IMG/VR virus record: IMGVR_UViG_3300013128_000003
Location: 1-47,693 of that record
DNA length: 47,693 nucleotides
Reading direction: 5' to 3' (one strand)
DNA from: a virus
Lineage: Duplodnaviria > Caudoviricetes
The notes under the pieces are model-generated. The model was not told the DNA's origin. It did not search any database and worked only from the letters and a program-made list of their open reading frames with translations. Of the stretch, positions 1 to 47,693 are shown one piece after another. Position 1 is the stretch's first letter, and each line of letters starts with the position of its first letter. The position numbers and the translations under genes were made by a program.

Positions 1-108
1 ATAGTTTAATTGGAAAAAGTACCGGATTGACATTACGTTTAAATAAGAGTAATAGAAACAATTCTAAAATCAATTATGCTGATAAATTTTTAGATGTAAA
101 CAATATAT

Positions 109-196
109 GGTTGGGTGGCAGAGCGGTCTAATGCAGAGCTTTGCTAAAGCTCCGAGGTGAAAGCCTCCGAAAGTTCGAATCTTTCCTCAACCGCCA
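109..196 (+). tRNA. tRNA-Ser(GCT)
   Basis: Acceptor GGTTGGG/CTCAACC, anticodon arm GAGCT-TTGCTAA-AGCTC, long variable arm, T-arm GAAAG-TTCGAAT-CTTTC, discriminator G, encoded CCA. Confidence 0.95.
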
Positions 197-204
197 TTTT
201 AAAT

Positions 205-280
205 GCACGTGTAGCTCAGTTGGTAGAGTACGAGTTTTCCAAACTTGTTGTCGCCGGTTCAAGCCCGGCCACGTGCTCCA
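205..280 (+). tRNA. tRNA-Gly(TCC)
   Basis: Acceptor GCACGTG/CACGTGC, anticodon arm CGAGT-TTTCCAA-ACTTG, T-arm GCCGG-TTCAAGC-CCGGC, discriminator T, CCA. Confidence 0.95.
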
Positions 281-302
281 ACTTAAAAAAGAAAGTATAT
301 AT

Positions 303-425
303 ATGCCGTATAGATCATCACATAATAGAAAAGGTTATAAACGAAAGACAAAAAGTGGTAAAACAGTAAATGTAACATCACATTACGTCAAAAGAAGTTG
401 TACAAAAGCACGTAAAAAGAAATAA
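303..425 (+). CDS. 40-aa highly basic peptide (MPYRSSHNRKGYKRKTKSGKTVNVTSHYVKRSCTKARKKK)
   Basis: ATG at 303 fills the gap between two tRNAs; weak GAAAG upstream; it is the 3' part of track ORF 141..425, whose 5' part overlaps tRNAs. Confidence 0.55.
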   Translation: MPYRSSHNRKGYKRKTKSGKTVNVTSHYVKRSCTKARKKK

Positions 426-436
426 TTTTCAGTAAC

Positions 437-510
437 TGGGGATTTGCATAATGGTAGTGCCGCTGACTTTGAATCAGCAGGTGGAAATTCGATTTTTCCA
501 TCCCCAACCA
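437..510 (+). tRNA. tRNA-Gln(TTG)
   Basis: Acceptor TGGGGAT/ATCCCCA, anticodon arm GCTGA-CTTTGAA-TCAGC, T-arm GGAAA-TTCGATT-TTTCC (A53:U61), CCA. Confidence 0.93.
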
Positions 511-518
511 ATTTAATC

Positions 519-598
519 GGGGTATGTGGCTACACGGGTGTAGCACTTGCTTTGCAAGCAAGTTAAATATTGGCGTTCAACTCGCCCATACTCCACCA
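519..598 (+). tRNA. tRNA-Ala(TGC), non-canonical 8/4 fold
   Basis: Acceptor GGGGTATG/CATACTCC with G3:U70, anticodon arm CTTGC-TTTGCAA-GCAAG, 4-bp T stem GGCG-TTCAACT-CGCC, ACCA end. Confidence 0.88.
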
Positions 599-713
599 AA
601 CTTAATTTGAGTATCTAGGCGTTTTTGACTCCACCAATATTGAAGAAAATGTAATTTGTGAATTAAAAAATTGTATTTCTAAAAATTTTAATATATATTA
701 ATGTTCAGAGAGC

Positions 714-787
714 GCGGGTATGATGTAGTGGTAGCCTGCAACTTTGCCAAAGTTGATGTGAGAATTCGATTTTCTCTACCCGCTCCA
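714..787 (+). tRNA. tRNA-Gly(GCC)
   Basis: Acceptor GCGGGTA/TACCCGC, anticodon arm CAACT-TTGCCAA-AGTTG, T-arm GAGAA-TTCGATT-TTCTC (A53:U61), discriminator T, CCA. Confidence 0.92.
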
Positions 788-809
788 ATTTCAGTTCTTT
801 AAAATTTAT

Positions 810-1195
810 GGGCGTATACTGGTTTCGATTTAGTAGTACACCTATGTTAGGCACGTAGAGGATGATAGTTGGCCTCTTTAAAACATCTATTGCAACATTA
901 ACTGCTAAAGATAATGTAATCAGCTATGACTTCTCTTATGATGACGTTGTAGCAGTTGCGGCCTAAGTTGTCGCACCATCCTTCACATTGAAGTCTGATA
1001 TTTGTGTTGGGTGTAAATTATTGGACTGGATCAAACGTTTGATTTGCGCAAATGATCAAGATACTAGTAAATCTTAAGGGCAATATTTTTAGATATTTTT
1101 CATTATTAACCCCTAACAATTTAAAATATATAAACGTGTAGGCTGATATAAGTTATCTATTAAAGACAAGGGTTCAACTCCCTTTACGTCCACCA
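810..1195 (+). ncRNA. ssrA: tmRNA (one-piece)
   Basis: 5' GGGCGTA-TACTGGTTTCGA pairs with 3' TACGTCC-ACCA (G3:U70); T-arm AAGGG-TTCAACT-CCCTT; 386 nt; internal tag frame ending in VAA-stop. Confidence 0.95.
904..966 (+). other. tmRNA tag reading frame (A)AKDNVISYDFSYDDVVAVAA*
   Basis: Resume codon GCT follows TAACT; ends GTT GCG GCC TAA, the typical hydrophobic-Ala-Ala degron end. Confidence 0.85.
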
Positions 1196-1222
1196 TTTTA
1201 TAATATTATATAAATTTACATA

Positions 1223-1230
1223 TATTTATA
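1223..1230 (+). promoter_or_regulatory. putative late promoter TATTTATA
   Basis: Recurrent 8-mer, here 7 nt before ATG 1238. Confidence 0.6.
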
Positions 1231-1237
1231 TACACAT

Positions 1238-1648
1238 ATGAAAAAATATAGTTTATTATATGAAGCTAGTATATATGATTACTTGATATGGGAACCTACT
1301 GGTAGACTGCAAGTTGTAGCCGATGAATTGGATAAAATTTCAACAGATAGTTCTAAATTGTACAGAGGAATGTCTGAGAAAGAGTATAATATTTTAAACA
1401 CTACAGGTAAAGTTACGTCTAAGGGCAGGGGTAATACCAGAAACATCGTGGGTAGTTATTTAGCGAGTGATTTTAAATTGGCAGCAAGGTTTGCCTTGGT
1501 CAATTATAGAGATAAGAAAGAAGGTATAATCGTAGTGTTGGACAAAAACAAATTACCAGACTTAAAAAATGTAGATCCTGGCAATTATGTTACTAGTTAT
1601 ATACCAAAGGAAGCAGTAACACAAATTATAGACTTAAAAAAGTTATGA
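1238..1648 (+). CDS. putative ADP-ribosyltransferase-fold protein
   Basis: KLYRGM strand, then YLASDFKLAARFA and a hydrophobic strand, matching the LYRG...S...A..FA layout of ART domains. Confidence 0.5.
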   Translation: MKKYSLLYEASIYDYLIWEPTGRLQVVADELDKISTDSSKLYRGMSEKEYNILNTTGKVTSKGRGNTRNIVGSYLASDFKLAARFALVNYRDKKEGIIVVLDKNKLPDLKNVDPGNYVTSYIPKEAVTQIIDLKKL

Positions 1649-1833
1649 GTAATATTAAATTAACAAAACAACAAGCAGAACAAAAAGTATATCAACTAAC
1701 CGAAGATCTTTTACACGTTAAGAAGGATTTTAAGGATGTAGCCGCTGGTTACAAAGAACGTATGAAAGAAATTGAATCTGAAATTAAAGCAATTGTAGAA
1801 GAAGCTTCAATTGGTGATCCAACGAAAAATTAA
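1645..1833 (+). CDS. small coiled-coil hypothetical protein
   Basis: ATGA overlap with upstream gene; heptad pattern; followed by terminator. Confidence 0.8.
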   Translation: MSNIKLTKQQAEQKVYQLTEDLLHVKKDFKDVAAGYKERMKEIESEIKAIVEEASIGDPTKN

Positions 1834-1839
1834 ATCAAT

Positions 1840-1873
1840 AAAAAACCCGGTGTAAAAACCGGGTTTTATTTTT
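1840..1873. terminator. bidirectional intrinsic terminator
   Basis: AAAACCCGGT-loop-ACCGGGTTTT with A/T tracts on both sides, between convergent genes. Confidence 0.85.
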
Positions 1874-2155
1874 TTATTCTTTTGTATTTGGCTTAAACGT
1901 ACCATCTTTAAGATTCAAGCTACCATCTCCATATTTTGTAGCTAAACTATTTAGTAGATTTTCTTCAAGTTTTTGAATATCTTTCCATTCATTTAAGATT
2001 GATGTGCGTCTATCTTCTAGTTCTTTTTTGCTTTGATCTATTTCAATGTCTTCTAATTGAATTTGGCCAAGTTCAAATATTTTTTGTTGGTATTTGGATT
2101 GTAATATTGCAATTTCTTGCATTTCTTGATCAGTAAATTTGATGATGTCACTCAT
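1874..2155 (-). CDS. hypothetical coiled-coil protein
   Basis: 93-aa ORF, helical body ending KYGDGSLNLKDGTF; TAATTATT motif upstream. Confidence 0.85.
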   Translation of the reverse strand: MSDIIKFTDQEMQEIAILQSKYQQKIFELGQIQLEDIEIDQSKKELEDRRTSILNEWKDIQKLEENLLNSLATKYGDGSLNLKDGTFKPNTKE

Positions 2156-2206
2156 AATATTTTAAGATACATATTCAATAATTATTTGTGTGAATTATTA
2201 TAATTG

Positions 2207-4450
2207 TCAAATGAAAAAGCTTTTGTAATCGGATGCTCTATATATAGAGTCCTCTTTCAAATGTTGAAAAGCCCCTTTTTCGAAATCTTTGCTCTTATCA
2301 GATAATTTAATTGCTAATTCTTCATCGTCTCTACCAGTTTTAGCAAGATCATTTAGTTTTGCGATTTGTTTAGCGGCTCCTTTTGGATCTAAAGGTTTCA
2401 TACCAGTCTTGCTAACAGAATTCCATTTTCCTCCAAAGTATTGAAATACAGCATTTGGCGTCAATGGTTTTTCCTCTTGTTTTGCTCTTATAATTAATTT
2501 TTCTTTTGGTTTAAATCCACTTTGTGCTTGGACTGGGCCCAACAAATCCAATCCTTGTAGTGCTGCATCAATTACTTTGTTTCTCTTTTTACTACCTTTT
2601 TTATATACTAACACATTACCAATGTCCAAACAAATAATGATAAGTTGTTTTAGATCTGATTTTTTAAGGCTAGTTGGATTTAATTTTTGTAGAATTAACT
2701 TCAAGTCGATTAACATAGTAAACATTGCTCTAATATTTGCAATATCTGGACCAGTCAACTTTCCAGTGGCGCTAGTATTTGGAACAACTGGCGTACCCTT
2801 GGTTTCCAAATCTTCGTTCTTTGGAGCAGATCCAGCTGGCAAACTGGTTTTACCGCCGATTACTGGAGGTGTACCAATTACTGGAGGCGTACCAATTACT
2901 GGAGGCGTACCAGTTACTGGAGGCGTACCAGTTACTGGAGGCGTACCAGTTACTGGAGGTGTAATTTTTACACCAGCTTTTTGTTGAGGAATTGGTAACT
3001 TAGGTGGTTGTGAAGGATCCTCATTAAAGTTATAAACACTATTTGGATTCTTTTTGTTAAAAACTTGACGTAGTTCAAGGGTAGTACCAATTAAATTTGG
3101 AATAGCAGTAGTAAATTGATTGATAAATATTTGTCGTTCTTTATTTTGTGCCAATAAATCAGCTGCAGCTTCGGCCAGTGAAGTAAACTGAGGATCTTTT
3201 GTAATTTCAGCACGAACAGCATTTGGATCACCAACCTTTTGACGATATTTAACAGACGCATCACTAATCGCTTTGTTAAAATTAATCAAGAAGGTATTTA
3301 ATGTAGCAATACTAGCCTTAGCCTCTGGACTTTTTGGATCATCATCGGCTTTTAACAAATTTACCACACGTTGTTGTAAATTTCCACTGAACAATGGACT
3401 TGACTTCAATGCGGTTAAATATTTTGTTAAATTTCTATTTGAATATACGCCCGTCGGAGTAACAGAATTATCTGGTTTAGGGGGTTGGATTGGTTGTTTT
3501 TCTGGATTAGGGGGCTGGTTTGGTTGTTCTTCTGGATTAGTTTGTATTTGTGAATTAGAAAAAGCATAGTCTATAGAGTTATTACCTCTTATTGCAATAT
3601 ATGCGGCAAATAATTTCTTAAAAATATCGCCTATATCATTTTTATGTAAAATAATATAAAGTTTCTTAAATTCATGCGGTTTAATTCCCAACGATGGAAC
3701 GATTTTATTAACTATCGATTGAAATTTATTAATAAATTCAGTCTTCTTGGTATTGTCGTCCCAATATCCCAACTCATCTATTTCTTTTATAATAGGTGGT
3801 CTTATAGGCAATTCTATATTTTTAGGTATCGTTTTACTATCATTCGTTATATTATTCAAAACATTTTTAGCGTCTACTGGTAAACTATCATATAAACTGT
3901 TAAAATCTTGTTTTATTTTATTTACATCTATCTGTTTTAAAATTGTACCATTTCCGATATCATCTCCGAATTTTAAATCGTCAATGTTTAAAGTTTGATA
4001 TCCATCTCGGTTTTGTCTTCCAGCAGTGCCTGTTGTGCCAGCAGTGCCTGTTGTGCCAGAAGTGCCTGTTGTGCCAGCAGTGCCTGTTGTGCCAGCAGTG
4101 CCTGTTGTGCCAGAAGTGCCTGTTGTGCCAGAAGTGCCTGTTGTACTTTTTATCGATTTAATCTTATTTGATAAATCCATCAATTGTGTTACATATTGAA
4201 TTATTTCGGGGGTAATTAAATCTTTACTTGGACCATTTGTGAGATCATTAATAAGATTTTCTTTGGTTGATCCTATTTCACTTGCAATATTAGTTAAAAG
4301 AACATCTATATTTTTATCCAAAATTTCTAGATCGTTAGGTGACAATTCTTTTTTTCCACCTAAGCCCACTGATCCTTTTAATTTATCTAAAAAACCAGCT
4401 TCATTTAAAAATTCTTTATACAACTCTTCGGTGTAATTTATTTCATTCAT
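2207..4450 (-). CDS. large low-complexity protein, possible internal head/ejected protein
   Basis: 747-aa ORF with TTGT(S/A)G, QP-rich and TPPV(T/I)G repeat linkers and several L/I-x-E motifs; function is inference. Confidence 0.8.
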   Translation of the reverse strand: MNEINYTEELYKEFLNEAGFLDKLKGSVGLGGKKELSPNDLEILDKNIDVLLTNIASEIGSTKENLINDLTNGPSKDLITPEIIQYVTQLMDLSNKIKSIKSTTGTSGTTGTSGTTGTAGTTGTAGTTGTSGTTGTAGTTGTAGRQNRDGYQTLNIDDLKFGDDIGNGTILKQIDVNKIKQDFNSLYDSLPVDAKNVLNNITNDSKTIPKNIELPIRPPIIKEIDELGYWDDNTKKTEFINKFQSIVNKIVPSLGIKPHEFKKLYIILHKNDIGDIFKKLFAAYIAIRGNNSIDYAFSNSQIQTNPEEQPNQPPNPEKQPIQPPKPDNSVTPTGVYSNRNLTKYLTALKSSPLFSGNLQQRVVNLLKADDDPKSPEAKASIATLNTFLINFNKAISDASVKYRQKVGDPNAVRAEITKDPQFTSLAEAAADLLAQNKERQIFINQFTTAIPNLIGTTLELRQVFNKKNPNSVYNFNEDPSQPPKLPIPQQKAGVKITPPVTGTPPVTGTPPVTGTPPVIGTPPVIGTPPVIGGKTSLPAGSAPKNEDLETKGTPVVPNTSATGKLTGPDIANIRAMFTMLIDLKLILQKLNPTSLKKSDLKQLIIICLDIGNVLVYKKGSKKRNKVIDAALQGLDLLGPVQAQSGFKPKEKLIIRAKQEEKPLTPNAVFQYFGGKWNSVSKTGMKPLDPKGAAKQIAKLNDLAKTGRDDEELAIKLSDKSKDFEKGAFQHLKEDSIYRASDYKSFFI
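2860..2963. repeat. 18-bp coding tandem repeat (about 5.8 copies), TPPV(T/I)G
   Basis: TTACTGGAGG(T/C)GTACCA(A/G) units. Confidence 0.95.
3471..3540. repeat. 30-bp coding repeat (about 2.3 copies), NPE(E/K)QP(N/I)QPP
   Basis: TCTGG(T/A)TTAGGGGG(T/C)TGG units. Confidence 0.8.
4020..4145. repeat. 18-bp coding tandem repeat (7 copies), TTGT(S/A)G
   Basis: CCAG(C/A)AGTGCCTGTTGTG units. Confidence 0.95.
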
Positions 4451-4451
4451 A

Positions 4452-6194
4452 TTATATATATAGTTTTTTAATCAACGTCTTGTATACTGATTCTTTTAAA
4501 GTTTCACCCGCTTGTTTAGCTAATTGATTAAGAATGTTTACATCAATTTGACCTCCCATTTCTTGTTTCATTTGATAACCTGCTAGTGCAGATGCAGCTT
4601 CATCTTTTGTTAATGTACCGATTACATTTACACCATTGATTGATAAAGGTATTTTGTCACCCACAAGAAGTGCGTTAAATTTAAGTGGAGCTCCAGAATA
4701 AAATTGTTCTGGTTTTATAATTCCTGCTTGAAGTGCTTTTAATAAAATTCTATATGGTCCAACTCCAAATGTATCAATATAGGATTGCATATATAGACTT
4801 GAATCAATTTGTCCATTTAATGCAGCTTTACCTATTTCGTTTACAGATTTACCAGCAATAGCAGCAGTTACATCACCTGTAACTGCAGAGGTTTGTTTGA
4901 CTATTGTTGCTAGTGCGTTTTTAGGTAATCCACCGGCGCTATTAACAACTTTCATAATATCCTGTGTATCTGCCCATTTAAGGAATTCTTTTATCCCTGA
5001 AATACTTTCCTCAAAATTCTGATTACTAACCTCTGCTTTAAAAGCATCAAGTAATTTTTGATTTGTGCTAATAATTTTCAATAGTGCTGGATCCGCGCCG
5101 GGCCTTGGAGCAACCATTAACTTTGATATATCAGGTTCAGATACCTTAACGTTTCCACTCAACGTAGCTGCATCCGAAAACTGATCTGATCCAGGTGATC
5201 CTACAAAGTAAGATTTAGCGCCATCAATAAATCCTCCGCCCTTGAAGTAACTAAATAATCCTTTTGTAAGTGATCCACCAACCAATGATAAACCTGTGAC
5301 TACTAATGCATTTTTAAACGCGTTGCCCCAAGATTCTTTTTTGAGATAATGACCAACAATTGTTCTTATTAATAAACCAACTAAAACTCCGATTGCCAAT
5401 GATGTACCTACACTAGCACCTGCGAATGATACTGATAACATTTTTGTGATGTTAATTAACAAACCGATTATTGTATTGGTCCATTTTGGATTTAATTTTG
5501 TAAAATTTTGTAATTGATCAAGAGTTGATTTTCCAGAAGAATCGTTCTCATATGTTATGGTACCATCAGGTGCTCTTTTTGCAATCTTCATACTTGGACC
5601 CAATTTGGTCATTATCATTTGCCAAGCTGATCCTTGTTTTTTAGCATCCAATATATCTGATTTTAATGAAGACGACCAATTTACAAATCGAGTGAAAGCA
5701 TTTACTACAATCGATTGAAATAGGTTCATTGCGATTTGTCCGGCTTTACCACCTAATTCTTTTGTTTTTAGTGCAGCCTTTTGAATGATGCTTGGTTCGG
5801 ATCCAATATTTTTTGGTATGGATGTATCTTTTAGTCTTGCATCAGAACCAAAATTATCTAGATATGATTTATTATCACCGTGAAATTTATTAATCAGTGA
5901 TAATATATTTTTGGAAGTATCAGCTGTTGATACTGGATCTGATGCGGCTTCTATTAACAGTGATATGTCTGAAATTTGTTGATTGCGTTTGTATATTTCT
6001 CTTAATGTTTTACGAGTACCAACGCTTAGTTTAAATTCTGCTAAATGTAGGGTGTTATTTTCTATACATTCGTGAAGAATAGCTAATTCATTTAACATTC
6101 GATTGAATGTAAATTCAGATTTTTTTAAATTATTAATGGTTTGTTTAGACAAATTCGGATTTAACCATTGATTTTCTTCCAATAAAGATATCAT
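4452..6194 (-). CDS. large protein with central hydrophobic segments, possible ejected/membrane protein
   Basis: 580-aa ORF; hydrophobic stretches (LAIGVLVGLLIRTIVG, ALVVTGLSLVGG); TATTTATA 5 nt before ATG; L-x-E motifs near both ends. Confidence 0.8.
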   Translation of the reverse strand: MISLLEENQWLNPNLSKQTINNLKKSEFTFNRMLNELAILHECIENNTLHLAEFKLSVGTRKTLREIYKRNQQISDISLLIEAASDPVSTADTSKNILSLINKFHGDNKSYLDNFGSDARLKDTSIPKNIGSEPSIIQKAALKTKELGGKAGQIAMNLFQSIVVNAFTRFVNWSSSLKSDILDAKKQGSAWQMIMTKLGPSMKIAKRAPDGTITYENDSSGKSTLDQLQNFTKLNPKWTNTIIGLLINITKMLSVSFAGASVGTSLAIGVLVGLLIRTIVGHYLKKESWGNAFKNALVVTGLSLVGGSLTKGLFSYFKGGGFIDGAKSYFVGSPGSDQFSDAATLSGNVKVSEPDISKLMVAPRPGADPALLKIISTNQKLLDAFKAEVSNQNFEESISGIKEFLKWADTQDIMKVVNSAGGLPKNALATIVKQTSAVTGDVTAAIAGKSVNEIGKAALNGQIDSSLYMQSYIDTFGVGPYRILLKALQAGIIKPEQFYSGAPLKFNALLVGDKIPLSINGVNVIGTLTKDEAASALAGYQMKQEMGGQIDVNILNQLAKQAGETLKESVYKTLIKKLYI

Positions 6195-6199
6195 ATATT

Positions 6200-6207
6200 T
6201 ATAAATA
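6200..6207 (-). promoter_or_regulatory. putative late promoter TATTTATA (minus strand)
   Basis: Plus-strand TATAAATA, 5 nt before the minus-strand ATG at 6194. Confidence 0.6.
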
Positions 6208-6240
6208 TGCTGGTGTAAGTAAAAATTGATTAAAATAAAG

Positions 6241-6269
6241 TTGACACAATTGTGGTTTGTATGTATTAT
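6241..6269 (+). promoter_or_regulatory. sigma70-type promoter TTGACA-N17-TATTAT
   Basis: Consensus -35, 17-nt spacer, 5/6 match at -10, A-rich upstream region. Confidence 0.75.
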
Positions 6270-6347
6270 AGATTATATTCTAAGGCTGGTAATCTTAGAG
6301 TCATTGGTTTATTACCACGTTTAAATATTAAATTAAATTATATTAGT

Positions 6348-6539
6348 ATGACAGGTAAAAGTGAGAACTCAGTGCAAAATAGTGTTAAATACGTAATTTT
6401 ACGTGATGGTCGCCGAGTATCGGATTTGGAATATATTTCCAAAGATGAAGCTAGAGTCGAATATGATCATTGGAAGTCTATTATTAAAAGATGGCCAGAT
6501 GGATCGAAAGTTGAAATTGTAGAAGTTAAAAATAATTAA
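6348..6539 (+). CDS. hypothetical protein (63 aa)
   Basis: Track start 6252 lies inside the promoter, so ATG 6348 (MTGKSENS...) is preferred. Confidence 0.75.
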   Translation: MTGKSENSVQNSVKYVILRDGRRVSDLEYISKDEARVEYDHWKSIIKRWPDGSKVEIVEVKNN

Positions 6540-6541
6540 TT

Positions 6542-6793
6542 ATGGGACTAAGAGAACAAATTAAAAATGCAAATTCAGAATCAGAGATTACTTCTCTACT
6601 AACAAAAGCTCAGTCTTTTGAGTTTGCAGCTGATAAAACTAAGAAATCGTGGAAATCAACAGCTAGATTTAGATTGGCGCAATTGTCAAGTAAAGATGTG
6701 GCACAAAATCCTGAAAAACCTGTTGAATCTAAAAAATCTTCTAAAAAGAAAAAAGGTAAATATACAGAAAATACAGAGGTTGCGAGTTTGTAA
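6542..6793 (+). CDS. hypothetical protein with basic C-terminal tail
   Basis: 83-aa ORF coupled to upstream stop; followed by terminator. Confidence 0.8.
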   Translation: MGLREQIKNANSESEITSLLTKAQSFEFAADKTKKSWKSTARFRLAQLSSKDVAQNPEKPVESKKSSKKKKGKYTENTEVASL

Positions 6794-6814
6794 TTAAGAA
6801 TATATTTGATATGA

Positions 6815-6848
6815 AAAGACGTTACGTAAGTAACGTCTTTCTTTTTTT
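6815..6848 (+). terminator. intrinsic terminator
   Basis: AAAGACGTTAC-GTAA-GTAACGTCTTT plus T tract. Confidence 0.85.
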
Positions 6849-6853
6849 ACAGA

Positions 6854-6861
6854 TATTTATA
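6854..6861 (+). promoter_or_regulatory. putative late promoter TATTTATA
   Basis: 4 nt before ATG 6866, directly after a terminator. Confidence 0.6.
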
Positions 6862-6865
6862 TATA

Positions 6866-7216
6866 ATGTCAGGTAAACTTTTAACATTAACCTTGCCTTC
6901 TGATTATGATCAGATGGAAAGTTTAATTAAGTTGAATAAAATAAAATTGATGGAACATATAGTTACATCGATAGGTTATGCGTTAAACAACAATTTAGAT
7001 GTTATAGAAATATTTAACTTTGAAAATTCAGATTTTATTGTAGTTCTTGACTACGAATCGTTTGAATTTAATTTAGATAATATATACGACTATTATATTT
7101 CTACGGAAATTTATGAAAAATGTAGTCGTGTTTTAAATATCAAACAACAACTAAACCAAAAAAATGAGCAAGAAAAAAGACACAAGTCCAAAGGTTCACC
7201 AAAACGAAAAAATTAG
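6866..7216 (+). CDS. hypothetical protein with a UVR-like (E.YEKC) motif
   Basis: 116-aa ORF; YYISTEIYEKCSRV resembles the UvrB/C helical hairpin motif. Confidence 0.7.
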   Translation: MSGKLLTLTLPSDYDQMESLIKLNKIKLMEHIVTSIGYALNNNLDVIEIFNFENSDFIVVLDYESFEFNLDNIYDYYISTEIYEKCSRVLNIKQQLNQKNEQEKRHKSKGSPKRKN

Positions 7217-7874
7217 AGAATCAGTTAGAATAGATGAACGATCTCTTACCCCAAAACAAATTGAATTATTAAATTTACTACAAAATAAAACAACCAAACT
7301 AGTCTTTATATCTGGCCCAGCTGGAACTTCCAAAACATATACATCAATATTAGCCGGTTTAAACTTATTGAATCAAAAAAGAGTGAGTGAAATAGTTTAT
7401 GTACGAAGCATAGTAGAAAGTAGTGATAGCAAATTAGGATTTTTACCAGGTGAAATGGATGAAAAAATGAGTCCATACATTCAGCCATTGATCGACAAGT
7501 TAGAAGAATTATTGCCAAAACACGACATTGACAAGTTGAAAAAAGAAGAACGCATTCATGGATTTCCAATCAATTTCTTACGCGGTTTGAGTTGGAATGC
7601 TAAATGTATTGTTGCAGATGAAGCGCAAAATATGACTAAAAAAGAGTTAACTACATTAATAACGCGTGTTGGGGAATTTAGTAAGTTATTTATTTGTGGT
7701 GATCCCGATCAAAGTGACATAAATGGTAAGAGTGGATTTGTACCAATGATGAATACGTTTGACGACGAAGAAAGTAGAAATAACGGTGTTTATGTGTTTA
7801 AGTTCACCGAAGAAGATATAGTTAGAAGTGGTTTGATAAAATTTATATTAAAAAAATTAAAAAACGTAGTATAA
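7164..7874 (+). CDS. phoH: PhoH-like ATPase
   Basis: GPAGTSKT Walker A, LGFLPG, FLRG, DEAQN, TRVGE, GDPDQSD, DIVRS. Confidence 0.95.
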   Translation: MSKKKDTSPKVHQNEKIRESVRIDERSLTPKQIELLNLLQNKTTKLVFISGPAGTSKTYTSILAGLNLLNQKRVSEIVYVRSIVESSDSKLGFLPGEMDEKMSPYIQPLIDKLEELLPKHDIDKLKKEERIHGFPINFLRGLSWNAKCIVADEAQNMTKKELTTLITRVGEFSKLFICGDPDQSDINGKSGFVPMMNTFDDEESRNNGVYVFKFTEEDIVRSGLIKFILKKLKNVV

Positions 7875-7894
7875 CTTATAATTATTAGTATAAT

Positions 7895-10267
7895 ATGGCG
7901 ATAGTATCCAATCAAGGTAGATCCGTTACCGAATTACCAACATTAACAGCTGGTAGTATCGGAAATAATGATTTTTTAATCATACAGAACGTTAGTAGCA
8001 ACTCAACTAAAAAGTCAACAATTAATAGCTTTGTACAAAAAACCGGCGTTCTTTTGACAAGCTTTAACAATTTAAACTTTGTAGGGCCAAATAATACATA
8101 TACAGGTTCATTTAGAAGTTTCGAGGGAGACAATTATTCCATAATCAGCCAAAAAGTACCAAATGTATTCAAACGTGCTATAGTAAGTGACTACCTAACT
8201 ATTGGATACAATCCTACAGCTCCTACATTTTTAGGGATATATGCAAAAACTATTAATTTTGATCAAGCTATAGGTGGCGGCGGTAATATATTATTTACAG
8301 GCAACGGTATTGATAGTGAAATTAACATTTTAGATTATCCAGGCGGTCTTATATTAGAGAACACGCCATTAAATATACAACAAATTACTGCTAGTTTAGG
8401 TATTACCAGTAGTTTGAAAGGAAAATTACGTGGAAATGTAACATCAACCACTGGTAAAAGTAGTTTTTACAATGTAGACGTAAATAACAATTTATATGCA
8501 ATTAACGCTGAGCTTGATAGTGTTATAATTACTGGCGGAACAATTGAAAACGTTACAATTAATGGTACATCTATCGGGGGAACAACGCCTGGTATAATAT
8601 CAGGATCTAAGATATATTCTCAAAATGGATTTACTGGAATTTTTACTGGAAGTGGTAATATTTCAATGACGGGTAGTTTAAAAGGTACGTTTTTAGGAAA
8701 TATAACAATAGGAACAGGCACAAGTACATTTAATAACATAACTTCTTCTAGAATTTATTCAACTGTTTCTGTAAAATCGCCGTTATTTATCGGCACATCT
8801 AGTTATTCCTTCAATGGTATTGGTGAGATTTCCGCTTTTACTAGTAGTTACGCACTTACATCCAGCAGATGTATGTCAACTACAGCTGATACAGCTTCGT
8901 ATTTAGTTTGGTCCAATTTAAACACAAATGGTACTGCTAGTTATTCTTATAACGGAAATTTAAAATACTCTTCATTTTCCAGCAGTTATGCACTTACATC
9001 TAGTAAAGCAATAAGCAGTAGTTATTCATTTGAAACCACAACGTCTTCTTATGCTATAAGAGCTTCAAGCGTTGCTGGTACTGTAGATAATGCGATCAAC
9101 GCATTAACAGCTGATTCTGCTACAACATCTTTGACCGCTTCTTATTTATTAAAAGGTGCATTAAATAGTTCTAGTGCTGTTCCTTATTTTGATGGTACTA
9201 GATTGACCACTTCGCCGTTATTCTATAAAAATGAAAGTGGACAGATTAATTTTTATATATCCGCTTCTGCTAAATATGGTCAGTCTAATTTTATAGTTTT
9301 AAATAGAGGATCAGGTACATCCAACGCAGCGGGACTAGTATTACAAAATAAAAATAGATCAAAAGGATATCCAAATCAAGACCAATGGTATATTCAATCT
9401 GTTACTAGTGGTAGCTTAACTTTAAGCATAACAACAGGTTCATATCATCTTAAAAATGCTACTATAACGTCAAGAACAACGAATACAGCTGGAACTATGG
9501 CGGCTATGAAACACATGAGAAATGGTTTCTATTTTTGGCCATATATTTACACTGATTCAGCTGCTAGAGATGGTGCTGTAGGTATCGGAGTTACTCCTCC
9601 ACATGAACCAACTGGTTCTATAAATAAATATTTACTTGCTAAGTTGCATATTAGAATGTTTAGTGGCAGTAATCAGGCCGCAAATGTTGCTGGATCAGTA
9701 TTAGCAGGAAATTTTATAAATGGTGCTCCTGTGGGAGTAGAAAATAAACAAACAGCAATTTTGGTTCAATATGGATCAAGTAGTTTTTCAAATACATTTT
9801 ACGTATCAAGTAGTGGAAATATACGTGCTTATGGATCTATAAGTGGTAGTAAAATGTATTCTTATGGAAGTATAAAAGTAGATAATGGATCTTTTATTTC
9901 CAAAACTGATAGTGCTATTTTAACAGGATCATTCAAGGGCAATTATCAACAAGATTATACAACAGTAAGTGCTACAGTTGCGGCCGCAACCACTAATTTG
10001 AGTTTTGATGACTATGATTTTATTTATCTAACTGCTACTGCAGCTCAAACATTTAATGTAAACTTGACGCAAAAGAAAGTGTGTTATTTATATTTCTATA
10101 ATAATAGCGGAGGTACATCTTTTACTTGGAGCACAAGTACATCAAACTCATTAAAGTGGCCAGGAGCATCGGCCTTAAATCCTGCAAATGGAGCTAGAGA
10201 TCTATATTCCGTAGTTTTAATGGGTGGCGAAATTCTAATAACCAGAATAGGTGCTTCTTATTCTTAA
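7895..10267 (+). CDS. tail fibre-like structural protein
   Basis: 790 aa, S/T/G-rich; T(S/A)SY(A/S/L) repeats; N-terminal SVTELP module; C-terminal KWPG...P...RDLYS beta domain typical of fibre tips. Confidence 0.75.
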   Translation: MAIVSNQGRSVTELPTLTAGSIGNNDFLIIQNVSSNSTKKSTINSFVQKTGVLLTSFNNLNFVGPNNTYTGSFRSFEGDNYSIISQKVPNVFKRAIVSDYLTIGYNPTAPTFLGIYAKTINFDQAIGGGGNILFTGNGIDSEINILDYPGGLILENTPLNIQQITASLGITSSLKGKLRGNVTSTTGKSSFYNVDVNNNLYAINAELDSVIITGGTIENVTINGTSIGGTTPGIISGSKIYSQNGFTGIFTGSGNISMTGSLKGTFLGNITIGTGTSTFNNITSSRIYSTVSVKSPLFIGTSSYSFNGIGEISAFTSSYALTSSRCMSTTADTASYLVWSNLNTNGTASYSYNGNLKYSSFSSSYALTSSKAISSSYSFETTTSSYAIRASSVAGTVDNAINALTADSATTSLTASYLLKGALNSSSAVPYFDGTRLTTSPLFYKNESGQINFYISASAKYGQSNFIVLNRGSGTSNAAGLVLQNKNRSKGYPNQDQWYIQSVTSGSLTLSITTGSYHLKNATITSRTTNTAGTMAAMKHMRNGFYFWPYIYTDSAARDGAVGIGVTPPHEPTGSINKYLLAKLHIRMFSGSNQAANVAGSVLAGNFINGAPVGVENKQTAILVQYGSSSFSNTFYVSSSGNIRAYGSISGSKMYSYGSIKVDNGSFISKTDSAILTGSFKGNYQQDYTTVSATVAAATTNLSFDDYDFIYLTATAAQTFNVNLTQKKVCYLYFYNNSGGTSFTWSTSTSNSLKWPGASALNPANGARDLYSVVLMGGEILITRIGASYS

Positions 10268-10274
10268 TAGTTTA

Positions 10275-10282
10275 TATTTATA
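10275..10282 (+). promoter_or_regulatory. putative late promoter TATTTATA
   Basis: 4 nt before ATG 10287. Confidence 0.6.
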
Positions 10283-10286
10283 AAAT

Positions 10287-10826
10287 ATGTCAACTCCGTG
10301 CAATAGTTTAAATGTTCAACTAATTAAGGTAAGTGAACTTGCTAATTATACAAACATAAAAAATGCAGATCAATTGATGGTTGTAGAAAATACAGATGGT
10401 ACAAAGTTTTCTAGAAAATCTAATTTGTCTGATATCAAAACTTATGTAAATTCAGGAGGTATTTCTGGATATACTACTTCATTGTTCAATTCTACTACTG
10501 ATGTGAATAGTTTTTATACGAGAAACACTAATGTTTTTTCTTTTTCACACGGATTTTCTTCAGTACCATCTTTGGTCAGAGTGGTTTTAAAGTGTGATGC
10601 AAATGATGGAAGATTTGTTATTAATCAAGAAGTAGACGTATCAACATTTTATAATAATCAAACCAAACCAATTTGCAATATTGTATCAGATTCTAGCAAT
10701 GTATTGATAATAGTTCCTACATATACTACTATTACTACATATGATTATAATAGCACCACTAGTGTTATTACAGAATATACTATTGACCCAACCAAATGGT
10801 ACATTAAAATATACGCCTGGAAGTAA
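10287..10826 (+). CDS. short tail fibre-associated protein
   Basis: N-terminal KVSEL module shared with neighbours; FSHGFSSVPSLVRV beta domain. Confidence 0.7.
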   Translation: MSTPCNSLNVQLIKVSELANYTNIKNADQLMVVENTDGTKFSRKSNLSDIKTYVNSGGISGYTTSLFNSTTDVNSFYTRNTNVFSFSHGFSSVPSLVRVVLKCDANDGRFVINQEVDVSTFYNNQTKPICNIVSDSSNVLIIVPTYTTITTYDYNSTTSVITEYTIDPTKWYIKIYAWK

Positions 10827-10828
10827 AT

Positions 10829-12301
10829 ATGTCAACCACCTGTAATTTAATACAACAAGTAAAAGTTAGTGACTTAGTAAGATATAATGCTCTAACAGCT
10901 AAAGATTTAATACTGACCATTGAGTCAGGATCATCAAATGATTTATATTCTAGAAAAAGCACATTTGGGGATGTAGTTGATTTTCTATCAAATGTTACGG
11001 GATCATACACAGGAAGCTTTTCTGGTTCAGCAAAGACATTAAAAGGCATTTTCACCGGAAGTTTCACAGGTAGTTTTAAAGGTTTAACTACTGGTATTTT
11101 CAGCGGAAAAAGTACAGGCAGTTTTACAGGCAGTTTTAAAGGTTTAACTACTGGTAAGTCAGTTACTTCTGGATCTTTGAGTGGAAGTTTTTATGGATCT
11201 TTACTATCTAAAAAAGCAAATTTATCTGGTAGTTTTAGCGGTAGTTTATTTGGATCTTTAGTAAGTAAAAATTCTAAATTAACAGGAAGTTTTAATGGTG
11301 TAACAAGAGGTCGTTTTTCAGGAAGTGTATCAGCTAGTATAAAAGGTTATATTAGTGCTTCCAATCATTATAACGCAAATAAAAAAGTAGCATTTTATGG
11401 TACGGCTAGTTGTGCTAAAACCGCATCCTATGCTTTGAATCTTGGGGGATTAGTATCTGGAACAGGTACTTCAAATCAATTTACTTATTGGTCTGGTACA
11501 AGTACGTTGGAATCTACCAATTATATTGTAAGAAATAGCACTATTAATAATTTAGGTAGTATGCCTGCGGGTAGAATTACGGTCAATAACCCATTACAAT
11601 TTAATGCTGTCGGAGAACAAATAATACAATATTCATCCTCTGGAAATTCAATTTATGGATTGGGATTGCAAAATGGAAATAACTATTTAAGAACTACAGC
11701 TAATTTTGCGATTTATTATTCTGGATCACACGTTAATAGTAGTTTTCTTACCGGCAAAGATATAACTTGGCAATCTGGTAAATCAGGATGGGGAGTACTA
11801 GGAATTAGACAAAGATTATTAAGTGTTGGTAATGTTGTAAGTTCTGATAATGTTAATGCACAATTACATTTACATTTAAGTGGTTCAACAGGTTGGCCAA
11901 CTGGTTATAATCCAAATACAAATGTATTTTTAATTACATCAGGTAGTAATCAAACAAAATTGTTACGCGTAAGCGGAAGTGGTCAATTAGATGTAAGAGG
12001 AGACATAGTAGCACTTTCTACATTTGCAACTTCCGATTATAGATTGAAAGAAAATATAAAGCCGTTGGAAAACGGTTTGGATAAAATAAATCAAATAAAT
12101 CCTATTGAATTTATCTGGAAATCAAACAAGAAAAAAGACTATGGCGTTATTGCTCAAGAAATAGAAGCTTTATATCCAGACTTTGTTTCGGAAAATTTGG
12201 AGGGGTATAAAGTTGTTAAATACAATCCTCTCGTTGCTTTATTAATAAAATCTATTCAGGAATTACACAAAGAAGTTCAAGAACTTAAAAATAAAAATTG
12301 A
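10829..12301 (+). CDS. tail fibre with C-terminal peptidase S74 intramolecular chaperone
   Basis: GSF(T/S/K)G repeats; SDYRLKENI cleavage motif, GVIAQEIE, terminal coiled coil. Confidence 0.9.
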   Translation: MSTTCNLIQQVKVSDLVRYNALTAKDLILTIESGSSNDLYSRKSTFGDVVDFLSNVTGSYTGSFSGSAKTLKGIFTGSFTGSFKGLTTGIFSGKSTGSFTGSFKGLTTGKSVTSGSLSGSFYGSLLSKKANLSGSFSGSLFGSLVSKNSKLTGSFNGVTRGRFSGSVSASIKGYISASNHYNANKKVAFYGTASCAKTASYALNLGGLVSGTGTSNQFTYWSGTSTLESTNYIVRNSTINNLGSMPAGRITVNNPLQFNAVGEQIIQYSSSGNSIYGLGLQNGNNYLRTTANFAIYYSGSHVNSSFLTGKDITWQSGKSGWGVLGIRQRLLSVGNVVSSDNVNAQLHLHLSGSTGWPTGYNPNTNVFLITSGSNQTKLLRVSGSGQLDVRGDIVALSTFATSDYRLKENIKPLENGLDKINQINPIEFIWKSNKKKDYGVIAQEIEALYPDFVSENLEGYKVVKYNPLVALLIKSIQELHKEVQELKNKN

Positions 12302-12321
12302 ATTTGATATATATAGGGTAT

Positions 12322-15207
12322 ATGCCTGTAAATATATTAAATCGATTCGGACCATTGAGTTTTAAAAGTCAGACTAATAATACTGAAAATCTTTCTATAA
12401 ACAGTTTATTAAGTAACTTTTACAACCCAGGATCTAATAATTTTTCATTATCACAGAGTTATTATCAAATTGAGAATAGAGTTGGTAATCCAAATACAGA
12501 CACTAAAACAATTAATATAACTAATCCACTTGGCGCTGGCTTTATAAACAAAGACAATAATCGACCAATAAAATTTAGTGAGTTTTATGGATCATCATTT
12601 TTTAGCAGTTCATTTAAAGTGGAAGCTTCTACGGGTATATCAACTGTAAAAATTTATTCTCCGAGTGTAATTCAAAATAATAATTTTTTAACAAATAATA
12701 TACAAGACAAAGTTTATCAATATACGTTATATTCAAAATCAGATGTTACAATTCCAATTGCTGATTCAGGATGGAATAAAGTTTTTTCATATGCCAAATC
12801 AGGAGATAACACAGAACAATTTTATAATTTGGTAAATACAAAAGCTTATAAATTAATCGCTAAGGATTGTCTTTCAAATGCATTTAGTTCAAGTATGTTT
12901 ATTGGTACGTGCGCTAGTAGTGTTACCGATAATACTACTTATACATATAATATAACTGCGGCAGATCTACCTACAGCTAGTTCATTATTGTTACAAAAAA
13001 TAAATGAAGACAAAGTTGTTAATCAATACACAAACACAAAGTTGACGGATCTATCTAATATATTAACCAACTTAAATAATTTATTACAAAACCCAAATAT
13101 ATCTACATTTAAGTCTTCAGGTCAACTTTTACCTACTATCGTTTACAAAGATAACCTAGGATATAATAGAACATTAAACTTCGATGGACTGATTTTGCAA
13201 AAATCAAATGTACCAAATGGAACTTTAGGGTATTTTTATATAGGTTTAGTAACGGCTACAAGTTCGGGCGGTACAAATCCAACATTTGAATATGCATTTG
13301 AAAATACATCAACCTTTGGAAAAATAACTTTGTATATTATAGGCACTCAAGATTCAAGTGGAACATCTTGTACACCACCGCCGGCGCCGACAACAGTTGG
13401 AAATTTTCCAACCAATATTTCATTTACAGGCCCGAGATGCGGTTATTTAGATTGCGGTGATGGTTATACTCAACCAGTGTGTAATCCAACTTCCACCACG
13501 CAAATAAAACATAGTGGTAGCTTCATAATCACGAATAATAACAATGCGGAAATGTTAGCTACTATAAGTCCAACTTGGACAAAGTTAGACGGTACTCCAT
13601 TAGATTCACTTGTAAGTACTGTATCTTTTACCCCCACAGGAATGTTTTCTATTCTCGCTAATAGTACTAAAAAAATAAGTATTGGTTTCGGTTTATCGGA
13701 TTATCAAAATACACTTCAACCAAAAACTTTTACGGCTAAAGGTTCGGTTAATCTAACATTACCACTGGGATATTCTCCACAATCGCAAAATTGTGAAATT
13801 TTAGCTAATTTTGATAAAAATTCATGTAATATAAGTTTGCCTCTTAAACAAACATGGATTACACCTAGTTCTTGGCAAGCTGTGGGAAATCAGTTATCTT
13901 GCAATTCAAATCCAAATTCTGCTCAGATTATATCAAATCCGTCTTCTACAATTCAAGTGAGACACAGTGGTAGTTTTACAATAACAAATAATTTCATCAA
14001 ACCAATTACATTTACATTTAATAAAAATAATTGGCAAAATCAAAATGGAACTACTATAAATCCATTACTTACTCCAATTGAAATGGATCCGGATTCGCCA
14101 ATTACTTTACAACCAAATCAGAGTAAAAAAATATCCGTATCATTTGGAAAAGCTAACTATAACAATCCAAGTCAACCAGCTACAGTTGATTTAAGATGTC
14201 CGTTTACTGCTACAACAGATGCCGATTTTTATATAAATCCAGTCACTGAGAATTATTTTTATTTTTCCTCAGATAAAAATAGTTGTGTTGTTGTCAATCT
14301 TAAAACGCCAAATTGGCCTGTAAGTATAGGTTTGGGCGGAGATAATGCTATAAATTGTGATTGTGGAACATCAACTTCGCCGCAAGTATGTGATCCTACA
14401 CTTTTAACACAAATAAAACATACTGGCAGTTTCATAATTACAAATAACAATCCTGATTCTATGACCATTACGTTGAATCAAAACTGGACCAATAATGATG
14501 GAAGTGTATTAAATTCACTTTTATTGCCTATTATTATCGATCCGCAATCTCCTATTTCGATTGAACCTTATAAATCTAAAAAAATAAGCATCGGCGTTGG
14601 AATTTCAAACTATACAAACGAAAGTCAACCTAAAAGTATAGATATAAAAAATTTAGCAGTCGCTTCTTTACCTGCTGGTTACACGGAAACGTCAAAAGAC
14701 GTATCAATTAGATTTTCGTCCGATAAAGATAAATGCAAAAAACAAGTTGTTGTACCTGTTGCTCCTCCAGTAGTTACACCTGTTACTAGTAATTTAGGGT
14801 GTATAAGTTATAATCCTCGTATGCTTGAAAGTTGGACGCAAATAAAACTTAGAACGGTGGTAACAATTGCATATAAAACTGGTACATCCGCTGATAAAAC
14901 TTTTGCCAAAGCAGTTGTTAATGCTTTGCCAAATTTAGGATGTACATTACCAACAAGTATAACACAAGATGGTTATTCAGTTGGTATCAATTGGACTTTG
15001 GATAATGAAGGGGAACAAAGTTATGCATGTACAACAGGGACATCAGGTCAATTTTCAGGCACTTATACAGTTGTAACAACCAATGCCATATTAGGAAGTG
15101 CAAATTTTTATATATTGTTCTTAAGAAAAAACAATAATAATCTAGACGGTGAAAATTACATTAATTTGTGTCAGACAGGTGGTGTTTCGTCAAGTGGTGG
15201 AGGGTGA
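12322..15207 (+). CDS. tail fibre tip adhesin-like protein with three Cys-containing beta-rich repeats; frame continues through TGA into a Hint domain
   Basis: ATG 12322 preferred (TATATATA 6 nt upstream) over the TTG track start; IKFSEFYG motif; three about 151-aa repeats; ends SSGGG-TGA. Confidence 0.8.
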   Translation: MPVNILNRFGPLSFKSQTNNTENLSINSLLSNFYNPGSNNFSLSQSYYQIENRVGNPNTDTKTINITNPLGAGFINKDNNRPIKFSEFYGSSFFSSSFKVEASTGISTVKIYSPSVIQNNNFLTNNIQDKVYQYTLYSKSDVTIPIADSGWNKVFSYAKSGDNTEQFYNLVNTKAYKLIAKDCLSNAFSSSMFIGTCASSVTDNTTYTYNITAADLPTASSLLLQKINEDKVVNQYTNTKLTDLSNILTNLNNLLQNPNISTFKSSGQLLPTIVYKDNLGYNRTLNFDGLILQKSNVPNGTLGYFYIGLVTATSSGGTNPTFEYAFENTSTFGKITLYIIGTQDSSGTSCTPPPAPTTVGNFPTNISFTGPRCGYLDCGDGYTQPVCNPTSTTQIKHSGSFIITNNNNAEMLATISPTWTKLDGTPLDSLVSTVSFTPTGMFSILANSTKKISIGFGLSDYQNTLQPKTFTAKGSVNLTLPLGYSPQSQNCEILANFDKNSCNISLPLKQTWITPSSWQAVGNQLSCNSNPNSAQIISNPSSTIQVRHSGSFTITNNFIKPITFTFNKNNWQNQNGTTINPLLTPIEMDPDSPITLQPNQSKKISVSFGKANYNNPSQPATVDLRCPFTATTDADFYINPVTENYFYFSSDKNSCVVVNLKTPNWPVSIGLGGDNAINCDCGTSTSPQVCDPTLLTQIKHTGSFIITNNNPDSMTITLNQNWTNNDGSVLNSLLLPIIIDPQSPISIEPYKSKKISIGVGISNYTNESQPKSIDIKNLAVASLPAGYTETSKDVSIRFSSDKDKCKKQVVVPVAPPVVTPVTSNLGCISYNPRMLESWTQIKLRTVVTIAYKTGTSADKTFAKAVVNALPNLGCTLPTSITQDGYSVGINWTLDNEGEQSYACTTGTSGQFSGTYTVVTTNAILGSANFYILFLRKNNNNLDGENYINLCQTGGVSSSGGG
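13390..14736 (+). repeat. three tandem protein domain repeats (about 151 aa)
   Basis: Q(I/V)(K/R)H(S/T)GSF.ITNN at 13501, 13954, 14410; each followed by KKIS.(G/S).G and DK..C. Confidence 0.9.
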
Positions 15208-15606
15208 CCAGCTGCTTGGCAATTGATGGAAACTTTAGAACGAGGATTTATACCCGCTAGAGAAATTGAAATAGGTATGCATCTTCGTGACACTGAATTT
15301 GGTAAATGGAATAAAGTAAGTAAAGCGTACATTGATAGAGCGCCAATATATAGAACAATTATTGATGGACAAATATTTGACGTTGATAATAGTCACAAAT
15401 GGTACATTGGAAACGGAGAATGGACAACTGTTACAGAGATTAAAAAAGGCGATAAACTCGAAAATGTAACAGGTGAAAAATTAACTGTAACTGATAATTT
15501 TGTGTTATATGAAAACGAAGAATTTATGCATTTAAACTGTGAAAATAGTAGATTTGTTATGGGAACTGGTATTATTGGTCACAATTTTCCATTTCAAAAA
15601 TTTTAA
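15205..15606 (+). CDS. Hint (intein-like/BIL) domain whose Cys1 codon is TGA
   Basis: [TGA]PAAWQLMETLERGFIPAREIEIGMHL fits block A; DNSH block B; WTTVTEIKKGDKL; GIIGHN block G; in frame with the upstream gene. Confidence 0.85.
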
Positions 15607-15618
15607 TTTTTTTTGATA

Positions 15619-15648
15619 TTGACAACTATATATTACTGATGGTAAAGT
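15619..15648 (+). promoter_or_regulatory. possible sigma70-type promoter of hsp20 (TTGACA-N18-TAAAGT, TG extension)
   Basis: Consensus -35, weaker -10. Confidence 0.45.
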
Positions 15649-15722
15649 ACTATCACGGCAATGCTCGAGTGAGGTTGCTAAGATAATAAGTTCAATAGAA
15701 TTATTAAAAGAAAGGTAAATAT

Positions 15723-16208
15723 ATGGCAGTAATTAAATATAGTAGTCCGTTTACATTGCGTCACATTGACCGTGACGAATTTCTAACTCCGTTTGATCGT
15801 GTATTTGATGAAGTATTCGCAAATCACTTTCCTGAATTAACAAAAGAACTTGGAGTTGGATTCTTCGAAAAACAGAGTTATCCCCGTGTAGATGTAGTTG
15901 ATTATAATGATCGTGTGGAAATTTTAGCGGAAATTCCAGGTCTAAGTAAAGACGAAGTATCGGTTGAAGTACAAGAAAATGTACTTACCATTAGTGGTCA
16001 AAAGATCAAAAATGTGGAAGATAAAGAATCTACTGGAAAATATATTCGTAGAGAGTTGAAACATAGTAGTTTTAAACGTAGTTTCACTCTTGGTGATCAG
16101 ATTGATAAATCAGAACCACAAGCAAAATTTGAAAATGGTTTATTAAAAGTAACACTAGCAAAAATAAAGCCGGTTATTCCGGTAACTAAGAAAGTAAAGA
16201 TTGGTTAA
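15723..16208 (+). CDS. hsp20: small heat shock protein (Hsp20/alpha-crystallin)
   Basis: YPRVDV, AEIPG, LTISG, RRE...SFKRSFTL, AKFENGLLKVTL, C-terminal V-x-I; Shine-Dalgarno AGAAAGGT. Confidence 0.95.
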   Translation: MAVIKYSSPFTLRHIDRDEFLTPFDRVFDEVFANHFPELTKELGVGFFEKQSYPRVDVVDYNDRVEILAEIPGLSKDEVSVEVQENVLTISGQKIKNVEDKESTGKYIRRELKHSSFKRSFTLGDQIDKSEPQAKFENGLLKVTLAKIKPVIPVTKKVKIG

Positions 16209-16232
16209 GTAATATTCAATCAAGGTTATATT

Positions 16233-16268
16233 AAACCCCGTTATTAATAACGGGGTTTTTATTTTTTT
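16233..16268 (+). terminator. intrinsic terminator
   Basis: AAACCCCGTTA-loop-TAACGGGGTTT plus T tract. Confidence 0.9.
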
Positions 16269-16271
16269 AGA

Positions 16272-16279
16272 TATTTATA
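16272..16279 (+). promoter_or_regulatory. putative late promoter TATTTATA
   Basis: 3 nt before ATG 16283, directly after a terminator. Confidence 0.6.
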
Positions 16280-16282
16280 GAT

Positions 16283-17320
16283 ATGATAAAATTTAATAAT
16301 TTAGTAATATTCACATCACTTTTAATAGCCGGATGTGCAGCTTATTTTAGCGTATACGGTATAGGTCTACTATTTTCCGGGGCTACAATCGCTGCTATGG
16401 TAATGGCATCTTCATTAGAATTGGGAAAATTGGTAACTACATCTTGGTTATTCAAATATTGGAGTAAAGCTCATTTGTTGATGAAGACTTATATGATAGT
16501 AGCTATATTTGCTCTTATGGCTATAACTTCATTGGGTGTATTTGGATTTTTAACAGCGGCTTTTCAAAAATCATCATTAGAAACTGAATTATCCGTTAGC
16601 AAAATATCCACGTTAGAAACACAGAAGAATGAAGAAAAGATCAAAATGGAATCCATAAAAAAGTCTATTGATAGAATTTATTCATTAAGAAGTTCACAAG
16701 AAGGTAGATTAACCGAAGTGTTAACCAATACGTTAATAGCTAGAAATCCAATTCAATTGCAGAACATACAAAATCAAATCAATGATCAGATTACAGATCT
16801 AAACAAACAATTAGATTCTGAAAATGAAAAGTTTAAAGTTTACGGCGATAAAGTTACAAAGATCGATGAAGAAATTTTCAAATTGAAAGTAGATAATAGT
16901 CAAAAGAAAGATATTACCACGTTTAAGTTTGTAGCAGATCAATTCAATACTACAATTCAGAATGTAGTGAAGTGGTTTATAGCTGTGTTAATTGCCGTGT
17001 TTGACCCTTTGGCAGTTATATTGTTATTAGCTTATAATATAAGCACAAACAAAACTTATACCGATGACGAAAAAAATTACGAATTATACAAAAAACAAGA
17101 AAATAAAAAAGAAGAATCTGTGGAAAATAAAGTTGAATCTACAGTTATAGAAAAAATAGTGGAGAAGCCAGTTGAGGTTGAAAAAATTGTAGAAAAAATA
17201 GTGGAGAAGCCAGTTGAGGTTGAAAAAATTGTAGAAAAAATAGTGGAGAAGCCAGTTGAGGTTGAAAAAATTGTAGAGAGAAAAACAAAAGGTGGTGTAA
17301 GAGGAATGTTTAGCTTTTAA
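16283..17320 (+). CDS. membrane protein with long coiled coil and EKIVEKPVEV repeats
   Basis: About three N-terminal hydrophobic helices, coiled coil, further TM segment (FIAVLIAVFDPLAVILLLA), repeat tail. Confidence 0.85.
   Translation: MIKFNNLVIFTSLLIAGCAAYFSVYGIGLLFSGATIAAMVMASSLELGKLVTTSWLFKYWSKAHLLMKTYMIVAIFALMAITSLGVFGFLTAAFQKSSLETELSVSKISTLETQKNEEKIKMESIKKSIDRIYSLRSSQEGRLTEVLTNTLIARNPIQLQNIQNQINDQITDLNKQLDSENEKFKVYGDKVTKIDEEIFKLKVDNSQKKDITTFKFVADQFNTTIQNVVKWFIAVLIAVFDPLAVILLLAYNISTNKTYTDDEKNYELYKKQENKKEESVENKVESTVIEKIVEKPVEVEKIVEKIVEKPVEVEKIVEKIVEKPVEVEKIVERKTKGGVRGMFSF
17149..17274. repeat. 42-bp perfect tandem repeat x3 (EKIVEKPVEVEKIV)
   Basis: AGAAAAAATAGTGGAGAAGCCAGTTGAGGTTGAAAAAATTGT x3. 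Confidence 0.95.
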
Positions 17321-17378
17321 CAAATAAAATAATTTTTAAATGATTTTTCACTGATCCACTATATATGTAATTATACTT

Positions 17379-17522
17379 ATGGATGAATCAGAGTTAAAAG
17401 AATTGTACAAATTGATAAAAAGATCGTATGACGAATCTTGTTGGAAAACTTTAAACGATGCTTTAGATTACATTTCAGAGTTTGTAGAAGTAGACGAAGA
17501 GTCAAATTTAGAAAATGATTAA
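17379..17522 (+). CDS. 47-aa acidic protein (absent from the ORF track)
   Basis: MDESELKELYKLIKRSYDESCWKTLNDALDYISEFVEVDEESNLEND*; TAATTATA 3 nt upstream; overlaps next ATG. Confidence 0.7.
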   Translation: MDESELKELYKLIKRSYDESCWKTLNDALDYISEFVEVDEESNLEND

Positions 17523-17796
17523 TATATTACTATCGTTGGGTCTGTTTATTTCTGTTTTGTGTAATTTGTTTTTATTGATCGCACTCAAAAGATCATTTAG
17601 TCAAATTGATATGCTTGAGGATTGGATTATAAATATTAAAAAAGAAATAAATAGTACATATAATAAATTGAAAGAAACTGACAATCGTGGTATCTTTGAA
17701 AAAGATGACGATGTTGGTTTTCTTTTCGCAGACTTAAAAAAAATAATTGAATCTTTGAATCAAAAAGTTAGTGAAGAAGAAAACGACTCTGTTTAA
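17515..17796 (+). CDS. small membrane-anchored coiled-coil protein
   Basis: N-terminal hydrophobic helix, then D.RGIFEKDDDVGF. Confidence 0.8.
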   Translation: MINILLSLGLFISVLCNLFLLIALKRSFSQIDMLEDWIINIKKEINSTYNKLKETDNRGIFEKDDDVGFLFADLKKIIESLNQKVSEEENDSV

Positions 17797-17810
17797 CATT
17801 ATTATTTTGA

Positions 17811-18803
17811 ATGAAACAGTTTAAAAAAACAAAAGTCATTGGTAAAAAACCAAATAAAATATTAATTAAAAAGAATCATAAAGTTACTTCTATGGTAAAA
17901 ACTATCAAGAAAAAGACAAAAAAAATAAATAAAATTTTTATCCCAAAGTCGTCGAAAAAACCTAATAAAAATAAGTTAAAAATAACTTATGAGCCAAAAA
18001 AATTATCGGATATAAATGTTCCTAGAAATATCACAGATAAAGATATAATAGTAATAAATGAAGTAAATCCAATCAATAAAGAGGTAGAAGAACTTACAGA
18101 AGTAAGAAAAAAAAGAAGAGGTAGAAACAAAAAAGAAAAAATATACTTTTCTAGAAAAACCGAAGAAGCTATTATTGAATATAATTCAGAAGAAGATTTA
18201 ACAAAAAGAAATGAAATATATGAAACGCGTATAAAATATAGTTTTGATAAATTAGTAGAAAATATATTCAACACTTTTAAATTTACTTATTTTGATAACA
18301 GTCCACTAGAAATTCAAAAAGAAACAGTAACACATTTAGTATCAAATATTCATAAGTTTGAATCGGGTAAGGGTAAAGCTTTTAGTTATTTTAGCATAGT
18401 TGCAAAAAATTATTTAATATTCCATAACAATAATAACTACAAAAGATTCAATCAGCACGTAGATATTAGTGAAACTCCAGATGAAGATAGTGTATGTTTA
18501 CAAACTGAAGACGCACATCATAGAGAAATGCAAACCAAGGAGTTTATGAAACTTTTGATAAACTATTGGGAAAAAAATGTAAATAAAATCTTCACAAAAC
18601 AAAAAGATTTAAATATAGCATATGCTGTTATAGAATTGTTTCGTAATAGTGATAGAATTGAAAATTTTAACAAAAAAACACTTTATTTATATATAAGAGA
18701 ATTAAGCAATTGTAAGACTCAACAAATAACTAAAATTGTAAATAAAATGAAAAGTTATCAAAATGTTGTTAGTAAAAACTATATAAATAACGGTAAAGTT
18801 TAA
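17811..18803 (+). CDS. gp55-like late-transcription sigma factor with basic N-terminal extension
   Basis: YFSRKTEEAIIEYN ... HKFESGKGKAFSYFSIVAKNYL resembles sigma region 2 of T4 gp55-type factors. Confidence 0.65.
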   Translation: MKQFKKTKVIGKKPNKILIKKNHKVTSMVKTIKKKTKKINKIFIPKSSKKPNKNKLKITYEPKKLSDINVPRNITDKDIIVINEVNPINKEVEELTEVRKKRRGRNKKEKIYFSRKTEEAIIEYNSEEDLTKRNEIYETRIKYSFDKLVENIFNTFKFTYFDNSPLEIQKETVTHLVSNIHKFESGKGKAFSYFSIVAKNYLIFHNNNNYKRFNQHVDISETPDEDSVCLQTEDAHHREMQTKEFMKLLINYWEKNVNKIFTKQKDLNIAYAVIELFRNSDRIENFNKKTLYLYIRELSNCKTQQITKIVNKMKSYQNVVSKNYINNGKV

Positions 18804-18819
18804 AGTTAAAAAAACAAAT

Positions 18820-18844
18820 AAACCACTCAAATAGAGTGGTTTTT
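18820..18844 (+). terminator. intrinsic terminator
   Basis: AAACCACTC-AAATA-GAGTGGTTT plus Ts. Confidence 0.8.
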
Positions 18845-18845
18845 C

Positions 18846-18853
18846 TATTTATA
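18846..18853 (+). promoter_or_regulatory. putative late promoter TATTTATA
   Basis: 5 nt before ATG 18859, directly after a terminator. Confidence 0.6.
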
Positions 18854-18858
18854 CTTAT

Positions 18859-19200
18859 ATGGATCTGAATTTTGAAATTTATAAAGGAAAAAACTTTTCT
18901 GGACTTTGCAAAGATATTGTAAAAAACTCAGAAAGTAAAAAAGATCAAATAGATATATTGATATCTGAATTGAGAAGTTTGATTAAAACAGTAAATGACG
19001 CAACCATCATTGTTCCTATGATCAAAGATTATTACGATGTTGGTGTAAAAAACGATGAACAGTTAGTAAAATTAGCTGCTGTAATTCAACGCTTGTTAGC
19101 AAAAGGTGAAGCGAGTGGTGAAGGCTCGGCAATGGTGTTAAGTGAAGATGAAAGAAAACAATTGATGGATGAGGTTATAACTATCAGTAAAGGTGAATAA
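18859..19200 (+). CDS. hypothetical helical protein
   Basis: 113-aa ORF heading the baseplate operon. Confidence 0.85.
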   Translation: MDLNFEIYKGKNFSGLCKDIVKNSESKKDQIDILISELRSLIKTVNDATIIVPMIKDYYDVGVKNDEQLVKLAAVIQRLLAKGEASGEGSAMVLSEDERKQLMDEVITISKGE

Positions 19201-19202
19201 GT

Positions 19203-20879
19203 ATGGTTAATACAGACATTTCTAAAGCCAATAAATCCCCACAGTTACAAGATCAACAAATTAAAGATTTGGTTGATATTCGTTCACCTTTGCAACTCGC
19301 CGTTGTAGTCGATGTTATATTTAACGAAAACCACGTTAAATTACAAGATGCGTATAAACAAAAAATAAATCCTCAAACAGTACCGCTCAATTATAAAAAC
19401 GAACCAGCAAATGAGGAAGACGTTGATTTTTCGTATATAGGTCGAGCTAAGGTGAGAATATTGTCTCAAGAAAAAAAGTCATCTGTAGAAAAATTACCGT
19501 GGGCAATACCTTTAGATCAAACTATCACACAATATCCATTAGTAAATGAATTGGTATTGGTACAAAAAGTCGGTAGCAATTACTACTATAGTAAACCAGT
19601 TAATAAATTTAACTTTCCTACCAATATAGATTATACAGTAGAAACGGTCTATAGTGAAAACGGAAAACCCGCCGTACCATTTTATTTTGACAGCAATAGA
19701 GCTACATATACATCCGCGCCTATATATTCAAAATACAACAATATTGGATATGTAGGTGAGTATTTTATATCTAATCCTTTTATACGTTTAATTAAAAAGA
19801 ATGAAGGAGATACCACAATTGAAAGTAGATTTGGTCAATCAATTAGATTTAGTGCGTATGATAATAATCGACTAAATGACAAAGGATCATATCCATCTTA
19901 TGATTTGAATAAAAATTTACTCAAAGAATCGTCCGATGGGGGGTACGGCAATCCAAAAATAACCATAAGAAATCGTCAAAGAAATATAGCACTTGATGTG
20001 CCACAACAACTTCATCCAAAGTTACCACCTATTCCAAAAATAACACCAATAGAAAAAAACTTTGGCGGTCAAGTAGAAGAAGATATAAATAATGACGGTA
20101 GTACTATTCAAATAACAAGCGGAAAAACATTTAGTGAATGGAAAACAACCGTTTACAAAAGTATTTTTGGTAAAACAGTAGATGGAAATCCCACAGAAGA
20201 ACAAACGAAATTTAATCCTAAAAATTCCAGTTATTTTGTATTTCCAAGTTTAAACGGAGACCAAATTGTACTGAATACAGATAGATTAGTACTTAGTAGT
20301 AGATTCGCAGAAACATTTCATTTTAGTAAAAAACGTTATGCTGTGGCTACTGACAGTGAATATACAGTTGATGCTAATGATAATGTTGTAATAACCACGA
20401 ATAACGTTGCTTGTGTAAATGCACCTCAAATCTTTTTGGGTCAATACGGTGAAACAAACGAACCAGCTTTGTTGGGTCAAACTACAGTAGACTGGATGTA
20501 TGATTTGTGTAATTGGTTGTTAGACCACGTACATTGGTATCATCACGTACACCCACATCCACATACTCATCCAAGATCAGGAAATGCAACTCCGGAAAAT
20601 ACAAAGGATGCTAATCCGGATCAAACGCAAATACCAGTACAACAAATCAAGCTTAAACTACTAAGAGATAATCTGCACAAGACATTGAGTAGAAGAGTAT
20701 TCGTTACTGGAGGTGGTTATGCGCCTGGTAGTAATGGAGTTAAACCAACAGGTAGTGGCGGTGAATGTAGAGATCCAGTTGAAATTAACACGGTTACAGG
20801 AGCAGGTGTTGTCGGCGATTTCAAAGGTAGAAATCGTCGTGAAGGTCCTGTACAAATTGAATTTGAACTTGAGGATTAA
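19203..20879 (+). CDS. baseplate central spike (gp5/gpV/VgrG-like)
   Basis: OB-fold-like GRAKVRI...LPWAIPL...YPLVNELVLV; ESRFGQSIRF; beta-strand repeats; HxH cluster near C-terminus; upstream of gp25. Confidence 0.75.
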   Translation: MVNTDISKANKSPQLQDQQIKDLVDIRSPLQLAVVVDVIFNENHVKLQDAYKQKINPQTVPLNYKNEPANEEDVDFSYIGRAKVRILSQEKKSSVEKLPWAIPLDQTITQYPLVNELVLVQKVGSNYYYSKPVNKFNFPTNIDYTVETVYSENGKPAVPFYFDSNRATYTSAPIYSKYNNIGYVGEYFISNPFIRLIKKNEGDTTIESRFGQSIRFSAYDNNRLNDKGSYPSYDLNKNLLKESSDGGYGNPKITIRNRQRNIALDVPQQLHPKLPPIPKITPIEKNFGGQVEEDINNDGSTIQITSGKTFSEWKTTVYKSIFGKTVDGNPTEEQTKFNPKNSSYFVFPSLNGDQIVLNTDRLVLSSRFAETFHFSKKRYAVATDSEYTVDANDNVVITTNNVACVNAPQIFLGQYGETNEPALLGQTTVDWMYDLCNWLLDHVHWYHHVHPHPHTHPRSGNATPENTKDANPDQTQIPVQQIKLKLLRDNLHKTLSRRVFVTGGGYAPGSNGVKPTGSGGECRDPVEINTVTGAGVVGDFKGRNRREGPVQIEFELED

Positions 20880-20884
20880 TATCT

Positions 20885-22486
20885 ATGGCAAAAAATAATG
20901 AAATATTTGATACACCAATAGTAGATCTTTTAGGTAATTTACAATCAAGTAAAAAACCTCTTAAGATTATTAATGATGCAAATAAAGAATTGAATATTGA
21001 CCAATACTTCAATGGAAAAACATTTGCTGGTTCTGTAGATAGTATTAAAGAATCAGTTAAAAAGTCTAATTTACCCGACTCAATTAAAAATAAAGTTGAA
21101 AACTTAAGCAGTGATTTTTGGACGGATTTAAATCTAGCATTTGAAAGAGACGAAAATGCTACGAGTAATATAATAATAAATTTACCAAATAAAAAATATC
21201 ATATTATATATGAAATTACATATAGACCGTGGTACATTTCACAATATAAACCTACTGTTGCCGATGATTTTTTGAAAAACGGATTTAACCCTCCCAGTAA
21301 AAGAAAAACTTATCAATTTTTTGGAGATTGGGTTGAAGCAGTTTATAACGCCGACGTATTTCTTCTAAGAGGAAAATTTAAAGATTATTTAAAATTTCAA
21401 AATTTAGCATATTATGGATCACTTCAGACATTTGATATTCTTAAATCCGCGGCAAACAAAGGTGACAAAGAATTAAGACGAGATTTTGGTGCAGTTTTTA
21501 ATTTACCAAATGATCCTGATCCAGCTTTACCTGGCCCACCTACGCAAACTATATCTGGAGTAACAAATAAAGCTCCTGTTGTAGATAATCCTAATATAAA
21601 ACTTCCATCTCAAGAAGTTAAGGGGTTAGACGCAAATGCAGCACAACAAGCAGCAACACAAGCGCAAGGCGCAGCATCTAATGTGGTGTCTCAAGCACAA
21701 AGTGCAACTGGCGGATTGGCATCTCAAGTTCAAGGTGCGGCTGGTCAGGCACAAGGTGCATTAAATAATGCTCAACAATCGGCGGGGGGAGTATTAAATA
21801 ACCTATCATCCGGAGTTAAAGGTGCATTAGGAGGTGGTGCTTTAGGTGCAGGTATAGGAGCATTAGCCGGTGGTGGAAAAGGAGCTTTAATTGGAGCTGG
21901 AGCCGGAGTTTTGGCTGGGGGTATAGCGGGTAGTTTAGTTGATAAACTCAATCCAAAGGGTATTAAACCAGATGGATTGGGTAAAGATTGGTCACCTGAT
22001 AAATTTAGTCCTGAAACTATTGCCGGAAACGATAAATTCGTAGATCCAAAGACTGGAGTTATAGGATCAACCTCAAAATTAGCAGCTGGATTAAAAGGTG
22101 GAGTATTAGGAGGCGCACTTGGAGCTGGTGTAGGTGCATTAGCGGGTGGTGGAAAAGGAGCTTTAATTGGAGGATTGAGTGGTACTGCACTTGGAGCTGG
22201 TTTATCTGTTGGTGGAGTAACCGGCGGCGTTTTGGCTGGTGGTGGATTGGGGGCTGGTATTGGTGGATTGGTTGGTGGTGGAAAAGGAGCGGCAATTGGT
22301 GCTGTTTCTGGGGGTGTAGTTGGTGCGGCTGCAGCAAAATTAGCAAGTGTTAAGAAAAATATGCCTAAACCTAATATTCCTAAACCACCCAGTACACCTC
22401 GTATAAAAATTGTAAAATTACCAAAACCACCTGATATAAAAGTAAATACGGATTTATTAAATTTACCTAAATCTAGTTTTAGTTAA
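20885..22486 (+). CDS. glycine-zipper protein
   Basis: A/Q-rich linker, three GGxLGAG(I/V)GxLxGGGKGAxIG modules, P/K-rich tail. Confidence 0.8.
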   Translation: MAKNNEIFDTPIVDLLGNLQSSKKPLKIINDANKELNIDQYFNGKTFAGSVDSIKESVKKSNLPDSIKNKVENLSSDFWTDLNLAFERDENATSNIIINLPNKKYHIIYEITYRPWYISQYKPTVADDFLKNGFNPPSKRKTYQFFGDWVEAVYNADVFLLRGKFKDYLKFQNLAYYGSLQTFDILKSAANKGDKELRRDFGAVFNLPNDPDPALPGPPTQTISGVTNKAPVVDNPNIKLPSQEVKGLDANAAQQAATQAQGAASNVVSQAQSATGGLASQVQGAAGQAQGALNNAQQSAGGVLNNLSSGVKGALGGGALGAGIGALAGGGKGALIGAGAGVLAGGIAGSLVDKLNPKGIKPDGLGKDWSPDKFSPETIAGNDKFVDPKTGVIGSTSKLAAGLKGGVLGGALGAGVGALAGGGKGALIGGLSGTALGAGLSVGGVTGGVLAGGGLGAGIGGLVGGGKGAAIGAVSGGVVGAAAAKLASVKKNMPKPNIPKPPSTPRIKIVKLPKPPDIKVNTDLLNLPKSSFS

Positions 22487-22503
22487 TAATTATATATAAT
22501 AGT

Positions 22504-22974
22504 ATGAAAATAGAAGTATTAAAAGAATTCATTAAGAAAACTGTACAACAAGAAGTTCGTAGCATAGTTCAATCCGAAATTAAACTTCAATTGGCCGAAG
22601 TATTTTCAAAAGAAGTATCACAACCAAAGAAAAAGTTGTCGGATTCTAGTTTGGAACAAGAAATAATGAAAGAGTTAGAATCTTTAAACGAGTCTTCCAC
22701 TGAAGTAGAACAACCAAAACCAGTGAAGAAATATGTTAAATATACAAACAATCCGATGTTAAATGATATATTGAATCAAACCACAGGTGGAGTACCTCAA
22801 GAGGGTGGTATGGTTAGCACGTTGGGTGGATATGGAGGTAGTACACCAGAAGTTATCAACGAAACAAAAGTACCTACTAACGCCACAGAACCAGTTAAAA
22901 GTGTATATAGTGCTTTAAATAGAGATTATAGATCATTAATGAAAGCTGTAGACAAAAAGAGAGTTAAGGCTTAA
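22504..22974 (+). CDS. hypothetical protein
   Basis: 156-aa ORF; TAATTATA motif upstream. Confidence 0.85.
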   Translation: MKIEVLKEFIKKTVQQEVRSIVQSEIKLQLAEVFSKEVSQPKKKLSDSSLEQEIMKELESLNESSTEVEQPKPVKKYVKYTNNPMLNDILNQTTGGVPQEGGMVSTLGGYGGSTPEVINETKVPTNATEPVKSVYSALNRDYRSLMKAVDKKRVKA

Positions 22975-22976
22975 TT

Positions 22977-23378
22977 ATGGCTAAAAAAGCGTTAGGACTT
23001 AAAATACCATTTAGATTGGGTCAGGATGGTTATTTTGAAACAAATGTTGAAACTATTTCTCAAGTTTCAAGCAATATTAAAAACCTTTTGTTAACCAGAC
23101 CAGGTGAAAGACGATTTAATAATGCTTTTGGTTCATCGCTATATGGTGTTTTGTTTGAACAAAACGAATTAGAACAAATGTTGCCTATGTTAGTAAATTT
23201 AATACAGAATGATGTAGATAGATTTATGAACGGCGTTATTGTTGAAGATGTTAAAGTTAAATTATTGGAAAATGATATTATAAATAATGACTATAACAAA
23301 ATATTTATAAAAGTAGCATTTAGTTACAAAGCGCTAAAATCTACGACTGAAGTAATTATCACAAATACAAATATATAA
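22977..23378 (+). CDS. gp25: baseplate wedge subunit, gp25-like
   Basis: NIKNLLLTRPGERRFNNAFGSSL is the gp25/GPW signature. Confidence 0.92.
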   Translation: MAKKALGLKIPFRLGQDGYFETNVETISQVSSNIKNLLLTRPGERRFNNAFGSSLYGVLFEQNELEQMLPMLVNLIQNDVDRFMNGVIVEDVKVKLLENDIINNDYNKIFIKVAFSYKALKSTTEVIITNTNI

Positions 23379-25363
23379 TGCAACAATTAATAAATAAAAC
23401 ATTTAGAGCTAATACAAAAGACGTTTTGTATTTGAATCGTGATTTTACTTCTTTAAAACAACAGTTAATAGATTTTACAAAACAGTATTATCCACAGAGT
23501 TTTAAAGATTTCAGCGAAAGTTCACCTGGTCAGATTTTTATTGAACAAGCTTCTTTTGTAGGCGATGTATTATCTTATTATACAGACTATCAATTCAAAG
23601 AAAGCTTCATACAATTTGCAGGTGAACGAAAAAACATCATAAATCAGGCTCTTTTTTTGGGATATAAGCCAAAAGTTTCTTCTGTATCATCTACTCAAGT
23701 TGAACTTTTCCAATTGCTGCCCGCTACAAGAACATCTGGTGTAAATGGAGAATATATACCAGATGAGAAGTACTGTTTGATATTAAAACCATATACTCAA
23801 TTATCTAGTGTATCAGGTATATCATTTATTGTAGAAGAAAGTGTAGATTTTAGTCAAGATACTTTGTTTTCGCCTAGAGAAATAAGCGTTTATAACCGTG
23901 ATGGTACAGGAGCTCCTTTGTTTTATTTAGTTAAAAAAACGGCTCAATGTTATTCGGGTAGAATAATAACAAAAACATTTACAGTTGGAGATCCTCAACC
24001 GTTTTATAAATTAAAATTGGACGAAACTAACGTTGTTAAGATCATAAGTATTGTAGATTCAAATGGCATTAATTACTATGAGACACAATATCTTGCACAA
24101 GACACAATACCTATATTGGTTGATAACGTCCCACTAAATAACCAAACATTATCCCCATATAGAAGTGAGACTCCTAAAATATTGAAGTATTTAAGAACAG
24201 AACGTAGATTTATAACAACTGTAGATCAAAATAATTTTACATATATACAATTTGGAGCTAATACTGAAAACTACGAAAACACTGTAATTATTCCTAATCC
24301 AACTAATGTAGGAGTTGCTTTATCAAATTTAAAAAACTTAAATATATCTTTAGATGGAACCAATGTATTAAAAGCAAATTCTTATGGAGTGTCTCCATCA
24401 AACACAACATTAACAATAAACTATGTAGTGGGTGGTGGTTTGGAGTCAAACGTAAATTCGGATGAAATTAATAAAATATCAATCACGGATTATCTTAATG
24501 ATGTAACCAGTTTAACTGATAGCGAAGTTATTTTATTAAATAACATAAAAAATTCATTAAGAGTAAACAATCCACTTTCAGCAACTGGAGGTAATGAAGC
24601 TGACACGAACGAAGAAATAAGACAAAATGCTATATTGAATTTTTCCTCTCAAAATAGAATGGTTACATCGGAGGATGTTTTGTTGCGTGTATATTCTTTG
24701 CCAACTTATTTGGGTAACATATCTAAAGCATATGTCGAAAGCAATTCAAGCCGACGTATACAATATAATCAGTTAATCAGAGGGGTTGTGGATGCAAATG
24801 GAAATGAAATTTTAGATTTAAATCCTCTTAACCCACTTGATAGAAGAAAGTTTTTGGAAGCTAGTAATCCATTTACAAACAATCTTTATATATTAGGATA
24901 TGATGTTAATAAAAAATTAACAAAGTTAAATCCAGCTACTCTAAATAATTTAATAGCTTACTTAAACAATTTCAAAATTTTAACAGATAAAATAAATATA
25001 ATAGATGGTTATGTTATTAATTTAGGATTGAACTTCAAAATTACGGTGTTTAATGGTTTCAACAAAAGAGATGTACTAAATAATTGTATACAATCGGTTA
25101 AGAATTATTTAAACATTGATAATATGAGTTTCAATCAACCAATCAATTTGAGTCAATTAACATTTGAAATGATGAAAAACGAAGGAGTTCAATCGGTTAT
25201 AGAATTGAAAATAAAAAATTTAACAATTGATGATGGAGATTATTCACCTGTAGCATATAACGTTGATATTGCTACTCAAAACAATATTCTTTATCCATCT
25301 AAAGACCCATCTGTGTTTGAAATTAGATATCCAGATAACGATATAAAAGGATTGGTAGTATAA
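23378..25363 (+). CDS. gp6: baseplate wedge subunit, gp6-like
   Basis: RDFTSLKQQL, GDVLSYY.D, LGYKP, Y.VGGG..SN, ATGG...D..EEIR, QNRMVT.ED. Confidence 0.92.
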   Translation: MQQLINKTFRANTKDVLYLNRDFTSLKQQLIDFTKQYYPQSFKDFSESSPGQIFIEQASFVGDVLSYYTDYQFKESFIQFAGERKNIINQALFLGYKPKVSSVSSTQVELFQLLPATRTSGVNGEYIPDEKYCLILKPYTQLSSVSGISFIVEESVDFSQDTLFSPREISVYNRDGTGAPLFYLVKKTAQCYSGRIITKTFTVGDPQPFYKLKLDETNVVKIISIVDSNGINYYETQYLAQDTIPILVDNVPLNNQTLSPYRSETPKILKYLRTERRFITTVDQNNFTYIQFGANTENYENTVIIPNPTNVGVALSNLKNLNISLDGTNVLKANSYGVSPSNTTLTINYVVGGGLESNVNSDEINKISITDYLNDVTSLTDSEVILLNNIKNSLRVNNPLSATGGNEADTNEEIRQNAILNFSSQNRMVTSEDVLLRVYSLPTYLGNISKAYVESNSSRRIQYNQLIRGVVDANGNEILDLNPLNPLDRRKFLEASNPFTNNLYILGYDVNKKLTKLNPATLNNLIAYLNNFKILTDKINIIDGYVINLGLNFKITVFNGFNKRDVLNNCIQSVKNYLNIDNMSFNQPINLSQLTFEMMKNEGVQSVIELKIKNLTIDDGDYSPVAYNVDIATQNNILYPSKDPSVFEIRYPDNDIKGLVV

Positions 25364-25364
25364 T

Positions 25365-27257
25365 ATGCATATTTTCATTTATCCATCACAAGATACTTAT
25401 ATTAACAATTCAAAAAAATTTGAAAACAAAAATTTTGGATTGGACGAAATACTCGAAATATACGCATCTAATTCTGGCAGAACAACCGTATACGACAATC
25501 CAAATTGGCACACTCCACCTCAAAACTCTTCGTCTTATGGAAATAACGGGTGGTTAGCTTATACAACTTCTTCACTTTATATTTATTCAGGCAGTAAATG
25601 GTATGCATTTAATTTAACGTCATCTGTAATTCCTAATACTTCTTTTATAGCGAATTTTAACGGACGATTGCAAAATGTCAGAACGGGTGTTAAAAAACCA
25701 CTATATGTTAGTGGATCTGCAAATTTTGCGTCTGGTTCTTTTACGGGCAGTATAAATATAACCAGTTATTCTCAATTTACCGGTTCGTGGTCAACAGGCA
25801 GTTTTTCCGGGTCATTGTCTGTAGGATCTCAATTTACAAAATTAAAAATGGGACCAAGAAACTTTACAGTAACTCCATTAACATCGTCATTGAGTGGAAC
25901 TGGTAGTTTTAAAATATTAAAAGGTAAACTATTAGGTAAATCAAATACGGGTATACCGTGTTATCCTGGTTTTTATGAACCTGTTAAGAACTTCTTGACA
26001 GGATCGTTTACGGGATCGTTTACTGGATCTAATTTTCGAGGATACATTGAAACGCAAACATCAAGTAAGTTGTATTATACAGATGTTAAAAATTTTATAG
26101 GATATTTCAAAGGCGCTTATACTGGATCATTTACAAGACCATCTACAGCAACTTATTTAAATTATCCAGAATTTAGCAGAACTCTTATTAAATTTGAGTT
26201 GACTTCTCTCAGTCAATCCATTTCCAAAAATGAAATTAGTAGTTCAAAACTTAAATTTACATTGAATTTAAAAGCTTGTGGTTTAAGAAATCTTCCTCTA
26301 AATTACTTAGTTTATGCATATCCAATAAGTCAAAGTTGGGAAAATGGAAACGGAAGATATGCAGATGATGGTTCACAATTAGGTGCTACGTGGAATAACA
26401 GAAGCTATTCTGGAAGTAATCTGTGGTACGGCAATAAAATCACAAATAGCTATAAGCAAGTTAATTATTTATTAACTTCGTCATATTCAAGTGCGAGTTT
26501 TCAAAATGAAGGTGGTACTTGGTACTATAAAGTCCCCGCTTCTTATACAAACAAACCAAAATGGATTTGTAATTCTACATATTTTCCATCATTAGTAAAT
26601 AATAGTTTAATTTGTAGTCAATCATTCAGTTATGGACAACAGAGTGATATATCGATGGATATAACTCAAATCGTAAGGGCTTGGTTATGTGGATGTGTGC
26701 CTAATAACGGATTGATGTTATTGAGTTCTTTTGAAATAAGCACACCTCCACTTCAACAAACAAACGGATTATTACAGTTTTTTAGTAAAGACACAAACAC
26801 TATTTATAGTCCATATATAGATGTAGGATGGAATGATGTTACATTTAATACTGGTAGTTTAAAACCTGTTTCGTCATCAATACAAAATTTAATAACTCTT
26901 CAATCATTAACTAACACTTATAAAGCCGGGAGTGTTGCTAAAATATTTGTGTTTGCGAGAGATAAATATCCACTAAAAACTTTTAATAAGGCATATCAAC
27001 AACCATCGATGGTTACGCCTAAATATTTGCCAACATCATCGTATTATATGGTCAAGGATGCTGAATCCGAGGAGGTTTTGATTAACTTCGATGAATATAC
27101 CAAATTAAGTTGTGATTCTTCAAATGGCAACTATTTTAAATTAAATACAAATGGACTGCCACAAGAACGATATTTGACAGTATTTATTAAAGTAGAGTAT
27201 AAAGATGGTACAATAGACATCGTTGATACTCAAAAAATATTTAAAATAACTCGTTAG
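25365..27257 (+). CDS. virion structural protein (baseplate-associated)
   Basis: P.QDTYI...NFGLDEILE, SRTLIKF, SWENGNG, NNGLML; GSFTGS repeat insert. Confidence 0.75.
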   Translation: MHIFIYPSQDTYINNSKKFENKNFGLDEILEIYASNSGRTTVYDNPNWHTPPQNSSSYGNNGWLAYTTSSLYIYSGSKWYAFNLTSSVIPNTSFIANFNGRLQNVRTGVKKPLYVSGSANFASGSFTGSINITSYSQFTGSWSTGSFSGSLSVGSQFTKLKMGPRNFTVTPLTSSLSGTGSFKILKGKLLGKSNTGIPCYPGFYEPVKNFLTGSFTGSFTGSNFRGYIETQTSSKLYYTDVKNFIGYFKGAYTGSFTRPSTATYLNYPEFSRTLIKFELTSLSQSISKNEISSSKLKFTLNLKACGLRNLPLNYLVYAYPISQSWENGNGRYADDGSQLGATWNNRSYSGSNLWYGNKITNSYKQVNYLLTSSYSSASFQNEGGTWYYKVPASYTNKPKWICNSTYFPSLVNNSLICSQSFSYGQQSDISMDITQIVRAWLCGCVPNNGLMLLSSFEISTPPLQQTNGLLQFFSKDTNTIYSPYIDVGWNDVTFNTGSLKPVSSSIQNLITLQSLTNTYKAGSVAKIFVFARDKYPLKTFNKAYQQPSMVTPKYLPTSSYYMVKDAESEEVLINFDEYTKLSCDSSNGNYFKLNTNGLPQERYLTVFIKVEYKDGTIDIVDTQKIFKITR

Positions 27258-27258
27258 T

Positions 27259-27735
27259 ATGGCAAATATACCATTAGTATACAATGTATCTTTAAGTGAT
27301 ATACAGTCGTTTAAAAACTTTGGTACATTTCAAAACAATTTTGATGATTTTGGAAACAATCAATTGGTATATAATGTTTCTCAATCATTTGATGGAAAAT
27401 TTAATTATACAAAAATACCAATTAAAAGTTTTTTGTATAACGAAGATAAAATCATTGATACCACAAATGTAGAATTTCAAGAATTACAATCTTCTAAATT
27501 GGAAGAAAAGAGAAATTTGCAAGACGTAATAACGCAATATAATGGATTGATTGAAGAAAACAGAATATTAAATCAAACAGTTAACGAACTAATTGAAAAA
27601 TACGAAAACAACGATGACAAACAAGTCATAGCTAGTATGAAAAATGAAATTATTAACTTGAGAATAAAATTAGGACAGGGAAAAGTTGCTTCCGATTTTG
27701 ATGATGATTATCCATTTTTACCATTAAGTTCTTAA
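27259..27735 (+). CDS. hypothetical coiled-coil protein
   Basis: 158-aa ORF tightly coupled within the baseplate operon. Confidence 0.85.
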   Translation: MANIPLVYNVSLSDIQSFKNFGTFQNNFDDFGNNQLVYNVSQSFDGKFNYTKIPIKSFLYNEDKIIDTTNVEFQELQSSKLEEKRNLQDVITQYNGLIEENRILNQTVNELIEKYENNDDKQVIASMKNEIINLRIKLGQGKVASDFDDDYPFLPLSS

Positions 27736-27736
27736 T

Positions 27737-30700
27737 ATGCCGTACGAATATTTAACAATAAACGAAAATGATTTAAATAAGGGTCTTACAAGTGCTTCTT
27801 ATTTTGATACAAATTTGCAATCTTTGTATGAGCAAAAATTGGTAAATGAAGATATATTTTATGGAGAATCAAATGATGATTTGTTTGAATTAACTCTGTA
27901 TAATAACAATCAACAAGTAATAAACTTTAACAGAGTAATTCCCTCTGTCACGTATTCAATAATACAAGGAAGTTATAGGGATATAAATAATGTATTAAAA
28001 TCATATAAATTTGCGAATCCATTTACTAATGTGGTTGGTTATAACGATGGTGTTTTGTTGCATACACAGTTTGATTTGAGTTATAATGGTGTTTCACCAG
28101 GGTTATATTATCTTTTGTACAATCCTATTAGAAATATTGCTGGTAATCCAACAAACAGATTGGTTATCAAAGAAATATCTCCTAGTAGAACCGAACTTCG
28201 TTTATCTTATGCATTTGACGTAAATAAAAATGAAACATCAAGATTAGACGCTAATAAAATTACAGCATTTGCAAATAAAAAATATTTGATGTTGCGTGTT
28301 TTTCAAGATTTATCTTCTATAATAAAAAATAATCCTATAGAAGTTAATTTCTTGAAAAATGAAAATTTATATAATTTTTCAGACATATGTTTAAAGTTGG
28401 GACTTAAAAGCGAAGCTGATTTGCAAGAATTTATTTCGTCAACTTATGTTGGTTTTAACACCATAATCAAATTAAACAATGAATCAGATAACGTAATATC
28501 TCAAACATTAAAATTTTCAGGTGTACAAGAACAAATTAACAATTTCATTTATACCTACAATGACATAGAGTTTAGTAGTCAAGAAATTTTAGAGTCATTT
28601 AGAATTATAACTTTAAAAGTTTCTCAAGATAGAATATTGCAGAAAAGTTCAGTTAATGATGTTGATCTACAAAATATTTTGGGATTATTTCAACAAGTAA
28701 TTTACACAGATTGGATATTACCCAACGTTCAATCTTTATTGGACCAGTATAAAATAAAGTATTATGGTTATTATAAAAATGCACTAAACTTTGATAATGG
28801 CAATTTAATTAAAATTTTAAATCATTCAAGTTATTTAAATACATCTGATGACACTTTTAATGTGCAAGTAAAATTGGATCAACCATTACCTTTACAATAT
28901 AATGTAAAAACAACCTGTTGGATATCAAACATTTCTATAGCACCAATTTATTTTAAAGTTAATTTATTTACATCAAAAATATCAAGAAAGGTATTTTTAA
29001 ATGATATTAATTTTGATGTTCAAATGAATAATGTAAATGCTTCTACACAAAGACTTCAAGATAATGATGCATTTACACTACAACAGGCAAAAGTTTCACT
29101 AAAAGAAAAATATAATGATTTATATATCGATTATACAGATTTCAACAATTTTATAAACTATTCATCCGCAGAATTGCGTACAAAAATTGCTAAGAGCAAA
29201 ATAAAAGATTATAATAAATTAGAATCTGTAAAACAATCTACTATCACATCGTCATTAAATTCTAGCGGAGTTATATCGTCGTCATTTGGTCAATTGGTTA
29301 CTCAAAAAACAATTCAACAAATTGAGTTATTACGAACATTTGATGAATACGAATCTTATTTGTTTTTCAACTCATCTAGTATAGATAATATGATTGAGTT
29401 GGGAATTGACTATGATTCAAATAATTATAATAGTCTTGTTTATCAACTACCGTCGTATGTAAAAGAAGATGTTGACTCAGCTGATTATGTAAAATTTACA
29501 GCGATGATCGGACATTTTTTTGATAACATTTTGGTTTTTATAAAAAAGTTTCCTAAATCTTATCCCATTTCAAATGATGATTCAAATTTTTATCCAAAAA
29601 ACTATATAGATGAATTGTTAAATAGTTTCAATTGGAATATTGATATCGATAAATTTTCACAAAGCAATTTAAACCAGTTATATTTTAACAACACTGAAAT
29701 TCAAGAGAATAATTCGTCTTCATATTTTGATTATACCAAATCAATATTAAATAGATTTGCTAATAACATTTCGTCTGTATACAAATCAAAAGGTACGGCT
29801 AATTCGTTTGAAATGATAAGAACGATGTTTGGTATACCAGCCGAAATAATATCTGTTAAAGAATATGGAAGTGCTGATGCATTCTCTAACAAAGATAATT
29901 ACTTTGTTTATGATGACATCATCTATATGACTGATTTTAAGGAAAATAATTTCTTAAATTTCGAACACACAAGTAGCGATTTTGTGTATGCAACAAGTAG
30001 TTTTTATGCTTCTGGATCAGCTATAAATACATCAACGAGTAGTATAGAATACACATCTAAATTTAATGGTATATCAACGATAGAATTTTCATTCAGATTC
30101 AAATCAACGAATTACAATTTTGGTGATAAAATTCAGCTTTTTTCTAAAGATCGAAATAATAAATCCGACTGGAAGATATTTGTTAAAAAATCAAAACAAA
30201 GTGAATCTGGTCAATTAATATTCGAAATGCATCCATTTGAACTTGGAAACACTACATCCAGTTTGACATTGAATGAATTGCCTTTATTAAATGGTCAAAT
30301 TTTCACCACGATGTTGAAACGTGAACCTGTGCCAGGAAGTTTTGATAAATTAAATGTAAGTTCTAGCAAAGTAATAAATTCAATTACACCATTTATAATT
30401 GAAGATGATGCGGATTTTGTAATAGAAGACGATAATGATTTTGTTACATTAGCTTCTCAAAAAACATCAATAACATCATCTTACTACGTAAATTCATCGA
30501 AAGAATATATACCGTATATATACACTTTGTCTACAAATCAGTACGACGGAAGTTATAAAAATTTTTCATCGTCTAAACGAAAAATTATAAACAGTAATAT
30601 TAATAAAAATTTCTCATCTGGAAGTTATTATGTTGGTAATTACTCATCATCGGTAGCATTTATAGGAAATTTAGACAAAATAAAAGTTTTAAAAGAACCA

Positions 30701-32248
30701 TTATCAAATGATTATTTTGATGAACATTCTTATAATTTAGACTCAATTTCTACACCAAATAAAAACGAAGTTTATTACAATCTATTTTATTTATGGAGCT
30801 TTGATACACCTGTTAATCTTCATTCCGCAAATTCAATTGTAACATCGGTAGATAATCAAAACGTTTATTATCAAACACAATTTTACGCGTATAATTTCGG
30901 TCCAAAAGAAAAATATTTTTCATATCCAACTTGTTCAAACGTATATGTAGATGAATTTCCCTATCAATTTGATAAAATTAATATAAAACAATCTATCAAT
31001 ACAAATAACTTTGGCCCAAACTTTAAAATAAACAGTAAAATAAATAAAATCTCTGAACAAGTTCGGTCTAATTTGACTCCATATGATTATTCTACAAAAA
31101 TTCAAGATAATTTAGGAGATGATTCAATTATCTCAGGCTTTTATATAAGCCCATATAATTATTTAAATTCAAAAATTGAAAATTTCTTGGGATTAGACGG
31201 AATTGCGGACATAATAGGGGAACCAGCAAATCTCAATAAACAAAATTATGACGGGTTGAGTTTATTACAAAGACAATTTGGAGAAATAAATGAAAAATAC
31301 ATATATCCACAAGAATTCTATAGTACTTATAAATTCTATATTGATTTTTCTGTATTTGATATTGTTAAAAATTTAAAACCTGCAAGATCTAATTTATTAA
31401 CAGGTCTTTTATTAGAACCAAGTTTATTGGAACGTAAGAAATTTAATTACAAAGATGTCTCATTCAAAACAAACAGTCAATTTGATATCTCTTTTGATAA
31501 CAGAGCAACATTTACATCTTCGATTATAAGTACAAGATTTTCTTCTAGTTTCGCAATCGTCACCAGTTCAAAAGAAAATGATATTACGTCCGACAGAAAT
31601 ACATACAATTATTCTAGATTTGAAATTAAGGATGTAATTGACGACAGAGATTTTATTTATTCCAAATACGGTAAATACGTGAACGTCAATTCTAACGGAT
31701 ATAATGTACGAGATATAGTTAAGGTTGGTAAAAAAGATTATTATCAGGTTTTAAATAACAACGGGGAATTAGTAACATTCACATCATCTTACAATCAAAT
31801 TCAAACCATAGGTTCAGGGTCTGTAACAGGTAGTTCTTATTTGAAAAATTACTACCGTGGTGAACTTAACAGTGGATACTCAAATAGACATTTAAGTAAG
31901 TTTTCTTTTGTAGGCAGCAGAGTTAAATACCAAGCTGTAAGTAGTTCTAAAACCGAACTAATTAATGGTTTAAAGCTAACCACAGATGGACTAGTTACTT
32001 ATTATACATACATTAAAGGTAGAAATGATAAAAATACAACTGTAAATAGAGAAGGTATAACAAATAATAGTGATCCTGTAATTACCATTCCTGGCTTTTT
32101 AAGTTTGAATATATTAACCAACAATTCTCCGGCATATGGAGACACAACTGGTTCTATCGGTAATCCAGATTCATTGTTTGTACAACTTCCATTAACTGCA
32201 TCTCTACAGACAAGTGCAAGTTTGGAGAGATACATAATGAATTTATAA
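27737..32248 (+). CDS. large baseplate wedge protein (gp7-like) with LamG-like region
   Basis: 1503 aa; YKSKGTANSFEMIRTMFG resembles the gp7/P2 gpI KGT motif; TIEFSFRF...FIGNLDKIKV LamG-like; LKPARS. Confidence 0.65.
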   Translation: MPYEYLTINENDLNKGLTSASYFDTNLQSLYEQKLVNEDIFYGESNDDLFELTLYNNNQQVINFNRVIPSVTYSIIQGSYRDINNVLKSYKFANPFTNVVGYNDGVLLHTQFDLSYNGVSPGLYYLLYNPIRNIAGNPTNRLVIKEISPSRTELRLSYAFDVNKNETSRLDANKITAFANKKYLMLRVFQDLSSIIKNNPIEVNFLKNENLYNFSDICLKLGLKSEADLQEFISSTYVGFNTIIKLNNESDNVISQTLKFSGVQEQINNFIYTYNDIEFSSQEILESFRIITLKVSQDRILQKSSVNDVDLQNILGLFQQVIYTDWILPNVQSLLDQYKIKYYGYYKNALNFDNGNLIKILNHSSYLNTSDDTFNVQVKLDQPLPLQYNVKTTCWISNISIAPIYFKVNLFTSKISRKVFLNDINFDVQMNNVNASTQRLQDNDAFTLQQAKVSLKEKYNDLYIDYTDFNNFINYSSAELRTKIAKSKIKDYNKLESVKQSTITSSLNSSGVISSSFGQLVTQKTIQQIELLRTFDEYESYLFFNSSSIDNMIELGIDYDSNNYNSLVYQLPSYVKEDVDSADYVKFTAMIGHFFDNILVFIKKFPKSYPISNDDSNFYPKNYIDELLNSFNWNIDIDKFSQSNLNQLYFNNTEIQENNSSSYFDYTKSILNRFANNISSVYKSKGTANSFEMIRTMFGIPAEIISVKEYGSADAFSNKDNYFVYDDIIYMTDFKENNFLNFEHTSSDFVYATSSFYASGSAINTSTSSIEYTSKFNGISTIEFSFRFKSTNYNFGDKIQLFSKDRNNKSDWKIFVKKSKQSESGQLIFEMHPFELGNTTSSLTLNELPLLNGQIFTTMLKREPVPGSFDKLNVSSSKVINSITPFIIEDDADFVIEDDNDFVTLASQKTSITSSYYVNSSKEYIPYIYTLSTNQYDGSYKNFSSSKRKIINSNINKNFSSGSYYVGNYSSSVAFIGNLDKIKVLKEPLSNDYFDEHSYNLDSISTPNKNEVYYNLFYLWSFDTPVNLHSANSIVTSVDNQNVYYQTQFYAYNFGPKEKYFSYPTCSNVYVDEFPYQFDKINIKQSINTNNFGPNFKINSKINKISEQVRSNLTPYDYSTKIQDNLGDDSIISGFYISPYNYLNSKIENFLGLDGIADIIGEPANLNKQNYDGLSLLQRQFGEINEKYIYPQEFYSTYKFYIDFSVFDIVKNLKPARSNLLTGLLLEPSLLERKKFNYKDVSFKTNSQFDISFDNRATFTSSIISTRFSSSFAIVTSSKENDITSDRNTYNYSRFEIKDVIDDRDFIYSKYGKYVNVNSNGYNVRDIVKVGKKDYYQVLNNNGELVTFTSSYNQIQTIGSGSVTGSSYLKNYYRGELNSGYSNRHLSKFSFVGSRVKYQAVSSSKTELINGLKLTTDGLVTYYTYIKGRNDKNTTVNREGITNNSDPVITIPGFLSLNILTNNSPAYGDTTGSIGNPDSLFVQLPLTASLQTSASLERYIMNL

Positions 32249-32295
32249 TTTATATTTTTGATGAAAAATAAAACTATTAGATAATTATTATATAT

Positions 32296-32937
32296 ATGGC
32301 GTATCTTAATAACAACATTCTTACAGTGAATGCTGTATTGACTAAAAAGGGAAGAGAAATTCTCGCAAAAACCGGGGGTTTAAATATTACAGCATTTGCA
32401 TTAGCCGATGATGAAATTGACTACACTCAATTTAATCCAAATCATCCACTAGGTAGTGCATACTATGACATAGCAATTCGTAATACTCCTATAATGGAAC
32501 CTATTACAGATGAGTCACAACTAATGAAGTATAAATTGGTAACATTAAATGATGGAGTAACATCTGTACCAACTATTAGTGTTGCACAAACAGTAATTAC
32601 TGTTGATAGAGATTATACTGGCGAAATACTAATTAGTCCGAGTACAAATCCTACATACAACGTAACACTTGGATATACAGCTATATTGGCTAATAAGAAC
32701 GTTGGCACTTTAGTTGTAACAGAAACCAATAGTATAAATTCAACTACCGCAACTATACCTACATTCTCTGGTGATTTAACATCTCAAACCTCACAAGTGG
32801 CTGTAGGAAATAAATTTAGATTCGTGCCAAACGCTGGATTATCAAAAACAACAACCACTAATATTACCATTATAGGCAACGAAAGTGGTGGAAACACATC
32901 TATTACTGTAACTGTTAAAGTTCCAACCACAACATAA
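32296..32937 (+). CDS. baseplate protein (gp8-like / fibre attachment)
   Basis: LTKKGREILAK...ITAFALADDEIDY; TAATTATT upstream. Confidence 0.65.
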   Translation: MAYLNNNILTVNAVLTKKGREILAKTGGLNITAFALADDEIDYTQFNPNHPLGSAYYDIAIRNTPIMEPITDESQLMKYKLVTLNDGVTSVPTISVAQTVITVDRDYTGEILISPSTNPTYNVTLGYTAILANKNVGTLVVTETNSINSTTATIPTFSGDLTSQTSQVAVGNKFRFVPNAGLSKTTTTNITIIGNESGGNTSITVTVKVPTTT

Positions 32938-32943
32938 TAATTT

Positions 32944-34062
32944 ATGATATTTAGTAAATTTAACAATGATGACATCGTAGTTGGCAGAATAAATCAAGTA
33001 TCTTCTGGTTTATTTGGAACAGGAAGTTTATTTGTAAGTCAATCGTCCTTTATAACACAATCGGGTGTTACTGGTCAAGCCAATCAACTTACTGGATCTA
33101 GTCCATATGATGTAAGAAATGGACAGTATTATTTAGATATTTATTCAGGAGGAGATATTTATTTTGATGTTGCATACGGAGATTACGCAAATAGTGGTAG
33201 CTCAAGATTTGATGTAAGTACATATAGCACTCCTGTTTTAACAAATGAAACAAAAGTCGTTTATTCACAATACAAAAATACGTTATTGCAACCAGGTGAC
33301 ACTTTATTTAGTTTTGCATCTGGTAGTGTCGATAATCCAATTGATAGTGAAGCTATTTATATAATAAATTATTCAGCCGATAAATTTAAGGATCAGATTG
33401 ACCCAGGTCAAATACAAATTTGTTTTAGTGGATCAGTTGCGCCAAAGAAGTTTTCATTTATTGATGATTCTCAAATCGTAAATAAACAACAAAACTATTA
33501 TAATTTGATATCTGGATCTATAATTAACGGTATAGCTACTCCATATTTAAAGAGTGGATCTCCTATATATGCTGGAATTGGACTGGTCTATCCATCCAAT
33601 GGTGTAATTGTATTGAATGCTATTCAATTGGATAAAGTAGTAGGTATTACATCGGGTCAACAAATACTTAACAGAAAAAATTACTCAAACAGCGTTACTT
33701 CTACGAATAGAAGCGGTTTTTGGAAAGTTTGGACTAGAGATTTCTTTAATTCTCTAAAGAGATCAGAATCTACGATGGGAATTAGAAAATCTGAATTTGT
33801 ACCCTCTACAAATTATTTCGTTAGAGTAAAAAACAAAGAATTTAACTATAGTAACAATCCAACATTTGTATCCGATGGAACAGAGGGTCTTACTAAAGGA
33901 ACGATTATTTATCAAAATCTAATCAATAATCCCAGAACATATATTACTTCAGTTGGTTTGTACAATGATAACAATGAATTGTTAGCAATAGGAAAAATTA
34001 GCCAACCAACGATGAAATCTTTTGATAACGAATTATTGATTAAAGTTAGAATTGATTTCTAA
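32944..34062 (+). CDS. baseplate-associated structural protein
   Basis: EFNYSNNPTF...YITSVGLYNDNNELLAIGKISQP C-terminal module. Confidence 0.75.
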   Translation: MIFSKFNNDDIVVGRINQVSSGLFGTGSLFVSQSSFITQSGVTGQANQLTGSSPYDVRNGQYYLDIYSGGDIYFDVAYGDYANSGSSRFDVSTYSTPVLTNETKVVYSQYKNTLLQPGDTLFSFASGSVDNPIDSEAIYIINYSADKFKDQIDPGQIQICFSGSVAPKKFSFIDDSQIVNKQQNYYNLISGSIINGIATPYLKSGSPIYAGIGLVYPSNGVIVLNAIQLDKVVGITSGQQILNRKNYSNSVTSTNRSGFWKVWTRDFFNSLKRSESTMGIRKSEFVPSTNYFVRVKNKEFNYSNNPTFVSDGTEGLTKGTIIYQNLINNPRTYITSVGLYNDNNELLAIGKISQPTMKSFDNELLIKVRIDF

Positions 34063-34085
34063 TATACAATAGTTTGTTTTTATTC

Positions 34086-34093
34086 TATTTATA
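34086..34093 (+). promoter_or_regulatory. putative late promoter TATTTATA
   Basis: 5 nt before ATG 34099. Confidence 0.6.
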
Positions 34094-34098
34094 ATAGA

Positions 34099-34797
34099 AT
34101 GATCAAATTTTTCAAAACGCAAGATGTAATCGTAACCAGATTTAATCTTACTAAACAAAAGACATTTAATAACGTATTAAATAATCTTTTGTTAGGTACA
34201 GACGGTGCGGATGATACTATATTTCCAATACAATTGTCTTATATCGCATGCGATAACAATAAATCAGGTAGTTGTGAGGGAATTGTTTATGAGGATATAT
34301 ACTTAGCTATAACTCAATTTGAACAAATATCACAGATTGACTTTTCAGCGGGCAAATATATCAATTCAAGTTCTATTTTCTATCCATCTTCTAGTGCAAA
34401 ATGGAATGAAAATTCAAATCCGATAAATACAAATGGTACATACAAAGGACAAGTTTATAACACTGTCAACAAAATGTATTATAATAATTATAACAACAGT
34501 TATAACATATTTGGATTCGACGATTATGATCGTACAACCACTAAATTAAATTTAGCTAATGACTTTTCTTTTTATACACTCAGTGTTTCTCAAACAGGAG
34601 ACGGAATTAAAAGAAATTCTGTTGTAATATATAATCAATCAGGTGACATAGTATCAAATATCACCGATGACGGAAATCATAATTTGATTTTAAATGGAAC
34701 TTATTTTATAAACGCATTTGAATTTAGCACAGGAAGTAAAGATACTGTACAAAACAGAGGTACTTATGGTTTGGGTCATTATTTATTGAATACATAG
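34099..34797 (+). CDS. structural protein, hypothetical
   Basis: 232-aa ORF; GDGIKRNS...ITDDGNHNL resembles the DQIDPG...IDDS segment of 32944..34062. Confidence 0.75.
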   Translation: MIKFFKTQDVIVTRFNLTKQKTFNNVLNNLLLGTDGADDTIFPIQLSYIACDNNKSGSCEGIVYEDIYLAITQFEQISQIDFSAGKYINSSSIFYPSSSAKWNENSNPINTNGTYKGQVYNTVNKMYYNNYNNSYNIFGFDDYDRTTTKLNLANDFSFYTLSVSQTGDGIKRNSVVIYNQSGDIVSNITDDGNHNLILNGTYFINAFEFSTGSKDTVQNRGTYGLGHYLLNT

Positions 34798-34798
34798 T

Positions 34799-37375
34799 AT
34801 GAGTTTAATTAACATATATAACGAACGGTATGGTACCTCTGTTGCTACTAATGGTAATATAATAGCGGTAGGAAATCCACCAACTAAAAACTGGGATTAT
34901 AACGAAGGATTTTCACGTAGAGGTCAAATATTTTTAATTCGAAAAAATCAATTTAAATCAAATTATCAAGTGATAAAAACACTTTTTAATGAGAATGAAA
35001 ATTTAGTAACCCCTTATTATACTGAACAAAGTAGTAGTACCGTAAATACAAGTTCTTTAATTGCAAATAGCGGAAGTTTACCTAATGTAAATTCATCTTG
35101 TAGTTATTTAACAATTGAAGATTATACAAAATTTGTTTATCAAAGTAAATACGGAGAATCATTGGATATATGTGATTATTTTTTAGCAGCTACAGATACA
35201 TCGTTTACCCAAAGTATAGACAATAAAAACTTTTTCAATCAAAACCAAGTCAACATATATAGAATAGATCCGAATTATGTATATGAAAGTGGTAGTATAA
35301 AAGCTAAATCTTCTGATTTCACCAAGGAAATTGTAAGCACATATGAAGTAAGTTCTACACCAATAGCATATTTAACATCATCGACAAATATTCTGTTTGG
35401 CAAATCTGTCAGTATTTCAAATAATTATTTAGCAGTTGGCGCACCTGGTTTCAATAATAATAGAGGATGTGTATATATTTTTAAAAATATAAACGATAAC
35501 TATAACTTTATACAAATATTAACTAGTAGTGTTATATTAGACCCTTATCAATCGTCATTTGGTTTTAGTGTTTGTATCGACAAATATTCCGAAAATAAAT
35601 TAGTAGTTGGATGCAACCAAGTATCAGCTAGTAAAGTATTTTTGTTTACTTCTGGATCCGAAGGATGGAGAATTTCACAGAGATTTCAAAATATAACCGG
35701 ATCTGAATATTTGAAAATTGAAGGATTTGAATTTGATTTATATCCATCTGGAAGTTTATCAGCTGCGCAAAAAAATAATAGATTTGGTTATTCGGTCTCC
35801 TTACACAAAAATGTATTAGCCATTGGTTCTCCTAATGATCTTTTATATTATGAATATTCAGGATCAAATACATTAAGACAAAGAGGCGCTACTTACATTT
35901 ATGAAAATGGATTGTGTCCTACAGGATCAAACGATTATCTGTTTATAAAGAAATTATACGGAGATGAAATAACTTTCAAAGATAATATAATGGGTTATTC
36001 AGTTTCTACTTTCAACAATAAAGTATTGATTGGATCTCCAAAACCATATTTTCCATTTGGATCTTTATACATCTCAAGCTCAATAAATTATTATGATAAG
36101 TTTTATGATATTAATGATTTTGGAGAATCAAGTTATTGCGGTCAGTGTTTGTATTATAATGTAACCAAATCATTAGTAACACAAATTACTACAGATCCGA
36201 TTGCGAAGAGAAAAGAATACAACAAACCATTTAGTGCGTTTGGATATTCGGTTGCTTTGTCAGATGATAATCTTGTAGTGGGATCTCCTATACCATTAAA
36301 TGATGATTTATATTTGAGTATACCATTTATAACAGAATCAGGAAGTTATAGTGATCCGTCATACGTAAATACATCATCATTTAACCCGGAAAATTGTAAT
36401 GAAGCTTCAGATGTTGTATATTTTCAAATGGAAGATACAGTATATGGAAGCGGAAGTATAGAATCAAAAATTGTGTTTGAAATGGAGGGAGAGACATATA
36501 CAGATATCACAGGAAAAGCTTATATTTACGATAAATTAGATTTAAAAACAGACTATAGTATTGGTAATATTTTCTATAACAATAATACTTTGGTTTTAAA
36601 TAACACAGGAAGTACTTTAAATTTAATAACTAGGGATCCCGTGAATCCAGATTATCCATCGTTGTATATGGATTATAATACTCTTATAACCACTTACGAA
36701 AAACAGTATATTTGTACTATAATGCCTGGTGAATTTAACATTTCAACTAATCCAACATCCGTAACCTCGTCTGTTATAAATTATTGCGTATTTAATAAAC
36801 AGGATTTCAATTTTGAAAATTTAGATATAATACTCAGATATATAAATTATAAAAATATAGTACCAGGTTCAGAAAAATGGTATTTAAATATGATATCTGA
36901 TGACGTTGAACAAAATATATTTGCGTTCTATACATCGTCTTATATCAACTATAATACCAACTTATTAACACCCGAACTTAAAAATATTTTAGCGGAAAAG
37001 AATTTGGATGTGGATAGAGATGGAAAAGTTGATGTTTTTGACGGAAAGATGATATGGAAATATTTCATTGAAAAGTTGAAATTTACAAATTATAAATCAT
37101 ACCTAAATCCGTTAAGCAATCGCAATAATTATGATGATATTAATAGATTTTTAGATGAACAAACTGGAAAATCAAATAAAAATTACGTAAAGTCTAACTT
37201 CTTCAATTATCAATATAGTTCTTCAATTGATCCGACTGGATCCTATTTAGCTCCTTACATTACTACGGTTGGATTGTATAACGGGTGTGATTTAGTAGCT
37301 GTAGCTAAATTAGCGCAGCCAATAAAAAATACGGGTGAAATTCCAATAAATATTTCAGTTAAATGGGACACTTAA
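34799..37375 (+). CDS. FG-GAP repeat beta-propeller structural protein with EF-hand/dockerin-like loop
   Basis: Repeated FG.SV.....L.VG(A/S)P; DVDRDGKVDVFD; C-terminal YITTVGLY...VAKLAQP paralogous to 32944..34062. Confidence 0.85.
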   Translation: MSLINIYNERYGTSVATNGNIIAVGNPPTKNWDYNEGFSRRGQIFLIRKNQFKSNYQVIKTLFNENENLVTPYYTEQSSSTVNTSSLIANSGSLPNVNSSCSYLTIEDYTKFVYQSKYGESLDICDYFLAATDTSFTQSIDNKNFFNQNQVNIYRIDPNYVYESGSIKAKSSDFTKEIVSTYEVSSTPIAYLTSSTNILFGKSVSISNNYLAVGAPGFNNNRGCVYIFKNINDNYNFIQILTSSVILDPYQSSFGFSVCIDKYSENKLVVGCNQVSASKVFLFTSGSEGWRISQRFQNITGSEYLKIEGFEFDLYPSGSLSAAQKNNRFGYSVSLHKNVLAIGSPNDLLYYEYSGSNTLRQRGATYIYENGLCPTGSNDYLFIKKLYGDEITFKDNIMGYSVSTFNNKVLIGSPKPYFPFGSLYISSSINYYDKFYDINDFGESSYCGQCLYYNVTKSLVTQITTDPIAKRKEYNKPFSAFGYSVALSDDNLVVGSPIPLNDDLYLSIPFITESGSYSDPSYVNTSSFNPENCNEASDVVYFQMEDTVYGSGSIESKIVFEMEGETYTDITGKAYIYDKLDLKTDYSIGNIFYNNNTLVLNNTGSTLNLITRDPVNPDYPSLYMDYNTLITTYEKQYICTIMPGEFNISTNPTSVTSSVINYCVFNKQDFNFENLDIILRYINYKNIVPGSEKWYLNMISDDVEQNIFAFYTSSYINYNTNLLTPELKNILAEKNLDVDRDGKVDVFDGKMIWKYFIEKLKFTNYKSYLNPLSNRNNYDDINRFLDEQTGKSNKNYVKSNFFNYQYSSSIDPTGSYLAPYITTVGLYNGCDLVAVAKLAQPIKNTGEIPINISVKWDT

Positions 37376-37404
37376 TTATATTTATTATAAAATAGAACAA
37401 ACAT

Positions 37405-37710
37405 ATGGCAACATCACCAGACGCAAAAGTAATTGATCGTGAATCATTAAAAACAAGCTTGGAAGCTAGATATCGAGCCAAACAAAAAGCTGGTGGCACG
37501 TTTGATGCATATAAATCTGATGCAGATACTCCTGGTAATATGTTGGAAGGCTTGCAAGGTGGACTCGGATATACACAAAAATCACGTGATTGGACCACTG
37601 AACCAGGGTTTAAGACAAAATCTCAGACTATGCAAGAAAATTTCAACAAGAAAGCTTTGAATTATATCGACTCTCAGCCTGGATTTAATACGAATCGATA
37701 TTTTCGTTGA
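37405..37710 (+). CDS. hypothetical protein
   Basis: 101-aa ORF; TATTTATT upstream. Confidence 0.8.
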   Translation: MATSPDAKVIDRESLKTSLEARYRAKQKAGGTFDAYKSDADTPGNMLEGLQGGLGYTQKSRDWTTEPGFKTKSQTMQENFNKKALNYIDSQPGFNTNRYFR

Positions 37711-37722
37711 TATGTATTAAAA

Positions 37723-38223
37723 ATGGTTATATTAGGAATTGATTTATCATCAACAGTTTGTGGATATGCTATTTCTGAGAACGGTAAAATTTCAGATACT
37801 GGATTTATTGATATTTCAAAATATGATACATATAAATCAAAAGCTAATGCAATTATTGATATATTAAAAAATAAATCGTTTGATATAATTCAGGTAGAAG
37901 AAACATTGGCTAATTTTTCTTTTGGAAGAACCAGTCAACAGACAATATTAAAATTAGCCATTAACAAAGCAGTTATATGTTATATTTTAGAAGAATATTT
38001 TAAAGTTAAAATATTGTCTATAAATGTAAATACAATGAGAAAACAGTTATTTGGCAAATGTAGAATTAAAGGAATCAAATCAAAAGACTTTGTTAAACAA
38101 GAACTGGAATTGTTAATACCAGACGTAGTTAACTTCGCTATTAAGAATAAAAAAGGAAATTGGGATGAACGTAATGGCGATATGTATGATGCTGTAGTAT
38201 GTGCATTATATAAAAAGTTGTAA
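37723..38223 (+). CDS. RuvC-like Holliday junction resolvase
   Basis: ILGIDLS..VCGYA, IQVEE, DMYDAVVCA acidic catalytic layout. Confidence 0.85.
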   Translation: MVILGIDLSSTVCGYAISENGKISDTGFIDISKYDTYKSKANAIIDILKNKSFDIIQVEETLANFSFGRTSQQTILKLAINKAVICYILEEYFKVKILSINVNTMRKQLFGKCRIKGIKSKDFVKQELELLIPDVVNFAIKNKKGNWDERNGDMYDAVVCALYKKL

Positions 38224-38245
38224 ATCAAAAAATACGTGTTATGAT
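38218..38245 (+). promoter_or_regulatory. sigma70-type promoter TTGTAA-N16-TATGAT with extended -10
   Basis: TGnTATGAT ends 7 nt before primase ATG 38253. Confidence 0.55.
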
Positions 38246-38252
38246 GGTGTAA

Positions 38253-39164
38253 ATGACTGTAATAGAAACTCTATCAAAATTGTTTAGACATAAAATCCAC
38301 GTACAAAAAGGTGGTGAAGAAGTTTTGGTATTTTGTCCAAGTTGCAAACATCACAAAAGAAAGTTAAATATAAATACTTTAACTGGATATTACCAGTGTT
38401 GGGTATGTGGATTTAGTGGAAAAAGTTTCAATAGTCTTCTAAAGAAAATCAAAGCTCCGGATGAATATTACAAATTACTTTGTAAGAACAATCCCAAAAA
38501 AAATTTGTTTTGCTTAAAAGAAGAAAAAAAGATATTATCTTTGCCCGACGAGTTTAAACCATTATATAGAAAAAATAATGATGTTTCTTACAAGCATGCT
38601 TTAAATTACTGTTTAAGTCGAAACATTAGTACTTTAGATATAGTAAGATATAACATCGGATATTGTGATACTGGCAATTTTGCTAATAGAATAATTGTTC
38701 CGTCTTATGATGTTAACGGTCAATTAAATTTCTATTGTGGTAGATCTTTTTATGATAGTTATCTGAAGTATAGACTTTGTGATGGCAGTAAGGACATAAT
38801 TGGATTTGAAATGTTTTGTAATTTTAATCGACCAATAACTTTAGTCGAGGGAGTTTTTGATGCGATGTCTGTAAAGTATAATGTGATTCCTTTATTTGGA
38901 AAAATGATGTCTAAAAAGTTAAGAATGAAGTTGATGCAAAATCGACCACCAAGAGTAAATGTTCTTCTTGACAACGATGCACTTGAGTCGAGTTTAAAAA
39001 TATGTGAATTTTTATTATCTAATAATATTGAAACTTATTTGGTACAACTAGATGGTAAAGATCCAAATGAAATTGGTCATAAAAAAACTTGGCAAACTAT
39101 CAACAACAGTGTTAGAATAGATGAAACTCTATTGTATAGATTTAAATTAATGAATAAACTATGA
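38253..39164 (+). CDS. DNA primase (Zn finger plus TOPRIM)
   Basis: CPSC...CWVC; RIIVP; EGVFDA; LDND; KDPNE. Confidence 0.92.
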   Translation: MTVIETLSKLFRHKIHVQKGGEEVLVFCPSCKHHKRKLNINTLTGYYQCWVCGFSGKSFNSLLKKIKAPDEYYKLLCKNNPKKNLFCLKEEKKILSLPDEFKPLYRKNNDVSYKHALNYCLSRNISTLDIVRYNIGYCDTGNFANRIIVPSYDVNGQLNFYCGRSFYDSYLKYRLCDGSKDIIGFEMFCNFNRPITLVEGVFDAMSVKYNVIPLFGKMMSKKLRMKLMQNRPPRVNVLLDNDALESSLKICEFLLSNNIETYLVQLDGKDPNEIGHKKTWQTINNSVRIDETLLYRFKLMNKL

Positions 39165-42100
39165 TTGTATTAAAAAATACAGAAGAAAAAATCAATTGCG
39201 TGATGCATATTGCGGATATTCACATTCGATTGACAAAACGACACGACGAATATACTTCGGTCTTTGAAAGATTTTATAATTCGCTTGATAAAGCCAAGAC
39301 ATTAAATACAATTTTAGTTATAGCCGGTGACGTATTTCATAATAAATCCGATCTTAGTCCCGAATGCGTTAAAATCGGAAGCGATTTTCTAAAAAACTGC
39401 GCTAATCGTGTTCCGGTTATTTTAACTGCTGGAAATCACGATGCTACACTAGCTAATAAATCAAGATTAGATTGTTTGACTCCTATCGTAGATAGTTTAA
39501 ATCATCCAAATCTATATTATCTTAAACAGACAGAAGTGTATCGTTATCAAAACATATTGTTTAATAATTTTAGCGTATTTGACGATCCAGATAAATACAT
39601 AAGATACACCGATATTCCATCAAAGTACCGTGATGAAACAGATCATCACATCGCATTATTTCACGGTCCTGTAAATAATGCTGTTACCGATATTGGGTAT
39701 ATTGTTAGCAATCGTGCTATTACAAATGAATTGTTCGATGGTCATCACATTGCAATGCTTGGCGACATTCACAAACATCAAATCCTACAAGAATATGATG
39801 ATGTGGAAAATAAACCACTCATTGTTTATGCTGGATCTATGATTCAACAGAATCACGGCGAAGAGTTAAAGGGTCATGGATTTTTGATGTGGGATTTGAA
39901 ACGTAAGATCTTTAAACACTATGAATTGAAGAATGATTATGGTTTTTATACAATCGAAATTAATAAAGGAAAGCTAATTACAGATATTAGTGATATACCA
40001 AAGAAAGTTCGTATTCGTACACTTTGTTATGAATCCATTCCATCTCAGGTAAAAGAAGTTATAAACGAAGTTAAAAATAAATGTGATATTATCGAAACTA
40101 CATTTAACAGAGTAGACGAACCAAATATTGATTTAACTCTTAAATCCGGCCAGATATTTGATATTCATAATATTTTCGATGTTGACTATCAAAACAAATT
40201 GATTGAAGAAAATCTGATTTCTAAGAATACACCATCTGAACTAGTTTATAAAGTTAGAGAGTTAAATAAAGTTATTAATTCGGAAATTCCAAAAGATAAA
40301 GCTCCAAAGAATATTCGGTGGAAGCCTAAGACTTTTGAGTTTGATAATATGTTTAGTTATGGAGAAGGAAACTTCATCGATTTTACCAAACTAAAAGGTA
40401 CTATTGGACTATTTGCACCTAATGCAAGTGGTAAATCAAGTATTATGGATGCTTTAGCATTCTGTGTATTTGATAAATTCAGTAAGGGTTATAAGGCTGT
40501 ACACGTATTGAATACTCAGAAAATGAGTTTTAAGTGTAAGTTTAACTTTGAAGTAAATGGAGTGGATTATTTTATTGAGCGTGAGGGTAAAGCCGATAAG
40601 AAAGGCAATGTAAAAGTTGAAGTTAAATTCTACAAGATGGAAAATGACAAAGAAGTTCCATTGAATGGTGAAGCTCGTAGAAGTACCAATGATATTATTA
40701 GAGATTATGTCGGTACGTATGAAGATTTTATTCTTACGGTATTGAGCATACAAAATAGCAAGTCAGGTTCTTTCATTGATCTTGGTCAAACCGAACGTAA
40801 AGATTTGTTGTGTCAGTTTATGGGTCTTACTATATTCGATCAATTGTATACTATTGCAAATGATCGTTTTAAAGAAACAAACACGCTTCTAAAGAACATC
40901 AGTAAAGATCAACTAATAGAAGATTTACAAAATGTGTCCGGTAGTATAGATATAAACAATAAAAATATATCTCAATATAATATTGATATCAAAGAACTTG
41001 AAAATAAGAAAGAACAAGAAAATAATAAGTTGTTGGAGTTGTCTAATGATATTATTAAGACCGCTTCATTTGACTTTGATATTACAGAATTAGAATCTGA
41101 AAAGACGCAATTAGAATCTAAGATTTCTAATTTTGAAAGTGATATAAAAGAAAAGAAAGGTAAGTTTATAACTATAGAAAATCAATTGGTTGATCTATCT
41201 TCTTCATTAAAGAGTTGTGAAAATATAGAAACTGATTACGATCAATATAAAGTTTGTAAGGATGAAGAGTCTAAAAAGAGTTCCGAAATTGAAAAGCTAA
41301 AAGTTGTTGTCAAAAATAAAATTGATAAACTAAAAAAGTTAGAAGATCATAAGTATGATCCTAATTGTACATATTGCGTAAATAACGTCTTCGTAAAAGA
41401 CGCAATTAAAACCAAAGAAGAACTTGAACTTGATAAAAACAAAGGTAAAACTTTGGTGGAAGAATACAATGTTATTAAAAATAAGTTGGAATCTTTTGGC
41501 GACATTGAAACCAGATACAAAGAGTGTCAACGTGTCAACAATGAAAAGACTAAGTTAGAGAAAACAAAAGAAGTTTTGTCTACTGCAATATTGCGTGATG
41601 AAAACTACATAATAACACTACAAAATAAGTTAAATGAAGTAAATCGTAATATTGATATTTTTTACAAAAACAAAGACATTATTGAAAATAATGTAAAGCT
41701 ATTTGCAACTATTAACGAGGTTAAATCTGTAGTTAAAAATTACGAATCGGAAATTAAATTGATCAATAACAAACTGTTTAATTCTTCTACTGAAAAAGGT
41801 AAGTTGGAATTGCAGTATAAAAACACTACCGATCAGTTAAATAAAGTAAAGGAATTGGAATCTTCATATGAAGCTTACAAGTTGTATACTAATATTATCA
41901 GTCGTGATGGCATCCCATATGAAATAATTACCAAGACGCTACCTGAAATAGAAAAAGAAGTAAATAATATTCTTCAACAGATTGTAGAATTTACTATTAC
42001 TCTTCAAACAGATGGTAAAAATATAATGACTAACATCGTTTACGATGATAAACGTTGGCCACTAGAAATGGCTAGTGGTATGGAAAAGTTTGTAAGTGGT

Positions 42101-42346
42101 TTAGCTATTAGAGTCGCTTTGATTAATATCAGCAATTTGCCTAGACCAAATATTATTTGTATTGATGAAGGTTTTGGTTGCGCTGATAGTGATCATCTTG
42201 GACAAATGGGTGCTTTATTTAGTTATTTGAAACATCAATTTGATTTTATTTGGGTAATTAGTCACTTGGATCAAATGCGTGATATGGTAGATGAACAGAT
42301 AGAAATAAAAAAAGAAGCTGGATTTAGTAAAGTAGTATATATCTAA
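39161..42346 (+). CDS. fused Mre11/SbcD (gp47) - Rad50/SbcC (gp46) recombination nuclease-ATPase
   Basis: ADIH, GDVFH, GNHD, FHG, GDIH; then APNASGKSS, CTYC zinc hook, SGME signature, IDEG, ISH. Confidence 0.95.
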   Translation: MIVLKNTEEKINCVMHIADIHIRLTKRHDEYTSVFERFYNSLDKAKTLNTILVIAGDVFHNKSDLSPECVKIGSDFLKNCANRVPVILTAGNHDATLANKSRLDCLTPIVDSLNHPNLYYLKQTEVYRYQNILFNNFSVFDDPDKYIRYTDIPSKYRDETDHHIALFHGPVNNAVTDIGYIVSNRAITNELFDGHHIAMLGDIHKHQILQEYDDVENKPLIVYAGSMIQQNHGEELKGHGFLMWDLKRKIFKHYELKNDYGFYTIEINKGKLITDISDIPKKVRIRTLCYESIPSQVKEVINEVKNKCDIIETTFNRVDEPNIDLTLKSGQIFDIHNIFDVDYQNKLIEENLISKNTPSELVYKVRELNKVINSEIPKDKAPKNIRWKPKTFEFDNMFSYGEGNFIDFTKLKGTIGLFAPNASGKSSIMDALAFCVFDKFSKGYKAVHVLNTQKMSFKCKFNFEVNGVDYFIEREGKADKKGNVKVEVKFYKMENDKEVPLNGEARRSTNDIIRDYVGTYEDFILTVLSIQNSKSGSFIDLGQTERKDLLCQFMGLTIFDQLYTIANDRFKETNTLLKNISKDQLIEDLQNVSGSIDINNKNISQYNIDIKELENKKEQENNKLLELSNDIIKTASFDFDITELESEKTQLESKISNFESDIKEKKGKFITIENQLVDLSSSLKSCENIETDYDQYKVCKDEESKKSSEIEKLKVVVKNKIDKLKKLEDHKYDPNCTYCVNNVFVKDAIKTKEELELDKNKGKTLVEEYNVIKNKLESFGDIETRYKECQRVNNEKTKLEKTKEVLSTAILRDENYIITLQNKLNEVNRNIDIFYKNKDIIENNVKLFATINEVKSVVKNYESEIKLINNKLFNSSTEKGKLELQYKNTTDQLNKVKELESSYEAYKLYTNIISRDGIPYEIITKTLPEIEKEVNNILQQIVEFTITLQTDGKNIMTNIVYDDKRWPLEMASGMEKFVSGLAIRVALINISNLPRPNIICIDEGFGCADSDHLGQMGALFSYLKHQFDFIWVISHLDQMRDMVDEQIEIKKEAGFSKVVYI

Positions 42347-42347
42347 T

Positions 42348-43310
42348 ATGTTTGTCTGTGATAATATTAATTTAGTTGGATTTGGTGATTTAAAAATTCA
42401 AATAGACGAAAATGGTGAATTTTGTACTTTTAATAAATTTGATATAAATTATGAATTTTATATTGTTATAAAAAGTTTAGATTCTAATCTAATTTCAAAT
42501 TTAATGTATCATCATTGTCCAATTGGATATGATTTTTGGAAATATAATCACAGTATATATTATATACAAGATGTAATAAATAAAATTCATCCTGGCATTT
42601 GTTTGGAAATATATGATAAAGATAAAAAACAATTAATTTTTTCAAAGAAATATAGATCTTTTTACAAATATAAATGCGTCGAATTGCAGTCAAAAAAGTT
42701 TGATATCACATATCCATCCTATTATACATTTTTCAACGATTCATATTTTTTACAAAATTTTACTGTAAAAGACGGCGACGTTGTTTATGATTTAGGAGCA
42801 AACATAGGTGCTTTTTCAATTGCGTGTTCAAACTATGAAGTTAAAAAGATATATTCATTTGAACCACATCCAGAAATATATGATTGTTTAAATTATAACT
42901 TAAATGTATATGGCAAAAACTGTACTGCCTATAATAGAGCTATTTCTGACAAATTTAAAAAAGTAAAATTTGGAAACACTGAGACAACTGTGGGATCTAG
43001 TATCAATGAAAACGGCACATTTGATGTAGATGTCATTAATCTTGAACAATTTGTTCTGGAAAATAATTTAGAATTACCAACTTATCTTAAAATAGATATT
43101 GAAGGTAGTGAATATGAATTTTTTGAAAATACAAGTGATAATTTTTTTGAAAAAGTTCATAGTATATTTTTTGAATTTCACAATAACAACGGAACAAATG
43201 TTTTAAAAGTAGTAAATAGATTATTAAACTTGGGATTCAAAATGAACCATACTGAAGATGCATTTGATCACAGTATTTCTCATATGAATACTGTATATTT
43301 TATTAGATAA
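42348..43310 (+). CDS. FkbM-family SAM methyltransferase
   Basis: VYDLGANIG, FEP, LKIDIEGSE, FEFH. Confidence 0.92.
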   Translation: MFVCDNINLVGFGDLKIQIDENGEFCTFNKFDINYEFYIVIKSLDSNLISNLMYHHCPIGYDFWKYNHSIYYIQDVINKIHPGICLEIYDKDKKQLIFSKKYRSFYKYKCVELQSKKFDITYPSYYTFFNDSYFLQNFTVKDGDVVYDLGANIGAFSIACSNYEVKKIYSFEPHPEIYDCLNYNLNVYGKNCTAYNRAISDKFKKVKFGNTETTVGSSINENGTFDVDVINLEQFVLENNLELPTYLKIDIEGSEYEFFENTSDNFFEKVHSIFFEFHNNNGTNVLKVVNRLLNLGFKMNHTEDAFDHSISHMNTVYFIR

Positions 43311-43313
43311 ATT

Positions 43314-45326
43314 ATGAAAAAGATTTTATTTATAGCTCCTCATCTTTCTACCGGCGGACTACCTCAATTCTTGTTAAAAAAAATACAATCGTTAATTAAC
43401 GATTATGAAATATATTGTGTCGAATACGACGACATAACCGGCGGAGTATTAGTTGTACAAAGAAAACAACTTCAAAAAATTTGTGGGAAAAATTTCTACA
43501 CATTGTCATCAAATAAGTTTGAATTATTAAAGTTAATTGATAACATAAAACCGGACATTATTCATTTAGAAGAAATGCCTGAATATTTTATGGACGCTAA
43601 TTTAGCAACCAAAATTTATAATAAAGATAGACAGTATTTAATCGTGGAAACTTCGCACGATAGCAGTTTTGATCCAAAACGGAAGAGAGTTTTTCCTGAC
43701 AAATTTACATTTGTAAGTAATTACCAAAAAGTAAACCTTGAATCTTTGGGAGTAAGTACCACAGTAATAGAATATCCTATATCCGTTAAATGTAGAAAAA
43801 ACCGAACAGACGGATTAAAATTTCTGGGATTAGACGAAAACAAAAAACACGTATTACACGTTGGATTATTTACACCCAGAAAAAATCAAAAGGAATTTAT
43901 AGAATATGCTCGATCATTAGAAAATGAGAACGTTCAATTTCATTGTTTAGGTAATATGGCGGATAACTTTAAAAGTTACTGGCAACCTTTATTAGAAAAT
44001 CTACCTAAAAATGTAAAGGTTTGGGGTGAAAGAAAAGACGTAGAAAATTTTTATAGTTGTATGGATCTTTTTCTTTTTACAAGTAGAGGTCACTCAACAG
44101 ATAAAGAAACAGCTCCTATAGTAATTAAAGAAGCTATCTCATATAATATACCATCTTTATTATATAATCTGCCTGTTTATCTAGATAGATACAAAGTATT
44201 CGATAATATAAAATACTTAGATGAAACCAATTTCAATAAAAATGTAAAGTTAATTAAAAAAGAATTGGGGTTAATTTCTGAAGGTGAATTTTTTGATCTT
44301 AAAATCGATAAAAAATCAAATAATGATACAGTCGTAGTCATATCAACACATCCTAATTATAAAGTCGTAGAAGACACAACTTTACAATCTATCAATCAGG
44401 CTAAAAAAGCTGGTTATAAAGTTATATTATCATCACATCATCCTCTTAGCATAGATTTACAAAAAGCAGCCGATTATTGCGTTTATGATGCTAATAATCC
44501 TATATTGAAACATAATTTTTATAACAGATGGAACTATGAAGTTAATAATACGAAAATAAGTTTATACTTTCCACCATCAGATTGTGACAATTATCACGGA
44601 TTAGCCGTTTTGTTAAATTATTACAATGGCATTGCGATGGCAAATAAACTTGGGTATAAGAATACTATTTGTTTTAATTATGATATAATAGTTTCAGATT
44701 TAGATTTTAATAAATTATACGATGTAGACGAAATTCTACAGTATAAAAAAGGATTTTTCTTTTACAACAAATCACTAGAGGGTGACACATTTAAAACTGT
44801 TTTTCACGCCATCAATACTAAATTCTTTTTAGATGTATTTGAATATTCTACACCAACTTCTTATATGGAATTTGTTAATAGAAAAAATATATCAAATGGT
44901 TTAGAACAATATTACTATAACAAATTGATCTCAAATAAAGATGAGTTGTATATTGACTATATAAACGATGAGGAAAAATATTTGAGTAACAGTCAGAATA
45001 ATTTGTTTTCTATGGTAGAATATCTTTCAGTATTAAAGATGAAAGATCAAAATAAATTTGCAGTATTTACTTATGTCAATAACAAGATAGACGACAGAAT
45101 AAATGAAATTCTAATTAAAAAGAATGGCAATTTAATTAACAATTACAAATACACTATCTCTCAAAAGTCGTGTTTTTATTTACCAAATGATTTTCAAAAT
45201 GATAACTTTTATGAAATTGAAAATAATCTATATGATAAAAATAAAATTTTATTAAAGAGTTATAAAAAATCGTTTAGAAGACTTGAAGACATAGATATTA
45301 ATGGTTTTATAGATATTAAGCAATGA
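43314..45326 (+). CDS. GT4-type glycosyltransferase with additional C-terminal domain
   Basis: PHLSTGGLP, VGLFTPRKNQ, DLFLFTS...ETAPIVIKEA. Confidence 0.85.
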   Translation: MKKILFIAPHLSTGGLPQFLLKKIQSLINDYEIYCVEYDDITGGVLVVQRKQLQKICGKNFYTLSSNKFELLKLIDNIKPDIIHLEEMPEYFMDANLATKIYNKDRQYLIVETSHDSSFDPKRKRVFPDKFTFVSNYQKVNLESLGVSTTVIEYPISVKCRKNRTDGLKFLGLDENKKHVLHVGLFTPRKNQKEFIEYARSLENENVQFHCLGNMADNFKSYWQPLLENLPKNVKVWGERKDVENFYSCMDLFLFTSRGHSTDKETAPIVIKEAISYNIPSLLYNLPVYLDRYKVFDNIKYLDETNFNKNVKLIKKELGLISEGEFFDLKIDKKSNNDTVVVISTHPNYKVVEDTTLQSINQAKKAGYKVILSSHHPLSIDLQKAADYCVYDANNPILKHNFYNRWNYEVNNTKISLYFPPSDCDNYHGLAVLLNYYNGIAMANKLGYKNTICFNYDIIVSDLDFNKLYDVDEILQYKKGFFFYNKSLEGDTFKTVFHAINTKFFLDVFEYSTPTSYMEFVNRKNISNGLEQYYYNKLISNKDELYIDYINDEEKYLSNSQNNLFSMVEYLSVLKMKDQNKFAVFTYVNNKIDDRINEILIKKNGNLINNYKYTISQKSCFYLPNDFQNDNFYEIENNLYDKNKILLKSYKKSFRRLEDIDINGFIDIKQ

Positions 45327-47467
45327 AAATTATACAAGTTAATTTAGGTATACTTCCAATTCCACCAAATGGATGGGGCGCTGTAGAAAAAATTGTTTGG
45401 GATTATTATCTCGAACTAAATAAAAAAGGATTGGAGTGTCAAATAAAATATCTAAACGATATACAGTACTCGGATGATATGATAGTTCATACACATGTAG
45501 CTAATTTAGCTATAGAATGTCATAAACGAAAGATTCCATATATTTTTACATTACACGACCATCACGCTTATTTATTTGGAAAAAATTCATCTGTTTTTAA
45601 TGAGAACTTTCAAGCAATAGAACATAGCATAATATCTACTTGTCCATCAAAATATTTAGTGGATTATTTTGGAAGTAAAAAATTACGCTACTTTCCACAT
45701 GCTGTAAATACAGATGTATTTAAGTTCAAAAATACTGAGAAGTCAGAACATAAATTATTATGTGTAGCAAACAATGGATATGTGAACGATCAATCGTATG
45801 ATAGAAAAGGATTTAGTTATGCCATTAAAGCTGCTAAAGATTTAAATTTGCCAATTACAATAGCCGGACCATCTAATAACAAAAAGTTCTTTGATAAACT
45901 AGATGTGGATCTTAACAATTATGACAAATTAACTAAATTGTTTGATTTGACCGAAGAACAATTAATCAATTTATATAACGAACATTCTATATTTTTGCAC
46001 CCATCAGAATTGGAAGCTGGTCATCCAAATCTAACTCTTTTAGAAGCTATGAGTTGTGGTTTGCCAGTGATAGGAACATTCGAATCTACATCATATAATG
46101 GTATGATTGTTGTACAACGAGATGTAGAACAAATAAAATCCGCAATAAACACCATAATAAATAATTATGAAAAATATAAAGTTGAAGCGATAAACTCTGC
46201 AAAAGAAAATTCTTATGATGTTAGAGTAAATCAATTAATAGATTTATTTGACGAATACACGGAACGATTATTTGCTGTTAAACATATTGAGGTATATAAT
46301 AATTTAAAGAAAAATGAAAAAAGCATAAAAACAAATGCTATTTTTAGATACACATTCAACGACAATGCTAAAATCGAAGTAGACAATCCGTTGGATTCCG
46401 ATCAAGAATTTAACGTGGTGTTTTATAATAGCAACGATAATAGTGTGAAATATGAAACAAATCTTAAACACAACTGGTGGGGAAGTTGTAATTTCACTTA
46501 TTATATTCCATACGAAATACAAGTAAAAGATAAAAAAACAAATGAATTGGTCGATACATATAAATTAAATTTAAAAAATAAAAAAGTATTAATTGAATAC
46601 GAAAGTTTTAGTTTAGGCGACCAATTAGCTTGGATGCCAATTATCGAACAGTTTAGAAAAAAACACGAATGTGAGTTGTATGTAAAACTTCCATTAAAAA
46701 ATATTTTTGAAAGCAAATATCCTGAAATTAAATTTCTACCTTCAAATAAATCTATTTCCGATTTATATGCAACTTATAAATTGGGATATTATGTAGATGA
46801 AAATGGTCCAAATAATGATAGATGTAAAACTGATCCTAGAAAACAACCGTTGCAAAAAATAGCAAGTGAGTATTTAGGATTGCCTTATCAACCAGAAATT
46901 CCATTGTTAGATTTCAAGATAAAAGAAAGACCCATTAAAAAACGGTATGTAACAATAGCTACACAAAGTACGTGTCAAGCTAAATACTGGAATAATAAAG
47001 ATGGTTGGGAAACTGTTATTAAATATCTTAATGACAAAGGATTTGAAGTAATGTGTATAGATAAACACAAAACATTTGGAAACGGAAACGATTATGTTAA
47101 TAATATGCCTTCCAATGCTTTAAACTATACAGGAGACAAACCGCTGGTAGATAGAATGAACCAAATCTATCATAGCGAATTTTTTATAGGATTACCATCT
47201 GGATTATCTTGGTTAGCTTGGGCAATTAAAAAGCCAGTGGTACTTATAAGTGGATTTTCTTATCCATATACAGAATTTGATACTCCATATAGAGTTCAAA
47301 ACCATTCAGTATGCACAGGATGCTGGAATGACTCACTATTTGACAAAGGCGACTGGAAATGGTGTCCTAAATCAGATAAAAAAGAAGAATTTGAGTGTAC
47401 AAAAGAAATAACACCAAAAATGGTTATCGATGTTATTGACCAATTATTAATAGAACAAAAAATTTAA
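45323..47467 (+). CDS. GT4 glycosyltransferase fused to TibC/Aah-type (autotransporter O-heptosyltransferase-like) domain
   Basis: N-terminal PPNGWGAVE, RKG, EAGHPNLTLLEAM; C-terminal SLGDQLAW, QSTCQAKYWN, FIGLPSGLSWLAWA, CTGCW...WCP...ECTK. Confidence 0.88.
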   Translation: MKIIQVNLGILPIPPNGWGAVEKIVWDYYLELNKKGLECQIKYLNDIQYSDDMIVHTHVANLAIECHKRKIPYIFTLHDHHAYLFGKNSSVFNENFQAIEHSIISTCPSKYLVDYFGSKKLRYFPHAVNTDVFKFKNTEKSEHKLLCVANNGYVNDQSYDRKGFSYAIKAAKDLNLPITIAGPSNNKKFFDKLDVDLNNYDKLTKLFDLTEEQLINLYNEHSIFLHPSELEAGHPNLTLLEAMSCGLPVIGTFESTSYNGMIVVQRDVEQIKSAINTIINNYEKYKVEAINSAKENSYDVRVNQLIDLFDEYTERLFAVKHIEVYNNLKKNEKSIKTNAIFRYTFNDNAKIEVDNPLDSDQEFNVVFYNSNDNSVKYETNLKHNWWGSCNFTYYIPYEIQVKDKKTNELVDTYKLNLKNKKVLIEYESFSLGDQLAWMPIIEQFRKKHECELYVKLPLKNIFESKYPEIKFLPSNKSISDLYATYKLGYYVDENGPNNDRCKTDPRKQPLQKIASEYLGLPYQPEIPLLDFKIKERPIKKRYVTIATQSTCQAKYWNNKDGWETVIKYLNDKGFEVMCIDKHKTFGNGNDYVNNMPSNALNYTGDKPLVDRMNQIYHSEFFIGLPSGLSWLAWAIKKPVVLISGFSYPYTEFDTPYRVQNHSVCTGCWNDSLFDKGDWKWCPKSDKKEEFECTKEITPKMVIDVIDQLLIEQKI

Positions 47468-47506
47468 AGTTATTATAAATAGTTCGTTCTTCGAATTTTT
47501 CAACTA

Positions 47507-47514
47507 TATTTATA
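47507..47514 (+). promoter_or_regulatory. putative late promoter TATTTATA with Shine-Dalgarno leader
   Basis: Followed by GAAAGGA and ATG 47548. Confidence 0.6.
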
Positions 47515-47547
47515 AATTAAATATAACTTTGAAAGGATAATAACATT

Positions 47548-47693
47548 ATGCCAATAACAGAAGGAGGCAGATTTGCCCCAACACAAAATATAGTAAGTCC
47601 AGGTGTATTCACCAGAGAAAATGATCTATCAGGTCTAGCTCAGGGAGTAGCCAATATCGGTGGCGCCATAGTAGCCCCATTTGCTGATGGACC
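47548..47693 (+). CDS. gp18: tail sheath protein, 5' part (truncated by window end)
   Basis: MPITEGGRFAPTQNIVSPGVFTRENDLS...GAIVAPFADG; SPGV...E.D is the sheath N-terminal motif. Confidence 0.85.
   Translation, partial: MPITEGGRFAPTQNIVSPGVFTRENDLSGLAQGVANIGGAIVAPFADG

What the first reader, a model, noticed from the sequence alone, without database searches (positions are those of the whole stretch)
15181..15606. In-frame UGA at the catalytic Cys1 of an intact Hint domain on a tail adhesin: candidate selenocysteine or readthrough intein-like system
Seen: the adhesin-like gene ends SSGGG-TGA (15205-15207), and the same frame continues PAAWQLMETLERGFIPAREIEIGMHL...DNSH...WTTVTEIKKGDKL...GIIGHN-FPFQKF with no other stop. 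Known: Hint domains begin C-x-x-x-x-x-x-h-x-T/L-x-x-G-x-x-x-h-x-E-h-x-x-G and end H-N; residue 1 is the nucleophile that forms a thioester with the preceding residue. The TGA falls exactly on residue 1, and the track ORF (15223) begins mid-block A. TGA is a normal stop elsewhere (ATGA overlaps at 1645, 39161, 45323), so this is site-specific. Inference, four options: (a) Sec is inserted, giving a selenoester-forming Hint, which I do not know to be described in nature; (b) low-level readthrough gives two adhesin forms; (c) a TGY-to-TGA mutation is tolerated because it yields the same GGG-ended product as autocleavage; (d) sequencing error. By eye there is only a weak downstream hairpin (15215-15244, GAAA loop starting 22 nt after the UGA), loosely compatible with bacterial SECIS spacing. 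No tRNA-Sec or SelB is in this window.
Basis: partly seen in the sequence, partly recalled or inferred. Interest (0 to 1): 0.92.

Follow-up and report, generated by a model that had tools for sequence, protein, structure and literature searches.

The report
Recent stop disables optional phage Hint
In one freshwater phage lineage the codon for the first, catalytic cysteine of a self-cutting (Hint) domain is a stop codon, likely a recent ordinary mutation that is tolerated because most relatives lack this domain altogether, and not a selenocysteine or a programmed switch.

Summary
The TGA at 15205-15207 is real: it sits at Hint position 1, the frame stays open for 132 codons, the predicted fold matches BIL/intein structures, and contigs from three further runs carry it. 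It is confined to one lineage: 18 of 19 distinct alleles have TGT/TGC, including a sister whose Hint differs by 2 residues. The domain is optional: 70 of 73 homologues of the upstream protein end without it, and 30 of 32 loci have no Hint DNA. The proposed SECIS folds at -0.9 kcal/mol against a published limit of -7.5. A general Hint motif with TGA at position 1 gave 0 matches, against about 8,800 and 2,100 with Cys codons. Most likely a recent nonsense change that yields the trimmed protein directly; the Hint looks intact because the stop is young. The gene is also a mosaic, with a patch from a Hint-less relative ending 14 bases before the stop. The scan noted the same thing before on other DNA (e1-8217399). 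Readthrough was not measured.

The parts
10829..12301 (+). Tail-fibre-like gene ending in a Peptidase_S74 chaperone domain; its stop overlaps the opening of the next ORF (context)
   Evidence: Pfam PF13884 E 2.8e-17; PHROG tail fibre hits
12322..15207 (+). 961-aa protein with three Ig-like repeats (number varies among relatives), ending in a Gly linker; virion/adhesin role inferred from position
   Evidence: model of the last 302 aa (mean pLDDT 69.9) matches PapD/MSP-type Ig folds weakly; atlas leads 0.78-0.81 to Ig-like families; no PHROG match
14764..15191 (+). Likely recombination patch from a Hint-less relative, covering the last domain before the linker
   Evidence: 91.8% DNA identity to L160 against 79-80% in both flanks; trees of the N-terminal part and of this domain disagree
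15193..15204 (+). Ser-Gly-Gly-Gly linker in front of the Hint cleavage position
   Evidence: Gly-rich in the homologues
15205..15207 (+). TGA at Hint position 1; TGT or TGC in all other alleles
15208..15606 (+). Open frame for the rest of the Hint domain (132 aa), 2 residues different from the Cys-coded sister P0103
15215..15244 (+).
   Evidence: -0.9 kcal/mol; z-scores 0.04 to 0.78 for 15205-15270 and 15208-15260; model limit -7.5
15385..15396 (+). Block-B-like D-x-S-H (Asp where inteins usually have Thr; the Thr is recalled)
   Evidence: D60, S62, H63 invariant in 16 of 16 rows
15580..15585 (+). Terminal His-Asn pair, followed by Phe (no conserved nucleophile)
   Evidence: H125, N126 invariant in 16 of 16 rows; next residue F, A, G or S
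15723..16208 (+). HSP20 gene; fixed downstream neighbour with or without the Hint cassette
   Evidence: Pfam PF00011 E 7.3e-19; about 135 bases after the stop in 30 of 30 Hint-less loci

Best explanation
The TGA is likely a recent single-base nonsense change of the cysteine codon at position 1 of an optional C-terminal Hint domain, so the ribosome would stop at the bond that the Hint is predicted to cut and would release the Gly-ended protein directly, leaving the Hint DNA as a likely unexpressed young remnant. Shown: the stop, its position, Cys in all other alleles, absence of the domain in most relatives. Inferred: termination at the TGA, autocleavage in Cys-bearing relatives, and direction TGT to TGA. 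Whether the stop was neutral or favoured after the last domain was swapped in from a Hint-less relative cannot be told.
For: 18 of 19 distinct alleles have TGT (13) or TGC (5); the one TGA allele is the window's own. 27 of 27 longer proteins with this Hint have Cys there. A contig of run X11, 59 differences over 14991-16200, has T at 15207; protein P0103, on a contig of the same length (5438), is fused through Cys and differs in the Hint by 2 residues that match two differences listed. 70 of 73 homologues of the upstream protein end without a Hint, one of them the window's own form; 30 of 32 viral loci end in TAA two codons before the Cys position with no Hint DNA. In the N-terminal tree the window is sister to P0103 (SH-aLRT 100) in a 6-row clade (99) that holds all 4 Hint-bearing rows and one Hint-less row, P0100. 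In the last-domain tree the window lies among 17 other rows, all Hint-less. No SECIS-grade hairpin; no TGA version of a general Hint motif in two collections.
Against: The stop is at the most telling codon: 1 of about 66 single-base routes to a stop in linker plus Hint, 5 of 66 if the linker counts, though the finding was picked for that position. The Hint shows no decay. A stop at this position is rare: 0 against about 8,800 and 2,100 Cys-coded matches, so it is not a common route of loss. All TGA records are one near-identical population, so selection after the stop cannot be measured. Termination, cleavage and host are untested; only contigs, not raw reads, were laid.
Confidence: 0.86

Rival explanations
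1. Leaky readthrough is used: most ribosomes stop, a minority would insert Trp or Cys by near-cognate decoding, giving a second, Hint-bearing form that matters to the phage.
For: In E. coli TGA readthrough reaches high rates in some contexts under stress and inserts Trp, less often Cys (PMC11126739, passages). The base after the stop is C, recalled as a weak termination context in E. coli. The frame is open and the Hint intact. A related phage contig carries tRNA-Cys(GCA).
Against: Not conserved: 1 of 19 alleles. Trp, the favoured residue, is no nucleophile, and Cys insertion followed by cleavage would give the same product as stopping. Another ordinary TGA stop of the window also has C next. 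70 of 73 homologues have no Hint to read into.
Confidence: 0.08
2. The TGA encodes selenocysteine, read by host SelB and tRNA-Sec, giving a natural selenoester-forming Hint domain.
For: TGA aligns with an invariant catalytic Cys, the classic selenoprotein signature. An engineered DnaB intein works with Sec at position 1 (PMC10945757, passages). About 87% of BSepDB entries have a canonical SECIS, so its absence is not decisive (PMC13326102, passage). The host is unknown.
Against: The other hairpin (15233-15262, centroid -7.6 for the stretch) has its loop 38 bases from the UGA without a leading G. One-lineage distribution with a Cys sister 2 residues away. 0 TGA matches to the general motif in 185,579 genomes and 2.9 million viral contigs. 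No tRNA-Sec over cut-off, no TCA anticodon, no selB or selD in the window or in the partial related records searched.
Confidence: 0.02
3. The phage has reassigned TGA to a sense codon (code 4 or 25 type), as some gut phages do.
For: Such recoding is described in phages, biased to structural and lysis genes (bioRxiv 10.1101/2021.08.26.457843, passages); low GC (30%).
Against: No in-frame TGA inside 38 long ORFs, and 5 of the 6 other TGA stops close again within 6 codons. The sixth (37708) joins two frames, but in the 2 relatives that could be read (L597, L601) the next gene is out of frame. Described reassignments give Trp or Gly, not a nucleophile. No suppressor tRNA found.
Confidence: 0.01
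4. Sequencing or assembly error.
Against: Same TGA in L001 and L002 and in contigs of X8, X9 and X10, none marked as a possible source.
Confidence: 0.01

Closest known systems
A-type bacterial intein-like (BIL) domains, e.g. Clostridium thermocellum BIL, PDB 2LWY
   Same: Hint fold (Foldseek E 3.4e-7; profile E 3.7e-4); about 130 aa; terminal His-Asn; sits in a variable protein (PMC7765530, passages)
   Different: Phage-encoded, at the C-terminus with 6 residues after Asn; D-x-S-H in block B; in this allele position 1 is a stop codon; below the PT-HINT cut-off
Mini-inteins (gp41-1, DnaB, DnaE)
   Same: Same fold (TM-scores about 0.7-0.8), Cys1 in homologues, terminal His-Asn
   Different: No conserved Cys/Ser/Thr after Asn, no conserved host protein on both sides, so no standard splicing expected
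Bacterial selenoproteins (UGA plus downstream SECIS)
   Same: In-frame TGA aligned with a catalytic Cys of homologues
   Different: No SECIS by the consensus model, no second TGA lineage, no Sec machinery found; the words intein and Hint do not occur in a 2026 review of prokaryotic selenoproteomes nor in the BSepDB text or its held supplement
Engineered Sec1 intein reporters (M86 DnaB)
   Same: Show that Sec at intein position 1 is chemically competent
   Different: Artificial, UAG-based; no bearing on natural use here
Stop-codon-recoded phages (TGA to Trp, TAG to Gln)
   Same: Low-GC large phage with an in-frame stop in a structural region
   Different: Here a single site; TGA otherwise terminates; no suppressor tRNA found

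Membership tests
A-type BIL / Hint domain | Hint fold | tested here: met
   Model pLDDT 89.5; all listed Foldseek hits are BIL, intein or Hedgehog Hint domains
A-type BIL / Hint domain | Cys or Ser nucleophile at position 1 | tested here: not met
   TGA in this allele; Cys in 18 of 18 other alleles, so met for the family, not for the window
A-type BIL / Hint domain | Block B His and terminal His-Asn | tested here: met
   H63, H125, N126 invariant in 16 of 16
A-type BIL / Hint domain | Autocleavage activity | not testable with these tools
   Needs expression of a natural Cys-coded homologue
Splicing intein | Cys/Ser/Thr at +1 and a conserved C-extein | tested here: not met
   +1 is F, A, G or S; tail of 6-16 variable residues
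Bacterial selenoprotein | In-frame UGA aligned with Cys in homologues | tested here: met
Bacterial selenoprotein | SECIS: loop 16-37 nt from UGA, G in first two loop positions, MFE <= -7.5 | tested here: not met
   -0.9 kcal/mol (own script, not bSECISearch); model from PMC13188914
Bacterial selenoprotein | UGA retained in diverged homologues | tested here: not met
   1 of 19 alleles; 0 in the general scans
Bacterial selenoprotein | selA/B/C/D available in phage or host | tested here: inconclusive
   None in window or partial related records; own genome not held, host unknown, selA not searched
Stop-codon-recoded phage | Many in-frame TGA codons and a suppressor tRNA | tested here: not met
Programmed readthrough | Conserved stop and context across relatives; measured extension product | tested here: not met
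   Stop not conserved; product not measurable here

The most novel reading that the evidence does not exclude
The phage lineage has just converted the catalytic Cys of a Hint domain to host-inserted selenocysteine through a non-canonical SECIS, making the first natural selenoester-forming Hint domain and a selenium-dependent processing step on a virion protein.
Probability: 0.02. Interest if true: 0.9.

Novelty: new member of a known kind. Interest (0 to 1): 0.16.

Why it matters
As a Sec or readthrough system it would matter a great deal, but the evidence points to an ordinary cause. What remains useful is modest: one gene family shows three natural states (Hint fused through Cys, Hint absent, Hint cut off by a stop at the cleavage position). 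This suggests that the trimmed N-terminal protein is the working form and that these phage Hint caps are dispensable. It gives a ready natural comparison for asking what C-terminal Hint domains do on phage proteins. The zero count of TGA at Hint position 1 against roughly 11,000 Cys-coded matches also limits how common a natural Sec-Hint class can be.

Tried and rejected
Own whole genome: not held. The nearest record G001 is a mixed 29-contig bin with giant-virus-like genes and tRNA contigs of another related phage, so searches in it do not speak for this phage. G007 (L063) is unrelated and is not counted. TGA-specific pattern in viral contigs: 11 stretches, 2 the same genome, 9 chance. Gly-Gly-stop/Trp-Phe pattern: 9 stretches, none a Hint, against about 440 estimated with Cys. 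No RNA holder listed, which is no evidence on expression. The full list of base differences to the X11 sister is not available: one search shows 31 of the 59 by my count, so no dN/dS was computed. Four stand-alone Hint-like proteins that start inside block A (P0118, P0121, P0154, P0188) lie on contigs of 0.7-2.7 kb and have no DNA context here; P0118 and P0029 have longer cluster members, so they are probably fragments, but a stop there cannot be excluded. No match among GenBank phages or PDB sequences for P0103. No Rfam match in 15100-15800. Separate translation of ORF 15223-15606: the nearest GGAGG lies 19-22 bases upstream and the product would lack the first 6-7 residues; not pursued. A self-BLAST did not delimit the repeats; they are read by eye. 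The careful N-terminal tree did not finish; the quick tree is cited.

Full report
Observation. The window looks like part of a large tailed phage (tRNAs and tmRNA; baseplate wedge and tail fibre families; partial relatives of 116-134 kb rated 34-48% complete). ORF 12298..15207, whose database form starts at ATG 12322 (961 aa, P0032), ends SSSGGG-TGA, and the frame stays open for 132 codons. The downstream part folds as a Hint domain: AlphaFold2 pLDDT 89.5, best Foldseek hits the C. thermocellum BIL domain 2LWY and the gp41-1 intein. In a 16-row alignment the other 15 rows begin with Cys where the window has TGA, and D-x-S-H and His-Asn are invariant.

Not an error. L001 and L002 match the window over 10,396 bases with 1 and 0 differences and carry TGA. 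Of 4 runs laid, contigs of X8, X9 and X10 cover the codon without other letters (depth 2.4-3.3); X11 holds a different strain. These are contigs, which drop rare variants, and the TGA holders may be one habitat or campaign.

The stop is confined to one lineage and is likely young. They collapse to 19 distinct alleles: 13 TGT, 5 TGC and 1 TGA, the window's own. All 27 longer proteins found with this Hint have Cys. The X11 contig (59 differences over 14991-16200) has T at 15207. Protein P0103 lies on a contig of the same length, runs through GGGC into the Hint, and differs from the window's Hint at 2 residues, which match two listed base differences; three further listed differences are synonymous. 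That P0103 is the product of this contig is my inference. With so little divergence an intact Hint is expected after a recent stop and says nothing about selection.

The domain is optional. Of 73 homologues of the C-terminal 410 residues, 3 carry a Hint and 70 end without one, nearly all at CQTGGVSSVG or CQTG; only the window's own form ends in GGG. At DNA level 30 of 32 loci end in TAA with no Hint sequence and HSP20 about 135 bases later; the other 2 are the window's genome. These 30 are redundant, at identity levels of 77-88%. In a quick tree of the first 345 residues (28 rows) the window pairs with P0103 (100) in a clade (99) with P0013, P0038, P0099 and the Hint-less P0100, so the domain was likely lost more than once.

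The gene is a mosaic. Residues 1-400 are 89-100% identical to P0103, residues 800-950 only 57-68%, against 82-90% to the Hint-less P0033 and P0054. Window 14764-15191 is 91.8% identical to Hint-less L160, flanks 79-80%, and in a tree of this domain (23 rows) the window sits with 17 Hint-less rows, apart from the 5 rows of its N-terminal clade. The patch ends 14 bases before the TGA. So this last domain occurs without a Hint in every other case seen; linkage alone can explain that, and selection for the stop is not shown.

Selenocysteine. The consensus bacterial SECIS needs a loop 16-37 nt from the UGA, a G in the first two loop positions and MFE <= -7.5 kcal/mol (PMC13188914, passages). A general Hint/intein block-A pattern with TGA at position 1 found 0 matches in genome contigs and 0 in viral contigs, while TGC gave an estimated 8,800 and TGT an estimated 2,100 stretches (estimates from 2 and 4 of 64 parts; the pattern needs C-F and does not cover this C-P subfamily or all Hints). 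No tRNA-Sec over cut-off was found in the window or 8 related records, mostly partial, no TCA anticodon among the tRNAs read, no selD or selB in 5 records. This is inconclusive for the host, which is unknown. Sec works at position 1 of an engineered intein (PMC10945757, passages). I found no natural Sec-Hint in searches (listings), nor the words intein or Hint in PMC13188914 or PMC13326102 and its one held supplement, which may be cut; subscription papers are not covered.

Readthrough and recoding. In E. coli TGA readthrough inserts mainly Trp, then Cys (PMC11126739, passages). Some leak is therefore plausible, but Trp gives a dead Hint and Cys followed by cleavage would give the same product as stopping. 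Genome-wide recoding as in bioRxiv 10.1101/2021.08.26.457843 (passages) does not fit: TGA terminates elsewhere.

Mechanism. Inferred from Hint chemistry (PMC7765530, passages): in Cys-bearing relatives the domain likely forms a thioester at the Gly-Cys bond and is released, leaving the Gly-ended protein; with Phe after Asn no standard splicing is expected. In this lineage the stop would give that product directly. The upstream protein has Ig-like repeats (moderate confidence) and follows a tail fibre gene, so a virion surface role is likely but unproven. Searches (listings) showed no study devoted to such phage Hint caps; PMC2874743 (passages) covers only engineered use.

Against my reading. 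The stop hits 1 of about 66 possible single-base nonsense routes, and such a stop was seen nowhere else among about 11,000 motif matches. Nothing was measured at RNA or protein level.

Verdict. A real, recent, one-lineage nonsense allele of an optional A-type-BIL-like domain (0.86). Interest 0.16.

Noticed in passing
window 15635-15725 (main stem 15658-15678): The HSP20 leader holds a conserved hairpin in 8 related loci, with 3 of 13 predicted pairs changed on both sides and no Rfam match; two further hairpins flank it by eye. Possible regulatory RNA or palindromic DNA site. The rows fall in two related groups, so the covariation may be few events.
   Followed up: partly
window 14764-15191: Recombination patch from a Hint-less relative inside the Ig-like protein gene; relatives also differ in repeat number and in inserted domains (647 to 1139 aa), as expected for a modular surface protein.
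   Followed up: yes
run X11, joint 15191 to 15662: The run that holds the Cys-coded sister also holds a contig that skips the Hint cassette, so both gene types occur in one sample.
   Followed up: no
P0108, P0109, P0027: The same Hint subfamily caps unrelated phage proteins after a Gly linker; most of the best 150 of 175 representative hits have it at the C-terminus. It behaves like a mobile cap.
   Followed up: partly
window 37708-37722: A TGA stop is followed in frame, 12 bases later, by a RuvC-like gene (name by eye); out of frame in 2 relatives, so likely chance.
   Followed up: yes
window 810-1195: Phage-encoded tmRNA with a long tag peptide (20 aa); could help predict the host.
   Followed up: no
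window 42348-47467: Run of genes that look by eye like a methyltransferase and glycosyltransferases next to SbcCD-like and primase-like genes; not searched.
   Followed up: no
G001: The record classed as a giant virus bin contains this phage's contig and tRNA contigs of another related phage: a mixed bin.
   Followed up: partly
L569 507-843 (G008): Three tandem tRNA-Leu(TAG) calls spaced 87 bases apart in a related phage.
   Followed up: no
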